From the IMG/VR virus record IMGVR_UViG_3300041407_000207, positions 52,090 through 116,089 of that record: a stretch of DNA of 64,000 nucleotides; one strand, 5' to 3'. The notes below the pieces were generated by a model that worked only from the letters and a program-made list of their open reading frames with translations, did not search any database and was not told the DNA's origin. The position numbers and the translations under genes are program-made. Shown here one piece after another: positions 1-64,000 of the stretch. The DNA is from a virus. Lineage: Duplodnaviria > Heunggongvirae > Uroviricota > Caudoviricetes. How positions within the stretch are numbered: the stretch's first letter is position 1; each line of letters starts with the position of its first letter.

Positions 1-11
1 CGGAGCTAATA

Positions 12-863
12 ATGCTTGCTTATGATATGAAAGACATCCTGCTCATCGTCCCCGAAGCCGAGAGCATGACTAAAGAAGCTTCTCTACAAGAAGCATTTCC
101 CGTAGATAATCGTGACTCCGCATTTGCTTCCGGTCTACGCATTGAGTACCTGACTAAGGTTGCCGGTGAAGAAGTCAACTACGCTACTCGTGAAAAAGTA
201 GCTCGTACTTTGGAAGCTTACGGCCTCACCTCTCAGATGGAGAAGATGGCTTCGAAGATCAAGATCTTCGGTGAAGCTGAGAAACGTGCATCTCTCTACA
301 ACGCGGAAGAGACTCTTCACCTTCAAGAAGAAGTCCTTCGCGGTAATCTAGGTTTCCATCAAGATCTCCTCAAGGTAGCCAGTTACGCCGAAGACATCGT
401 CTCTCGATTTAATGGTCAAGAATTCAGCCATGAAACTCAGTTGTATTCAGGCTCCCTTCCTTTCGGTGAATCTGAAGTAGTTAACGCTTTGCAAAAACGT
501 GCCTACGCAACTGGTGATGTTCGGTACAACGACGTCTTGGGCGTAATCGCTGAGTACAGCGTTGAGTGCCTTAATCTCGGTGGTCAAGAGAAACGTGCAA
601 GCGTTGCCAAGACGGTTACTCAACTGGATCAAGAACATTTCTACAACGGTGACTTCTTCAAAGAAGCCTTTGTTAAAGAAGCTTCCTACTACGTAAACCT
701 AGGTGGTAAATCAGTTCCTTGGGAAAAGATCAACAAAGATCACGTCGGTGACGTTCTTGGTAAGGAAGTCTCCGCAGCTCTGACTGGTGACTATGCCAAT
801 GACAAGGCCGTCCTGGAATCTCTTCCACTTGATGAAAAGACTACTCTGGGGAGATTTCTTTGA
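12..863 (+). CDS. hypothetical protein (N-terminus may lie upstream of the window)
   Basis: Long ORF. Translationally coupled to the next ORF (ATGA overlap at 860). No recognisable motif. Confidence 0.4.
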   Translation: MLAYDMKDILLIVPEAESMTKEASLQEAFPVDNRDSAFASGLRIEYLTKVAGEEVNYATREKVARTLEAYGLTSQMEKMASKIKIFGEAEKRASLYNAEETLHLQEEVLRGNLGFHQDLLKVASYAEDIVSRFNGQEFSHETQLYSGSLPFGESEVVNALQKRAYATGDVRYNDVLGVIAEYSVECLNLGGQEKRASVAKTVTQLDQEHFYNGDFFKEAFVKEASYYVNLGGKSVPWEKINKDHVGDVLGKEVSAALTGDYANDKAVLESLPLDEKTTLGRFL

Positions 864-1387
864 TAGATCTAAAAGAACCTACGGAGGCGACGGAGAATAT
901 CCGTCTGCCTACCCTGCTCAAAGTATTGAAGGCTAAGTACGGAGAAGAATGGGTTGACTTGGAAGATGAAACGATCAGCCTAGATATGGGTCTAGGTATG
1001 ACTCAGATCATCCTGGATAAACTGAACGTCCTTCGTATCATCACTCTTGAACCCGAGATGTTCTACCAAGACTTTTTGTTCTTCCTCCACGCCACTGACG
1101 TATTCAATAACGTGGTAGCTGACTTCGATTCTTTCCCAATGCCTAACAGTCTTCAGATTGCGTGGTCTTCGAATGAAATCCACAATATCGTAGATGGCGA
1201 ATTTGATTACGAAGTGAAGACGGGTGTGACGAAGATTCTGAACGAAGAAGGCTTCTCTTCTTGCCCAGGTCCTTTACTGGAAGTTTGTTTCCCAGAGAAC
1301 CTGGTTCCGGGTCAAGAACAAGAAGATCGCGAAGCTAAAAATGAAGCGGTCAGACAATACATTGCTCATATGGAGACTTGGACATGA
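860..1387 (+). CDS. hypothetical protein
   Basis: Start overlaps the previous stop. Acidic protein. Confidence 0.4.
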   Translation: MIDLKEPTEATENIRLPTLLKVLKAKYGEEWVDLEDETISLDMGLGMTQIILDKLNVLRIITLEPEMFYQDFLFFLHATDVFNNVVADFDSFPMPNSLQIAWSSNEIHNIVDGEFDYEVKTGVTKILNEEGFSSCPGPLLEVCFPENLVPGQEQEDREAKNEAVRQYIAHMETWT

Positions 1388-1782
1388 GTACTAGGCAGAT
1401 AGGCCTTGGATCTGAAGCTAGATTTACCATTTCTCTAGCACCCACTACTACTGTGGTTGTCAAAGATGGAGTCATGGTTATTGCATCTGTTGAAGTTCTA
1501 CCCATTACAGGTACGACTGTATATTCTGCGTCCTTTACTCCAGTGGAAACTGGCTACTATGATTTTGTAGTAGACGGTGTAGTAATTGGATCAGTAGACG
1601 TAGTTACTCGGGATGTCTTTTCTTTCCTTCATAACCTGGAAGACCAAGCTCTGGGCGGATGGGAGTGGGACAAGAGTACCAAAGTAATGACTATCTATCG
1701 TCAGGATGGCTCTGTTCTCGGAACGTACACTTCGGATGACACTCTGGAAGCTGCGTATTCTCGACAAACGATTACTCCGTAA
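1378..1782 (+). CDS. hypothetical protein
   Basis: Overlapping start. Followed by a hairpin terminator at 1797-1830. Confidence 0.4.
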   Translation: MDMSTRQIGLGSEARFTISLAPTTTVVVKDGVMVIASVEVLPITGTTVYSASFTPVETGYYDFVVDGVVIGSVDVVTRDVFSFLHNLEDQALGGWEWDKSTKVMTIYRQDGSVLGTYTSDDTLEAAYSRQTITP

Positions 1783-1796
1783 TCTCAGAAAGTCTA

Positions 1797-1830
1797 AAAA
1801 AAGCCAGGGAATTAACCTGGCTTTTTTTAT
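1797..1830. terminator. bidirectional rho-independent terminator between convergent genes
   Basis: aaaaaaa-GCCAGG-gaattaa-CCTGGC-ttttttt; a GC stem flanked by an A-run and a T-run. Confidence 0.6.
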
Positions 1831-1839
1831 TGCGGTGAA

Positions 1840-3096
1840 TCAGTCTTCGTCAGCAGCCGCTTCAGTTTCTGGAAGTGCTGCCGCCGCAGTAGCACGGGCA
1901 TTCAACGCTTCGGTTTCCGCTTGCATTTCTGCAAGGATACGTTCAGCGATCTCATACGTACGACGATCTTCTTCGGAAGCTTCCGGAATCTGGAAGCCGG
2001 TATTCCACATTTCGATGAACGCCGGAGTGTAGAAGTCCGGGTAGTCCGCCTGGAAGATCAGGGACGGGACAAACTTGCTGCCCAGACTTGAACTGATCAT
2101 CTTCGCAGTTTCATAACGAACAGGGTTGTTGGAGAGCATTTCGTCTTCCAACGAAGAGCTCAGTTCGGTGAATACTGCATCCATGGTGCTGGAATTGGCC
2201 AACAGACTACTACGGATGGCTTCCGCAAACTGATTGACATCACGGCTTCGACCAGTAGTTTTCCACGGAGCAGCTCGTCTCAGGACTTCATTAATCGAGA
2301 TCGGGTCGTAGCTGGTACCGTTGAACAGATCGAAGCTGGTACGCCATGAACGAACCGGTTTGCCCATGAGGAAGTTCTGAGCGTAAGCGATTACCTGAGC
2401 AGCCATCAGGTTGTTGATCGCCAGAGTCTGATCGAGATCAGCACACGAACGAGTCGATTCGCCATCGAGCATTTCCGCGTAGTACGCGATATCGATAGGC
2501 AACTCGCTCAACACAGTATCGCCCGGCAGGTAGCCTTGATACCAGTTGTAGATGAACTCCAGATCTTTGGCCGAAGCCGCGTTGATCTTGCCCGTGGTAA
2601 AGAAGCTTACCTGGCCGAAGATGTCTTCGTTACCTGCGTCAATCACTACGCTGGAGTTAGGCTGACCAGCCTGAGTAGACAAACCGGATTTGAGAATCGC
2701 ACGACGAGCTGAGGCGCTATCTACGGCCAGTACGTAAAGAGTTGGACCAGTGAGACGCTCGCGAAGGTTGAACATCTCCAGCGCTTCCAGGTACTCGTCT
2801 GTACCGGCAGCCAAGGTGATGGGCGTGATCTTCAGATCGTAAGCTTTGCTGTAGCGGGCAGCCAAGGCCTGAGCCTTGTTTTTACCGACGTCTGATTTTG
2901 CGAAATTCTGACGGCTGAGATTCTTCTCCTCAACTTCGTCGAAGTCGACCAATACCATTTCAGGCATGATCAACGTAGTGAGTGTGGACATCAGTTGTGC
3001 AATCGCCGGAATCAGGCGAGAACCCGTACCACCACAACCAAAGATCACTACGGTCTGTGGGATGTATGGGAGTTGGAACGTTAAATTTGTAGACAT
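1840..3096 (-). CDS. E1-like ThiF/MoeB-family adenylyltransferase (ubiquitin-activating-like), 418 aa
   Basis: N-terminal Rossmann motif VVIFGCGGTGSRL. The ThiF signature LVDFDEVEEKNLSRQ. Later C-x-DLDQTLAINNL...FLMG. AGGAG ribosome-binding site 10 nt before the ATG. Extra C-terminal extension of about 150 aa. Confidence 0.8.
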   Translation of the reverse strand: MSTNLTFQLPYIPQTVVIFGCGGTGSRLIPAIAQLMSTLTTLIMPEMVLVDFDEVEEKNLSRQNFAKSDVGKNKAQALAARYSKAYDLKITPITLAAGTDEYLEALEMFNLRERLTGPTLYVLAVDSASARRAILKSGLSTQAGQPNSSVVIDAGNEDIFGQVSFFTTGKINAASAKDLEFIYNWYQGYLPGDTVLSELPIDIAYYAEMLDGESTRSCADLDQTLAINNLMAAQVIAYAQNFLMGKPVRSWRTSFDLFNGTSYDPISINEVLRRAAPWKTTGRSRDVNQFAEAIRSSLLANSSTMDAVFTELSSSLEDEMLSNNPVRYETAKMISSSLGSKFVPSLIFQADYPDFYTPAFIEMWNTGFQIPEASEEDRRTYEIAERILAEMQAETEALNARATAAAALPETEAAADED

Positions 3097-3152
3097 GTTG
3101 AGCCTCTCCTGAAAGACAAAAGGGTAGGAAGGAAATCTCCTCTCTACCCTTG

Positions 3153-3160
3153 TTATACCA
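3153..3160 (-). promoter_or_regulatory. extended -10 box TGGTATAAC (minus-strand reading)
   Basis: Member of the conserved cTGGTATAA(C/G) family upstream of minus-strand units. Lies in the 85-aa gene/E1 gene junction. Confidence 0.4.
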
Positions 3161-3161
3161 A

Positions 3162-3419
3162 CTACAAGCCTTGTTCTGCGAGTCGTGCTTTACCCGGAAC
3201 ACTGAGCTCGTCATGAGCCTTGCGGATTATCTCCAACAACCAATCATCTTGGTTTTGATCCGAAAGGACTTCGATGCAGTTGAGGCCGACTGCGTACGCC
3301 ATGGCTACATCGGTGCCCTCTACTTCTTCGACGACGGTGAAGTCGTCTTGTCTCGAGAACTCGATAAGCGGCATGATCGCTTTACGCAGTTCAGCCTCGT
3401 CGTACATCTCATCGCTCAT
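3162..3419 (-). CDS. small acidic hypothetical protein, 85 aa, between the JAB and E1 genes
   Basis: AGGAG ribosome-binding site 7 nt upstream. Same polarity as the operon. The opposite-strand ORF 3150-3425 was judged spurious. Confidence 0.45.
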   Translation of the reverse strand: MSDEMYDEAELRKAIMPLIEFSRQDDFTVVEEVEGTDVAMAYAVGLNCIEVLSDQNQDDWLLEIIRKAHDELSVPGKARLAEQGL

Positions 3420-3469
3420 GAATAGCTCCTGAGGATCGTAGTCAAGCGGAAGTGCTTTGTTTAGGAACC

Positions 3470-4522
3470 CTACTTCTCCGACCCATCCAAATCTTTCAGC
3501 TTCCTCTGAAGACGAGTCGAACCCGGAACCATTCGTTTGCCTTTGCGAGATTGGCGCCCCGATACCTGCGGGCGCTGCGGAAAAGGGAGGAAAGAGTCCT
3601 CCTCAGTTCCGCTACACGGAAAAGGGAAACCAAACTGATTCAGCACCTCCGTATCGTCAGCGCTCAAACCTACAGATTCCAAAGCCATCGAGCCATTATT
3701 TCCGCGAAAGCTTTCGTTGGCTACTACCCGACCTCCGGGCGTTGTAGTGGTACTTCTGTTAGCACCACCCCCAGTGGTCCCGGCCCCACTCGTATTCTGG
3801 GAATACAGAGGACGGGTGTTGTACGTCGGGGCTACATACTGCTGCTTTTTTACCTGTGCCAACCATTCGGCGGGCACCTCCGTGGTTTCATAGGTTTCGA
3901 AAATCAACTCCGGAGGAAGTGGATTGATCTTCATATTGCCAGGCAGGTTGAATCGGAAAACCTTGTCGCAGGTAGTGCTCAGCTTGCCGATTACGCCAGA
4001 AACGTAGCAGTTGCCACGGTCGTCGCTGTCATCGGTACCGCTGAAGAATGCACCCATATCGTTGTGACTATGGATGTCCAGGACGATTACGTCTTCCGAG
4101 GTCAGGAACCCAGCCCAGTTGTAGTTAACCGCACCCGCCGAAACAGTCTGCTCAGGGATTCGAACATGGTAGCCCTGGGTAGGGTTCCAGATTACGAAAG
4201 CCATAGCTTCGAGCTTGGCGCCTTTGTGTTCGATCATTACCTGCTTGAAGAATTGCTCGATCTGGTGCAGGAACTTGATAGGGATCTTGCCCGCAGGAAA
4301 GAACGAATTGGTGTCCTGCTTGCAGTCCATCAGCTCAACTTCTTTCGGAGGAGTCGGGCAGGGAACTGTAACCGAACGACCGTGAGTCAAGTTGGTACGA
4401 CGGAAACAGCCGTTACCGCTGATGATGTAGATTTCTGCGAAGTTTTCGGAGATGGCCTCGTCGAGGTCAGTCTTCGTATCAACTACGCAAGAGAAGTACG
4501 GGAGAATAATTCGTTTGGTCAT
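3470..4522 (-). CDS. JAB/MPN (JAMM) metalloprotease domain protein, 350 aa, with a low-complexity G/T-rich C-terminal tail
   Basis: Exact JAMM motif H151-S-H153-x7-S161-x2-D164 (LDIHSHNDMGAFFSGTDDSDD). Upstream Glu (IPEQ). AAGGA ribosome-binding site. Confidence 0.8.
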   Translation of the reverse strand: MTKRIILPYFSCVVDTKTDLDEAISENFAEIYIISGNGCFRRTNLTHGRSVTVPCPTPPKEVELMDCKQDTNSFFPAGKIPIKFLHQIEQFFKQVMIEHKGAKLEAMAFVIWNPTQGYHVRIPEQTVSAGAVNYNWAGFLTSEDVIVLDIHSHNDMGAFFSGTDDSDDRGNCYVSGVIGKLSTTCDKVFRFNLPGNMKINPLPPELIFETYETTEVPAEWLAQVKKQQYVAPTYNTRPLYSQNTSGAGTTGGGANRSTTTTPGGRVVANESFRGNNGSMALESVGLSADDTEVLNQFGFPFPCSGTEEDSFLPFPQRPQVSGRQSRKGKRMVPGSTRLQRKLKDLDGSEK

Positions 4523-4532
4523 GATTCAATCC

Positions 4533-5315
4533 TTAGTAGGAAACCAGTTCGTAAGGGAAACGTTTTTCTTCTTTGTAGACTTCCGCAAGTTTCTTGAACC
4601 AGCTGGAGTGGCTACTGGAGTCAAACCTGACGTTCATCAGGCGAAGGTCATTGTTGAACGGAGAGTTCGCCAAGACCTGGTAGTACGCCTGGAAAATACG
4701 GAGATCACCACCTTCAACCATGTTGAACATCTGGTTCCCACCCATGCACAACGTGTAGTTGTCATAGCAGTTCGGGAAAGGCATGTAGTTGAAGATGCCT
4801 GACAGCCGACCTGGAATAACCATCGGTAGATCATCACGAGCAACAGGAGTCGAATAGTAATAAGCGTGAGCTACCTCGTGCTTCATACCGTTGTTCGAAA
4901 CCTTGAGGACCAGATGGATCACGATGTTAGGCATCATGATCTCATACTGATTCGTTTTGCTGCTGTTGATGTGAGTCAACGTTACTGGCCGCTCTGGGTA
5001 GTAAAGAGCGAGGTTGAGATTGTTACCTGCATACGCAGTCAGGTAGCAGCCTTCTGGCAGTCGCAGAGTTTCTGCACGGGAGTAGTTGAGAACTCCCTGT
5101 GCAGATTCCGCTAAAACTGCCACGAGATCTTTGATTGAGACTGGCTTTGCGAGACTGGACCCGTGACGCGTGATATGGGCACAGTCATCGAAAAGTTCAA
5201 TCTTCATTACTGGATTGGACATTGAGCCTCCGAGTGCTAAATATTCTTCTGCACTTTGCTTATACCAAAAAGGTGTGCAGTACTTAAATGAAGTCGTCTT
5301 CGTCGTCGTTCCCAC
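4533..5315 (-). CDS. hypothetical protein, 260 aa; possible degenerate E2/UBC-like fold
   Basis: GTG start. Segment NYMPFPNCYDNYTLCMGG has the P-N-x7-C spacing of the E2 HPN...Cys active-site loop (F replaces H). Weak evidence. Confidence 0.45.
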   Translation of the reverse strand: MGTTTKTTSFKYCTPFWYKQSAEEYLALGGSMSNPVMKIELFDDCAHITRHGSSLAKPVSIKDLVAVLAESAQGVLNYSRAETLRLPEGCYLTAYAGNNLNLALYYPERPVTLTHINSSKTNQYEIMMPNIVIHLVLKVSNNGMKHEVAHAYYYSTPVARDDLPMVIPGRLSGIFNYMPFPNCYDNYTLCMGGNQMFNMVEGGDLRIFQAYYQVLANSPFNNDLRLMNVRFDSSSHSSWFKKLAEVYKEEKRFPYELVSY

Positions 5316-5778
5316 TTGCCTGGATAAACACAGGAGCCGTGTTTACGCTGCGAGTAAGAATCCGAGTATCGATAATTCCGTTCCCAGAACGAGCACGGCT
5401 TGAACCATTACCCACTACTCGTTCATGATTGGTGCGATACTGAGTAGTAGCGGCCTCGAGAGCCCCAATCTTCAGTATCATTCCTTCCAAGTATTCCCGG
5501 GTTAATTCGTCGGGAAGAGTATTGAAACTTTCACCGAGGCCAGGAGGAAACACTTCGTGACTTCCGGAGATAGTCCCTTCGTTCCAGTAATTCTCGCAGG
5601 AGAATTCGACGCCCATGGCTTCATGAACTTTTCGAATGTAATCGATCATGTTCTGAAACCCTTCTGAAGAAGGGGCATTCGATTTACACTCAGCAAACAA
5701 CATCTCGCAAGCTTCACCAAAAGTGAGGCCTGCAAAACGATCTACGGGTTCTTCAATTACGACCTGGGCTGCGTCCAT
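5284..5778 (-). CDS. hypothetical protein, 164 aa
   Basis: Overlapping start/stop with its neighbours (operon packing). Acidic C-terminus. Confidence 0.45.
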   Translation of the reverse strand: MDAAQVVIEEPVDRFAGLTFGEACEMLFAECKSNAPSSEGFQNMIDYIRKVHEAMGVEFSCENYWNEGTISGSHEVFPPGLGESFNTLPDELTREYLEGMILKIGALEAATTQYRTNHERVVGNGSSRARSGNGIIDTRILTRSVNTAPVFIQASGNDDEDDFI

Positions 5779-6677
5779 TTGTATTCTCCGGAAGAGCCTG
5801 ATGTTTGTGTGAAGGGAAGCTTGTCGCCGCTAGCAATTACGCTATAGACGTTACGATCCGAGTAGAGATCTTTGTTATTCCCGTGGAAGTTTTGATCGTA
5901 TTCCGTAAGAACACGCCAATCTCGAAAATTAACTTTTCGATTGAAATTAACGATTGGAAACTTCGGGTCTTCGCCCCAAGTACCATCATGACTTCGAATT
6001 TTCCGAGTCAGCGTGCTCAGGACTTTATTGACGCCATTGACTACTTGACCGATATCCATGGTGCGGAGGATAGCTTTCAAAGTACCGACGTTACCGTCAA
6101 ATCTTCCGCCGAGATCGTTAGCGAACTGCTCGCGAACTCGAATACACATTCCATGGATGTTTTCGCCCACGACGGCAGAGGAGTTATCGAGAGTAGCTAC
6201 CCGGCTGTTGAAGCTGTTGCCGGATCCAATGCGGATGTCGAAGAAGCCCGGATACTTCCGGAGTAGTCGGCCCAAGTAACGAATCACTGCGCCGTCTGCC
6301 GGGAGGAAGAAAACTACTTCAGAAAGACCGTTTATTTCGGTCGCTGGAATAGGCCCATTGAAGCCTTGAAGATCTACCGACGCCCAATCGTGCAGAGCTT
6401 TAAAGTAAATACTCCGGAAATCGTTAGCTCCACGGGGAGCAGAAACGGTGCCTCGAGTAGGTACCTTCATACGGTGGAAAATTTCGGTGAACATAGTACC
6501 GAGACGGCTATTGAGCAAAGCCCAGGTATTATGGCTAACGGGCTGGAACGGGGTGTACTGGTTGTTAGACAACGCCTGTGCTCGACGAGAGATCGTTCGA
6601 TTTCGATTGGCGTTGGCAATCAATTGAGTCTGAGTATTATCAATCAGAACGTTTCCGTTCTCATCAAAAGCATACAT
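5757..6677 (-). CDS. hypothetical protein, 306 aa
   Basis: Long ORF in operon polarity. Begins just downstream of the terminator at 6706-6735. Confidence 0.5.
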   Translation of the reverse strand: MYAFDENGNVLIDNTQTQLIANANRNRTISRRAQALSNNQYTPFQPVSHNTWALLNSRLGTMFTEIFHRMKVPTRGTVSAPRGANDFRSIYFKALHDWASVDLQGFNGPIPATEINGLSEVVFFLPADGAVIRYLGRLLRKYPGFFDIRIGSGNSFNSRVATLDNSSAVVGENIHGMCIRVREQFANDLGGRFDGNVGTLKAILRTMDIGQVVNGVNKVLSTLTRKIRSHDGTWGEDPKFPIVNFNRKVNFRDWRVLTEYDQNFHGNNKDLYSDRNVYSVIASGDKLPFTQTSGSSGEYKWTQPRS

Positions 6678-6705
6678 GATGGAGCCTCCTCCAAATGACT
6701 AAAAG

Positions 6706-6735
6706 AAAAGCCTCCACTAGGGAGGCTTTTTTTGG
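6706..6735. terminator. bidirectional hairpin terminator / attenuator between the 66-aa gene and the 306-aa gene
   Basis: aaagAAGCCTCC-actag-GGAGGCTTttttt; T-runs on both strands. Confidence 0.55.
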
Positions 6736-6789
6736 CTTGAGGAAAGCTAAGACTAAGTCCTAGCTTTCACTCTTGCCGACCGGGCTGGA

Positions 6790-6990
6790 TTAGCAGCCTT
6801 TGGTGCCGACGCGTGCAGCGAAGGTGATGGTACGTTCTTCGCCAGAATCGACGCTGGTGCCGTCCATGCTGTTGATGGCCGGAACGCTCGAACCGTACAT
6901 GCTTTTCACTGCTTCGACCGTTTGAGCACCTGGCAGGGTGAAGGTCTGACCGGTGGTGCTGATAACGATTTTGGTAGTGTTGATAGCCAT
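6790..6990 (-). CDS. small protein, 66 aa; candidate beta-grasp (ThiS/MoaD/ubiquitin-like) with a non-canonical C-terminus ...RVGTKGC
   Basis: AGGAG ribosome-binding site 9 nt upstream and own promoter box at 7054-7061. Length and hydrophobic/Gly pattern (INSMDG...ERTITFAARVGtkgc) parallel ThiS (...DGD.I.I...VGGG). Followed by a terminator, suggesting high expression relative to the enzymes. Confidence 0.45.
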   Translation of the reverse strand: MAINTTKIVISTTGQTFTLPGAQTVEAVKSMYGSSVPAINSMDGTSVDSGEERTITFAARVGTKGC

Positions 6991-7053
6991 GGATGAAACT
7001 CCTAATGCATTTGGGATTTTTAGCTAAAGAGATAGTTCTCTCTCGCACTATTG

Positions 7054-7061
7054 TTATACCA
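7054..7061 (-). promoter_or_regulatory. extended -10 promoter TGGTATAACAATAGTGCGAGAGAG (minus strand)
   Basis: The near-identical 24-mer recurs at 42490-42512 upstream of the non-coding RNA locus. Confidence 0.55.
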
Positions 7062-7153
7062 GACATTCACTAAATATTGAAATTTATTAGCCTAAAAAGA
7101 GCTGCGCGGAGTTTAAAGGCTCTATATCAATGCTTTCAGAGTGGCGTCTTTGG

Positions 7154-7648
7154 TCTAGACAAATCTTGTCTACGGATAAGTGCTTGATTTCATTGGGTTT
7201 AGTCAAAGTTTAGACAAAGTAGACAAAAGCTGTCTAGAGTTTGTCTACGGCTCAAACCCACGGTCCGTAAGGCCTGCAGGGGTGCGCTAGACAAAATGAC
7301 AAGATTTTTCTCTGCACATGCACTCAGAGTGTGGATTTGTCACCTCAAGAAAATAAATCAGATCCATGACAACACCCCCCCTTTTGTCTACCAGCACATG
7401 AGTATATTTATAAATATATTTATATATATATATGTAGGTAGGAGTTTCAAATCTTTTATGTGGGGTTTACAAGCTTTGAGTGCATGTGAAACTTCAAATC
7501 TTGTCATTTTGTCTAGCGCAGGATTCAAAGCCATACAGGACGTGGCCTGCAGCCCTAGACAAACCTTAGACAGCTTTTGTCTATTTTGTCTAGATTCTGA
7601 CGAAGCCCAATGAATACGGGTACTTGGCCGTAGACAAGATTTGTCTAG
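7154..7648. repeat. nested inverted-repeat region built from TAGACA/TGTCTA hexamers around an AT-rich core
   Basis: Outer inverted repeat 7154-7175 / 7627-7648 (22 bp). Middle 7220-7239 / 7566-7582. Inner 7284-7306 / 7496-7518 (23 bp). About 15 hexamer copies. Centre 7396-7432 is (TA)n-rich. Confidence 0.7.
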
Positions 7649-7855
7649 AGGATTTAGTCCATGCTGAAACTATTGAGTTAGAGCCTTCAAATGCCGCGCA
7701 GGCTCTAGAACGTTGCTTGTAGGAGTCGTGCCCTTAAGGTCTCTTCAGAATACCTCTTCGTAAGTACGTAGGAGCTCCTGAGAGCCTGCAGGAGACCCGA
7801 TCTACTGCCGACCTACCCAACGGTACTGATTACTTACTAACGGGGCTTATAGAGC

Positions 7856-7894
7856 CTCTCGATAGCTCAGCAGAGTAAACTACTCTCGATAGCT
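7856..7894 (+). repeat. 12-bp direct repeat CTCTCGATAGCT x2 flanking CAGAGTAAACTA
   Basis: Copies at 7856-7867 and 7883-7894, 50 bp upstream of the terminase start. Confidence 0.6.
7871..7882 (+). promoter_or_regulatory. candidate late-promoter element CAGAGTAAACTA
   Basis: Identical 12-mer at 51410-51421 upstream of the other isolated plus-strand fibre gene. Confidence 0.4.
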
Positions 7895-7901
7895 ACCAGG
7901 C

Positions 7902-7911
7902 CTTTAAACTG
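7902..7911 (+). promoter_or_regulatory. candidate late-promoter / leader element CTTTAAACTG
   Basis: Identical 10-mer at 57431-57440 upstream of phoH. The related TTAAACT occurs at 58272-58278. Confidence 0.35.
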
Positions 7912-7916
7912 AGATT

Positions 7917-9614
7917 ATGACTGACAAGATAACTACCCTTACACGGGCACAATTGGCGACCGCGATCCTAGAGATCAAAGGTAAGCCTCTCTCATTTAAT
8001 GAATACCTACCGTTCATCGACGTTTACGATCAGTATCCGGATGAGATGGTTCTGAAGTGTGGTCGTCAGGTAGGTAAATCGGTATCTCTATCCGGTGCTC
8101 TGGTTTCTAACAGTGCTTCTGTCCCTCACTTCAACTCTTTGTACATTGCTCCTCTCAGCCAGCAGACGAGTCGTTTCTCAACGGGATACCTCGACACCTT
8201 CATGGAGTCCCCGTTGCTTCAGAAGTACTACCGAGACACTAACTCTCGGAAGAACGTCTTTCAGAAATCGTTTAAGAACAAGTCCACGATCTATTTGGGG
8301 TATGCGGAGACCGAGGCTGATGCCGACCGTATTCGAGGCGTCAACGCTGACTTGCTCTGCGTGGATGAAATCCAAGACGTCAGCTTTGATGCCTTACCTG
8401 TTTTGTACGAAACCCTCTCTGCATCGGATTACGCATATAAGCGTCTTACCGGAACTGCCAAGACAGAGAACAACACTCTGGAGTTGAAGTGGAGAGCCAG
8501 TAACCAGTGTGAGTGGGTAATGAGGTGTGATGGATGTAGTCGTCATATTGCTGCTTACGACTACGAAACCTGCATGAAGATTCTCGAGCACAAGGACGGT
8601 CCTGGTTGTCCTCACTGCGGTCACACCATCGATGTAACCAAGGGGAGTTGGGTTTCTTTCAATCCAGAAGTTACTCGTAGCATTGGCCTGCATATCCCTC
8701 AGTTCATCATCGGGGCTCGAACCAAGCCTAAGAAATGGCGAGAACTGCAAGACAAGCTGACGATGTACAACCCTCAGAAACTTGCAAACGAGGTCTTTGG
8801 ATTAGCAGCGGGTATGGGTGGTAAGATTCTTACCCAGCGAGAAGCGATGCTTTGCTGCAATCTAGAGAAGACCGCCTTTGACGATCAGTGGCCGGTAGAT
8901 GACCGTGGTATCTTGCAGATTGCTCTCGGCGTTGACTGGTCTGTAACTTCAGCGTCTAAGTCATACACCATCATCACGGTAGTAGGGACGAATATGCTGG
9001 GTAAGATGTTTCTCCTCTACTCGGAGAGACTTAACGGTGTTGATATCCTGGACCAAGTACGGCATGTAATGTACATAGCCAGAAAATTCAAAGTTCAAAT
9101 GATCGCCTCTGACCGAGGAGTCGGGGTTCTTCAATGCCAGCTTCTTCAAAATGAACTGGGCAGAGATGTAGTTCAGCCAATTAACTACGTCGCATCTAAA
9201 GCGGCTCTTCGCTGGGATGGCATGGGCCAATATTTTGCGGCAGACCGTACGATGTGTATCGATTCGGTTATCATGAAGATGAAGCTTGGCAAAAACAGCT
9301 TTGAGACTCCGTCTTGGGATGTCACTGCTGGATTCTGGAGAGACGCTCTCAGCGTCCATGAAGAAGAGACTCGTGCAGGACGCCGTATCTATTGCAAACA
9401 TCCAGATATTCCAGATGATTGGTTGCACAGCGTTGTATTTGCTAATATCGGCTTGATGATACTTCGAAAAGAGTTCAAGTATATAGAAGCTCTCGAAGTC
9501 GGCACCAATATCCCACAAGCAATTTTCGCAGGTGGCTATGCGGATAAAGATGCGTGGGGCGCAGGAGATGACGACGACACTATGTTCGGTGGTCTCGGGC
9601 GTGAAGACTATTAA
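7917..9614 (+). CDS. terL: terminase large subunit, 565 aa
   Basis: Walker A KCGRQVGKS. Walker B LLCVDEIQD. C-terminal nuclease-like region. First gene of the late operon. Confidence 0.85.
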   Translation: MTDKITTLTRAQLATAILEIKGKPLSFNEYLPFIDVYDQYPDEMVLKCGRQVGKSVSLSGALVSNSASVPHFNSLYIAPLSQQTSRFSTGYLDTFMESPLLQKYYRDTNSRKNVFQKSFKNKSTIYLGYAETEADADRIRGVNADLLCVDEIQDVSFDALPVLYETLSASDYAYKRLTGTAKTENNTLELKWRASNQCEWVMRCDGCSRHIAAYDYETCMKILEHKDGPGCPHCGHTIDVTKGSWVSFNPEVTRSIGLHIPQFIIGARTKPKKWRELQDKLTMYNPQKLANEVFGLAAGMGGKILTQREAMLCCNLEKTAFDDQWPVDDRGILQIALGVDWSVTSASKSYTIITVVGTNMLGKMFLLYSERLNGVDILDQVRHVMYIARKFKVQMIASDRGVGVLQCQLLQNELGRDVVQPINYVASKAALRWDGMGQYFAADRTMCIDSVIMKMKLGKNSFETPSWDVTAGFWRDALSVHEEETRAGRRIYCKHPDIPDDWLHSVVFANIGLMILRKEFKYIEALEVGTNIPQAIFAGGYADKDAWGAGDDDDTMFGGLGREDY

Positions 9615-9650
9615 CTCTAAGCCTAAAATCTAACTAGAAGTGAGACATAG

Positions 9651-10157
9651 ATGAACAACGATTTTGATTTTCCAGAACAAGAAGCTAAGCCGGTTCCAAA
9701 AAAGACGAAAGGTACTAAAGCAGAGAAAGAAGTTGCTGCGGAACCCGAGGTGAATCTTCTCGAAGGAGGATCTCCAGAATTTGACGAAGCTGATCTGGAA
9801 CAGATTTTTGATGCCCTCATGTTCGACGGTTCGTATACCGAAGAAGTGAAAATCGGTAAACGTCTTTCGATAACCCTAAAGACTCGTACTGGCAAAGAAG
9901 CCCGTGAAGTTATGACTCTTCTCGATAAAGCCGGGTACAGCCTAGGCCTTACCGTAGAAAGCATTCGTGGTCTCTACAACCTAGTTCAGTCGGCCATGAT
10001 CGTAAATGGCAAGGATATCTCCGGCGAACGATTCGATAAGAAACTAGAGCTCATTGAAGAGATGCCTACTCCAGTAATTTCTGCAATGATGATCGCACTA
10101 GTTAAATTCGACCGTAAAGTAGAGGCCTCCGTACGTCACGGCGAAGAAAATTTTTAA
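9651..10157 (+). CDS. hypothetical acidic protein (scaffold-like?), 168 aa
   Basis: ORF with a ribosome-binding site. Acidic N-terminus. Confidence 0.4.
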   Translation: MNNDFDFPEQEAKPVPKKTKGTKAEKEVAAEPEVNLLEGGSPEFDEADLEQIFDALMFDGSYTEEVKIGKRLSITLKTRTGKEAREVMTLLDKAGYSLGLTVESIRGLYNLVQSAMIVNGKDISGERFDKKLELIEEMPTPVISAMMIALVKFDRKVEASVRHGEENF

Positions 10158-10186
10158 AAAGACCCTGGGCAGTACAACGAACCCGG

Positions 10187-10519
10187 ATGTATATGTCCGG
10201 GCTCGAAGTTCCGGGCCTAGGGTCGGTAAAGGATCGAGTACTTCGAAGATTCATGGACCATGAAATTCGAAGAAAGCTTAAGTCAGAGCAGATAACTTGG
10301 ACTATCGCTTATCTGGCGGCTGGGGAAGAAAACAAAGATACTTTGAAGAAACTATGGGCCGAGTTGGTTGACCTAGAGTTTGGTGGAGAAGTACCTATGA
10401 AGCCTATCCAACCAGAAGACGCAGATGAAGTCCGTTGGCTGAAAGAGTATGAAGCCATGAAGGCTAGAGATGTAAGACTGGTTCGTAAGGACGGCGTACT
10501 TAGCGTCCAGGGCCTTTAA
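10187..10519 (+). CDS. hypothetical protein, 110 aa
   Basis: ORF in operon polarity. Confidence 0.4.
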   Translation: MYMSGLEVPGLGSVKDRVLRRFMDHEIRRKLKSEQITWTIAYLAAGEENKDTLKKLWAELVDLEFGGEVPMKPIQPEDADEVRWLKEYEAMKARDVRLVRKDGVLSVQGL

Positions 10520-10540
10520 CCTTAGTAAAGAGTACCCTCT

Positions 10541-13500
10541 GTGAACTTGTTTCAAACTACTGCGAACGTCGGTAATAACTCCTTTCAGGACCCTCTGAAC
10601 CCCTTCAACACAACTCAAGGTTCCTGGGGCATTGATCCAACGTATCTCACTCCGAGCTACGCTGCACCGTATCGTCCTCAGTACCAGGGTCCACAGGGGG
10701 CTCCACCCCCAAATAATAACGTAGGATACGGAACTTCTCTGTACAACGTATTCACTCCATTCGGCGAAAGTCGGATGTATGGTGATACTGTCCAGCAAGA
10801 AGGTCCGTACTACTCCGCTCTTGCGTATAAACCTACAGATAACGCTGCGTGGGGTCTTCAACGAGGAATAGTTCCGGCCCTAGCTTTCGCTGCGGGTATG
10901 AAAGCTTCTTCCATGAAGGTCGCTTCGAATAGTGCTGCATATTCTGCAACCATGCATTCTTGGAGAGTTGCCACTGGCATGGCTCCGTCCATGGCTGCAT
11001 CTGCTTCTGCAAAAATAGGTATCGGTGCCAGAGTAGGTTCTTCGGTTGGACAGGGTCTTTCAAGAGGACTTACCGGAGGCCTCAGTGCTGCCGGAGTAAA
11101 CGTAGGTGCCAGGGCTGCTGGCGGACTAGCGGGTGCAGCAGGTTTAATTGGGGCAGGTGCGGGATCCCTTGCACTTCCACTGCTTATTGGTCAAGGTCTT
11201 AGTACGGTGGCCGATGAAGCGGTATTCGATCCATACTCGGCCACTCGATCTGGAGAGCAAAGTCTTCGTGCAAACTTCAGCCATATCATGGCAGGCCGAG
11301 GTGCTAACGGTAACTCGGTTACTGGTTTTGGGTCGTCTAGAGAATTCGCATCAGGTCTTTCTTCTAGACTGACCACCTCGAGTATTAAGGACATGAGCCT
11401 TGATACCTACGGAATGAACGACCTTACCGATATGGCGTCTAGGTCAGGTCAACTGGATGATGTTCAGTTAGAGCAACTTGAATCTCGCATGAAGAAATTG
11501 GCTAAACAAGTCAAAGTCATGATGCGTGTTGCCAACGAACCAGACTTCCGTGCAGCCATGGAGATGATGGCGGAACTGAAAATAGCAGGTGTGAGTGCAA
11601 ACACCGCAGGTAAAGTTCTGCAGAACATTGGTGGCTCATCAGCTATCGCAGGCATCTCTGCTCAAAAAATGATGAACACCGTTGGGGCTCAGGGTCAGTA
11701 CATCTATCAGAGTAACAACCTAACTCCATACATCGGTCAAACTCAGGCAGCACAGACTTACGGTGCGTTCTCTTCTGCATATCGCATGGGTCTTGTCGGA
11801 GATGCGACTATGGCCAAATTTGGTGGAAGAGAGGGGGCTACTCAACTTGCCGTTACCGGTCAAGTTAACGCAGCTCAAACTCCGTATAACCAAATAATGT
11901 TGATGAACCAGACCTTCGGTCGCGGTAATCAAGGAAGCGTCGTAGGAAACCTTTCAAGCTTTGGTCAGATGGCTGCAGCAGATCCTTTGGCGGCGGCAGG
12001 GGCCATGGGCATGTACGAAGGGGAGATGACCAGTAAACAACTGATGGAGAAAGGTCCGGGTGCAATCCTAGATCAGCTCAAGCAGATTTCTGGATCAATT
12101 CCTGGAATGCAAAACAAGGATGGTCAAATTGATGTGGAAAAAGCATTCCTGCTAATGACTCGTCAAATGGGGCTTCCGGAGATGGAAGCTAAAGCTGTTT
12201 TGAAAGAACTACAGATTTACGGCAAACAAGGCGCTAGAGACCAGATGTCTTCAGCTCTGAAAGGAAACATGCAGAGAGATACCATTAAGTTCTTAGAACA
12301 AGAAGGTATGGGCTCTGGTCGAATAAACAAACTCACGCTACCTATTAGAACTGCTTGGAAAGACTTTAAGGCAGGGGGAGCAGGTATTGTAGGTGATGTT
12401 CTCGAAGGAACTGGTGGTGTTGGGGATAGCATAGAGAACTGGGTCACCAACGCAAGATTTGGATCTTTGACCGAAGGGCTTGAAGCCAAGACTTTCAAAG
12501 ACTTCTCAGGAGAAGATGATCCCACCACCAAAGCATATGAACTAGAAGCTTCTAACGGACAGATTGCTAAAAAATGGTTTGCTAAATGGCCAGGGTCTTG
12601 GGGTGCTCAAGGTGCTTACAAGCTGGCTACTGGAAAGGACCTTATCGAAAATAATGTCGAAGCTATTGACTCGATCAATCGGTTGGTTAAATCCGGTGAC
12701 AAAGATGCTCGAATGGTTTCCGATCCAAATGCTACTCCTGATAAACGTAAGAAAGCTCTCGACAATCTGAACGCGGAAAATAAATTAAACAGGTTTTTTT
12801 CCAATACGGAACTCGATCAACTTTCCGGCCAGGTTCTTAACTCCGGAACTGTTGCAATAGAAGACGCTGGTCCGGTAACTAAGGCAGACAAAGTTCGTAA
12901 GGGAGTTACTGATTCGGTAGGTAAAGACGTAGATATGCTGAAGGGCATTTCTATTCTAGAAGCTGCTCGTAAGGTATCTACTGGTCAAGGGGACGCAGAA
13001 AGCGAGAAGCTGCTGCGAGATGTTTACGGTAAAGATTTGAACCGTACGCAGCTTAGAGAGAAATCCATCGATGTTTATAAAGCCTCTGCTCTCAACGGGG
13101 TAGCCCAACTGCCGAGCATGATGAACGGTAAATCTGCGGAAGATCTGGATAAAGCTGCACGGTCAGGAAGTACTAGTGAATTCGGCCCCGCAGCACCGGA
13201 GCTTAAGGCTGAGATCAAACGAATAGAGTCTTCTAATCTTTCTTCGGAAGAAAAGAAGAAGAAAATCAGTGAAGCTATTTCATTCTACCGCTCCAAAGCT
13301 ACTGGGATAGGTTTCTCTGCTACTTACGATCCTAAAATTCTGAGTGATAACAATCTGTCGGTTGATACCATTGATAAGGGCCTGGAAAGTTCCCGTGAGT
13401 TGTCTAAGCAGACTCTACAGATCAATGCGCTGGCGTCTCAGGGGGTTATCAACTTTGATACCAAGTACAGTTCTTTGGCAGCTCTCGATTTGACTAAAGC

Positions 13501-13639
13501 GGTAGATACTTTCGGAGAGTTTGTAGCGAAGCTTGACAGTGTAGCAGATAAATTTGAAAGAGCTGCTCCGGAGCCATCTACTAGTTGGTTTGATTTCGGA
13601 TCTAAAAATCAGAAGTCAGAAACTACGGGTAATAAATAA
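10541..13639 (+). CDS. large virion-associated protein, 1032 aa (Gly/Ala-rich N-terminal third, coiled-coil middle)
   Basis: GTG start. Position right after the terminase. Composition typical of portal-fusion or internal virion proteins. Function not assignable by eye. Confidence 0.5.
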   Translation: MNLFQTTANVGNNSFQDPLNPFNTTQGSWGIDPTYLTPSYAAPYRPQYQGPQGAPPPNNNVGYGTSLYNVFTPFGESRMYGDTVQQEGPYYSALAYKPTDNAAWGLQRGIVPALAFAAGMKASSMKVASNSAAYSATMHSWRVATGMAPSMAASASAKIGIGARVGSSVGQGLSRGLTGGLSAAGVNVGARAAGGLAGAAGLIGAGAGSLALPLLIGQGLSTVADEAVFDPYSATRSGEQSLRANFSHIMAGRGANGNSVTGFGSSREFASGLSSRLTTSSIKDMSLDTYGMNDLTDMASRSGQLDDVQLEQLESRMKKLAKQVKVMMRVANEPDFRAAMEMMAELKIAGVSANTAGKVLQNIGGSSAIAGISAQKMMNTVGAQGQYIYQSNNLTPYIGQTQAAQTYGAFSSAYRMGLVGDATMAKFGGREGATQLAVTGQVNAAQTPYNQIMLMNQTFGRGNQGSVVGNLSSFGQMAAADPLAAAGAMGMYEGEMTSKQLMEKGPGAILDQLKQISGSIPGMQNKDGQIDVEKAFLLMTRQMGLPEMEAKAVLKELQIYGKQGARDQMSSALKGNMQRDTIKFLEQEGMGSGRINKLTLPIRTAWKDFKAGGAGIVGDVLEGTGGVGDSIENWVTNARFGSLTEGLEAKTFKDFSGEDDPTTKAYELEASNGQIAKKWFAKWPGSWGAQGAYKLATGKDLIENNVEAIDSINRLVKSGDKDARMVSDPNATPDKRKKALDNLNAENKLNRFFSNTELDQLSGQVLNSGTVAIEDAGPVTKADKVRKGVTDSVGKDVDMLKGISILEAARKVSTGQGDAESEKLLRDVYGKDLNRTQLREKSIDVYKASALNGVAQLPSMMNGKSAEDLDKAARSGSTSEFGPAAPELKAEIKRIESSNLSSEEKKKKISEAISFYRSKATGIGFSATYDPKILSDNNLSVDTIDKGLESSRELSKQTLQINALASQGVINFDTKYSSLAALDLTKAVDTFGEFVAKLDSVADKFERAAPEPSTSWFDFGSKNQKSETTGNK

Positions 13640-13851
13640 TGTCGGGTAATGAACCTAAGATAGTTAACAGATTGATAGCGATGACTCCGAGAGAGATTTA
13701 TCTCCAACGAGTCAAAGCTACCTATGATGCATTTCGCTATAGCGCCGTTGGTAAAGATTACATCCCACCAAGCTTCGGCGGACTATTCGGCCAACAAGTA
13801 ATGGTCAGCAGCCCCAATATTCTCGAGCTAATCGAGTTTGAGTCCAACTAA
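13639..13851 (+). CDS. hypothetical small protein, 70 aa
   Basis: taATG coupling on both sides. Confidence 0.4.
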   Translation: MSGNEPKIVNRLIAMTPREIYLQRVKATYDAFRYSAVGKDYIPPSFGGLFGQQVMVSSPNILELIEFESN

Positions 13852-15323
13852 TGTCTAACGTAAGTAATCTGAGAGATACCGTAGGCGGAGCGGTGTCTTA
13901 CATCGGAACCGCAAAAGATACTGCGGCAGGGATGCTGAAAGATCCTCTCGGAACCCTTACCGGAAACAAGGAAGCCGCAGGAGGATCTGGTTCGTCGGGG
14001 TCAGGTACCATTCCACAATCAGAACGTGCATTTACTGTACGTCCTAGATCTACGCCTATTGATAACGACAATAAATACACTGCGAATCGTGGACCTATTG
14101 CATCTATCAAACTGATGACTGATAAATCTAGTTCTGAAGTTTTGAGTGCTATCACTTCGGGTAACGCTCCTACTTCTGGACAAGGTCTAGACTCAGTAGC
14201 CAACTCTCTTCTGAGTGATACTGGCTATACTGATTTCCTGCTTACGAACGTAGACGTGGCTTTTAACGAAAAAGTCCAGATCAATGAAGTGTTCGGAGAT
14301 TCTGAAGTAGTCTACTACTTCGGTCGAAGCCCCGTGCAGTTTAACTTCTCAGGTCTATTGTTCGACGACGTTGATAACAACTGGTTCTACCGGTTCATGG
14401 TGGCCTACTGGGGTATCCTTCGAGGAACTCAGATGGCTAAGAACCACCAGTTGGCACAGATCAATCTTCCGAACATGACTATCGTAGGCACTATAACGGG
14501 AATCAGCTATCAGCAAGATGCATCTCGAGATACTGACATTAGATTCAACATGCAGTTCTTGGCCAAGTCTATTGTTCCAAGACCTGTATTGCTTCCTTCT
14601 GAGCTATTGAACAACGATGCTTTGAAGCTGAACATCAAACAGGCAGAAACCCCGGCTAGATTCCAAGACGTAGCTTCGATAAACAATATCAAAAGAAACG
14701 TAGAAAGTGCCAAGGCATACCTCGGGTCTACCATAGGTAAAGCTGATGGGTTCATGGGGGATGTAGCTTCAAACATCGAGGGTTTTGCCGGAGGCGTCAA
14801 TGACGCAATTGGCGGAGCAATCGGTGCTGCCAGAGATTTCTTTGACAGTAACGTCGGAGGATTTCTATCGGTAGCTAGTTTGAGAGCGAACCTTATCGCA
14901 CCGGTCTATGGAGTTCTTACTACCCTTACGAAAGTAGTGAAGTCCATAACTGGCCAAGTGTTGTCTCTGTTCAACACCGGTAGCTCTTTTGTAGGAGATA
15001 TCCTGAAAGATATTCGATCGATATCTAATGAAGCTATCTCTCTGGTGAATGCCATAGAAGGAGGCATCAATGATATTGTCGGATCTTTTGAAGCTGGGGC
15101 CAACGACTTAAGGCGAACCATACAATCCATTAAAAATGCTGTCGGAGCAATAACTCGTTCTCCGGAAAACATTTCTAATATCCTGAAACGTCTATCTAAG
15201 ACTGGCCATAAGGCTGGTTACATAGCGTCCCTTAAATCAGGTCGAAGATCGGCAGCCAGGGTCGCTCTAATCAATTCTGGATCCCCGTATAATTCTGGAT
15301 CTGGAGCAACTCTCTCGGGATAA
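13851..15323 (+). CDS. virion structural protein, 490 aa (Gly/Ala/Ile repeats in the C-terminal half)
   Basis: Operon-coupled long ORF. Confidence 0.45.
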   Translation: MSNVSNLRDTVGGAVSYIGTAKDTAAGMLKDPLGTLTGNKEAAGGSGSSGSGTIPQSERAFTVRPRSTPIDNDNKYTANRGPIASIKLMTDKSSSEVLSAITSGNAPTSGQGLDSVANSLLSDTGYTDFLLTNVDVAFNEKVQINEVFGDSEVVYYFGRSPVQFNFSGLLFDDVDNNWFYRFMVAYWGILRGTQMAKNHQLAQINLPNMTIVGTITGISYQQDASRDTDIRFNMQFLAKSIVPRPVLLPSELLNNDALKLNIKQAETPARFQDVASINNIKRNVESAKAYLGSTIGKADGFMGDVASNIEGFAGGVNDAIGGAIGAARDFFDSNVGGFLSVASLRANLIAPVYGVLTTLTKVVKSITGQVLSLFNTGSSFVGDILKDIRSISNEAISLVNAIEGGINDIVGSFEAGANDLRRTIQSIKNAVGAITRSPENISNILKRLSKTGHKAGYIASLKSGRRSAARVALINSGSPYNSGSGATLSG

Positions 15324-15326
15324 TAA

Positions 15327-16193
15327 ATGGGCTCGTATTCAGGTTTTTTGCTGCTAGAAGACTTATTCGATAATTTGCCAGACATCAGTACGGCCTTGTA
15401 TAACGAGGCCCAGCAACTCTTTTCACCCACGGTTAAGGTAGTTGAAGAAAACTGCAATACTAGTTTGGGAGATAGGATTACTCTTGATTTCTCTCAAGTA
15501 GGTCAATGGGATTTAGCCCTAGATCGTAGGCTCACTCGAGAAGATATCGAATTTTTCTTGAGCCAGGGTAGTTACAACCGATTTATACGAAATCCACCAC
15601 ACTGCATAAGTCCAGGTGGGATTTGTAAAAAATGCTACCAAGCAGTGAATCCTGGAGAAGCTATTCCAGCAGTAGGCTCTACGGTAAAACTAAAAACCTA
15701 CTTAGTAGTGGCTACTCAGTACACTATGCTTAGTGAAGGTGACGGCTCCGTAATTCTAAATACTGACGGGTCTGATATCACACGCGTATCAGTATACTTC
15801 AATGATGTGTACACCTCTAACTACACGATGTCTGAGATAGATACAGGAGAACTGCGTCTTACCTATAATGGCGTAGTTACCAGCTCGGACTCTCTATTCA
15901 TTCGAATGTTTAAGGATACCTCTTCTCCGTACATGAGCTATTTGTCGGCCACGTACTCCGGAAATCTACTCGGTGCTTCATATCTGGAAACCGGGGCATT
16001 GCCAGCAAGGGCTTCCTTAATCAAAGAACGGATCACGGAAAGTCGTCTGGCATCTCTGGAAACTGCGCTTGGTGAATTTTCTCAGTACATACCACCTACC
16101 TATTTGAATTATATTGCTAATATCAAAGACCCGTTAGAGCGGGAGCTGTACATCCTAGCTTTGTACGGTGTGTTCTACGACGTGGGAGTGTAG
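15327..16193 (+). CDS. virion structural protein, 288 aa
   Basis: Operon-coupled ORF. Confidence 0.45.
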   Translation: MGSYSGFLLLEDLFDNLPDISTALYNEAQQLFSPTVKVVEENCNTSLGDRITLDFSQVGQWDLALDRRLTREDIEFFLSQGSYNRFIRNPPHCISPGGICKKCYQAVNPGEAIPAVGSTVKLKTYLVVATQYTMLSEGDGSVILNTDGSDITRVSVYFNDVYTSNYTMSEIDTGELRLTYNGVVTSSDSLFIRMFKDTSSPYMSYLSATYSGNLLGASYLETGALPARASLIKERITESRLASLETALGEFSQYIPPTYLNYIANIKDPLERELYILALYGVFYDVGV

Positions 16194-16196
16194 TAA

Positions 16197-18623
16197 ATGG
16201 GTTTCGATTTAACTGGTAACCAGAATCTTGGATCTATCGCATCAAGTCCACGGACAGATGTGATGTTCCAGGAATTCAGCTTGTACATCGAAGGTGTACA
16301 GGTCCCATTCATGGCTATCAACATACAGTCAAGCCTTGGCTCATTACCCCGCATGAATATCCAAGTCCCATCTCAAACTGGACTTATGGAGATCTGCAGG
16401 TATTACGAGCCTAAGGTGCATGTATTCTACAAAGATCCTGTGACTCAGGAGGACTGCCTGTTCTTCTCTGGAAATATCGTATCTACCACCTACTATAAAT
16501 CCACCCAATCTCCTGGACAAAAGTACATAAGTTTTAACTGTGAGCACCGCTATGCAAAACTAGACATGGTTACCATGGATTATTCCGGGTACGCCAGTGA
16601 TAGTAATGCCAGCGTGACAAACACCAACGAAGGTGAGGCGGCAGTAAAAACAAACGTTTTCAACTCCCTACAATCCATAGGCATGGCACTCACGGGGATC
16701 GATCCTCTGAAAGTCGGGGGCAGTGACGAAGTAAATATCGTAAACCTAAAAGACAAAACGAGAGTTCCCCAGTATGACTCGGTACCAAAGTACCTAGAGG
16801 ATCTGAAATACCGATTCACCGGATTTCCTGGCGTACCTCTGAACATGTGGAATCAACTGAAAGCCCAGGCTTACCAAAATCCAATGATGTACGAGGGAAT
16901 GACCCGTATGTACATTCCGATGGTGGAGCAGGGAACGCAGTTGTTCCGAAGAATCGGTGGACATTTTCCGGTAGAACAACAAATCAATGATTCCAAATGT
17001 GATCCTTGTACTTCAGAGTCTACCGGCGACCATTCTCTAGAGACTGATCCTAGGTTGATTCCTCCTGCCCACAAGACCCTTATGCAGTCTGCCGTCCAAG
17101 CAGATATCTCTACGCAAGTAATTTATACCGTAGGGCAATTCTCAGGAGAGTTGACTTCGTATCTACAGATTCTTCAGAATTTCATGATGTCTGTAGAATA
17201 CGACATGGTGTTTTTGAATGCTCCTGCGGAAGTTCCAAAAGATCCTCGAACCGCAGAAGCCGGAGTAGATACCTCGGCGATAGACGTAATCGTTAAGCCG
17301 CAGATGCCACATTACTACTCACCTGCGTGTAACGTAGTTCTCCCGCACATGATCGTCTCCCTGAATATCAACCAAGACGAACAATCGGTACCTACTCGAA
17401 TTACTGCTGTAAACGATAACGTACCTCAGAGTTCTGGACAATTTGGAGTTAACTACCGAGCCCCGCAATCCGTTCTAGAAGCCATTGCGAAAGGTATCGC
17501 TGAACTAAATGGCGATTCCGAGCACTACGCGTCTCTAGCCCGGACCACTTCGTCTTCTCAATTCAAAATTGGTAAGTACGAACAAGGTCGTGGTATTCGC
17601 CACCAGAGAATTCAACTTCCTAAGTGGCTGGCTATTCTTGCAGAAAGCATGCAGCAGGAATCTCCTAGCTCAAGTGAAACTCGTCCTGCCGATACAACCC
17701 CAGAAGGTATTCAGGTTGAGAAGTTTAGAAAAGCATGGCAGTACCGGTACGATCAGGACGAAAAGAAAAAACAACTGAATCCGTGGGATCAGTCTTCGGA
17801 GATAAACAGTTATCAAAGAATGTTGTTCGCTGCGGCCAACTATAAATTCACGACCGAGACTGCTAAAGCTAGAACGGGTAACTGCACTTTGATTTTCAAC
17901 CCGTACATTGTCCCAGGCTACCCGATGGACATCATCGACCCTACTCCTACAGAACCTAGCTTCCATGCGTTCTGCGTAGACGTCTCTCATACCATCACCT
18001 CCAGAAGTCTTCAGACAAGCGTATCTTTTGTTTCTGCAATGAGCTATCAAGAGCTTGGAAACTACGAACAGCAGTATACGCACCCCTGGCTTCAGTCAGT
18101 CACGGACACTCTTTCAGAAGAAACTGATGAGACCGGGAAAACTATCTATAAAGCAACCATCGTAAATAACACGGTTGCCAGAGACACTGCTTCCAAGTTC
18201 TACCTATCTACCCTAGGTGTCGGTGCAGCAGCTCCAGAGTTCCTGTACGACTTTTCAACCGGTACTCCATACCCACATACCAGATTGAATGGATCACCAA
18301 CTACGCTAAGCGAAGGGAGCACCACAGCCCACGTATCTGGTGAAGGGAACCTAGGCCTAGTATTTAGACCTGTTGAAACTAAAGCTCAGTACGAGGAGAG
18401 GTTCGGAGTTAAATTCATTGATATGTCTGCTGACAACTACGGCCCTATCGTATTCTCGTATGAAGAACCTATTCTTGAAGAATCAAGATTGATGGAGCCT
18501 GGAGAAAGCATGTTTTTGGATTACTCTGACGATCCTGCACCTTCACGAGATGAGATTGGGACTATCCCAACTCCAGTGGTAGCTTCAGACGACGATGGCT
18601 CCTCAGGAGAGGTAATTGCATAA
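16197..18623 (+). CDS. virion structural protein, 808 aa
   Basis: Operon-coupled long ORF. Confidence 0.5.
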   Translation: MGFDLTGNQNLGSIASSPRTDVMFQEFSLYIEGVQVPFMAINIQSSLGSLPRMNIQVPSQTGLMEICRYYEPKVHVFYKDPVTQEDCLFFSGNIVSTTYYKSTQSPGQKYISFNCEHRYAKLDMVTMDYSGYASDSNASVTNTNEGEAAVKTNVFNSLQSIGMALTGIDPLKVGGSDEVNIVNLKDKTRVPQYDSVPKYLEDLKYRFTGFPGVPLNMWNQLKAQAYQNPMMYEGMTRMYIPMVEQGTQLFRRIGGHFPVEQQINDSKCDPCTSESTGDHSLETDPRLIPPAHKTLMQSAVQADISTQVIYTVGQFSGELTSYLQILQNFMMSVEYDMVFLNAPAEVPKDPRTAEAGVDTSAIDVIVKPQMPHYYSPACNVVLPHMIVSLNINQDEQSVPTRITAVNDNVPQSSGQFGVNYRAPQSVLEAIAKGIAELNGDSEHYASLARTTSSSQFKIGKYEQGRGIRHQRIQLPKWLAILAESMQQESPSSSETRPADTTPEGIQVEKFRKAWQYRYDQDEKKKQLNPWDQSSEINSYQRMLFAAANYKFTTETAKARTGNCTLIFNPYIVPGYPMDIIDPTPTEPSFHAFCVDVSHTITSRSLQTSVSFVSAMSYQELGNYEQQYTHPWLQSVTDTLSEETDETGKTIYKATIVNNTVARDTASKFYLSTLGVGAAAPEFLYDFSTGTPYPHTRLNGSPTTLSEGSTTAHVSGEGNLGLVFRPVETKAQYEERFGVKFIDMSADNYGPIVFSYEEPILEESRLMEPGESMFLDYSDDPAPSRDEIGTIPTPVVASDDDGSSGEVIA

Positions 18624-18820
18624 TGGCCACTACATACACTACAGATACTGGCGTAGACCAGACTTCTAAACTACCTACGGGAGTTGCCTCATCCGGCAAT
18701 CTCTCGGGTACCTCTGACGCTTTGACTTGTTTTAGGGAACAGCAGTTCTCACAAAAACTACAGGTTTTCCTGGTCAGCTACGTCATGTCGGTTAGCTCTC
18801 CTTACGCGGTTTATAAGTAA
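18623..18820 (+). CDS. hypothetical small protein, 65 aa
   Basis: ATAATG-type coupling on both sides. Confidence 0.3.
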   Translation: MATTYTTDTGVDQTSKLPTGVASSGNLSGTSDALTCFREQQFSQKLQVFLVSYVMSVSSPYAVYK

Positions 18821-19515
18821 TGTCTGAAGTACGCAAGTTAGACCAAGAGTTGTTTCATACTTACCAGCAAACGAAATCCCCTCAGGATCTCCACAAGTTG
18901 GTGAACCAACTCATGCCATTGATTCATACCGAAGTCAAAAGAGCATCCGGTACTCTTCCAACTCAGGCACTTACCTCTGAAGCTAAGAAGTGGACCATCC
19001 ATGCTATAAATACGTACGATCCTTCAAAAGGTACTCAGCTTTCTACCCATGTGACCAACTACCTTCAAAAGGTACGTAGGATGAACTACAGGTATCAGAA
19101 CGCTGCACGTCTTTCGGAGAACAACCAACTCATTTTCCACAAATACAACAACGCCCAGCAAGGACTACAAGAACGACTTAGCCGAGAGCCCACTGACGAA
19201 GAACTGGCGGCGGAACTTGGTTGGTCTAAAAAGGGAGTGATAAAGTTCAAAGCAGGTATCTTCCAAGATATCGTGGAGAGCAGTAAAGAGAAAGCTAGCG
19301 AGTATTCTCGATTCGATACTGGCAAACCTCTATTTGAACACATGATGGAGCAGTTGACTCCCGAAGAACATTTGATCATGACTCATACTGGAGAGCTCTC
19401 TTCCGGAGAACTTGCAGATAAGCTCGGGGTTAACGTCAACCGTCTTAACTACTTGAAAGGTAAGATGGTTAAGAAATTAAAAGACATTCAAGATGAAATG
19501 TCGAGGTATCAATAA
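18820..19515 (+). CDS. sigma-70-family RNA polymerase sigma factor, 231 aa
   Basis: Region-2-like segment (WTIHAINTYDPSKGTQLSTHVTNYLQKVRR). C-terminal region-4 helix-turn-helix (LTPEEHLIMTHTGELSSGELADKLGVNVNRLNYLKGKMVKKLK). Confidence 0.6.
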   Translation: MSEVRKLDQELFHTYQQTKSPQDLHKLVNQLMPLIHTEVKRASGTLPTQALTSEAKKWTIHAINTYDPSKGTQLSTHVTNYLQKVRRMNYRYQNAARLSENNQLIFHKYNNAQQGLQERLSREPTDEELAAELGWSKKGVIKFKAGIFQDIVESSKEKASEYSRFDTGKPLFEHMMEQLTPEEHLIMTHTGELSSGELADKLGVNVNRLNYLKGKMVKKLKDIQDEMSRYQ

Positions 19516-19895
19516 TGGCGGATAGCTCCATAGGTCAGGCCCAAGCTTTTTACGGAGCAATGAGCACTTACTTCAATGCCACCCGTGCGTATTACCAAGA
19601 CGCTACGGTGACCCCACCTAATTTTATGGAGCTTCTGCCAAGTCTTTCCTTCACACAACTGATCACTGAATCTCAAAAGGCCGCCAAAGGAAATCCATCT
19701 ATGGTATCCGGGGCGTTGATAGAAACCACTAGTTCTATCTTCGCCGTCCTACGGGAAGCTGGGATGAGGGCTAAGATCCGTTCAGATTACTTCGCAGACG
19801 CAGAGGGGTCAGCATCAGAGGATGCTAACTTCTATCAAACCCAAGGCCAGTCGATGATTAGTTTCATCAACGGTCGAAACGACATGCAGAACTAA
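19515..19895 (+). CDS. hypothetical virion protein, 126 aa
   Basis: Coupled ORF. Confidence 0.4.
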   Translation: MADSSIGQAQAFYGAMSTYFNATRAYYQDATVTPPNFMELLPSLSFTQLITESQKAAKGNPSMVSGALIETTSSIFAVLREAGMRAKIRSDYFADAEGSASEDANFYQTQGQSMISFINGRNDMQN

Positions 19896-19896
19896 T

Positions 19897-20406
19897 ATGG
19901 CCGCAGGAAAACTTCTCAGATTAGGTATCTCAAACAACCTGGAAGCCGGAGGCACATATGATATGTTGCTTATGGATTTCTCGGGTGGATTCCCCGTAGG
20001 TGCCGTAGATTTCACGTTGACGAATACCCCGCGTAAGATAACGGGTATTCAAAAAGTAGCTCAGACGTTTCTTCTTACACTGATGACTACCCGTGGCTCA
20101 GATGCCCTGAGGCCAAACAAAGGGACTAAATTTTCTGCATTGGCTATGTACGCAAACCGAGTAGGTACTGCGGCAAACGTAGAAGCAGAGTTGGTCGATG
20201 AGATAACGGATGCAGAGGCTCAGGTAAAATACATACTAAATAGATCTTCCGGCGATCTTACAAGCCAGCTTGACCGAGTTCAGGTTCTGGCGATAGATGT
20301 TGGTGAAGAATCTATTACAATGTTTCTATACCTAATCACTCGTGCAGGTGAACGCGCTCAAGTAGCGATACCGTTCCCGCAATTGGACATGAGACTGGCT
20401 GAATAA
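19897..20406 (+). CDS. hypothetical virion protein, 169 aa
   Basis: Coupled ORF. Confidence 0.4.
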   Translation: MAAGKLLRLGISNNLEAGGTYDMLLMDFSGGFPVGAVDFTLTNTPRKITGIQKVAQTFLLTLMTTRGSDALRPNKGTKFSALAMYANRVGTAANVEAELVDEITDAEAQVKYILNRSSGDLTSQLDRVQVLAIDVGEESITMFLYLITRAGERAQVAIPFPQLDMRLAE

Positions 20407-20436
20407 CACGGCCAGCTCCAATCAGGACTGGTCTAC

Positions 20437-22383
20437 GTGGCTACCGATCTCTATACAGTACTACCTGGTCTTGAAGTATCTCAAGACGAAATCCTTCAAG
20501 CAGAAATGGCTGCTGAAAAAATCCTATCGTCAAGATATCCAGACCTAGATCTTCGTCAGGGTACAGGCCTTAGAGATTTGGTCATCCGTCCTTCGGCAAC
20601 TCTTCTCGCTTTGGTGAACAAAGCAGTCATCTACTATTTTTCTCAGAACACTCTTCCGGGAGTAACTGATAACTCTCCTACAGAAATCGTAGACAAGATT
20701 TTGTCAAACTGGTTTGTAGAGCGTAAAGCTGGGAAAAAATCAGTAATCAGTGCCCGTCTATTTTTTGCAACTAAGAAAAATATAACAGTAGGTACTGAGG
20801 TGTTCTTCTCACCAGATAACATCAAGAAGTTCTATCCAGTAAACACTTACTCTTTTTCACCCGCCGAACTTCAGTACGAAAGTTTTTCCGGTGAGTACTA
20901 TGTCGACATAGATTTGGTAGCAGATAAAGAGGGTAATGACTACGACCTAACTTCTGGTAGCCTTTTGTATTTCTCTAACTTCGATGCTTATTTCCTTCGT
21001 GGAGAGATCAACTACCTGAGAGAAATGGCATCGGTTACTGAAACCAACACTAATTTCATCGCACGTACTAAGACCGCAGTTTCTACTCGCAACCTTATTA
21101 ACGTTCCGTCTATCGACGCACGTCTGCGAGAAGACTTCGATTACATCACTGCCGTTACTACCGTTGGGTACGGTGACGAAGAGATGTATCGAGATCAAGT
21201 CACAGTAATGGCTCCGCCAGCAGTAGATCCGATCCTTATCCATATCGGAGGCAAGACCGACGTCTATACTCGCGTTCCGTTGCAGACTCAAGTCCTTCAG
21301 TACCCAACTGATGCAAATGGTATTGCGGAAGTAGTAGGACCGTACCTTGAACTAGAAAGAAGCACTATATCCGGTGGGGCGGAAGAAGATACCGTGCCCG
21401 TATACAGAAACGTCTCAGTTACTAATATTACTTTTTCTGGGAATATCGCCACAGTCAATGCCACTGCCCATGGATTCACCGTAGGTCAGGCCATCATTAT
21501 CAGCGGGGCAACTCCTACCGTATACAACGGGTCTTTCTCAGTATCTTTAGTAAGCAATCCGAACACCTTCACCTACGTACTTCCAAGCACTCCTGCATCT
21601 GTCCCTACCGGTACTATAATTGCAAAAACGTTGACTGCATTCGAAGTAACGTACCCTAACCGGAAAGTACTAAACGCTTCATTCACAAAGTCTGGAAACG
21701 TAGTTACGGTCACTTCTGCGGATCACGGTGTTATTGCCGGACGTTATGTCCTGCTTACCGGTGCTGCTCAGTCTGGATACAACGGTTGGTTCTTAGTCAA
21801 TACCGTAACTAAAGACACTCTCACCGTTACTAACGCTGCGACCCTATCGTCACCAGCAACGGGTGCCCCACTCCTAACTTTGACTAATTACATGCAGGAT
21901 AATGGACTGTCTCCACTTCAGACTATCCATGCAAATTTCGGAGTAGAGAACGCAAATAAAACCGTTAGCTTTACTACTCTTGGGTTACAGGGACTTGACG
22001 GTATACAGACGTATATGAACCAAGAAACTCGAAAGGTTCTTGCCGGGGACATACTGGCTCGCGGATACAACATCTACTATCTGTCGATGAACATCGTCGG
22101 TTATAACAGCGCCCCTCCAAGCGCAGTGGAGTGTGCCGGAGTTGCAAAAGAATACCTAGATTCATTGGATCCAGGTGCTCCATTTATTATGGCAGATCTA
22201 ATTTCACTGCTTAACAAGGCTGGAGTGATTACTATCAAAACTCCAATCGATGTGAGCTACAGATATTTCCACCGTGATAACATACCTCCAGTAGACGGAG
22301 TTATCTCAGATTTCCTTGATCCTTCTGACCGTACTGCAATCTTCATGCTTGAGTCCCTAACTACGGCGAATGAGTATCTTTAA
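20437..22383 (+). CDS. tail/baseplate-type structural protein, 648 aa
   Basis: GTG start. Long ORF, beta-rich composition. Confidence 0.45.
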   Translation: MATDLYTVLPGLEVSQDEILQAEMAAEKILSSRYPDLDLRQGTGLRDLVIRPSATLLALVNKAVIYYFSQNTLPGVTDNSPTEIVDKILSNWFVERKAGKKSVISARLFFATKKNITVGTEVFFSPDNIKKFYPVNTYSFSPAELQYESFSGEYYVDIDLVADKEGNDYDLTSGSLLYFSNFDAYFLRGEINYLREMASVTETNTNFIARTKTAVSTRNLINVPSIDARLREDFDYITAVTTVGYGDEEMYRDQVTVMAPPAVDPILIHIGGKTDVYTRVPLQTQVLQYPTDANGIAEVVGPYLELERSTISGGAEEDTVPVYRNVSVTNITFSGNIATVNATAHGFTVGQAIIISGATPTVYNGSFSVSLVSNPNTFTYVLPSTPASVPTGTIIAKTLTAFEVTYPNRKVLNASFTKSGNVVTVTSADHGVIAGRYVLLTGAAQSGYNGWFLVNTVTKDTLTVTNAATLSSPATGAPLLTLTNYMQDNGLSPLQTIHANFGVENANKTVSFTTLGLQGLDGIQTYMNQETRKVLAGDILARGYNIYYLSMNIVGYNSAPPSAVECAGVAKEYLDSLDPGAPFIMADLISLLNKAGVITIKTPIDVSYRYFHRDNIPPVDGVISDFLDPSDRTAIFMLESLTTANEYL

Positions 22384-24617
22384 TGCGTTCTGAATTCGAT
22401 GGCTCTACCGGATTTTTTCAATCAGAAGAGGGTTCTACTCGAAATATGACCATGCTGTATGGTCTGTCTGATTTCTGGCACCTCCTATTCGAAGATTCTG
22501 AAAAAATAGATTTGCTCCTAGAAGCAAACGCGATCATAGCCTCAGATGTTTACAGCCGATTTCTTCAACTGACAAGTTCCATTACTCTGGAAGATATCCA
22601 GACGAACATAGGGACTCAGTTGAAGCTCGTCTTGATTTCTAAAAAAGACTTCGTCCAAGGCTCATTGGCTACATACACTCTGCCGGAAGGTCTTCAAGAT
22701 GCCCGGTACTTGGCCAATCGACCATTTCTCGCCACGGTCACATATGAAGACAGTACCAACTATCTGATCGACATTGATGCGAATACTATTCAATTTGCGT
22801 CAGACCCTTTTGATGATAAATTTCCTCGCAGAGTTAACTCGGCTGGTTTCGAAGAAATAGCCCTGTGGGCAATCGACGTCGAAACTGACGAAAAGATGAT
22901 GTACAACCACTACGGAAAGTTGATAGGGGTAGATCCACAAGAATCCACTGAAAAGTATAAGGATTTTCTATACGGACTATTCTATCTCTACGTCCACGGT
23001 CCTGACCTGGCTATGGTTCGCCGAGGGCTCAATGTTGCCTTAGGAGTTCCTTTGGCAAGGGACAACGAAACCGTTCTTTCGATTAGAAAATACCCAGGCT
23101 CAGGTCAGTATTTCGTAATTACAGATTTGAACTCGTACATCCTACCATTCGGTCTTATTCCTACCGTTTCGGAAGGTGACACTCTTACCGTGGGTGACGA
23201 AGTAACTACCTGGGTTGAAGTGAAAGATTACGTCACAGATGGTGACTGGTGGATAAACCTAGAGATTCCGAAATCTCTACTCCCGTACGTTCCAGAGGAT
23301 CAACCGGACTCATACGCTAAGCCCGGCACTTACGCAGATTACTTAATGCGTAACTACCTACGTCATCACACCTTCTTGGTAAAGGTAAACGTCACTACTT
23401 TTAAAAATATCGAATCATTTCAGCAACTCGGCGATATCATTAAGAGAGTCAAGCCTTCGTACACTACTCCGATCTACATTTGGTCGGTACCTATCGAAGA
23501 TGAAATAATTCGACTTATCGAAGAGGAGACTTCTACTCGTAGAGATACCAATCGTTGTGACTTGGTATTTGCCCAGATTGCCCGCATGAGAAGAAACGCT
23601 CAAGATCCGGTGCATCGTGGCTGTCCGAAATGGATTCGCTCCAACCTAGGTCAGCATGAATATTCTGTTCTGGGACTAGACCCCTACACTAACGGGATCA
23701 CCTCCCCAGTTATGGGCGGTAATGCTACAGGATTCATAAACAGGCCCTCTGCACTTAGAGAAAATACTGGTTATGAAAAAGCGTTGATGGCCGCTAAGTT
23801 TCGTAGGGATGATCGTAATGTCCCACATCTTCGGTCCAAAATTGCGTACGCCCGGGATATCCAGTTACCAGATCATACCGGGCAATGCTATAACCCTTGG
23901 CCGGAGTTCATACCGATAAACATGTGGTCGGTACCTCTGTACATAACTACACTTGCCGATCTTCAAACTAGGTTCAGATCTATCACGGTCCCAGTACCAG
24001 AAGGTGGATCCGCGTTTACTCTCATGCAGCCATACTGGACTGACGGGGCAATAAACGATCTTGGAATTAACGAAGGTGTACAAATTTCTCAATATCAATT
24101 AATGATTGAAAAATACACCACGGTATTTACAAAAGGTCCGAAGGGGAACTACGCAGGTAACTTCGTACCTGATAGTGCCTTGGGTACGTATAAACCTCCG
24201 GTAACCGAGATCCGAGAAACGGATTACCTTCTATGCACTCAGATCTACGAACAGACTTATGCAGTCTACTGGATTACTTCGTCGTACTCAGGATCCGCAA
24301 TCAATTACAAATCGGTAGCCCTAATGTCGGATCCCGACACCATTAGAATAGCTCAGGCTAACATGCCTATGACTAGAGGATTGGCCCCGGCTATTAACGC
24401 CCCGATATACATGACCCGAGGCGGGATACTGAACGACGGCGGCACTCCTTCTTCGCATACTATAAACGCAAATGGTATAAACGAAGATCCTTCGGGAGCT
24501 CCAGTTACAGGCCTTACCTACTCCGATCTTGTAAATCTGAATGCTCCAAAGACAAGGGGTTCAGCTAAAATTAGTGTCGATGCCATTCTCGGAGCGGATA
24601 TAAATCCCCCGGCTTAA
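22383..24617 (+). CDS. tail/baseplate-type structural protein, 744 aa
   Basis: Coupled (TAATG) long ORF. Confidence 0.45.
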   Translation: MRSEFDGSTGFFQSEEGSTRNMTMLYGLSDFWHLLFEDSEKIDLLLEANAIIASDVYSRFLQLTSSITLEDIQTNIGTQLKLVLISKKDFVQGSLATYTLPEGLQDARYLANRPFLATVTYEDSTNYLIDIDANTIQFASDPFDDKFPRRVNSAGFEEIALWAIDVETDEKMMYNHYGKLIGVDPQESTEKYKDFLYGLFYLYVHGPDLAMVRRGLNVALGVPLARDNETVLSIRKYPGSGQYFVITDLNSYILPFGLIPTVSEGDTLTVGDEVTTWVEVKDYVTDGDWWINLEIPKSLLPYVPEDQPDSYAKPGTYADYLMRNYLRHHTFLVKVNVTTFKNIESFQQLGDIIKRVKPSYTTPIYIWSVPIEDEIIRLIEEETSTRRDTNRCDLVFAQIARMRRNAQDPVHRGCPKWIRSNLGQHEYSVLGLDPYTNGITSPVMGGNATGFINRPSALRENTGYEKALMAAKFRRDDRNVPHLRSKIAYARDIQLPDHTGQCYNPWPEFIPINMWSVPLYITTLADLQTRFRSITVPVPEGGSAFTLMQPYWTDGAINDLGINEGVQISQYQLMIEKYTTVFTKGPKGNYAGNFVPDSALGTYKPPVTEIRETDYLLCTQIYEQTYAVYWITSSYSGSAINYKSVALMSDPDTIRIAQANMPMTRGLAPAINAPIYMTRGGILNDGGTPSSHTINANGINEDPSGAPVTGLTYSDLVNLNAPKTRGSAKISVDAILGADINPPA

Positions 24618-24636
24618 CAGAGGAATTACGCTCTAA

Positions 24637-25116
24637 ATGAAAATCAGATCAGGTTGGGAAGTTGTTGAAGGAACTCTGGGTGCTTGGAAGGTATTTCCCG
24701 ACGGCACCAAGGAAGAGATCTTTCTTAAAAAAAACCTAATTATCAGGCTTGCAAAGCTCCATTTGCTTTCAGCCCTTTATAACCCGTCTTTTGTCCAGGA
24801 TCGTATTACTACGTTCAAACTGGGGACAGGAGGGGCTATTGACCCAGAAGGTCTTTTTCCAAAACCTGAAAATGCGGAGCAGACTGATCTCATCACTCCT
24901 CAAATTTCAGTACAGACTTCCTACGTAGAATATCCACTAGATGTAAAAGTTACTTATCTAGCGGATTTGGATCAATCTGAAGGAAATGGTTTGAAGATTA
25001 CTGAGGCAGGATTATTCAAAGCGTCCGGTGCTATTTTCAACGTTAAGAACTTCCCAGCTGTTCCTAAAACTTCTGAATTCGGTCTTCACTTCGAATGGTC
25101 AATCAAGGCGGTGTAA
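24637..25116 (+). CDS. hypothetical structural protein, 159 aa
   Basis: ORF with a ribosome-binding site. Confidence 0.4.
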   Translation: MKIRSGWEVVEGTLGAWKVFPDGTKEEIFLKKNLIIRLAKLHLLSALYNPSFVQDRITTFKLGTGGAIDPEGLFPKPENAEQTDLITPQISVQTSYVEYPLDVKVTYLADLDQSEGNGLKITEAGLFKASGAIFNVKNFPAVPKTSEFGLHFEWSIKAV

Positions 25117-25117
25117 T

Positions 25118-25480
25118 TTGACTAACTCAGTCACCATCACCAAAAGATTGACCAATGACGGTTGGAGCATAACCGGTTCTCTAGGGGCTGGAGGTACCAT
25201 ACCGACGGATATCTTCGTCTATGAAAATTCCGGGACCACCACGTTGGGGAGTTGGCATTCGGTAGTAACCATCTCCGATATGACTAAGATACCTAGATGG
25301 ACCGGCGTAGCAATACCAATATCAAAGTCCCCTTGGGTAAGAGCTTCCACTATTAAAATACTGGTAGACACCACCCATAACGTGGACGAAGTAATCCTTA
25401 ATCTAAAAGGGTCTCTTCAAAAATTCGTAAAAGAATTCAACTCCGAAAAAGAGTCTACTAAAACTTATGTCCTCGACTGA
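25118..25480 (+). CDS. hypothetical protein, about 121 aa (TTG start)
   Basis: The table ORF 25028-25480 overlaps the previous gene. An in-frame TTG at 25118 with AAGGCGG upstream is the likely start. Confidence 0.35.
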   Translation: MTNSVTITKRLTNDGWSITGSLGAGGTIPTDIFVYENSGTTTLGSWHSVVTISDMTKIPRWTGVAIPISKSPWVRASTIKILVDTTHNVDEVILNLKGSLQKFVKEFNSEKESTKTYVLD

Positions 25481-26240
25481 TATCCAGCTGTACGGGAACA
25501 ATGCAAAGTCAACCCTGCTACTAGCAATTGGCCCTACGGATACCGTGTTTTCGGTCGTTTCTGGTCAAGGAAGTAGATTTCCGACAATAGCTAGCGCAAA
25601 AGAATTTTTCTTAATTACCTTTGAAAGCGCAGGCCTCATTGAGGTTTGTAAGGTAATTTCTAGAATCGGTGATAGTTTCACCGTAGAGAGATCTCAAGAA
25701 GGCACGATTGCAAACTCTTTCCCCATCGGTGCTCAGGTGCAGATGCGTGTTACGAAAGATACTTTGGCAAGAATGGCTAGACTTACAGACCGTCTCGGGG
25801 ATATTGATACCGTAGACAATCTGCCAGCAGTTTCTACGGCTACCGGTAACTCCTTTCTTTGCACATCAGCTGACGACGGCGGCAACCCTATCATGGCCAC
25901 TAAAGGGGTTGATAGATGGAGATTCCCAACACACAGCGTAGTTGCAGTGGCTACTGTTTCTTCAGGATCAACTACTACCAGCATTACTTCTGCAGGTTTT
26001 AACTCCTTACCAGTAGCTACCGGACGATACATTCTAAATTTTCTGACAGGCCCCTTCGCAGGTCAAAGTCGTCTGATAACTGCAATCGTTGGAACTACGC
26101 TAAGCTGGAGTCTACCAACTTCGTCTGCTCCGGCAAATGGTACTCAGGTAGAACTTTTAGTAAGTAACGCATATCAGATTTCACTCCTTTCTGCATTGAG
26201 TGATGAATCCATAATTAACGCAATCATTTTCGGATCTTAA
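25467..26240 (+). CDS. hypothetical structural protein, 257 aa
   Basis: Coupled ORF. Confidence 0.4.
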   Translation: MSSTDIQLYGNNAKSTLLLAIGPTDTVFSVVSGQGSRFPTIASAKEFFLITFESAGLIEVCKVISRIGDSFTVERSQEGTIANSFPIGAQVQMRVTKDTLARMARLTDRLGDIDTVDNLPAVSTATGNSFLCTSADDGGNPIMATKGVDRWRFPTHSVVAVATVSSGSTTTSITSAGFNSLPVATGRYILNFLTGPFAGQSRLITAIVGTTLSWSLPTSSAPANGTQVELLVSNAYQISLLSALSDESIINAIIFGS

Positions 26241-26243
26241 GAA

Positions 26244-26564
26244 ATGGCCGCATCACTCAAAAAAGCATCTGCTCTAATCGGTAGCACTCGAACTTTAGTA
26301 CTGACCGCCACCACCGGCATTCAGACCATCATCATTGGCGGGACCATTTCTAATATCGATGCTACCGAAGCCTATCACGGTGTTACGGTAGAAGTTCAAG
26401 CGTTGGACTCCAACTACACTGTACTTGTCAAGAACGCCCCTGTAAGCGTCGGTGGGTCTTTGATTCTTCCAAAATTCGTACTAGGCCCTGGGGAGAAAAT
26501 CTACATGACCGCTGACGCAGCTTCTTTTATTCAAGCCTACGTCTCTTACGTGGAGAAAACCTAA
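26244..26564 (+). CDS. hypothetical structural protein, 106 aa
   Basis: Coupled ORF. Confidence 0.4.
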   Translation: MAASLKKASALIGSTRTLVLTATTGIQTIIIGGTISNIDATEAYHGVTVEVQALDSNYTVLVKNAPVSVGGSLILPKFVLGPGEKIYMTADAASFIQAYVSYVEKT

Positions 26565-27587
26565 TTGAGTATCTTCGGTCAAAACCCGGCAGATATCACT
26601 GGTGCAGTCTTTAAGTCTAAAAACTTTTCAGACATTCCAGATAAAGCTGCTGCACGAAATAACCTAAATGTACCGAGTAAAGACGAAGTTCTTTACAACT
26701 CAGTACCCGTAGGTATGATTCTACCGTACTGGGGTTCTGTAGCTCCTGCAGGGTATCTGCCGTGTTCAGGGCAAACAGTTACTTCCGGAACATTTCCGGA
26801 ACTTGTTGCTTTTTTAGGTGGCGGAGCCTCGCAAGTAATTCCGGATCTTCGAGGAGAGTTTCTTCGAGGTTGGGATAACGGTCGTGGAACAGATTTGGGG
26901 CGAGCCATTAAGACTGCTCAAGATGCCCAGACAGAAGATCACAGCCACGTAACTCCCGTGAATGATACGGCGTCTCTCGTAAATATACAAATTGCTAGAG
27001 GTACTGGCAGTTGGCCGTATGGATCATCTTCAGGAATCCTAGTAGGGACTAATACTATTACTTCCGGTGTTTCCTACATCTCTTCTGGAGAAGACAGTTG
27101 GCTTAATACCGGTCCAAACATTAAATTGACAGCCGGAGAGACTCGTCCTCGCAACGTTTCTGTCCTGTATTGCATCAAAGCGTACAGTTCAGTAGCCAAC
27201 TACACTTCTAGCGTTAATATAGCTGGATTGATAAGTGATTATTCCACTCTGAACTCTGCGGCGGTTAAATACGCTGATTTCTTAGGTAGTAATCAGCAAG
27301 TACTTTCTTCAGGATACCAAAAATTGCCAGGAGGCATAATACTTCAGTGGATTCCAGTAGCTATGCCCACTACTGCTTCTGCCAGTACTGCATTTACCTA
27401 TCCAATTGCATTCCCAACAGCGGTTGCTACACTTGCACTGGCCTCTAACCACACCATGAGTACTGCGGGGATTGTTGGTCTCACTATAAATAACCGGAAT
27501 AACTCCGGAGCTAGTTTGATGTGTACTGGATTTACTGGGACAATAGGTGCAGTAGTAGCTACTACCGTAATTGCCATTGGTTATTAA
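26565..27587 (+). CDS. tail fibre protein paralog 1 with phage tail-collar motif, 340 aa
   Basis: TTG start after GGAGAAAA. N-terminus MSIFGQNP..DIPDKAAARNNL. Collar motif LPDLRGEFLRGWDNGRGTDLGRAIKTAQDA. Confidence 0.7.
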   Translation: MSIFGQNPADITGAVFKSKNFSDIPDKAAARNNLNVPSKDEVLYNSVPVGMILPYWGSVAPAGYLPCSGQTVTSGTFPELVAFLGGGASQVIPDLRGEFLRGWDNGRGTDLGRAIKTAQDAQTEDHSHVTPVNDTASLVNIQIARGTGSWPYGSSSGILVGTNTITSGVSYISSGEDSWLNTGPNIKLTAGETRPRNVSVLYCIKAYSSVANYTSSVNIAGLISDYSTLNSAAVKYADFLGSNQQVLSSGYQKLPGGIILQWIPVAMPTTASASTAFTYPIAFPTAVATLALASNHTMSTAGIVGLTINNRNNSGASLMCTGFTGTIGAVVATTVIAIGY

Positions 27588-27602
27588 TTTAAGGAACATA
27601 AG

Positions 27603-28169
27603 ATGACTCTTTTTTACAGCCCGTCTAACGCTGGTTTTTACGATGATGAAATTCACACCACTATTCCTTCTGACGGAGTGGAAATCACTAAATCAGAACA
27701 CACGGCTCTGCTCACCGCCCAGTCGGAAGGTCGAGTTATCTGTGTAGGAGAAGATGGTAAACCCACCACCAAACTTCCAGATAAGCCAGATCTCCCAACC
27801 TACAAACGACAGGCTAAAGATAAAATCGACGGTATCCGGAAAGATACTGAAGAAAAAGGTCTTACCTACGTTTTCCCAGACGAAGTAACCGACGTAATTC
27901 AGCTTAGAAATAACCGAGATCTACTAAACGTCTCATCTATGGTTACTTCAGCTCAGTTGCTCAAAGCTTCTGGATTTACTGGCACAATGAAATTTCAGGC
28001 GGAGAGTAACACTACGCATGAAATGACTGCTGATGAACTAATTACCATGGGTCTAGAAGTTGGGTTTTATATCCAGTCTCTTTACACTAAAGCTTGGCCA
28101 ATCAAGGCCGCTATCGACGCTGCTGCAGATTATGATGAAGTAGATGCCTTAGCGGTATGGCCAGAATAA
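27603..28169 (+). CDS. hypothetical protein, 188 aa (possible fibre assembly/chaperone)
   Basis: Sits between fibre paralogs. Followed by a terminator. Confidence 0.35.
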   Translation: MTLFYSPSNAGFYDDEIHTTIPSDGVEITKSEHTALLTAQSEGRVICVGEDGKPTTKLPDKPDLPTYKRQAKDKIDGIRKDTEEKGLTYVFPDEVTDVIQLRNNRDLLNVSSMVTSAQLLKASGFTGTMKFQAESNTTHEMTADELITMGLEVGFYIQSLYTKAWPIKAAIDAAADYDEVDALAVWPE

Positions 28170-28195
28170 GTCAAGTTAAAATTCAGTAAGACCAA

Positions 28196-28227
28196 TAGGG
28201 GACCCCCAACAAGGTCCCCTTAGTTTT
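28196..28227 (+). terminator. rho-independent terminator
   Basis: GGGGACCCCC-aacaa-GGTCCCCT-tagtttttt. Confidence 0.6.
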
Positions 28228-28242
28228 TTCTACGGAGTCACA

Positions 28243-29202
28243 ATGTCTCAATTCGGTCAACCACCTCTCGCCGCTTTTCTCCCGCTAAGGGCTGGTCAAA
28301 ACCTGTCCGACTTGCCTGATAAACCTGCGGCTCTTGCAAATCTCGGGACGCTGAGTACTTCAGATATCATGATGAACTCCGTCCCAATAGGCACCATCAT
28401 CCCATTCTGGGGTAACACTGCTCCAGTAGGATATTTGCCATGTAACGGACAAACTGTCAACTCTGGTACTTTTCCTGACCTTGTTACTTTTCTAGGTGGT
28501 GGCAGTTCACAGGCGCTTCCGGATCTTCGTGGAGAATTCCTCCGTGGATGGGATAATGGTCGTGGGACGGATTTGGGCAGAGCTATTAAAACTGCTCAAG
28601 CAGATGCCCTTAAAAACCACTTCCACTATTTGCCAACCGAAAGCGGTGCGGGCTCGACTTTTGATCCAGCAGGTATAGTTCCGACTATAGTCCTTAAAGA
28701 TGCCCCCGCAGATTGGGTAACAAGAGTAGCAAGTGACAACAATATTTTCGGAACCCCAGCAGGTACGGTAAGAACGTATAGCCAAAGTGCTGACGTAGAG
28801 ACCCGACCTCGCAACATCTCAGTTCTCTACTGCATGAAAGCCTACGGAGCTTTGGTAAACACCTCTACTGCCAATATAGGCAACGTTCTTACCGAACTCA
28901 GTCAATGTACTAAGTTGACTCAATTTGAAGTTTCTCTTTCAGGAAACGGATACCAAAAATTTCCAAACGGTTTGATTATGCAGTGGGGTACGACTTATAT
29001 AAATGCTACAACTGGCTCCGTAACTTTCCCTATAGTTTTCCCAAGTGCATGTACATCAGTAATGACTAATAAACAAACTACTTCGGATGCCCGTAGAACA
29101 AGTACTAGCGCAGCCACCACTGCCGGATTTTCAATATACGGTTGGTCGGGTGCTTCTGCAGCGAACATAGATACTGCCTACTGGATGGCCATAGGATACT
29201 AA
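28243..29202 (+). CDS. tail fibre protein paralog 2 with tail-collar motif, 319 aa
   Basis: N-terminus MSQFGQPP...DLPDKPAALANLG. LPDLRGEFLRGWDNGRGTDLGRAIKTAQADA identical to paralog 1. Confidence 0.7.
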   Translation: MSQFGQPPLAAFLPLRAGQNLSDLPDKPAALANLGTLSTSDIMMNSVPIGTIIPFWGNTAPVGYLPCNGQTVNSGTFPDLVTFLGGGSSQALPDLRGEFLRGWDNGRGTDLGRAIKTAQADALKNHFHYLPTESGAGSTFDPAGIVPTIVLKDAPADWVTRVASDNNIFGTPAGTVRTYSQSADVETRPRNISVLYCMKAYGALVNTSTANIGNVLTELSQCTKLTQFEVSLSGNGYQKFPNGLIMQWGTTYINATTGSVTFPIVFPSACTSVMTNKQTTSDARRTSTSAATTAGFSIYGWSGASAANIDTAYWMAIGY

Positions 29203-29211
29203 GGAAAAATC

Positions 29212-30189
29212 ATGTCTGATTACTTCGGCCAGTCTCCGGACGGCTATCAAAAACCACTCTACGCTGCTAGTAATTTCAGTGATGTAGTAGATAAGCCTGC
29301 AGCCCTTGTTAACCTCGGTGCAGCTTCGGCGGACGACGTTCTAAAAGCAGCAAACCCAATCGGCACCATCATTGCCTTCTACGGGAGTGTTGCCCCGTAC
29401 GGCTACCTCCCTTGCTCGGGTCAAACCGTCTCTAGTTCTACTTTCCCAAGCTTAGTTACTTTCTTGGGCGGAACTACTTCGGCAACTCTTCCGGATCTTC
29501 GGGGGGAATTCCTCCGTGGATGGGATAATGGTAGAGGGATCGATACGGGTCGCACAATTCGAAGTAACCAGAAAGGATCTCTCCTCTATGGAAATGACGA
29601 TAACGGAGCAGAGGTACATGGACTAAATAGCATCAGTGCTAATAGGGCTGGACTTGGATGGGACGTACCTACTATAACGGAATATTCTGGGGTAGGAACC
29701 TATACCAATAGCGGAGTAATAGTACCTGGAAGTGTTTTATTTTCGGCTGCACATTACGGTACTTCCCGCCCACGAAACGTTTCGGTCCTCTACTGCATAA
29801 AAGCCTACGATTCTCCAGTTAACGCAGGTATTTTGAACGTTGCTACTCTGGCTAGTGAAATGGCTCTTAAAACTGCTCTTGCGGATTTCACGGGTACTAA
29901 TCAGACAAAAGCCAATATTGGTTACCAAAAACTTCCAGGAGGAATGATTATTCAATGGGGTGAATCCGTTACTACGAGCGGGACTGGAAATTTGGTTTTC
30001 CCAATAGCTTTCCCGACTGCAGCTGCGCAATTTATCGCAACTGCAACGGCATCTTCACCGGCTAACTATATTGTTACCTGCGGTTCACTAAGCCCTTCAA
30101 ATATCTCGGTATTTACCACAGGAGCAGTAGCTGGATCAACCCCAGTAGCTATCGCGATAGGCTATCGTTGGGTAGTTCTAGGCTATTAA
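29212..30189 (+). CDS. tail fibre protein paralog 3 with tail-collar motif, 325 aa
   Basis: N-terminus MSDYFGQSP..VVDKPAALVNLG. LPDLRGEFLRGWDNGRGIDTGRTIRSNQ. Confidence 0.7.
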   Translation: MSDYFGQSPDGYQKPLYAASNFSDVVDKPAALVNLGAASADDVLKAANPIGTIIAFYGSVAPYGYLPCSGQTVSSSTFPSLVTFLGGTTSATLPDLRGEFLRGWDNGRGIDTGRTIRSNQKGSLLYGNDDNGAEVHGLNSISANRAGLGWDVPTITEYSGVGTYTNSGVIVPGSVLFSAAHYGTSRPRNVSVLYCIKAYDSPVNAGILNVATLASEMALKTALADFTGTNQTKANIGYQKLPGGMIIQWGESVTTSGTGNLVFPIAFPTAAAQFIATATASSPANYIVTCGSLSPSNISVFTTGAVAGSTPVAIAIGYRWVVLGY

Positions 30190-30210
30190 TTTTCAACCGG
30201 AGTTATAAAG

Positions 30211-30618
30211 TTGACGACTTCATCCCCTCAACTCGAAAATAGAGTAATAGAAATTCTCGATGCAATTCGAGAGGTGTTGAACCGTCTAGCTACTCTAGAA
30301 GAAAAAACTGTTTGGCACAACAATTACATGAACCAGTTGAGTAATGGTCAAAAGGAAATGGCGGATCGTATTTCAGATCTTGCTCAGGACCGTGGCCGTA
30401 TTGCTCTTCTCGAGAGAGAAGTTCAGTACTTGACTGGCGACGTTAACAAACAAGCCAAACAGCTAGAGACTTTGACAGGTCTAGTTCAAGAATTGACTAC
30501 AAACGATAAGATGCAGGGTAAAACTACGGGCTTCATTGAGAAGTTTGCATCGTCATTCATACTTGCATTGGGTTCTGCCGGTGCAGGTGCCGGAGCTATT
30601 AAGTTCTTCGGCGGCTAA
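30211..30618 (+). CDS. coiled-coil protein with a Gly/Ala-rich hydrophobic C-terminus, 135 aa
   Basis: TTG start. First gene of the lysis-region cluster. Confidence 0.4.
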   Translation: MTTSSPQLENRVIEILDAIREVLNRLATLEEKTVWHNNYMNQLSNGQKEMADRISDLAQDRGRIALLEREVQYLTGDVNKQAKQLETLTGLVQELTTNDKMQGKTTGFIEKFASSFILALGSAGAGAGAIKFFGG

Positions 30619-30633
30619 TTTAGGAGTTTCAAA

Positions 30634-30885
30634 ATGGATCAAATCGACGTTGTAGCAGTAGGCTTTCTGGTCTCTCTGGCCAAAGCAACTATTTCTGTGC
30701 TCATGTTCTCCACCATCACCTTTCTTCTATTGAGAGTGGCTAACAAGCTTTCCGGAATACGTTTCGAACATGCATACCTGGTTGTCGGGACCGATCCCAA
30801 AGCCCTATCCATGTACCTGAGCGTTCGTTATGCAGTTCTAGGCCTGGGAAACGCGTACATCATTGCTTCAAACTTCCTTTACTGA
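30634..30885 (+). CDS. putative holin, 83 aa, 2-3 transmembrane segments
   Basis: Hydrophobic helices (VVAVGFLVSLAKATISVLMFSTITFLLL; LSVRYAVLGLGNAYIIA). Immediately upstream of the endolysin. Confidence 0.45.
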   Translation: MDQIDVVAVGFLVSLAKATISVLMFSTITFLLLRVANKLSGIRFEHAYLVVGTDPKALSMYLSVRYAVLGLGNAYIIASNFLY

Positions 30886-30895
30886 GGTCGTAGAC

Positions 30896-31489
30896 ATGAA
30901 AGTCTTAGCCGTAATTCTAGCATTCCTTTTTACGGCTACTTCGGTAGAGGCGGCCCCGCCTCCGCTAAAGAGCAAGTACGATGGGTTCTTCATAAAGTAC
31001 ACCCAGATGTACCTACCGGGTGTCGACTACGATTTGATAAAGGCTCAGTGCTGGCAGGAGTCTAGATTCAAAGAGCAGGCGGTTTCCCCGGTAGGGGCCG
31101 CTGGCGTCTGTCAGTTCATGCCCGGTACTTGGAAAGACACTAGAAAAGCACTGAAGATTTCCGAGAGTATCTCGGTGTTCCATCCTGAGTACAACATCCA
31201 AGCTGCGGCCTACTACATGGGTACGCAGTACAAGATGTGGAAGTCTCCTAGACCGATGCAAGACAGACATAACCTTGCTACCGCGAGCTACAACGCGGGG
31301 GCAGGTCATTTGATCACTGCACAAAAACTCTGTGGGGGCCCGGCTCTCTACAAAGAAATTATCCCATGCCTGCCTAGGGTGACAGGTAAGAACAGCAAAG
31401 AAACAATGGATTACGTAGTTCACATCCGTAATTTCTACGCCGATCTAAAAAAAGCCAAGAACGAGGTAGTTCCAAATGACGGTCTCTAA
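30896..31489 (+). CDS. lytic transglycosylase (SLT domain) endolysin with N-terminal signal peptide/SAR
   Basis: CWQESRFKEQAVSPVGAAGVCQFMPGTW (catalytic E-S, GLMQ-like). ASYNAGAG. Likely start MKVLAVILAFLF at 30896 (GAGG ribosome-binding site); the table ORF begins at 30863. Confidence 0.75.
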   Translation: MKVLAVILAFLFTATSVEAAPPPLKSKYDGFFIKYTQMYLPGVDYDLIKAQCWQESRFKEQAVSPVGAAGVCQFMPGTWKDTRKALKISESISVFHPEYNIQAAAYYMGTQYKMWKSPRPMQDRHNLATASYNAGAGHLITAQKLCGGPALYKEIIPCLPRVTGKNSKETMDYVVHIRNFYADLKKAKNEVVPNDGL

Positions 31490-31739
31490 ACTTGAATACG
31501 CAAAAGCAAAAGTGTCTTTGTATTTTTGGAACTTCTTGGTTGCAGTAGATCAGCTTGCCAATACTGCCCTCGGAGGTGATCCTGATGAAACCCTATCGTC
31601 TCGAATGGGCAAGAACGTACGTGCTGGCAGATGCAAACTGTGCAAAGTGATTTGCTATCTACTAAACAAAATTGACCCTAACCACTGTGAGAAATCTATC
31701 GAGCCTGATGAAGGTTCTCGGCAGGTGTCCGGTGATTGA
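31476..31739 (+). CDS. hypothetical small Cys-containing protein, 87 aa
   Basis: ORF within the lysis cassette. CKLCKVIC motif. Confidence 0.3.
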   Translation: MTVSKLEYAKAKVSLYFWNFLVAVDQLANTALGGDPDETLSSRMGKNVRAGRCKLCKVICYLLNKIDPNHCEKSIEPDEGSRQVSGD

Positions 31740-32145
31740 CTGGGTAAACAAAGCTATCATGGGCCTACTTTTGTCGGCCCTTGTTTCCTGTGCAGGTTAC
31801 ATCGTGTATCTGCGAGTAGAGGTATCTAATCTTACTCAAGATGTTTCCGACAGAGATGACGTAATCGATGCTAACAAACTTGTAATCGACAGGTACGTTT
31901 CCAACGCTGCGGAAAACGATGCGATCATCTCAGACTTCCGAAAGTCTCTAGAGGAGGTCAAGAGACTGCAACTACTAAAAGCAGAGCAGATTTCTAAAGC
32001 CATTGCAGACGCAGAGAAAGTGGTGAAAGAACGTGAATCTTATTCAGCTTCTCTACTGGCCACTATTCCAAAATCGTCTAACATGTGTAAAGAAGCCGAC
32101 GATATGATTAATTCTTATTTGGCCAAAGAGCGGGGTGAAAAATGA
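31672..32145 (+). CDS. putative i-spanin (N-terminal transmembrane segment plus coiled coil)
   Basis: GLLLSALVSCAGYIVYL transmembrane segment then helical region. True start possibly the ATG at 31759. Overlaps the o-spanin start. Confidence 0.45.
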   Translation: MTLTTVRNLSSLMKVLGRCPVIDWVNKAIMGLLLSALVSCAGYIVYLRVEVSNLTQDVSDRDDVIDANKLVIDRYVSNAAENDAIISDFRKSLEEVKRLQLLKAEQISKAIADAEKVVKERESYSASLLATIPKSSNMCKEADDMINSYLAKERGEK

Positions 32146-32429
32146 AAGTATTACTTTTTCTATTCACCCTGTTTCTTCAAGGCTGTTTCGGCTTGAACTC
32201 TAAACCACAACCTTTAGTAGAAACTGTCTATATTCGTGTTCCGGTCCCTGGACCACCAGTTCCTTGCAAGATTGATAGGGTAGAACCTCCGGTTGATCTT
32301 TTTATGAACTTGAAGAAAACAGACGATATTCACTACAAGGTAAAAACTCTGCTTGCAGGTAGGGAGTTAGATAAAGCTTATCGTGTCAAGTTGGAGACGG
32401 CGATCAACTCATGCAACCAAAAAGACTAA
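32142..32429 (+). CDS. putative o-spanin, outer-membrane lipoprotein, 95 aa
   Basis: Lipobox LFLQGC. Pro-rich. Start overlaps the i-spanin end. Confidence 0.6.
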   Translation: MKVLLFLFTLFLQGCFGLNSKPQPLVETVYIRVPVPGPPVPCKIDRVEPPVDLFMNLKKTDDIHYKVKTLLAGRELDKAYRVKLETAINSCNQKD

Positions 32430-33244
32430 TAGGGTATGACACATTCCATCTGCCACTCGATGAAGGAATGGACCATACGTTCAAATTCATCTACGTAGAT
32501 GAAAGCACACTACTCCCTATAGATTTGACGGGGTATCGGGCTGATCTTTATGTCCGCATGGTTCCCGGAAGTACTCAGGTACTAAAAGGCCTTTCCACTT
32601 CGTACTCATACGCAGACGGTTCTATATCCCTCGGGGCTGACGGGGAGATAACCTTAAGAATTACAGGCGGATTTACTACGAATTTGAATTGGTCAAGCGG
32701 TATCTACGATATGGTTTTGACCGACCCTGACCAGAATAGATCCAAGATTTTGAAAGGGTTTGTGAACATCTACAATACCAATACCTTTCCTTTGGAATAT
32801 TCGCCGATACAGCCAGCAGACGCATTGGTCCTTACCTCAGGCAAGACTCTTCTTCCTAACGGCATTGACCTTTACGGCTACATGAACCCTATCAAGCTAG
32901 GTATCGGGGGAGGTCTCCTTCTTACCGGTAGCCTAAGACCTGCGATCTATATGGGTCATGAAGTAGTTGAACTGAGTTATACAGGCGGAAGCCTACGAGT
33001 TACGTTCTCCGGTAACATGCCGGGTTCAAACGTTTTCAGCATGAAGATTGGAACCCAGGTGTTCCCGGTTTCAACTTCTGAAGGCAGAGTATTTAATGAG
33101 AGTGGGGCCGCAGGTCTTGGCCTTACTTACTGGGAATGGAGGGGATTGCTTAATCCGTTTGGTGATGTAGAAGGTTGGGCAGTAGCAGTAACGTTTACCC
33201 CAGAAGAAGAACCTGAAATGGTTATAGACGGGGGTACTTTCTAA
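32411..33244 (+). CDS. hypothetical structural protein, 277 aa
   Basis: ORF. Confidence 0.4.
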   Translation: MQPKRLIGYDTFHLPLDEGMDHTFKFIYVDESTLLPIDLTGYRADLYVRMVPGSTQVLKGLSTSYSYADGSISLGADGEITLRITGGFTTNLNWSSGIYDMVLTDPDQNRSKILKGFVNIYNTNTFPLEYSPIQPADALVLTSGKTLLPNGIDLYGYMNPIKLGIGGGLLLTGSLRPAIYMGHEVVELSYTGGSLRVTFSGNMPGSNVFSMKIGTQVFPVSTSEGRVFNESGAAGLGLTYWEWRGLLNPFGDVEGWAVAVTFTPEEEPEMVIDGGTF

Positions 33245-33495
33245 TGGCAGCCAGGTCTGGTGACGTATTGATAAAAAGGGGGCTAAGGTCCAACCTCCCA
33301 AATCGAGCAGAGTTAGCACAGCCATTGTTCGCCACAGATACTGGTGAATTGTTTATCGGACTAGGAAATGATAGGCCACCTTTAAAAATCGGAAAGTCCG
33401 ATTATGAAATTTGGCTGTCTCAAGGTAATACAGGCACCGTAGAAGATTTCTACAACGCCACCACTAGACAGACCTGGCAGCAGGCGGAATGGTAA
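33244..33495 (+). CDS. hypothetical protein, 83 aa
   Basis: TAATG coupling. Confidence 0.35.
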   Translation: MAARSGDVLIKRGLRSNLPNRAELAQPLFATDTGELFIGLGNDRPPLKIGKSDYEIWLSQGNTGTVEDFYNATTRQTWQQAEW

Positions 33496-33498
33496 ACA

Positions 33499-34074
33499 AT
33501 GGCTACTCTAAATTTCTACAAAGTCACATCTCTCCCAGGAACTCTGGTAGCAGACTCTCTTTATTTCGTAAGTAACGGTTCAGTAGCAGAATCGTACATT
33601 ACGGATTCTTCTGGTGTATCGAAATCCCTAGGTAACACTTCGATGATTACGTCGATTGTTACCTCTCAGATGGCCTCTACTCTGGCTTCCTATAACGCCA
33701 TGGAGATCGTGGCCACCATAGCGGCTCGTAATACGCTCGCTGCGACTCTTAATCGCAACCTTCTTGTCCTAGTGTCAGATGCGACTGGAGACGCCACCGT
33801 AGCCTCCGGAGCAGCTCTATACGCCTTCAACAACACTGGCGATACTTGGACTAAAGTAACTGAGTATGAATCTTTAGATGTCACCCTGACTTGGGCTTCC
33901 CTTCAGAACAAACCGACGTCTTCCGTAGCTCAGATTGATACCGCAGTAAGTCAGTCCCACGCCCATTCCAATAAGATTTATTTGGACAAGATAGGGGAGA
34001 CAGGTGGTGTTATGACTTACGATGGTTCTGCAGTTGGCGGAGGCACCACTAACTGGACAACTTTGAATTGGTAA
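33499..34074 (+). CDS. fibre-like protein, 191 aa (paralog of the next gene)
   Basis: N-terminus FYKVTSLPGTLVADSLYFVSNG parallels the next protein's HKVVSTLPTPLVASSIYYVRVG. Confidence 0.45.
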   Translation: MATLNFYKVTSLPGTLVADSLYFVSNGSVAESYITDSSGVSKSLGNTSMITSIVTSQMASTLASYNAMEIVATIAARNTLAATLNRNLLVLVSDATGDATVASGAALYAFNNTGDTWTKVTEYESLDVTLTWASLQNKPTSSVAQIDTAVSQSHAHSNKIYLDKIGETGGVMTYDGSAVGGGTTNWTTLNW

Positions 34075-34077
34075 TTT

Positions 34078-34599
34078 ATGGCCGCTGTACTCCATCATAA
34101 AGTCGTATCCACCCTGCCTACTCCCTTAGTGGCTAGTTCTATTTACTACGTCCGCGTAGGGAGTGGGTTCGATGTTTATGTCACCAATGAAACTGGTACT
34201 GTAGTTTCTTATCCGATAAACAATGCTAAAGCTGGAGCTAACTCGGACATCACTTCTATACGTGCGAGTCAGTACGTAGACAAGGTCTATGTGAATGCTA
34301 CGACCACAGGCACGGTTAACTTGGATTTATCTGCCTACACCGTATTTGACTTGACCCTAACGGGCAACACTACTCTTACGTTTTCGAATTTTCCGACGTT
34401 ATCTGCAGAGGGTCTGACTATAGTGATAAGACTTACTTGCGGGGCTACACCGTATTCTATAGCGTGGTTTTCCGGTCTAACGTGGTTGACGACTGGCGGA
34501 GCTGTGCCGACCGCGCCGCTGGCGAACAAGATAGCGGAGTTCGTAGTCACCTCACAAAATGGGACTGCTTTTTTGGGACGGAAGGGAGCTTCCAATTGA
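34078..34599 (+). CDS. fibre-like protein paralog, 173 aa
   Basis: See the previous gene. Confidence 0.45.
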   Translation: MAAVLHHKVVSTLPTPLVASSIYYVRVGSGFDVYVTNETGTVVSYPINNAKAGANSDITSIRASQYVDKVYVNATTTGTVNLDLSAYTVFDLTLTGNTTLTFSNFPTLSAEGLTIVIRLTCGATPYSIAWFSGLTWLTTGGAVPTAPLANKIAEFVVTSQNGTAFLGRKGASN

Positions 34600-35243
34600 A
34601 TTTAGGCAGAGCCTTGTTGGCTTCTTGGCCATCATCAATACCCGTAGACACCAGGCCTATTGGTCAATCTTACGGAGGGGGATATTACGCTGGAAGAATT
34701 CAGATAGGCTCAAATGTCTACGAGCTCGTAGTAGCCCCTAAAGAAGTTGGGGAAGCGACTCTAGCGAATCAGGCCTGGAACTTCTCCTTTACCGGTAACA
34801 CTTCTCTGAACGACGGTAAGCTGACTCAATCGAATATGGTAGCGTATGGGATAAGTTCATTCCCTGCTCAGCAAGCAGTTATTTCTAGCGTAAACGCTGG
34901 GGGATTCACTGATTGGTATATCGGGTCTAAAGAAGAGATGGAAGTAATATACAGAGCACTTAAGCCGTCTACTACGGTCAACGTAACTACCTCGGGAGTG
35001 AACTCTAGCTCCATCCCTACCACCTCAAACTATACAACTACAAATCCACCACAGACATCTGTTGCTATTTTTAGAACGGGTGGAGCTCAGCAATTCGCGG
35101 CTAGCCCGTACGCATCTGTTACCCAAGGATCTGGCGGACCACTGTACATGCACACCAAATCTTTTTCAGATGGATCGGACGCGTCTATAGTAAACGATTC
35201 TTACACATTAGTACGGGCAATACGCCGTATCCTAGTTGCATAA
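34596..35243 (+). CDS. hypothetical structural protein (TTG start), about 215 aa
   Basis: The table ORF 34437-35243 overlaps upstream. GAAGGGAG ribosome-binding site 7 nt before the TTG at 34596. Confidence 0.4.
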   Translation: MNLGRALLASWPSSIPVDTRPIGQSYGGGYYAGRIQIGSNVYELVVAPKEVGEATLANQAWNFSFTGNTSLNDGKLTQSNMVAYGISSFPAQQAVISSVNAGGFTDWYIGSKEEMEVIYRALKPSTTVNVTTSGVNSSSIPTTSNYTTTNPPQTSVAIFRTGGAQQFAASPYASVTQGSGGPLYMHTKSFSDGSDASIVNDSYTLVRAIRRILVA

Positions 35244-35255
35244 AGGCTAAAAAAA

Positions 35256-35558
35256 ATGGCTCAAAAACAAGTAGCAAGAGTTGGAGATATCGGTATCGGT
35301 GTTTGCCCAAACCATGGGGCACCTTTGATTTACACTACCACCTTCACTTCTGGGGAAGCCACGTTTTTGGCAGACGGGAAATTAGTTTGTACTGTGGGGT
35401 CGTTCGGTAATTCAACTTGTGGCCATCAGACAACAGCTCTGACCGGAAGCGCTATTTCTAAAGCAAATGGGAAGTTGCTTCACAGAGTAGGCGATACCGG
35501 TCAGAACTATGGTCAGTACACAGTTACGTCAGGAAGTCCGACGGTTTCTTCAGAGTAG
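35256..35558 (+). CDS. hypothetical protein, 100 aa; last gene of the late operon
   Basis: Followed by the hairpin at 35612-35635. Confidence 0.4.
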   Translation: MAQKQVARVGDIGIGVCPNHGAPLIYTTTFTSGEATFLADGKLVCTVGSFGNSTCGHQTTALTGSAISKANGKLLHRVGDTGQNYGQYTVTSGSPTVSSE

Positions 35559-35906
35559 TTCCGGGGCTGCTTGCTCAAAAAGAGCATCATAGCCATAGAT
35601 AGAACCCGTCACTTCAGACGGGTCTTTTATGCGCTCCACAAAAGTGCCTGTCATCCCGTGTCGTTTCATGATGAACGCCTGGACTGAAAGGTTATCTGCC
35701 AGAGTGGTCATTACCAGATTGAACTTTGGAACATCGACCTCAGGATCCCAATCGCCGCTTCCGCCGAAGAATACTTCCGCCCCGTAATCGTTCGGAGAAA
35801 TCTCCGGAAGATCAGGCATGTAGTTCATCGCGATCAGGTAGTTGTTAACTTGGTTGAACGCTGCGATTACAAACGATTTAGGGATGTTGTTTTTAAACGA
35901 TGACAT
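35550..35906 (-). CDS. hypothetical protein, 118 aa
   Basis: ORF. Confidence 0.4.
   Translation of the reverse strand: MSSFKNNIPKSFVIAAFNQVNNYLIAMNYMPDLPEISPNDYGAEVFFGGSGDWDPEVDVPKFNLVMTTLADNLSVQAFIMKRHGMTGTFVERIKDPSEVTGSIYGYDALFEQAAPELL
35612..35641 (+). terminator. rho-independent terminator of the late operon
   Basis: ACCCGTC-acttcag-ACGGGTC-ttttat. Lies inside the 3' end of the convergent gene 35550-35906. Confidence 0.5.
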
Positions 35907-36510
35907 GCTCCACCTCTTCCAAATTAATAGGGAGTCCTTCCTCTACAGGCCCCAAAATACTTCCGGGACGATACAGAGGAACCCATTCATCTGGAGGGAT
36001 TAAGTCTCCAGATCTGGTGTGTATCAGCTTCCCGGCCTTCACCCCTAGAAACTGAGTGTCTAAATCGTGGTGGCCGGTTGTCGATGCGGGAATTTTAAGA
36101 AGAGCTTTTGCTCGGCTGACAGCCATGCTGCCCAGAGTAGCTCCTGAATACTTAATTTCCTCGATAAAGAGGATTCCGCTACCAGAACCTGCGCGATTTC
36201 GGATTTCCCTCATATCTACTAAGCCTAGCTTTATAGCGATGCCTCGGTCTAGTAGGTACTGGTTGACGTAGGCCTGCTCCCTGAAAAACTTCCCCTTGAA
36301 CTCCACTTGTCCAGTCATGATAGTCATGTGAAAAGACCCTTGCAGGCTATTCTCTTCGAAATTAGGACTATACCTAAGATCTTCTCGTTCTCTAGAATGA
36401 TGGGGGTAATTACAAACAGAGTACAGGAAATTCCCTAACGACTGAGGGGAGTTAGCCCTCTTCAACATCGTTATCGGGCTGTGCTCCATAAACACAATCT
36501 GTGAGGTCAT
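35893..36510 (-). CDS. hypothetical protein, 205 aa; possible PD-(D/E)xK nuclease fold
   Basis: LVDM...GILFIEEIKYSG resembles the D...ExK core. Weak. Confidence 0.35.
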   Translation of the reverse strand: MTSQIVFMEHSPITMLKRANSPQSLGNFLYSVCNYPHHSREREDLRYSPNFEENSLQGSFHMTIMTGQVEFKGKFFREQAYVNQYLLDRGIAIKLGLVDMREIRNRAGSGSGILFIEEIKYSGATLGSMAVSRAKALLKIPASTTGHHDLDTQFLGVKAGKLIHTRSGDLIPPDEWVPLYRPGSILGPVEEGLPINLEEVEHVIV

Positions 36511-36952
36511 CGATCTCCCCTCGTATAGCTACCAACTCAATGAACGTAAAAACTACCGAAGTTGCGATGTGAATTGCGGCAAGGAGTACGAAGAAACTTT
36601 CGAATATCCAAAGCATCTTCGCGAACCCCATCCACAGAATCACAACCAATAGAATCAGAGTCGTACTGCCAGTGACTCTGAACATAGTGGATGCATCTTC
36701 GGAAAGCAAAGTTTGAGCGGTAGAGTTTGAAAGACCTGTTTCAGCAAGTTTTTGAAAATTCTTTCTGATCCAGATAAACAGAATTCCTGAAATAGCAGCG
36801 ATAGAAACCACTGCTACTAGGAAATACTGCGCCACCCATCCTGGAACTATAGGAGCCAAGAACAGGGATAGAAAAATACTAATCCCGATAGACCGGGAGA
36901 AGAACTCTAAATAGTATGCGCCTTCGTCTTCTTCAAGCATTTCCGACTCCAA
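36452..36952 (-). CDS. integral membrane protein, 166 aa
   Basis: Four hydrophobic helices. Confidence 0.45.
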   Translation of the reverse strand: MESEMLEEDEGAYYLEFFSRSIGISIFLSLFLAPIVPGWVAQYFLVAVVSIAAISGILFIWIRKNFQKLAETGLSNSTAQTLLSEDASTMFRVTGSTTLILLVVILWMGFAKMLWIFESFFVLLAAIHIATSVVFTFIELVAIRGEIDDLTDCVYGAQPDNDVEEG

Positions 36953-37001
36953 GTTAACTACGTTTAATCGATGATAGCTCGGAGTCGGCTAAGTTGAAAG
37001 C

Positions 37002-37445
37002 TCAGAGTGCATCACCCAGATCGAGAGCTTCGTGAGGCTCAGGCAGGGAGTAGCGCCAGAAGAGGACATCTTCACGGTAGAAGACTTGGCCGCTTTCTTC
37101 AGGAGGCTCGTGGAACGAACCTGAAGAAGCATCCCACATACCGAAGATACGACCGTGATCCGACGTGGTACCAACGAAGATCTCGAAGATCTCACCGTCG
37201 AAATCATCGTCCGGGCTGAACTCGTCGAAGTCGTAGCATTCCAAAGTATCGATCAGACCTTGGATCTTCGTCTTGATGGACTCGTAGGAACGTTCCATGC
37301 CCAGGATTTCACGCTCCTGTTCGTTAATGGTTCCTAGCAAGGATTTAACCTGGCTCACCTTCAACTCGAACTTGGAGTCCAGACCGCCAGCAGCTTCGGC
37401 AGCGTTGCAGAGATTGCGGATAGCATCGATCACGTTAATTTCCAC
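37002..37445 (-). CDS. hypothetical acidic protein, 147 aa
   Basis: ORF. Confidence 0.4.
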   Translation of the reverse strand: MEINVIDAIRNLCNAAEAAGGLDSKFELKVSQVKSLLGTINEQEREILGMERSYESIKTKIQGLIDTLECYDFDEFSPDDDFDGEIFEIFVGTTSDHGRIFGMWDASSGSFHEPPEESGQVFYREDVLFWRYSLPEPHEALDLGDAL

Positions 37446-37596
37446 GGCTAATGGCCTTTTTCTTTTTGATTACGATTCGGGCAACCCCAACGAGGTTGGT
37501 CTTCTTTTCGATGCAGAACTTGGCACGATCACGCATCAGAGATATTTCGAAAGCCTTCATCGGGTTGATGTCGGCAAGGCAAAGTTTCTTCCACAT
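37435..37596 (-). CDS. possible small basic protein, about 53 aa (not in the ORF table, below size cut-off)
   Basis: The ATG immediately follows the DHH gene stop and reads MWKKLCLADINPMKAFEISLMRDRAKF.... Confidence 0.25.
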   Translation of the reverse strand: MWKKLCLADINPMKAFEISLMRDRAKFCIEKKTNLVGVARIVIKKKKAISRGN

Positions 37597-37598
37597 GG

Positions 37599-38576
37599 TT
37601 ACAGTCCTCGTTTGGCAAGAGCTTTATCTTGGTGGCTACTCCCGTGAAGGAAATCCACCCAACGTTCAAGTTCACAGACGCCACCTGCGGCGTTAACGTG
37701 GCCACCCCCTTCGAACATCTTGGCCATTTGCGACACATCTACTGAATGAGCAGCACCCTGCTTGCTGCGCATGCTCAGAGCTACTTCCCCACCACGAGTA
37801 GCATTGTAGGCAATCACGAAAGGAACTTCGTGACGGTCGTACAGGTACTGGCAAACTTCGGACTGGTAGCACGAGGCATTTACTACGATGCCGCCACCAT
37901 AACCCTGGACTTCAAGATAACGGTAGGAGCTGGCCATCTTTTTGATCTGGGTATCCATCTCCTTGCAGAGAAAGGATCCTGCCTTGATACACTCTTCGGG
38001 AAAGAGACTGAAATCGTAGATTGCGAGTAGGTATGACGCCGGGTCATTGGTTTCTGCCGATGCCGACATCCACGCGATAACTTCTCTAGTCCTAGGCATC
38101 GCCCAAGTCCAGAGATCACGATCTTCTACGTGAAGAGCGAGGTTCGGTATCCCCGAAGGGTTCTCAACGCCTTTACGGAAATACTCCCATGCCAAACGAG
38201 CACCAGATTTCGTCATATCGAAAATCAGATCAAGGCCCTTCATCCCTTCCAACTGTTTCGCATCATCGCGAGCAGTTTTGTGATGGTCTAGGATAACTAC
38301 CTTGATCTCTACTGAGAGTAGATCCTGAACCACTACAGGCTTAGGACAGAAGTCCACAAAAATAATCTGCTCAACATTTTGTGCCAGCGCCAATTGGTAC
38401 GGTGCTTTTGGATCTTCTGCGAAGAATCCATCCCAGTCAGACTGGTTGTAGCCGATAGGGATCAACCCTTCTTTTTCATCACAGTCCAATCGACCTTCAC
38501 GAATTGCTTCCAGAGCTGCCGCAGCAGCCATGGTCCCGTCGAAGCAATGAGAGTGATAAAACACTACTGTTTTCAT
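37599..38576 (-). CDS. DHH-DHHA1 phosphoesterase (NrnA-like nanoRNase/pAp phosphatase family), 325 aa
   Basis: Motif I YHSHCFDGT (DHH-family Asp cluster). Motif III ILDHHK. DHHA1 GGGH motif (MFEGGGHVNAAG). Confidence 0.75.
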   Translation of the reverse strand: MKTVVFYHSHCFDGTMAAAAALEAIREGRLDCDEKEGLIPIGYNQSDWDGFFAEDPKAPYQLALAQNVEQIIFVDFCPKPVVVQDLLSVEIKVVILDHHKTARDDAKQLEGMKGLDLIFDMTKSGARLAWEYFRKGVENPSGIPNLALHVEDRDLWTWAMPRTREVIAWMSASAETNDPASYLLAIYDFSLFPEECIKAGSFLCKEMDTQIKKMASSYRYLEVQGYGGGIVVNASCYQSEVCQYLYDRHEVPFVIAYNATRGGEVALSMRSKQGAAHSVDVSQMAKMFEGGGHVNAAGGVCELERWVDFLHGSSHQDKALAKRGL

Positions 38577-38624
38577 TAGATCATCCAGTACAGAGTTACG
38601 TTGATGGAAAGTACTGCAACTTTC

Positions 38625-46614: not shown

Positions 46615-47196
46615 CTACTGAACTTTCCAGTTCTTAAGATTTTCGTAACTTAGGGGGTGAAGTTCCGATTTATAAAACTCCGCAAGTTCCTCCAAGTACG
46701 TTGATTTCATTTTTAAATACGATGCCCCGGCCTCGTCCTCATTTACGAAATACTGACAACGCCTCTTACCGTTACCTACTCTAATTTTTGCTATGAACCT
46801 CTTATCCCGGTTACACCAGTGAACCCCAACATATCTGGAATTTTTGCAAACGTCAGGGACTATTATTGAGCTGTTCACTATTGCCGGGACAAGATCGCAG
46901 GTTTCCGGCCCGTAAATTTTATTACCTGGATACTTTAAATCTTTATCAATTTGATATCCCTTTTTCCCATAGTTTTTGTGCTCGGTATACCACTTTGCAA
47001 AAACTTGGAAGTGATGCCAAGGCTCTACGACAGAACACCCAACATAAGTTGGTAGCTCTCGTTGATAGTTTTCGTCATAGCATCTGGATATCATATCAAA
47101 CCAAGTATTGTACTCCTTGGTATGCTTACCGTTTTCACAACTGGCGTAGAGGCCCCTCCCCAGGACCCCCACACCTTTAACAAGTTTTTCTCTCAC
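46615..47196 (-). CDS. HNH/AP2-domain homing-endonuclease-like protein, 193 aa
   Basis: C-terminal AP2-type DNA-binding segment YVGVHWCNRDKRFIAKIRVGNGKRRCQYFVNEDEAGASY. N-terminal NTWFDMISRCYDEN...YVGCSV box typical of HNH-AP2 endonucleases. Confidence 0.4.
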   Translation of the reverse strand: MREKLVKGVGVLGRGLYASCENGKHTKEYNTWFDMISRCYDENYQRELPTYVGCSVVEPWHHFQVFAKWYTEHKNYGKKGYQIDKDLKYPGNKIYGPETCDLVPAIVNSSIIVPDVCKNSRYVGVHWCNRDKRFIAKIRVGNGKRRCQYFVNEDEAGASYLKMKSTYLEELAEFYKSELHPLSYENLKNWKVQ

Positions 47197-48056
47197 TTTT
47201 TACCTACGTCAAGGAATGGTACCGCGCTACTAGGAATCATAGTGGTTGGCAGTACTCCATTCCATTTTTCTACGCGAGTAAGGTCTACCAGATTTTGGTT
47301 TTGAGCCAGAGCTTTGGCCTTGACTTCGATAGCATACGCGTCTGCTTCACCGCGCATGCGAGTAGCCGTAGCCTCCGCAGTTGCTTTTGCCACCGTTGCT
47401 TCCGCTTCCGCAGTAGCCCGGTTTACGTTCTGGAGGTTGGTCTCGCCTTGACGCAAGGTTTCGTTTTTCTGGGTAAGAATCTCGACATTCTTCTCCATCA
47501 TTTTGCGGATGTTGCCTTCATACGAATCATCGAAGTCAATATTCTCAACCTGTACAGAGTCAACGACCAGAGGTCCTACAAGAGACTCCCGAACAGATTT
47601 CTCGATGCTCGCACCGAATGCCACCCGCTTAACTACAGAATCCGCTGCGGTGTATTGACCGAAAACGTTTTCAACTTGGGTAGGAACCTGGCGTTCGATC
47701 AGACGACTTTGCAAGCCTTCCAAAGAAGAAAACTTGGAATAGACGTTGGCCACCTCGGCTTCCGGTACATGATACGAGACCGAGACTCGCAAAGTAGCCG
47801 TTTGCTGGTCTTTGGAATACGCAGTCACGCCCGTGAAAGCAATGCTTTGGTTTTGCGTAGAAATAAAGACTACGCTCTGAACGAAAGGCATCTTCACATG
47901 CAGGCCCGGCTCGGCGATGCCGGTAACTTTGCCGTTGGTAAGAATCACTCCACGCTCACGGTCATTGACCGTGTACATGCCGCTGAACACGGCAGAGGCG
48001 ATGATGACGGCGAGAATCGCCAGGAGAATGTTGCGGGTAGACATATGGTTAATCAC
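47193..48056 (-). CDS. SPFH/band-7 (HflC/HflK/prohibitin-like) membrane protein, 287 aa
   Basis: N-terminal transmembrane segment. RGVILTNGKVTGIAEPGLHVKMPFVQSVVFISTQ matches the band-7 core. C-terminal coiled coil. Confidence 0.65.
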   Translation of the reverse strand: MINHMSTRNILLAILAVIIASAVFSGMYTVNDRERGVILTNGKVTGIAEPGLHVKMPFVQSVVFISTQNQSIAFTGVTAYSKDQQTATLRVSVSYHVPEAEVANVYSKFSSLEGLQSRLIERQVPTQVENVFGQYTAADSVVKRVAFGASIEKSVRESLVGPLVVDSVQVENIDFDDSYEGNIRKMMEKNVEILTQKNETLRQGETNLQNVNRATAEAEATVAKATAEATATRMRGEADAYAIEVKAKALAQNQNLVDLTRVEKWNGVLPTTMIPSSAVPFLDVGKK

Positions 48057-48177
48057 TGTTGTTCTTCCTTTTTGGTTTTCGAGGTTTTTGCTTTGAAGTC
48101 ATCGTAGAAACCGGCTGCACCGCGAAGTACCAGTGCAATAACTACGAGTCCACCGATGATGCTGGTGAGAGTGCTCA
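48052..48177 (-). CDS. small single-transmembrane protein, 41 aa (below the ORF-table cut-off)
   Basis: MSTLTSIIGGLVVIALVLRGAAGFYDDFKAKTSKTKKEEQQ. Stop overlaps the SPFH gene start (GTGA). Confidence 0.35.
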
Positions 48178-48180
48178 TGT

Positions 48181-48516
48181 TTAATTTTCTCCGTCAAGTA
48201 CGTCGTCACCGAGAGTTACGATGACGCCTTCTAGGGATATAGAAACTTTCTGAATTCGTATATCTCCTGCAGAGGTCCCAGAATGCCACGATCCGTTCTG
48301 TATTACAAACTTAGGTTCTACACGTTTCCGCATAGCAAACTTAGGTTCTACACGTTTCCGCATAGCATATTCGTTATACCCTAATTTGCGTAGTTTCCAG
48401 GTACCATTTGTTATGTAGAATTCCGTCAGGCGGTCGTCTCGTATGAACAGAAGGTTATCAACCACCAGTTCAGGAAGCTTTCGAAGGAAAGCATTAAGGG
48501 ATACTGTAGCTACCAT
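48181..48516 (-). CDS. small protein family member A, 111 aa; contains an in-frame 30-bp tandem duplication
   Basis: AMRKRVEPKF x2 encoded by the perfect tandem repeat 48306-48365. Confidence 0.4.
   Translation of the reverse strand: MVATVSLNAFLRKLPELVVDNLLFIRDDRLTEFYITNGTWKLRKLGYNEYAMRKRVEPKFAMRKRVEPKFVIQNGSWHSGTSAGDIRIQKVSISLEGVIVTLGDDVLDGEN
48306..48365. repeat. perfect 30-bp x2 tandem direct repeat inside a coding sequence
   Basis: caaacttaggttctacacgtttccgcatag twice, in frame. Confidence 0.8.
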
Positions 48517-48802
48517 TCCGAGTACCTCTCCCGAGAAAAACTTTGATGTTCTTTTTGCCGAATTTCTCCATGGAAAGAATTTCTACATTGAACGTGTCCT
48601 TCTCCGCAGTCCAACCCATGCCGATGCCCTCTACTACGAATCGAAAAGGGTCCCGACTAGCCACATCTCGTCTGAGCTTCATCAACTCCCCCTTAGGGAA
48701 GTACTGGTCCCACAGTTCATGCCGGGTTTCTCGAATAAAGAATATCCGTTTGAAATCAAGATGCTCGGCCAGAGCTTCTCTTAGAAATCTATTAAGGTTC
48801 AT
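48494..48802 (-). CDS. small protein family member B, 102 aa
   Basis: N-terminal MNLNRFLREAL... parallels members A and C. Confidence 0.4.
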   Translation of the reverse strand: MNLNRFLREALAEHLDFKRIFFIRETRHELWDQYFPKGELMKLRRDVASRDPFRFVVEGIGMGWTAEKDTFNVEILSMEKFGKKNIKVFLGRGTRNGSYSIP

Positions 48803-49116
48803 CGAATTAGCCCCTCACCACTACATTTCCTCCCGAGCTTGACGAGGATTTTCTGGCCCCCTACCAATTTCTTACCAGAGATCCTTCTGAGGTCGATAAT
48901 TTCAGACGACCCTGACTGGAGACTCAATCCCCAGCGGTGGGTAGCCCCGTTTTCGTTTGTCATTACTAGCCCATCGAAGCTACCTTCTCGAGGGGCAATT
49001 GTAAGAAGACCGACACCCATATCGTAAGTGCCTCGACGGAATTCCACCAATAACGACGATAGAATCCCCGCTTTCTTCGCTCTCCTCAAAAATCCATTAA
49101 GGTCTATGACGTACAT
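48799..49116 (-). CDS. small protein family member C, 105 aa
   Basis: N-terminal ...LNGFLRRAKK. Overlapping start/stop with B. Confidence 0.4.
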   Translation of the reverse strand: MYVIDLNGFLRRAKKAGILSSLLVEFRRGTYDMGVGLLTIAPREGSFDGLVMTNENGATHRWGLSLQSGSSEIIDLRRISGKKLVGGQKILVKLGRKCSGEGLIR

Positions 49117-49124
49117 GATTCCTC

Positions 49125-49730
49125 CTACACCATAGTTTTGAGAATCTGAGCCACGTTCTCCGCATCGCTCAGAGCTCGGTGATGTTGGCCGATGAACTCA
49201 AGCTTCTTGTACTCGATGGCCTTGTTCAGACCGAAGCCGTTTTTCTTACCCAGGAGCTTGCTGAACCACACTTTCAGGTTGAAGTGATTGTGGGGCTCAA
49301 GGAGGGGGCTGAGTCCATGAAGAACGCCGTCCTGAATGAAAATGTTCTTGTCGAACGCACCCCAGGAACACCAGCAAAAATCATCACCGAAACGAGCAGT
49401 GAATGCTTTGAGCAAGGTCAACGCCCATACGTAGGTACGACCTTCGTCAACTTGCTCTTGAGTGATGTGAGTCAACTCTTTGCAGAAGGGAGTTAACGTG
49501 GTGTGAATCGTGGGTTTGATAAAGAACTCAACCCGTTCGATTACCTCCATAGTATCCCGGTCGAGAAGGACGCCACCGAACTCGATGACCTCCATCTCTT
49601 CTCTCGGGACCGAGGCATCGTTAGAACAGGTGGCTTCTACGTCTACACAGAAGATATACTTTTTGAGCAGACGATTGAACTGCACTTGTTTTTGAGCCAG
49701 ATCCATAGATACCTCAGAGCAATAAGCCAA
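49125..49730 (-). CDS. DEDDh 3'-5' exonuclease (DnaQ/RNase T-like), 201 aa
   Basis: Exo I FCVDVEATC (D-x-E). Exo III GQHHRALSDAENVAQIL (H-x4-D). Confidence 0.55.
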   Translation of the reverse strand: MAYCSEVSMDLAQKQVQFNRLLKKYIFCVDVEATCSNDASVPREEMEVIEFGGVLLDRDTMEVIERVEFFIKPTIHTTLTPFCKELTHITQEQVDEGRTYVWALTLLKAFTARFGDDFCWCSWGAFDKNIFIQDGVLHGLSPLLEPHNHFNLKVWFSKLLGKKNGFGLNKAIEYKKLEFIGQHHRALSDAENVAQILKTMV

Positions 49731-50313
49731 CTAACAAAATGATTTCTGCAACGCACCCACCTGCAAGAACGAAGAAGCTCGCTATGCAGAGGTTGTCGTC
49801 AGCTCTATTCCACGTAGAGTAGACTGGCTTGTCATGAGTCCAAGTCCACCACGCAAATTTTCGCTCTACCGGTTCCGAGCCAACTTTCCAAAGCACCTGA
49901 AGGATCCGCTTTGTAACTACGAACACCGCGTACATAGCCAGGAACTTCAGGATAGATACCCCGATTACTTTCCAGAGAATGACGCCGATAGTGATAAGGC
50001 CAGCTGGAGTTTTGATGAACTCGTTTACCGAGATGTTCAACTGCTTAGCCGCTGCGCCCATCGCGTTAGCAAAGCCTTCTGCTACCTGAGCCCAACCGGT
50101 GATTCGCTCCGGGGTGATCATTGGTGCATTTTTTTCAGTAGTTTTTTCCAAAGCTTCTTTGCGGATTTGATCGAGACGAAGAGTCTCACAATCGGCCTTG
50201 AGCTTTTGAACCACAGCGTCCGGAAGGCCAGAGTTACCGATTTCGCAAGTACCGTACGCGGCGAACGCACCTGAGCTGAACATCATTGCAACTACGAGAA
50301 AAATACGTTTCAT
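49714..50313 (-). CDS. secreted/membrane protein with signal peptide, 199 aa
   Basis: MKRIFLVVAMMFSSGAFA signal. Two further hydrophobic helices. Confidence 0.45.
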   Translation of the reverse strand: MKRIFLVVAMMFSSGAFAAYGTCEIGNSGLPDAVVQKLKADCETLRLDQIRKEALEKTTEKNAPMITPERITGWAQVAEGFANAMGAAAKQLNISVNEFIKTPAGLITIGVILWKVIGVSILKFLAMYAVFVVTKRILQVLWKVGSEPVERKFAWWTWTHDKPVYSTWNRADDNLCIASFFVLAGGCVAEIILLVGLLL

Positions 50314-50735
50314 TTGATTTCCTTAGTCAGAACTGGGATAGGCAATTCATTAAACCAATTTTCAACTGCCTGTTTGAATTCCTTGCAAGAAGAAGGGTCT
50401 TCCAAAGCCCCTGAGAGCCAGCCGCCAAGCTCATCTTCGGCAGGGGTCATTTTCTCTTCATACTTGCGGACGAACACTTTGTCTTGGACAAACCGCTCAA
50501 GCGTCTGAGACCAGTATTTGCCCTGAGCGTAGTAGCACACCGTTACTAGGTAGTCAGGTTTAGTTGCGTGCTCGTTGGTCAGAAGAATTGTGGTGTACTC
50601 CTGACCGTCTTCGTGCCGCCAGATCTGATCATCGGAAACCGAGGCCATTAACTTCTTTTTGGCATCGGCCTCCCGTTTCTCTTTCCGCTGACGTGGGCTC
50701 AGGGTGATCGTTACTACTTTCTTTGGCTGCTTCAT
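50310..50735 (-). CDS. hypothetical protein, 141 aa
   Basis: ORF. Confidence 0.4.
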   Translation of the reverse strand: MKQPKKVVTITLSPRQRKEKREADAKKKLMASVSDDQIWRHEDGQEYTTILLTNEHATKPDYLVTVCYYAQGKYWSQTLERFVQDKVFVRKYEEKMTPAEDELGGWLSGALEDPSSCKEFKQAVENWFNELPIPVLTKEIK

Positions 50736-51163
50736 CAGACCAACTCCTGTTGAACTTTAATTTCCGGACGGAGAGCGTCGAGACGTTTTTGAGAATCTTG
50801 GAGTTCTTTCTCCGCAATTCGGAACGCCTCTTTCCCTTCTTTTTCTAGGATGACCAAAACGTCGTCAAGAAGATCTGGCAATTTATCAGTTATAGCCGTT
50901 GCCAGAGCATTCAAAAACGAAGGGTCATTGAGATGAAAACTCCCAGAGCGCCCATCTGGAATCTGTGCTGAAAGAAGGAAGGTAAGTGGATACGGGCTTT
51001 TAGAAGCGTGAACTCCTGCAGTAGTATTCCTCATCTCCAACTTCCTATTGCTAGAGGAACCTAGCCGGACACCTTCCTTAGTTACCCCCTTAGCTTCCAG
51101 GAATTGCCAGCTAAGACGTTTATGAAGGTCCCGCAAATCCCTAGCTTTGTTGAGACTGTCCAT
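50735..51163 (-). CDS. hypothetical protein, 142 aa
   Basis: ORF. Confidence 0.4.
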   Translation of the reverse strand: MDSLNKARDLRDLHKRLSWQFLEAKGVTKEGVRLGSSSNRKLEMRNTTAGVHASKSPYPLTFLLSAQIPDGRSGSFHLNDPSFLNALATAITDKLPDLLDDVLVILEKEGKEAFRIAEKELQDSQKRLDALRPEIKVQQELV

Positions 51164-51365
51164 TGCACACCCCGCACAATTTATCGGTAAACTTCTTTAC
51201 TACTTCAGGAGTAGCGTCATAGGCTTTTGCCAGAAACAACGCCTTGGCGTCTTTGAACTGGGCCTCGGTAATAGGAGTGCCACGGTTCAAAAGGCCTTGG
51301 GCCATCAACATGATAAAACGTTCTTTACCATTAGGTTTATGAAAACTCATCAGGTCTACCCTCAC
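51141..51365 (-). CDS. hypothetical protein, 74 aa
   Basis: First gene after the promoter box at 51396-51403. Confidence 0.4.
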   Translation of the reverse strand: MRVDLMSFHKPNGKERFIMLMAQGLLNRGTPITEAQFKDAKALFLAKAYDATPEVVKKFTDKLCGVCNGQSQQS

Positions 51366-51395
51366 ACAATCTAATTAGAATCTTTCTCAATTTAC

Positions 51396-51403
51396 TTATA
51401 CCA
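51396..51403 (-). promoter_or_regulatory. extended -10 box TGGTATAAGTA (divergent from the plus-strand late element at 51410-51421)
   Basis: Motif family. Confidence 0.45.
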
Positions 51404-51409
51404 GGTTGT

Positions 51410-51421
51410 CAGAGTAAACTA
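51410..51421 (+). promoter_or_regulatory. candidate late-promoter element CAGAGTAAACTA
   Basis: Identical to 7871-7882. 22 nt before the ATG at 51444. Confidence 0.4.
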
Positions 51422-51443
51422 GGCAAATACGTCAAATTATTTA

Positions 51444-53663
51444 ATGAGGAACTTCTGCGTGTCCACACCAATTCTCCAAGACCCTACTTCTGAATTTCAG
51501 CCAGTAGAATTCTACACTGATAAGGACCCCTACTACTATGTCATAGATAACCGTCCGTTACGGAATCTAGACGCGAACATTGCCCAACTGGCAGGTAGTC
51601 TCGATGGCGTTAGTAGATCTGTACTTACAGAAGCAGTCGCAGCCTCGGCAGAAGATGCAGGTCTATACAAAGTAGGGACTAAGACCCTAGGCCTAGAAGC
51701 ATTCCAATACTCAGAAGGGGTGTTCTCCCTAACCCCAGGGGTCCTGTTTCAGTCCGCATCAATAAATTCCGGAGATTCTACCCAAGTACTCAAAAAGGCT
51801 TCGTACCCAGTCTCCACTGCTATCAGTGTCCCAAACACGGTAACTTCCGGGAAAGAACGTAATTACCTCATTCAGGTTCGACTGGTTGACGGTGGTGATG
51901 GTAACCCCTCGTTTTATGACGATGGTACAAATCCTACTACTGCACAAACTTTATTTAATGGCAAATTAGAGGTTGCCGCAGTAGCTGGCTCTGACGCGAA
52001 TATCGGCTCCGCTACCGTACCCGCTGTTACTTCTGGCTGGATTCCGATGTACGTTGTGAAGCGGACTTTCGGCGTAACCGACATGGCCATTTCATCTCAC
52101 GTAAACGCCCCTCCCCGAGCTACTTTGGCTAATGGCACTGCGGTAGAAGGGGTAGTCGTAGAAGCCACTGCCGCAAGGACTATCACGGACGCAGACGCAG
52201 GGTCCTTTATCACAACTACTAGTAGTTCTTCAGTAACTATTACTATCCCTGCTCAGGCCGTAACGCCTTGGGCTGATTCCACTGAAATATTTGTGGAACA
52301 ACTTGGCACCGGTCAAGTTACTTTCGTAGGTGCTAGTGGGGTTACTATCCGGGTTCCAGTAGGATCGGTGGCATCTTCCGCAGGACAATATTCAGTAATG
52401 AGGTTGAAACGTACGGGCCTAAACACTTGGACCGTATTCGGAGATATCGTCCGTGGTGTTCATAACGGTGAAAATTTAGTAACGAACTCCGCGTTCCTAA
52501 CCAGCGGGCTTCTGTACACGTTTTCCAGCGCTAACGGTACTTTGTCGTATGTAGATGCTACTGATGGATCGGTCCCAACTCCTTGCCCCGTAACTAGAGT
52601 TGCAGTTTCTACAAAACTTACCGCTGGAACTTTGGCATTCTCGCAATTTCCTTTGAAAAACGGGAGTACTACTATACGAGTGAGTCCTTCCGAAGTACTA
52701 GATCTTTCTATCTGGGCATGTGTTACTGGCGGAGCTGCTAACTCTGCACGAATGGTAGTGGTGGAGAGTACGCCAGACGGTACTTTTATAGCGAACACCC
52801 GAGTTCTTGCCTACAACAACACCGTTGGGGGCTGGCAGCAACTCTCCGGTTCTATTACTGTTTCCGCTACTACTGGGCTAATTTCTGTTGGTATGTGGAA
52901 CGAGTCTTCGATGCCGGCTGGTGGAGTTATTTATTACGGAGAGCCAGCGATTACCCGTCGAAACTCCTCTATCGCTATTCTTCAAACTACAAAAGCCCCG
53001 GTTGCTAACCCTAGATTTGTAACCGGTTCGGTATCTATCTCCGCCACTGCGGGTCAAGAGCCTCTGCCGGTACTGACTTCTGGGTACACTTCAGGACTTT
53101 CAGGATATAACACGGTAGGTCCTTCCGGCAGCCCGTTGACTCAATTTTGCGCACAAGGATATAGTTTTAGTACCGCAAACTTCGGGCCTGCGTTCATCGG
53201 AGCGAGATCACAAGGGACTTACGGCGCCCACGGGGCAGTCTCTGCAGGTAGATCTTGTTTGACTCTGATGGGGGAAGGTAGTGACGGCACTAACTATCAA
53301 CCAGTAGGTCGTATAGATTTCTATGCAGACGCAACTCCTACTTCGACAAGTTCACCCGGTAGCGTTCAGATTCTTACCACTCCAGTTGGTGCAGTACGAC
53401 CAGCTATTGCGGCCACGTTTGCTAGCAATGGTGCTTTAGCCGTAGTTGCAGGCGCTTCATTCGGTGGTTCGGTAGCTATTACTGGTGGGCTAACAGTAAC
53501 GGCCCCATCCCAACTAGGTCAGTTCACCTTGACCACCCTACCAAGTGCTTCAGCATTCAACGGATACATAATTGATGTGACAAACGCAACTGGCGGGGCT
53601 AAAGTATGTCGCTCTAACGGAACTGTTTGGCAAATCCTTAACACTACTACTACTGTGAGCTAA
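51444..53663 (+). CDS. Ser/Thr/Gly-rich tail fibre or tailspike-like protein, 739 aa
   Basis: Beta-rich low-complexity composition typical of fibres. Conserved-looking N-terminal 150 aa. Confidence 0.5.
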   Translation: MRNFCVSTPILQDPTSEFQPVEFYTDKDPYYYVIDNRPLRNLDANIAQLAGSLDGVSRSVLTEAVAASAEDAGLYKVGTKTLGLEAFQYSEGVFSLTPGVLFQSASINSGDSTQVLKKASYPVSTAISVPNTVTSGKERNYLIQVRLVDGGDGNPSFYDDGTNPTTAQTLFNGKLEVAAVAGSDANIGSATVPAVTSGWIPMYVVKRTFGVTDMAISSHVNAPPRATLANGTAVEGVVVEATAARTITDADAGSFITTTSSSSVTITIPAQAVTPWADSTEIFVEQLGTGQVTFVGASGVTIRVPVGSVASSAGQYSVMRLKRTGLNTWTVFGDIVRGVHNGENLVTNSAFLTSGLLYTFSSANGTLSYVDATDGSVPTPCPVTRVAVSTKLTAGTLAFSQFPLKNGSTTIRVSPSEVLDLSIWACVTGGAANSARMVVVESTPDGTFIANTRVLAYNNTVGGWQQLSGSITVSATTGLISVGMWNESSMPAGGVIYYGEPAITRRNSSIAILQTTKAPVANPRFVTGSVSISATAGQEPLPVLTSGYTSGLSGYNTVGPSGSPLTQFCAQGYSFSTANFGPAFIGARSQGTYGAHGAVSAGRSCLTLMGEGSDGTNYQPVGRIDFYADATPTSTSSPGSVQILTTPVGAVRPAIAATFASNGALAVVAGASFGGSVAITGGLTVTAPSQLGQFTLTTLPSASAFNGYIIDVTNATGGAKVCRSNGTVWQILNTTTTVS

Positions 53664-53665
53664 TA

Positions 53666-54028
53666 ATGGCACTTATCGAACGAAACAGAGATTATGAAAT
53701 TCTTATCCGGATTAGCGAAGATGGTTCCGTAGGTTCTCACTACGTTTCTATCACCGAAATCGTAAAGGACGGTGTGGTAATTAACGCCTCCCTATCTCAA
53801 CCAATTGCTTTGGGTGAAGTAGGTGGGACTACTCTGAATGACAAGCTCGGGGAAATATCTGCCAATACTTTGATTTCAAATGCTAGCCTAACCGCTCAGG
53901 TTGGAGTGCTTACTTCTCAAATCGATGATCTAGGAGATTTGCTTAAGAAATCAGAGAGCGACTTGGAAGAAGCAGAAAATGAAATTTCTAGGCTACAAGG
54001 ATTATTGAACGAATCTCTAGAAAACTAA
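53666..54028 (+). CDS. small coiled-coil protein, 120 aa (possible fibre chaperone)
   Basis: TAATAATG coupling. Confidence 0.4.
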   Translation: MALIERNRDYEILIRISEDGSVGSHYVSITEIVKDGVVINASLSQPIALGEVGGTTLNDKLGEISANTLISNASLTAQVGVLTSQIDDLGDLLKKSESDLEEAENEISRLQGLLNESLEN

Positions 54029-54029
54029 A

Positions 54030-54062
54030 AGAAAAGCCCCGAATTAACGGGGCTTTTTTATT
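54030..54062. terminator. bidirectional rho-independent terminator
   Basis: aaaagaaaAGCCCCG-aattaa-CGGGGCTtttttatt. Confidence 0.65.
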
Positions 54063-54070
54063 ACTCTAAC

Positions 54071-55819
54071 TCACGCCGCCATAGGAAGAGATTCCGTCAG
54101 GTTTGTACGCAGCGATGTCATCGTCGCTTCCGAGAGGACTTGACTGTTACGCAGCACACAGTTCAAATCCCCGTTGTAGCCGACCGGCTTACCTTCGACG
54201 AGTTCATACTCGTTGTCTTGATCGAGTTCAAGAGACAACCAGCCTTTCGCAGACTTTTTGCCAGGGTCGGTCTTCGGCGCTTTGTAGACGTCGATCTTCA
54301 TGTTGCCTACTTCGCCATAGGTGAGCTTCATTGCGAAGCCCAACGAATCTCGAGTCAGGTACTGGAGACTGTAGCTGCCTACGCCTACCACGATGTTTTC
54401 CGCAGAGAAGCCCATTTCCATCAAACGTTGCAGAATTGCTTCGAAACGCTGGATGGTGATGGAGTCGCCGTAGATCATGCGGATGTGTGGGTCCAGGACT
54501 TTGAAACCCTTGGAGTTCACAGTGCCGCCGAATACGTTCCACAGATGTTGGACAGTACCGGTCTCTTCTACCGTGGGAGTGGTAGGTTCGAACTGAGTTA
54601 CTGTTTTGCCGTCCATGTAGTAGAACTGTCTGTCTTTGCGGTTCCATTCGATGGAGACGGTGTAGCGATACACTTGACCTTTCCAACGAGCCAGGCCAGA
54701 AACTTCGCTTTCGCCATGCTGGCCGTGTTCAGTTTCGTCTTGGACTTTTTCAGTAACGTAGTCCAGTACCCAACCGCTAGCGTGTTTCTCAGTCTCGGCT
54801 TCATCTCCGATTTCAAAGATTTCAGCGGTTCCGCAGATCACTTCGATAGGGACGCCAGTATCCGGACGAACTACGAATGGGCCCCCTTCACGAGCCATGA
54901 TCTTGTCTTTGAGACGAGGCAGGGCGTATTCCAGCATGCCGTAATAGTCGTAGCTGTCCATAACGAAGCTGATGGGGCCGACGTTGTCCAGGTAGTCAGA
55001 TAGGAAGGCAATTTCTGCTTCCAGCAGTGAACAGCCACGAACAGCTGCGATCATCTGAATGTTGAGGGTGGTTAGAGAGTGCTCGGTGGCCATGATCGAA
55101 CCGAAGTCCGCCTTGGTTGCACCGTACTCATGCATTGCAGCCAAGCAGCCAGGGATGTTATCCGAACCACTGAACGCAGCCAGGAAAGGAGCACCAGTTT
55201 TGTAGCCAGCAGTCATCCCGGTAAGTCCCCGGAGACTGAAGTCGTGACACTGGTACTTAACGTAGCCATTGTCGTCTGCAGTCAGTGCTGCGTACTTCTC
55301 AGCAACGATGCGGTATTCACGAGCAGCAGTGGCTACGGTACTTGGATACCACAGCTCGTTACTGAAGTGATCCTCCATGTAGCTTGCAAGCCACGCAAAG
55401 TCGTCATGCGTGTTGGTCACCAGCATGATCGGGGTGTTTGCTTTTACTACTCGGCCTTCTTCTACTGCATGGACTTCGATAGGCAAATAGCCAAGAGCGT
55501 GCAGATCCGAAAGACGAGTGAGGTCTGCGTTCGGAATGGTCGCCTCGATCAATGGCCGAATCACTTCTTCAACTTCGTCCCACGAGTCTTCGAAGAACAA
55601 GTTCCAAGCATGGTTGATAGCGCACATCCCCTGGAGAATGCCCGCTGCGACGATCTTACCGTCGTACATCGAGCTGCCTTGGAAGTGCTTGGTATTTCGA
55701 GGAGTAAAGTTACCTTGACCCTTCGTGTAGCCTTTTGGGTACAGACCTGGGTGACAGAACTTGTAAGCGTCACAGAGGATGGCTGCGTACAGTTTTGCTG
55801 GGGGGGTACTCATTCGCAT
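54071..55819 (-). CDS. nicotinamide phosphoribosyltransferase-family enzyme (Nampt/NadV or the NARP1 Namat variant), 582 aa
   Basis: MDSYDYYG and VVRPDTGVP match Nampt VSDSYDIY and IIRPDSGNP. IRMIYGDSITIQRF...VGVGSYSLQYLTRD matches LRVIQGDGVD...FGSGGALLQKLTRD. C-terminal KAPKTDPGKKSAKGWLSL matches KDPVADPNKRSKKGRLSL. Confidence 0.85.
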   Translation of the reverse strand: MRMSTPPAKLYAAILCDAYKFCHPGLYPKGYTKGQGNFTPRNTKHFQGSSMYDGKIVAAGILQGMCAINHAWNLFFEDSWDEVEEVIRPLIEATIPNADLTRLSDLHALGYLPIEVHAVEEGRVVKANTPIMLVTNTHDDFAWLASYMEDHFSNELWYPSTVATAAREYRIVAEKYAALTADDNGYVKYQCHDFSLRGLTGMTAGYKTGAPFLAAFSGSDNIPGCLAAMHEYGATKADFGSIMATEHSLTTLNIQMIAAVRGCSLLEAEIAFLSDYLDNVGPISFVMDSYDYYGMLEYALPRLKDKIMAREGGPFVVRPDTGVPIEVICGTAEIFEIGDEAETEKHASGWVLDYVTEKVQDETEHGQHGESEVSGLARWKGQVYRYTVSIEWNRKDRQFYYMDGKTVTQFEPTTPTVEETGTVQHLWNVFGGTVNSKGFKVLDPHIRMIYGDSITIQRFEAILQRLMEMGFSAENIVVGVGSYSLQYLTRDSLGFAMKLTYGEVGNMKIDVYKAPKTDPGKKSAKGWLSLELDQDNEYELVEGKPVGYNGDLNCVLRNSQVLSEATMTSLRTNLTESLPMAA

Positions 55820-55830
55820 TGGGCTACTCC

Positions 55831-56670
55831 TTAGTAGTTTTCACGGGTTACGTTGAGGATACGGAGGTTACCTTCGCCTTGCAGCTCACGATGGTAACTG
55901 TTGGTGGAGATTACTTCGTCGTAGATACCGGTAACGACGGCAGTCCCCTTGGAGAACAGACCGTGGGTCACTGCCAAGCTTACCGAAGCAGCGCCCTGTT
56001 CTTTCAGGGAGTGATACAGCGGCACGAATGTACCGCAGCCATCACCGATATCATCCAGGACCAGCAGAGTACGACCTTCGACAGTATCGTTGACCCGGGT
56101 TCCGGAGATAGAACCAGTTGCGAGGTCACGAACCTTGGTGCAGTGAATTACGCCAGCCGCACCTACTTTTCTGGCGAACGATTCCGCCTTCTTAGCAGCA
56201 CCACCATCTGGAGCTGCGATATAGACTTCACGCCACGAGGTATAGATATCACGGAAGATATCGAACTGGGTCACAACTTCCAGGCGGTTGAACAGAGCCG
56301 ATGTAACCTCGCTGTGAGGGTCCAGGATCTTCACGCTGGCAAAGTTACAGGCGTTGATATGCTTAGCCACCACGGCGATGCTGAGAGGCTCACCTGGGTT
56401 GCAAACACGGTCTTGTCGGGCGTATGGCATGTACGGGATGAAGGCAGAGACGTCTGCACGAGGATAGACTCGACGAACAGCGTCCTCGATAAACAGCAGG
56501 TTCAAGAGATCGCCCTGAGTAGTGAGTCGAGCTACAATTTCGACCGACTCTACTTTCTCTGGATAGAGACCTCCGTCCTGGATTTGAGGAACTACTTCAC
56601 CACCTGGAAAGTGAATGTAGGTGATTTCTTCGGTGCAGTTGCCTTTGCGCAGATAAATAGTGCCTTTCAT
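55831..56670 (-). CDS. ribose-phosphate pyrophosphokinase-family enzyme (Prs, or the ADPR-pyrophosphorylating Adps variant), 279 aa
   Basis: IPYMPYARQDR (Prs IPYFGYARQDR). PRPP-binding loop LVLDDIGDGCGT (Prs LVDDMIDTGGT). Confidence 0.75.
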   Translation of the reverse strand: MKGTIYLRKGNCTEEITYIHFPGGEVVPQIQDGGLYPEKVESVEIVARLTTQGDLLNLLFIEDAVRRVYPRADVSAFIPYMPYARQDRVCNPGEPLSIAVVAKHINACNFASVKILDPHSEVTSALFNRLEVVTQFDIFRDIYTSWREVYIAAPDGGAAKKAESFARKVGAAGVIHCTKVRDLATGSISGTRVNDTVEGRTLLVLDDIGDGCGTFVPLYHSLKEQGAASVSLAVTHGLFSKGTAVVTGIYDEVISTNSYHRELQGEGNLRILNVTRENY

Positions 56671-57383
56671 TTTTGTTTCCCCTTTCGGAAGCTGTGTTTA
56701 TCGAAGCCGTGAGCCTGGATCAGTTCCTGGTCACTGGCGGTGTGTTTCATTTGATTGGCGGTGTTCAGGGTACCGGAAATAAATGCCGAGATCTCCTGGA
56801 ATACTGAAACGCCATCTTTGAACTTGGTGAGACCCCATTCTTTCAAGCAGGGGTTGGTTATGAGAGTATTGTCGAAAGCGATGAACATCGGTACGTTCAA
56901 AGCAGTGAACACCTCTACGTTTTCACGAAACACCGGAGTTTCGAAGTCTTCGAACAAAGTTCTCTCAGTTCTCCAATTCCGGTACTGGCCATACCAATCC
57001 GCAGGTAGGGCAGTTTTATCGAAAGCTGCGACATAGCTCTTTTTATCGAAAATAGATGAGTGGAGCATTACGCTGAGGTTAGTGGGTTTAGTCTCTCGAA
57101 AAAGAACTACCCGGTGAAGGACTCCGCAGAACCCGAACACTACAACGTCGTAAGGATCTCGACGTGCAATCGTGTCCGCAAAATCTCCGGTGAGACGACG
57201 GCCCCAACCATCACATGCATTGATGACCATTTGGTGGACTGGAGAAGGATTGTCCATCCGCTTACCCGGAGAGTACGGGGTCATGCGGACCTTTTCTTCC
57301 TCCCGGTTGTAACGAACTTGAGTATCCACGCCATACGCAGCGCAGTTATCATAGAAATCACGAAACTTCGAAGTAATTAGCAT
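56667..57383 (-). CDS. hypothetical protein, 238 aa; first gene of the NAD-module operon
   Basis: Overlaps the Prs-like start. No motif recognised. Confidence 0.45.
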   Translation of the reverse strand: MLITSKFRDFYDNCAAYGVDTQVRYNREEEKVRMTPYSPGKRMDNPSPVHQMVINACDGWGRRLTGDFADTIARRDPYDVVVFGFCGVLHRVVLFRETKPTNLSVMLHSSIFDKKSYVAAFDKTALPADWYGQYRNWRTERTLFEDFETPVFRENVEVFTALNVPMFIAFDNTLITNPCLKEWGLTKFKDGVSVFQEISAFISGTLNTANQMKHTASDQELIQAHGFDKHSFRKGKQK

Positions 57384-57408
57384 TTTGTTTCCTCCTTTGC
57401 TAAAGTTC

Positions 57409-57416
57409 TTATACCA
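57409..57416 (-). promoter_or_regulatory. extended -10 box TGGTATAAGAAC
   Basis: Motif family. Divergent from the plus-strand element at 57431-57440. Confidence 0.45.
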
Positions 57417-57430
57417 GGTTCCGACCTGCG

Positions 57431-57440
57431 CTTTAAACTG
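57431..57440 (+). promoter_or_regulatory. candidate promoter/leader element CTTTAAACTG
   Basis: Identical to 7902-7911. Confidence 0.35.
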
Positions 57441-57469
57441 TAAATACCAGTATCTTTCCGAGGTGGTCT

Positions 57470-58228
57470 ATGAGCAGATATAAAACGCCAGAAACACGTC
57501 AAGCTAGTCGGAACAAGAAGAACGCAGGGAAATTCCCCGAATTGGTCGCCGGGCAGAGTGAGTTGGATGCTCATCTAGAGCAGCAGATGAACAAAATTCG
57601 GTTTGGACCCCTCCAAGGTCGAAATGCCAAACAGAATTTCATGATTCAGACGATAAAGGATAAGAGAATCTCCTTTATCATTGGCCCTGCCGGTACTGGT
57701 AAGACTTTCGTAGCTACTTCCATGGCTTGCGAAATGCTGGAAGCTGACCTTATTGAGAGGATCACCATCGTTCGGCCTATGGTGGGCTGTGAAGAAGAGA
57801 TGGGTTTCGTGCCTGGGACGGAATATGAGAAATACGCTCAATGGCTAGGCCCTTTTCTCGATGTACTAGAAGGTAAGTTAGGAAAAACCAAGGTTGCTTC
57901 CTATCTCAAGTATGGAAAGATCGTAGCCAGCCCCCTAATGACCATGCGTGGATCTACTTTCCGTAACGCAATGGTTATCCTGGACGAAGCTCAGAACACT
58001 ACTCCGGGCCAAATGAAGATGTTCCTGACCCGTTTGGGCGAAGGTTCTCGGGTAGTGGTAGACGGAGACCTTGAACAGTCAGATTTGCCGTACGGAAAAG
58101 ACAACGGTCTGGCCGATGCTCTTCAGAAAATGGAAAACTCTAACTCTGCAGGATTCGTAGAGTTCACTGAGGATGAGATCACGAGAGATCCACTAGTACG
58201 AGAAATCGTAATGGCATACCGCAAGTAA
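57470..58228 (+). CDS. phoH: PhoH-family ATPase, 252 aa
   Basis: Walker A GPAGTGKT. ILDEAQN. Confidence 0.75.
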   Translation: MSRYKTPETRQASRNKKNAGKFPELVAGQSELDAHLEQQMNKIRFGPLQGRNAKQNFMIQTIKDKRISFIIGPAGTGKTFVATSMACEMLEADLIERITIVRPMVGCEEEMGFVPGTEYEKYAQWLGPFLDVLEGKLGKTKVASYLKYGKIVASPLMTMRGSTFRNAMVILDEAQNTTPGQMKMFLTRLGEGSRVVVDGDLEQSDLPYGKDNGLADALQKMENSNSAGFVEFTEDEITRDPLVREIVMAYRK

Positions 58229-58231
58229 ATT

Positions 58232-58255
58232 AGGGGAGGCGAAAGCCTCCCTTTC
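58232..58255 (+). terminator. hairpin terminator
   Basis: GGGAGGC-gaaa-GCCTCCC-tttctct. Confidence 0.5.
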
Positions 58256-58271
58256 TCTATTCCGAATCCTA

Positions 58272-58278
58272 TTAAACT
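58272..58278 (+). promoter_or_regulatory. candidate promoter element TTAAACT
   Basis: 32 nt upstream of the TTG start of the helicase gene. Confidence 0.3.
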
Positions 58279-58309
58279 CTCTTTACTAAACCCATTCGGA
58301 ATAACTGCA

Positions 58310-59782
58310 TTGAACCAGTACCTAACCAAGATCGCCAAACAGTCTGAAAAGAAGAACAAGGACTCAAGCCGTCATCACGACAAAGTCTTGGAGATGCTGG
58401 ATAAAGGAAATGGCGCAGTTGCTCAACATTCCATGGGCTCGGGTAAAACCCTGCTGGCTTTGAAAGCGGCTGCCCGTGCTCAAAAACGCAATCCGCACAA
58501 AGATGTGATTATCTCGGCCCCGGCTTCTGTGATTAAACAGTTCCCGGAAGAAGCTAAGAAATTCGGTATCAAGCTAAATGATAAACATACCAAGTACTTC
58601 TCTCACGAAGAGCTGGTGAACAAAGCCGAGTCTCTGGCTAAGAATAAAAACTCTCTCCTCATCATTGATGAAGGCCATCGTCTTCGCAACAAAGATACCG
58701 CTAAGAATCGTGCCCACGCCTTAGTCCGTGGTTCCTCTGACAAAGCACTGATCCTCAGCGGGACCAGCATGTACAATAAACCACACGACATCGCTGCTTT
58801 AGTGAACCTAGCAACTGGCAAGGAAACTCTTCCAGATTCAGAAGCCAAGTTCAGAGAGAAGTTCATAGCTACTGAAAAAGTAAGTCCAGGCTTTATGAGG
58901 ACTCTGTTCGGAGCCAAACCTGGTGAGAAGGAACGTCTTCGTAACGGCAATGAGCTGAAGAAACTCCTTAAGGGCACAGTTCATAACTATGATGCCCAGA
59001 CTGATATGCCTGAAGAGTTTGCAACTACCACGGAAACTATTCACAAGACCCCTATGTCTAAGGAGCAGGATAGGTACTACCGTTTTGCAGAGAATAATAT
59101 CCCTTGGCCTATCCGGGCAAAGATACGTGCAGGCCTACCACTATCTAAAAAAGAGAATGCTTCCCTGAATGCGTTCTCCTCAGGTGTCCGCCAAATTTCC
59201 AACAGCTATGCTTCTTATACTATGGACCCCTCGAAAGTAGAGGCATCTCCTAAGTTCCAAGAGATGATCAATCACTCAGACGAACTTCGTAAGAAGCAGA
59301 AGAAAGGATACAGGAACGTAGTCTACTCTAACTACCTCGGCAGTGGTCTGGCCCACTACAGTAAACAGTTGAAAGACAAAGGCATTTCTCACGGAGTCTA
59401 CACCGGTGAGCTGAGCAAGACCGAGAAGAAAAAGATGGTTGACGAGTACAACGATGGGGAATTCGACACTCTGCTCCTATCCAGCTCTGGGGCAGAAGGT
59501 TTGAATTTGAAAGGCGTTACTCACATGCAAGTCATGGAGCCGCACTGGAATGACTCAAAGATTCGTCAAGTAATCGCCCGTGCGGTTCGTAGAGGAAGCC
59601 ATGCTCACCTAGAAAAAGCAGATCGTCATGTACAGGTAGACCACTACCACTCCGAGCTTCCAAAAGGATTTTTGGGCAAGGCCAAAGGTAAGTCCATCGA
59701 CGAATACCTCTACTCTATGAGCCAGGATAAAGAAGTTCTGAAGAAAGATATAAACAAACTGATTGACGCAAACTCTAAATAA
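58310..59782 (+). CDS. SF2 (SNF2/DEAD-like) helicase, 490 aa
   Basis: TTG start. Motif I MGSGKT. Motif II IIDEGHRL. Motif III LSGT. C-terminal SSSGAEGLNL and QVIARAVRRGS. Confidence 0.6.
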   Translation: MNQYLTKIAKQSEKKNKDSSRHHDKVLEMLDKGNGAVAQHSMGSGKTLLALKAAARAQKRNPHKDVIISAPASVIKQFPEEAKKFGIKLNDKHTKYFSHEELVNKAESLAKNKNSLLIIDEGHRLRNKDTAKNRAHALVRGSSDKALILSGTSMYNKPHDIAALVNLATGKETLPDSEAKFREKFIATEKVSPGFMRTLFGAKPGEKERLRNGNELKKLLKGTVHNYDAQTDMPEEFATTTETIHKTPMSKEQDRYYRFAENNIPWPIRAKIRAGLPLSKKENASLNAFSSGVRQISNSYASYTMDPSKVEASPKFQEMINHSDELRKKQKKGYRNVVYSNYLGSGLAHYSKQLKDKGISHGVYTGELSKTEKKKMVDEYNDGEFDTLLLSSSGAEGLNLKGVTHMQVMEPHWNDSKIRQVIARAVRRGSHAHLEKADRHVQVDHYHSELPKGFLGKAKGKSIDEYLYSMSQDKEVLKKDINKLIDANSK

Positions 59783-59794
59783 CAGGACTTAAAT

Positions 59795-60418
59795 ATGTTT
59801 TACTTCGGAAATATCACTGCTCACGGTACTACCTATCGGTACCCCGAAAAACCTCCTCAAAATCTAATGTGGGTCGATCCAAAAGGTCATACCAACTTCT
59901 GGTGCTCCGTTCTCGGTGATTTGTCAGGATCAAGTTCTAGCCCTAGAACTGAGACTCGGGAAACACTACCATGCTCTGGAGACCCCTACAACTGGCGGGC
60001 AGGTGACGCCGTACACACTATGACCGGTAAGGTTCGTCTGGAGCTCATTCCGAGTTCTGGAAAAGTAATCATAGGTCAGATCCATGCTCACAAGGCTCCG
60101 AATCCATTCTTGATGGTTACTTGGTGGAACGGGGTTGCCCGGTTCGATTTTAGAGAAATTCCATCAGGCCTCTCCACTAAAGTTCTTTCCGTGCCATGTC
60201 CTCTAGGGGAATCGTTCGAGTACACGGTGAAAATAGATAAGTCTGGCCTGCTTACCGGTACTATCAACGGTCTCGGTTTCCAAACTCAAGTAAACCCCCT
60301 GTGGACTGCGTATCCGTTCTACTTTAAAGCAGGTGCGTACGTAATAGACAACTCTGGTCCTGCAACTGAAGGTGGCTGGGTAGTCTATGAGAACTTCGAA
60401 GTTTCTCACGTAATCTAA
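59795..60418 (+). CDS. polysaccharide lyase family 7 (alginate lyase-like) protein, 207 aa
   Basis: PL7 triad of blocks: RLEL (R-x-E-L); QIHAH (QIH); YFKAGAYVID (YFKAG-x-Y). Confidence 0.6.
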   Translation: MFYFGNITAHGTTYRYPEKPPQNLMWVDPKGHTNFWCSVLGDLSGSSSSPRTETRETLPCSGDPYNWRAGDAVHTMTGKVRLELIPSSGKVIIGQIHAHKAPNPFLMVTWWNGVARFDFREIPSGLSTKVLSVPCPLGESFEYTVKIDKSGLLTGTINGLGFQTQVNPLWTAYPFYFKAGAYVIDNSGPATEGGWVVYENFEVSHVI

Positions 60419-60420
60419 AA

Positions 60421-60444
60421 AAGGGCCGAAAGGCCCTTATCGTT
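60421..60444. terminator. hairpin terminator
   Basis: aaaaGGGCC-gaaa-GGCCCtt. Confidence 0.5.
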
Positions 60445-60748
60445 CTGCATCAAATGCTTGAAGTACTAAGGTCATGCTGACGAGTGATTTTTTACGGCTC
60501 AAGTCAGTTATCTCAACCCGCCTCAAGAAATCACTCTCTACCTTCCTGTTCCAGTAGTATTGCATGAGGTCGCTCTCGCCGCTCGGCCTGACTCTTGCAA
60601 ACTTGATTACGTTGTCTCTTAGAGATAGTTTTTTAAAGATAAGAATATAGTTTCTATCGGTTTCATGTCTTTGAGAAACTGCGATCTCTATATTTTGCGC
60701 AGAACCCCTCTCAGTGAAAAGTTCATTCAAAAATCTGAAAAGTTTCAA
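60437..60748 (-). CDS. hypothetical small protein, 103 aa
   Basis: ORF. N-terminal FRFLNELF. Confidence 0.35.
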   Translation of the reverse strand: MKLFRFLNELFTERGSAQNIEIAVSQRHETDRNYILIFKKLSLRDNVIKFARVRPSGESDLMQYYWNRKVESDFLRRVEITDLSRKKSLVSMTLVLQAFDAER

Positions 60749-61071
60749 TCGCTACTCTCCCGTGTATTTACCAGGGTCACAATTATCTTATTATTACTCC
60801 CTATCCTGCCAATTTTCGAAGCCTCTCTGCCAATAGCTTTTACGCAATAAGAACCATAAACACCTTGGCGAGTCTTACTATCGAACCAATGAAATGAAGC
60901 ATTCTCCCGTTTACCACTGGAACTTATCCGGGTACATTCCAAGTGGTATCTGCCGAGATGTCGTATTTCGTATTTATTTGCAAGAGAAGAACTTACGAAA
61001 GTTATCTTGGAGATATCCCCACCAAGGTCTATAAACTTACTGAGAAAATCTCGGAAGTAAAGTTGGTTCAT
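60745..61071 (-). CDS. hypothetical small protein, 108 aa
   Basis: ORF. Shares the ASFHWFDSK / ARFDWAKY block with the next gene. Confidence 0.35.
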   Translation of the reverse strand: MNQLYFRDFLSKFIDLGGDISKITFVSSSLANKYEIRHLGRYHLECTRISSSGKRENASFHWFDSKTRQGVYGSYCVKAIGREASKIGRIGSNNKIIVTLVNTRESSD

Positions 61072-61096
61072 CGTTGATTCCTCGGTATCTTATGGG

Positions 61097-61402
61097 CTAA
61101 CGGTGTTTATGTCCATGTAGGACTACTCGTACTTTGCTACCACTCCGAGAAATCAACTCCCCAACCCCGCGTGCCACCGTCACTTCACCTACCGTATGAC
61201 TTTTTATATTTGAATATTTCGCCCAATCGAATCTTGCAGTGTCTTTTCGAGTTGGACTCGTGCAGTCCAATCTCATACCCGCGCCGGATCCAGAAATACC
61301 ATGAGGGATATACCAATTCTCCATCCACGTCGCTTTGAATATAATGGAATTCAGAGGGATACCCTCTGCCGTCAATAGGTTGATCAACTGGTCAAAGTTC
61401 AT
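61097..61402 (-). CDS. hypothetical small protein, 101 aa
   Basis: ORF. Confidence 0.35.
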   Translation of the reverse strand: MNFDQLINLLTAEGIPLNSIIFKATWMENWYIPHGISGSGAGMRLDCTSPTRKDTARFDWAKYSNIKSHTVGEVTVARGVGELISRSGSKVRVVLHGHKHR

Positions 61403-61421
61403 TACTAATCCCCAGACAAAA

Positions 61422-61440
61422 GAAAAGCCCTCACTCGGAG
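61422..61440. terminator. bidirectional hairpin terminator
   Basis: GCCCTC-actcg-GAGGGC flanked by T/A runs. Confidence 0.5.
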
Positions 61441-61596
61441 GGCTCGTTTATTTCTGATTTATCCCATTGTCGCCCGTACTTGTGGCTCTTGATAGAGCCA
61501 GAGACTCTGACGTGGATTTTCCCCATGCCAAACCTTCTATACGTCTGACAACCTTTTCCGTACACTCTTTTAGATCCGTATGGAAACATTCCTACC

Positions 61597-61836
61597 TCAT
61601 ACTAATTTACCGAAGCTAATTACCCATCTACTGCCCTCCTCAATAGGAGTAACGTAGTGATACGAGTCATCAGCTCTGAAAAGAAACATCCTACCCCATG
61701 ACCAGATCTTCTTATTACAGACGAACTGCCCACCTTTCTTAGCAGAGACCAGTTCTATGTTGAACCGGTATAGCTTCTTACCTTTTGACGGATCTTTATG
61801 CTTTGGGATGTAGGAGCCGGTCTTGTAATGGAACAA
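61597..61836 (-). CDS. hypothetical small basic protein, 79 aa
   Basis: ORF. Confidence 0.35.
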   Translation of the reverse strand: MFHYKTGSYIPKHKDPSKGKKLYRFNIELVSAKKGGQFVCNKKIWSWGRMFLFRADDSYHYVTPIEEGSRWVISFGKLV

Positions 61837-61962
61837 GTAACAATCAAAGCCGAATCGCTTACTGAACGCTAGGGTGAAGATTCGATACCCAGTGTCGTGG
61901 ACGTCGCTACCCCAACGCCAGAGACGAAGTGTAGGCTTGGTTAATTTGCGGGTCTATACGGA

Positions 61963-62020
61963 TTTATGCATGATCGTCAATTCCTAATCGTTTTTATGCA
62001 GGGATGATCGTTTTTGTGCA
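61963..62020. repeat. three spaced copies of GATCGT...TTTT(A/G)TGCA
   Basis: tttatgcatgatcgt (61963-61977), atcgtttttatgca (61987-62000), atcgtttttgtgca (62007-62020). Lie between tRNA-Arg and the next minus-strand gene. Confidence 0.4.
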
Positions 62021-62095
62021 AATGGTGTCTCTACCCAGACACGATCTGGGAGTCCGTGGTTTTAGAGGCCTGGACCGACCATCTAGAGACGAACT

Positions 62096-62172
62096 TGGTA
62101 ACCGGTAAGGGATTCGAACCCATAACCTACGAGGTAGAAGCTCGTAGCTCTATCCAGTTGAGCTAACCGGTT
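62096..62172 (-). tRNA. tRNA-Arg(UCU)
   Basis: Acceptor AACCGGT/ACCGGTT. D-arm GCTC-AACTGGAT-AGAGC. Anticodon stem ACGAG/CTCGT with loop CTTCTAC. T-arm ATGGG-TTCGAAT-CCCTT (one mismatch). Encoded CCA. Confidence 0.7.
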
Positions 62173-62177
62173 TTTGA

Positions 62178-62573
62178 TTACTTTACAAGCCTCAGGAACG
62201 AAGGCTTTGGTACCGTGGCCGCTTCTTCCGTTGGAGCAAAGACCGGTTCTTCACTATCAGGCTCGAGCTCATCAAATATCATGCCCTGACCAGTTTCTCT
62301 AGAGTAAACGGCCCGCACTGCTTGAATAGGGATTACAAGGGTATGTTTAACGCCCTTGAACCCCCCTATGAAAGAAACTATCTCATTGCCCATGTGGAGA
62401 TTACTAACTGCTCCAGGAGAGAGGTTCAGGACAATCTCACCGTCGTTATCAAATCCACTTGGAACTTCTACTCCTTTCATTTCAGTGTTGACCAGAATGT
62501 GTGGAGTTTCGTTGTTATCGTTGATCCACTCATATAGAGCTCGGATCAGATACGGGCGACTAGATGTCATGGT
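62178..62573 (-). CDS. sspB: SspB-like ClpXP specificity-enhancing adaptor, about 131 aa
   Basis: RPYLIRALYEWINDNNETPHILVN...DGEIVLNLSPGAVSNL...IPIQAVRAVYSRETGQGMIF is collinear with E. coli SspB (RPYLLRAFYEWLLDNQLTPHLVVD...DGQIVLNIAPRAVGNL...VPLAAVLAIYARENGAGTMF). C-terminal KPSFLRLVK resembles the ClpX-binding tail RPALRVVK. Start placed at the internal Met (62573) to avoid overlap with tRNA-Ser. Confidence 0.75.
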   Translation of the reverse strand, partial: TMTSSRPYLIRALYEWINDNNETPHILVNTEMKGVEVPSGFDNDGEIVLNLSPGAVSNLHMGNEIVSFIGGFKGVKHTLVIPIQAVRAVYSRETGQGMIFDELEPDSEEPVFAPTEEAATVPKPSFLRLVK

Positions 62574-62592
62574 AGATACTCTTGTGTAAAGG

Positions 62593-62682
62593 TGGAGGAA
62601 CAATCCAGATTCGAACTGGAGGAGCTATTTCTAACCCGACGATTTAGCAAACCGTTACCTTAAGCCACTCGGTCATTGTTCC
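62593..62682 (-). tRNA. tRNA-Ser(GCU), type II
   Basis: Acceptor GGAACAA/TTGTTCC. Anticodon stem ACGGT/ATCGT with loop TTGCTAA. Long variable arm. T-arm CCAG-TTCGAAT-CTGG. Discriminator U. Encoded CCA. Confidence 0.65.
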
Positions 62683-62687
62683 AAATA

Positions 62688-62775
62688 TGGAGGCGGGTTA
62701 GGGATTCGAACCCTAGGAGCCTTTCGACCCGACTGATTTCAAGTCAGTTACCATAGACCACTCGGTCAACCCGCC
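62688..62775 (-). tRNA. tRNA-Ser(UGA), type II
   Basis: Acceptor GGCGGGT/ACCCGCC. Anticodon stem ACTGA/TCAGT with loop CTTGAAA. Long variable arm. T-arm TAGGG-TTCGAAT-CCCTA. Encoded CCA. Confidence 0.7.
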
Positions 62776-62796
62776 AGAAAAAGTAGGACTATTTCA

Positions 62797-62815
62797 AGTC
62801 CTGAAAGAACATAGT
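62797..62815 (-). terminator. hairpin plus T-run just upstream of the tRNA cluster
   Basis: Minus strand AGGACTTGAAATAGTCCTACTTTTTCT. Confidence 0.4.
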
Positions 62816-62953
62816 TGATCAGACTACCGTTACAGCGAAACTATACATAAGGAAACTCCTCGTGAGGTGATGCCACCTGTACGTCCACTGCCACACGTTG
62901 TTCTAACTAAAACCAATACTGAGTCCGCAATAACCGGTTGCTACAGTAGTGGA

Positions 62954-63145
62954 TCACTGCTTTAGAGAGTTCATCCACTCTCGAATACTTTCAGGAGTCG
63001 CAACTCGGTTGCGTTCAAGCTCTCGTCTGCCAGCTTCTATCTGCTCTGGCGTCATCTGCTTGATTTCCCATAACATTCTGCACTCTTCACAATCAGCGGT
63101 TGGTTTCCGCATTACCTTGTAAGTAGGGTGTTTAGAACATTTCAT
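62954..63145 (-). CDS. small zinc-ribbon protein, 63 aa
   Basis: MKCSKHP ... CEEC. Confidence 0.4.
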   Translation of the reverse strand: MKCSKHPTYKVMRKPTADCEECRMLWEIKQMTPEQIEAGRRELERNRVATPESIREWMNSLKQ

Positions 63146-63159
63146 ATTAGTTACCTAAT

Positions 63160-63236
63160 TGGTGGGCCCTGAGTGACTTGAACACTCGACCAAGCGATTA
63201 TGAGTCGCCTGCTCTGACCAACTGAGCTAAGGGCCC
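63160..63236 (-). tRNA. tRNA-Met(CAU) (elongator/initiator/Ile2 not distinguishable by eye)
   Basis: Acceptor GGGCCCT/AGGGCCC. D-arm GCTC-AGTTGGTC-AGAGC. Anticodon stem GGCGA/TCGCT with loop CTCATAA. T-arm GAGTG-TTCAAGT-CACTC. Encoded CCA. Confidence 0.7.
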
Positions 63237-63244
63237 CAACTTCT

Positions 63245-63538
63245 TCAACTGTAATTGACGTAGAACTTATAGTCAACGCTTATAACGAAATCCTTGTCAC
63301 CCGTAATGAAGTTATGAAGTACTGGTACGTGAGCTTTGATCAAGTTCATCCAGCGAACATTGAACTCAATAGATTCCAGAGGGAGTAGCTCTATACTTCT
63401 GTGGAAGTACGGATCTATCGACTCTTTAAGCTTGGCTACTGCGTCTTCATCAGTTACTTGATAAGAGTTAGTGAAGATTACCTTAAGAGTATGACCTTCG
63501 CCAGTAGCCATGTAGTCATATACTAAAACTGATTTCAT
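63245..63538 (-). CDS. hypothetical protein, 97 aa
   Basis: ORF. Confidence 0.4.
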   Translation of the reverse strand: MKSVLVYDYMATGEGHTLKVIFTNSYQVTDEDAVAKLKESIDPYFHRSIELLPLESIEFNVRWMNLIKAHVPVLHNFITGDKDFVISVDYKFYVNYS

Positions 63539-63750
63539 TACGCGTTACCTGTACGGCACGCATCTACTTTCAAACCTTCTACTACACCAATTGATTGGCC
63601 GAAGGTGAGATTGCCACAAGTATTGCCGCGAGCGTAGACCACCGTGATTACAGAGGTAGGATTGTACCCTGCAAGAGTAACGACCTGCTCGTAGGAGATC
63701 TTGTCTTCTTCAGAGAGTTCGTGCTCTTTGCCATTGATCGAAATCTTCAT
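63538..63750 (-). CDS. hypothetical small protein, 70 aa (possible beta-grasp-like)
   Basis: MKISINGKEHEL...VTLAGYNP pattern faintly ThiS-like. ATGA coupling to the downstream gene. Weak. Confidence 0.35.
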   Translation of the reverse strand: MKISINGKEHELSEEDKISYEQVVTLAGYNPTSVITVVYARGNTCGNLTFGQSIGVVEGLKVDACRTGNA

Positions 63751-63793
63751 GTGAACCTCTTCTATCTAAAGTAGTTGAGGGCCGAAGCCCTCG

Positions 63794-63862
63794 AACAAAC
63801 AGGGCTCGAACCTGCAACTCACGACAATTCGTGCATTCTACCGATTGAAATATTGTTCTTCC
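63794..63862 (-). ncRNA. tRNA-like RNA with a truncated anticodon arm, own promoter and a 3' UUCG hairpin
   Basis: D-loop AATCGGTAGAAT. T-arm GCAGG-TTCGAGC-CCTGT. 6-bp acceptor GAACAA/TTGTTC with a 1-72 mismatch. The anticodon region folds only as CACGA-ATTG-TCGTG (4-nt loop), so there is no canonical anticodon loop. Followed by GAGGGC-TTCG-GCCCTC (63777-63792). Confidence 0.4.
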
Positions 63863-63872
63863 TACAAAGTAC

Positions 63873-63880
63873 TTATACCA
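63873..63880 (-). promoter_or_regulatory. extended -10 box TGGTATAAGTAC driving the tRNA-like RNA
   Basis: Motif family. Predicted transcription start about 63865, at the 5' end of the tRNA-like element. Confidence 0.45.
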
Positions 63881-64000
63881 GCTACTTACCTGAGATACGA
63901 AAACCAACCCACCAGAGATCGAGTCGTACATACCAAAGGGTCTTTTCCAGACCTCCTCGTAATCCAATCTTTCGATTCTGTTCGTCCATGGGGATCTTGG

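What the first reader, a model, noticed from the sequence alone, without database searches (positions are those of the whole stretch)
63777..63880. Stand-alone tRNA-like RNA with a truncated anticodon arm, driven by its own promoter and capped by a UUCG hairpin
Directly at the predicted start site of a TGGTATAAG promoter lies a 69-nt element with a good D-loop, a good T-arm (GCAGG-TTCGAGC-CCTGT) and a 6-bp acceptor helix. The anticodon region can only form a 5-bp stem with a 4-nt loop (CACGA-ATTG-TCGTG). There is a 1-72 mismatch.

It is followed by GAGGGC-UUCG-GCCCUC.

It therefore cannot decode. It may act as a tRNA mimic (processing signal, primer, decoy for tRNA-targeting defence nucleases such as PrrC, RloC or retron effectors) or be a decaying pseudo-tRNA. 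Together with the 41240-42500 locus, it suggests this phage uses tRNA mimicry beyond its five bona fide tRNAs.
Basis: seen in the sequence. Interest (0 to 1): 0.5.

Follow-up and report, generated by a model that had tools for sequence, protein, structure and literature searches.

The report
Non-decoding tRNA-shaped phage small RNA
This phage carries a gene for a roughly 100-nt RNA that keeps the folded body of a tRNA but has lost the anticodon loop and the CCA end; ten related phages preserve its shape through matching mutations, so it is a working tRNA look-alike with an unknown partner, not a dead tRNA.

Summary
Rfam's tRNA model matches 63859..63791 at 43.1 bits. The anticodon arm is CACGA-AUUG-UCGUG, a 4-nt loop. 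A1 and G72 are mismatched, and no CCA is encoded. ARAGORN does not call it.

It lies 12 nt after a CTGGTATAAG motif. That motif occurs 9 times on this strand, ahead of minus-strand genes. GAGGGC-UUCG-GCCCUC follows the body directly.

The whole RNA (about 63866..63771) is therefore a closed three-way structure.

I recovered ten distinct homologues from metagenomic relatives.
- None has a 7-nt anticodon loop or an encoded CCA.
- 21 of 30 pairs show changes on both sides, against 2-9 in register-shifted controls.
- The invariant bases are those of the tRNA tertiary core.
- The acceptor stem is the least conserved helix.
- One relative carries the element as a separate gene with nothing downstream.

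It is therefore a selected, non-decoding, tRNA-derived small RNA, not a decaying pseudogene. The most likely action is as a tRNA-body mimic; its partner is unknown. It is not a YrlA-type Y RNA, although the phage encodes Ro and Y-like RNAs 21 kb away.

The parts
63872..63881 (-). Promoter-like motif CTGGTATAAG (extended -10: TGn + TATAAG)
   Evidence: It is one of 9 TGGTATAA sites on the minus strand, against 1 on the plus strand, all ahead of minus-strand genes. A TATAAG -10 motif directly precedes all ten homologues: nine have TGGTATAAG and L025 has AGGTATAAG. The simple sigma-70 scan does not call it because there is no -35 match.
63862..63865 (-). 5' strand of the closing helix (GUAG) in the short leader
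   Evidence: It pairs with 63774..63771. It covaries across relatives: GUAGG/CCUAC, GUAGGA/UCCUAC, UAGAAG/UUUCUA, AGGAGAA/UUCUCCU, GAAG/CUUC. RNAalifold predicts it independently.
63791..63859 (-). tRNA-like body. Acceptor GAACAA/UUGUUC at 63858-63853 / 63798-63793. D arm at 63850-63835. T arm at 63815-63799.
   Evidence: Rfam tRNA model, 43.1 bits. ARAGORN is negative. Invariant across 10 homologues: U8, A9, A14, G18, G19, U20, G53, U54, U55, C56, G57, A58, C61.
63820..63833 (-). Truncated anticodon arm CACGA-AUUG-UCGUG (5 bp + 4-nt loop, 14 nt instead of 17)
   Evidence: Model alignment. Homologues have CACC-GUUC-GGUG, CUUGAA-GAAC-UUCAAG, CACCA-ACUU-UGGUG, CAGAA-UAAUA-UUCUG and CUAG-UUAACU-CUAG. 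The stem covaries and the loop never has 7 nt.
63777..63792 (-). GC hairpin GAGGGC-UUCG-GCCCUC, abutting the acceptor 3' strand
   Evidence: Sequence. Present in all homologues with a UUCG, GAAA or GUAA loop. 5 of its 6 pairs show changes on both sides and 100% of cells are paired. No U-run follows it, and the terminator scan does not call it.
63771..63774 (-). 3' strand of the closing helix (CUAC)
   Evidence: Pairs with 63865..63862.
63766..63770 (-). Conserved UUUAG trailer directly after the closing helix. It may mark the 3' end or a processing site (inferred).
   Evidence: UUU is invariant in all ten homologues. This includes L025, where no gene follows.
63538..63750 (-). First downstream ORF (70 aa) of the same transcription unit. 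Context only, not part of the RNA.
   Evidence: ORF list. What follows the element varies among relatives: this ORF, a 97-aa ORF, tRNA-Met directly, or nothing.

Best explanation
This is a gene for a stable, non-decoding, tRNA-shaped small RNA of about 95-100 nt. It descends from a phage tRNA gene.

How it is built:
- Transcription starts a few nucleotides after the phage's TGGTATAAG-type promoter.
- The RNA folds into a tRNA L-shape with an intact D-loop/T-loop elbow and tertiary core.
- Both working ends of a tRNA are capped. A short hairpin with a 4-nt loop replaces the anticodon loop.
- The acceptor end has no CCA. It runs into a GC hairpin, and a helix between the 5' leader and the 3' trailer clamps it.

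How it most likely works: only the parts that selection keeps, the elbow and core, can act. The RNA would then serve as a nuclease-resistant tRNA-body mimic that occupies or recruits a factor that reads tRNA shape. Candidate partners, in my order of preference, are:
1. a host tRNA-targeting defence nuclease or toxin;
2. RNase P or tRNA-modifying enzymes;
3. the phage Ro/PNPase machinery.

Shown: the structure, its conservation, the loss of the decoding features, its promoter association and its stand-alone occurrence.
Inferred: expression, the RNA ends, action in trans, and the partner.
For: - tRNA model match at 43.1 bits, with a 4-nt anticodon loop and no ARAGORN call.
- No encoded CCA, whereas all five genuine tRNAs of the window encode it.
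- Ten distinct homologues from relatives whose helicase is 68-100% identical.
- My own covariance model separates the family (46-129 bits) from every genuine tRNA (at most 33.5 bits).
- Covariation on the model-made alignment: 93.8% of cells paired and 21 of 30 pairs changed on both sides. Register-shifted controls give 36-46% and 2-9 pairs, and 0 of 500 shuffles reach the observed values. The hand-registered alignment gives 96.7% and 24 of 35.
- RNAalifold independently recovers the closing, D, anticodon-arm, T and GC-hairpin helices.
- The invariant bases are exactly the tRNA tertiary-core positions.
- The Levitt pair covaries: A15-U48 in the window and G15-C48 in L011.
- The proposed fold is at -28.3 kcal/mol, within 0.9 kcal/mol of the minimum-free-energy fold. 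The two folds share four helices.
- In L025 the element is its own unit: an intrinsic terminator, then a promoter, then the element, then only a convergent gene.
- In L026 the same promoter type and the same downstream sequence flank a genuine tRNA-Asn with CCA. This points to a tRNA origin.
- The neighbourhood is rich in counter-defence genes. Tad3 lies directly upstream in L019 and L021, and NAMPT with a PRPP synthase lies nearby.
Against: - There are no expression data. The RNA ends and the RNA's stability are inferred.
- In nine of ten homologues, genes or tRNA-Met follow in the same orientation, so a purely cis role as a leader cannot be excluded.
- Other promoters of this class are also followed by 5' stem-loops. 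The closing helix may therefore be a general transcript feature and not specific to this RNA.
- The ten sequences represent only about six lineages, and both alignments were fitted to the structure.
- No partner is identified, and no known defence system is known to be blocked by such an RNA.
- Among close relatives the element is no more conserved than the flanking ORFs.
Confidence: 0.5

Rival explanations
1. It is a cis-acting 5' module of the tRNA-Met operon. On this view the tRNA-like fold, together with the closing helix, is a protective or processing cap at the 5' end of the polycistronic transcript. It would block 5'-end-dependent decay, or provide an RNase P or RNase E entry site. It would not be a trans-acting RNA.
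For: - The element always lies within about 15 nt of the promoter motif.
- In nine of ten relatives it heads a unit that leads to tRNA-Met. In L018 only 19 nt separate the two.
- Other promoters of the same class are followed by simple 5'-terminal hairpins, and one (7061) ends in the same UCUCUUUAG design.
- No terminator follows the element.
Against: - In L025 nothing lies downstream on that strand, yet every helix is kept, with new compensatory pairs.
- A simple hairpin serves the other transcripts, so simple protection does not explain an invariant tRNA core.
- The acceptor stem needed for canonical RNase P cleavage erodes to 4 bp or about 1 bp in L018, L021 and L019.
Confidence: 0.25
2. 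It is an additional Y RNA for the phage's Ro60 protein. It would have the Deinococcus Yrn1 layout: a 5'/3' terminal stem, then a D arm, a short 'anticodon' arm and a T arm, in tRNA order.
For: - The phage encodes Ro60 (39140..40645, minus strand; 33-35% identity to actinophage 'Ro-like' proteins).
- YrlA-like RNAs lie beside the Ro gene.
- The relative L018/L028 carries both Ro and the element on one contig.
- Chen et al. 2014 (PMC4201824) describe Yrn1 with the arms in this order and a 5-bp stem with a 6-nt loop. They expect further undetected Y RNAs.
- The termini resemble those of the YrlA-like RNA at 41922..41810: GUAGG...CCUACUUGUA.
Against: - It lies 23 kb from the Ro gene, whereas Y RNAs lie within about 4 kb.
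- It has no GNCGAAN0-1G or GGUCCGA motif. It also lacks the 3' ACUUGU that ends every Y-like module of this phage.
- No Rfam YrlA or Y_RNA match at E up to 10.
- My family model scores the Y-RNA loci at only 12-15 bits.
- GUAGG is simply the consensus start of transcripts from this promoter type.
- L022/L023 have Ro but no element in the 21 kb held.
- The Ro clusters listed show no contig of the size of L011 or L021. This is indirect.
Confidence: 0.12
3. It is a decaying pseudo-tRNA: a redundant tRNA copy that lost 3 nt of its anticodon loop and is drifting without function.
For: - A genuine tRNA-Asn occupies the same slot in L026.
- A second tRNA-Asn exists upstream in the window's clade.
- The acceptor stem is eroding in some lineages.
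Against: - 21-24 pairs show changes on both sides that keep the pairing.
- The core bases are invariant.
- A capped short anticodon arm is kept with five or more unrelated stem sequences.
- The extra GC hairpin and the closing helix are gained features, and they are conserved.
- Single-nucleotide insertions fall in loops only.
Confidence: 0.04
4. It is a real decoding tRNA whose fold was misread, or part of the 85-aa ORF 63967..63710.
For: - The match exceeds the Rfam gathering score.
- An ORF spans the element.
Against: - No predictor gives a 7-nt loop.
- CCA is absent.
- The +1 insertions in L003 and L009 would shift the ORF's reading frame.
Confidence: 0.01

Closest known systems
Bacterial and phage Y RNAs with a tRNA-like domain (YrlA, Rfam RF02553; D. 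radiodurans Yrn1)
   Same: It is a non-decoding RNA with genuine D and T arms and a tRNA core. Its 5' and 3' ends are paired. It is encoded by a genome that has Ro60. The arm order (D, short anticodon-like arm, T) matches Yrn1 as described in PMC4201824.
   Different: It lacks the Ro-binding motif and does not lie beside the Ro gene. It is not permuted as YrlA is. It has an extra GC hairpin 3' of the body. The YrlA model does not match it, and my family model does not match the phage's Y-like RNAs.
mascRNA / MEN-beta tRNA-like small RNAs of vertebrates (from my own knowledge)
   Same: It has a tRNA cloverleaf with a reduced anticodon loop, does not decode, and is derived from a tRNA-like fold.
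   Different: Those RNAs are cut out of the 3' end of a long RNA by RNase P and RNase Z and then receive CCA. This element has its own promoter, a clamped acceptor end and no CCA. The organisms are unrelated.
Genuine phage tRNA genes (the five in this window)
   Same: It lies on the same strand and in the same cluster, has the same kind of D and T arms, and passes the Rfam tRNA gathering score.
   Different: It has a 4-nt instead of a 7-nt anticodon loop. It has no CCA, a 1-72 mismatch, and a 3' hairpin with a closing helix. ARAGORN does not call it.
Engineered 'tRNA scaffolds' for stable RNA expression (Ponchon and Dardel; from my own knowledge, see PMC3753655)
   Same: It is a tRNA body whose anticodon arm is replaced by another hairpin, which gives a nuclease-resistant RNA.
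   Different: Those scaffolds are artificial, keep a normal acceptor end, and are processed like tRNA.

Membership tests
Decoding tRNA | Cloverleaf with D and T arms and tertiary-core bases | tested here: met
   RF00005 at 43.1 bits (gathering score 29). U8, A14, G18, G19, U54, U55, C56 and A58 are present.
Decoding tRNA | 7-nt anticodon loop on a 5-bp stem | tested here: not met
   The loop has 4 nt (AUUG). The ten homologues have 4-6 nt.
Decoding tRNA | 7-bp acceptor stem ending in a free NCCA | tested here: not met
   The stem has 6 bp with an A1-G72 mismatch. No CCA is encoded, although all five true tRNAs here encode it. The 3' strand runs into a hairpin.
Decoding tRNA | Called by a tRNA gene finder | tested here: not met
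   ARAGORN is negative at default settings. With relaxed settings it gives only a nonsensical fold.
YrlA-type Y RNA | Encoded within about 4 kb of Ro60 on the same strand (PMC4201824) | tested here: not met
   It is on the same strand but 23 kb from the Ro gene at 39140..40645.
YrlA-type Y RNA | GNCGAAN0-1G (or GGUCCGA) motif near the 5' end | tested here: not met
   The motif is absent from the leader UGUAGGAAGAACAA and from all homologues.
YrlA-type Y RNA | Permuted order: T arm, closed acceptor-like hairpin, D arm | tested here: not met
   The arms are in normal tRNA order. There is no RF02553 match at E up to 10.
Y RNA in general | Terminal stem formed by the 5' and 3' ends | tested here: met
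   The closing helix covaries, with 97.5-100% of cells paired.
Y RNA in general | Bound by Ro60 | not testable with these tools
   This needs immunoprecipitation of the phage Ro.
Decaying pseudogene | Substitutions that ignore base pairing | tested here: not met
   93.8% of cells are paired, against 36-46% in shifted registers. 21 of 30 pairs are changed on both sides.
Intrinsic terminator (for the GC hairpin) | GC stem followed at once by a U-run | tested here: not met
   AACUAC follows the stem. The terminator scan does not call it.
RNase P-processed tRNA-like RNA (mascRNA type) | Cleavage at position +1 and CCA addition | not testable with these tools
   A 7-bp acceptor stem is not conserved (about 1-7 bp), which argues against this as the shared function.

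The most novel reading that the evidence does not exclude
The RNA is a trans-acting, non-cleavable tRNA-body decoy. It keeps the elbow and core that a host tRNA-targeting immune nuclease or toxin recognises. It offers neither an anticodon loop nor a free CCA end to attack, so it would titrate that effector. This would make it the first RNA-only counter-defence that works by tRNA mimicry, encoded in an island with Tad3 and NAD-salvage genes. A variant of this reading is a new, Yrn1-like class of Y RNA serving a phage Ro.
Probability: 0.2. Interest if true: 0.85.

Novelty: new variant of a known kind. Interest (0 to 1): 0.6.

Why it matters
- Phage tRNA clusters are now read as counter-measures to tRNA-cleaving immunity. 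A conserved RNA that keeps the tRNA body but deletes both functional ends does not fit the 'spare tRNA' explanation.
- It points to a second use of tRNA shape by phages.
- It gives a compact, well-defined family: ten members, six covarying helices and a working covariance model. This family can be searched for, deleted and pulled down.
- tRNA finders either skip such genes or label them 'pseudo', so similar RNAs may be widely overlooked in phage genomes.

Tried and rejected
- No relative was found by DNA search in INPHARED phages in near or distant mode. IMG/VR gave nothing with an exact scan, two pattern scans and one protein scan.
- The single JGI metagenome pattern scan gave only chance matches and one normal tRNA.
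- Salmonella phage Arash, the nearest named phage by helicase (38% identity), is not syntenic.
- The long tRNA-like genes of Eneladusvirus and Mimasvirus lie at a partly syntenic spot. They are a different thing: they have perfect 7-bp acceptor stems, 54-62-nt inserts, and CCA in GAP32.
- I tried to name the parent tRNA. The L026 tRNA-Asn is the best match to three family members, but only by 2-3 positions over tRNA-Arg. I treat this as a lead only.
- ARAGORN with lowered thresholds produced no sensible tRNA.
- The overlapping 85-aa ORF is rejected because of frameshifting insertions in close relatives.
- The GC hairpin is rejected as a terminator because no U-run follows it.
- The test of co-occurrence with Ro stayed inconclusive, for lack of look-ups.
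- An RNase E-type motif (RN|WUU) at CUAC|UUUAG fits the window but not L019 or L021, so I make no claim from it.

Full report
**1. What is in the sequence**

The feature lies on the minus strand. Rfam's tRNA model matches 63859..63791 over its full length at 43.1 bits, against a gathering score of 29. E is 3e-7 in a 2.5-kb search and 8e-6 in a whole-window search. The default-filter run missed it.

The alignment shows a normal D arm (UUUC-AAUCGGUA-GAAU) and T arm (GCAGG-UUCGAGC-CCUGU). The anticodon stem CACGA/UCGUG closes only four bases, AUUG. A1 and G72 are mismatched.

ARAGORN finds the five real tRNAs (Gly, Arg, Ser, Ser, Met) but not this element. With lowered thresholds it returns only a nonsensical 87-nt fold.

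All five real tRNAs encode their 3' CCA; this element does not. Its acceptor 3' strand runs straight into GAGGGC-UUCG-GCCCUC (63792..63777). No U-run follows that hairpin, and the terminator scan does not call it.

**2. The promoter**

CTGGTATAAG (63881..63872) ends 12 nt before A1. TGGTATAA occurs nine times on the minus strand and once on the plus strand of the window. All nine minus-strand copies lie ahead of minus-strand genes, in a shared context: yTGGTATAA(G/C)...TG(T/C)RRG.

The same motif precedes genes in related contigs. Many of those transcripts would begin with a 5' stem-loop. I take it to be this phage group's promoter (extended -10 type). This is an inference from recurrence and position.

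**3.

The leader GUAG (63865..63862) pairs with CUAC (63774..63771), directly after the GC hairpin. The RNA is then a closed three-way junction made of the closing helix, the tRNA-like body and the GC hairpin. An invariant UUU follows.

This fold has an energy of -28.3 kcal/mol. The minimum-free-energy fold is at -29.2 kcal/mol and shares four of its helices.

**4. Relatives**

The annotated phage collection, IMG/VR and the JGI contigs held nothing close.

Exact-protein look-ups of the neighbouring 70-aa ORF gave eight contigs, with four sequence variants of the element. Look-ups of homologues of the 97-aa ORF and of the SNF2 helicase (58310..59782) gave more distant relatives: L011, L018, L019, L021, L025 and L027.

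That makes ten distinct versions. Each follows a TATAAG -10 motif (TGGTATAAG in nine, AGGTATAAG in L025). Each is followed by a GC hairpin with a UUCG, GAAA or GUAA loop, then by a trailer complementary to its own leader.

The anticodon-arm equivalents are:
- CACGA-AUUG-UCGUG
- CACC-GUUC-GGUG
- CUUGAA-GAAC-UUCAAG
- CACCA-ACUU-UGGUG
- CAGAA-UAAUA-UUCUG
- CUAG-UUAACU-CUAG

None has seven loop bases, and none of the ten RNAs encodes CCA.

**5. Is the structure selected?**

- On a hand-registered alignment, 96.7% of cells pair and 24 of 35 pairs show changes on both sides. Registers slid by 1-3 columns give 41-45% and 2-7 pairs.
- A covariance model built from six close members scores the ten members at 46-129 bits. 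The best genuine tRNA in 285 kb of related sequence scores 33.5 bits. There is no second copy in the window.
- On the model-made alignment, 93.8% of cells pair and 21 of 30 pairs change on both sides. Controls give 36-46% and 2-9 pairs, and 0 of 500 shuffles reach the observed values.
- RNAalifold, predicting on its own, recovers the closing, D, anticodon-arm, T and GC-hairpin helices, but not the acceptor stem.
- The invariant bases are U8, A9, A14, G18, G19, U20, G53, U54, U55, C56, G57, A58 and C61, that is, the tRNA tertiary core. UUU after the closing helix is also invariant.
- The Levitt pair covaries: A15-U48 here and G15-C48 in L011.

Caveats: there are about six independent lineages, and both alignments lean towards the structure.

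**6. What varies**

The acceptor stem has 6-7 bp in the window, L011, L027 and L025. It has 4 bp in L018 and L021, and about 1 bp in L019, where the closing helix is longest at 7 bp.

The content downstream also varies:
- a 70-aa ORF (window, L019);
- the 97-aa ORF (L011);
- other small ORFs (L021);
- tRNA-Met after 19 nt (L018);
- nothing (L025).

In L025 the element sits between an intrinsic terminator with a promoter on one side and the 3' end of the convergent helicase gene on the other. It still keeps every helix, with new compensatory pairs.

In L026 the same promoter type and the same downstream sequence (UUUAAUAGAGGUUCAUAUG) flank a genuine tRNA-Asn(GUU) with CCA. Its body is the best match, by a small margin, to three family members.

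**7. Interpretation**

The element is a domesticated tRNA gene. Selection has kept the L-shaped body and removed or capped both functional ends. This excludes decoding and makes neutral decay very unlikely.

The acceptor end is clamped and erodes in some lineages. Aminoacylation, CCA addition and canonical RNase P cleavage are therefore unlikely to be the shared function.

What remains under selection is the elbow and core, held in a compact RNA whose ends are paired. The most economical mechanism is a stable tRNA-body mimic that engages something that reads tRNA shape.

The L025 arrangement favours action in trans. The promoter-proximal position in the other nine keeps a cis role (protection or processing of the 5' end of the tRNA-Met operon) as the main rival.

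The surroundings are an accessory and counter-defence region:
- Tad3 lies directly upstream of the element in L019 and L021.
- NAMPT and a PRPP synthase lie nearby.
- The tRNA cluster itself is part of this region.

Some defences are reported to cut tRNA outside the anticodon loop; one example is Septu, in the variable loop of tRNA-Tyr (abstract of PMC13096335). A decoy role is therefore plausible, but it is untested.

**8. Relation to Ro and Y RNAs**

ORF 39140..40645 (minus strand) is a Ro60/TROVE protein. Upstream of it lies a 1.25-kb non-coding stretch with these features:
- two sub-threshold YrlA matches (42166..42305 and 41810..41922);
- a further T arm;
- a GAUCCGAAUGG motif.

Chen et al. 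2014 (PMC4201824) define YrlA by three features: closeness to Ro, a GNCGAAN0-1G motif, and a permuted T-acceptor-D order. The present RNA meets none of these. It does share the paired termini, and it shares the D / short-arm / T order with D. radiodurans Yrn1.

The family model scores the Y-RNA loci at only 12-15 bits. L018's phage has both Ro and the element on one contig. L022/L023 have Ro but no element in the 21 kb held. I keep the Y-RNA reading as a minority rival.

**9. Novelty**

tRNA-like non-coding RNAs are a known kind; YrlA/Yrn1, mascRNA and the tmRNA tRNA-like domain are examples. I did not find this architecture described in Rfam or in six literature searches. The architecture combines:
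- normal arm order;
- a capped short anticodon arm;
- no CCA;
- a 3' GC hairpin;
- a covarying 5'/3' clamp;
- its own promoter.

I class it as a new variant of a known kind. Its function is unknown but testable.

Noticed in passing
window 39140..42500 (minus strand): A Ro60/TROVE gene (39140..40645) lies next to a roughly 1.25-kb non-coding cluster of Y-RNA-like modules. The cluster has sub-threshold YrlA matches at 42166..42305 (39.5 bits) and 41810..41922 (31.2 bits), a further T arm at 41748..41732, and GAUCCGAAUGG at 42463..42453. Each module ends in AACUUGU. Relative L028 has the same layout.
   Followed up: partly
window minus strand: 63880, 57416, 51403, 42512, 41189, 39147, 7061, 5267, 3160: There is a recurrent promoter-like motif yTGGTATAA(G/C)...TG(T/C)RRG, with 9 copies on the minus strand and 1 on the plus strand. 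Several of the transcripts would start with a 5' stem-loop. The copy at 39147 is followed at once by a hairpin and a U-run.
   Followed up: partly
window 7061 and 42512 (minus strand): Two promoters share an almost identical 24-nt stretch (TCTGGTATAACAATAGTGCGAGAG). The 7061 leader folds as GAGAGA-GAACUA-UCUCUU followed by UAG. This is the same 'purine leader / pyrimidine complement / UUUAG' design as the element, without the tRNA-like insert.
   Followed up: no
window 63538..63750 (minus strand): The 70-aa ORF just downstream gives a weak Multiubiquitin match (PF14452, 22.2 bits, below the 24.5 cut-off). It has no PHROG family.
   Followed up: no
window 54071..56670 (minus strand); L019 14474..15034; L021 16367..16930: Counter-defence content surrounds the tRNA cluster. 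NAMPT and a PRPP-synthase-like gene lie in the window. In two relatives a Tad3 (type I Thoeris inhibitor, E about 1e-31) lies directly upstream of the element's promoter.
   Followed up: partly
L001 3490..3603, 4313..4438, 5323..5443; L002 5564..5690: The jumbo phages Yersinia fHe-Yen9-04 and Cronobacter GAP32 carry tRNA-like genes of 114-127 nt. These have perfect acceptor stems and 54-62-nt inserts in place of the anticodon loop. Some of the inserts share GAAACC..GGAUUC..GAAUCCCGCAGCAAC.AUAACUC. They are annotated as tRNA-Pseudo, Undet or Lys, and their nature is unclear.
   Followed up: partly
L022 15882..15961 and 16545..16619; L023 16430..16509: Two relatives carry the same long-variable-arm tRNA body with anticodon AAA in one and ACA in the other. 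One of them also has a tRNA with a CUA (amber-reading) anticodon.
   Followed up: no
L026 11430..11525 (minus strand): In a relative whose helicase is 68% identical, a genuine tRNA-Asn(GUU) with CCA fills the slot behind the same promoter type and ahead of the same UUUAAUAGAGGUUCAUAUG sequence. This suggests what the element evolved from.
   Followed up: partly
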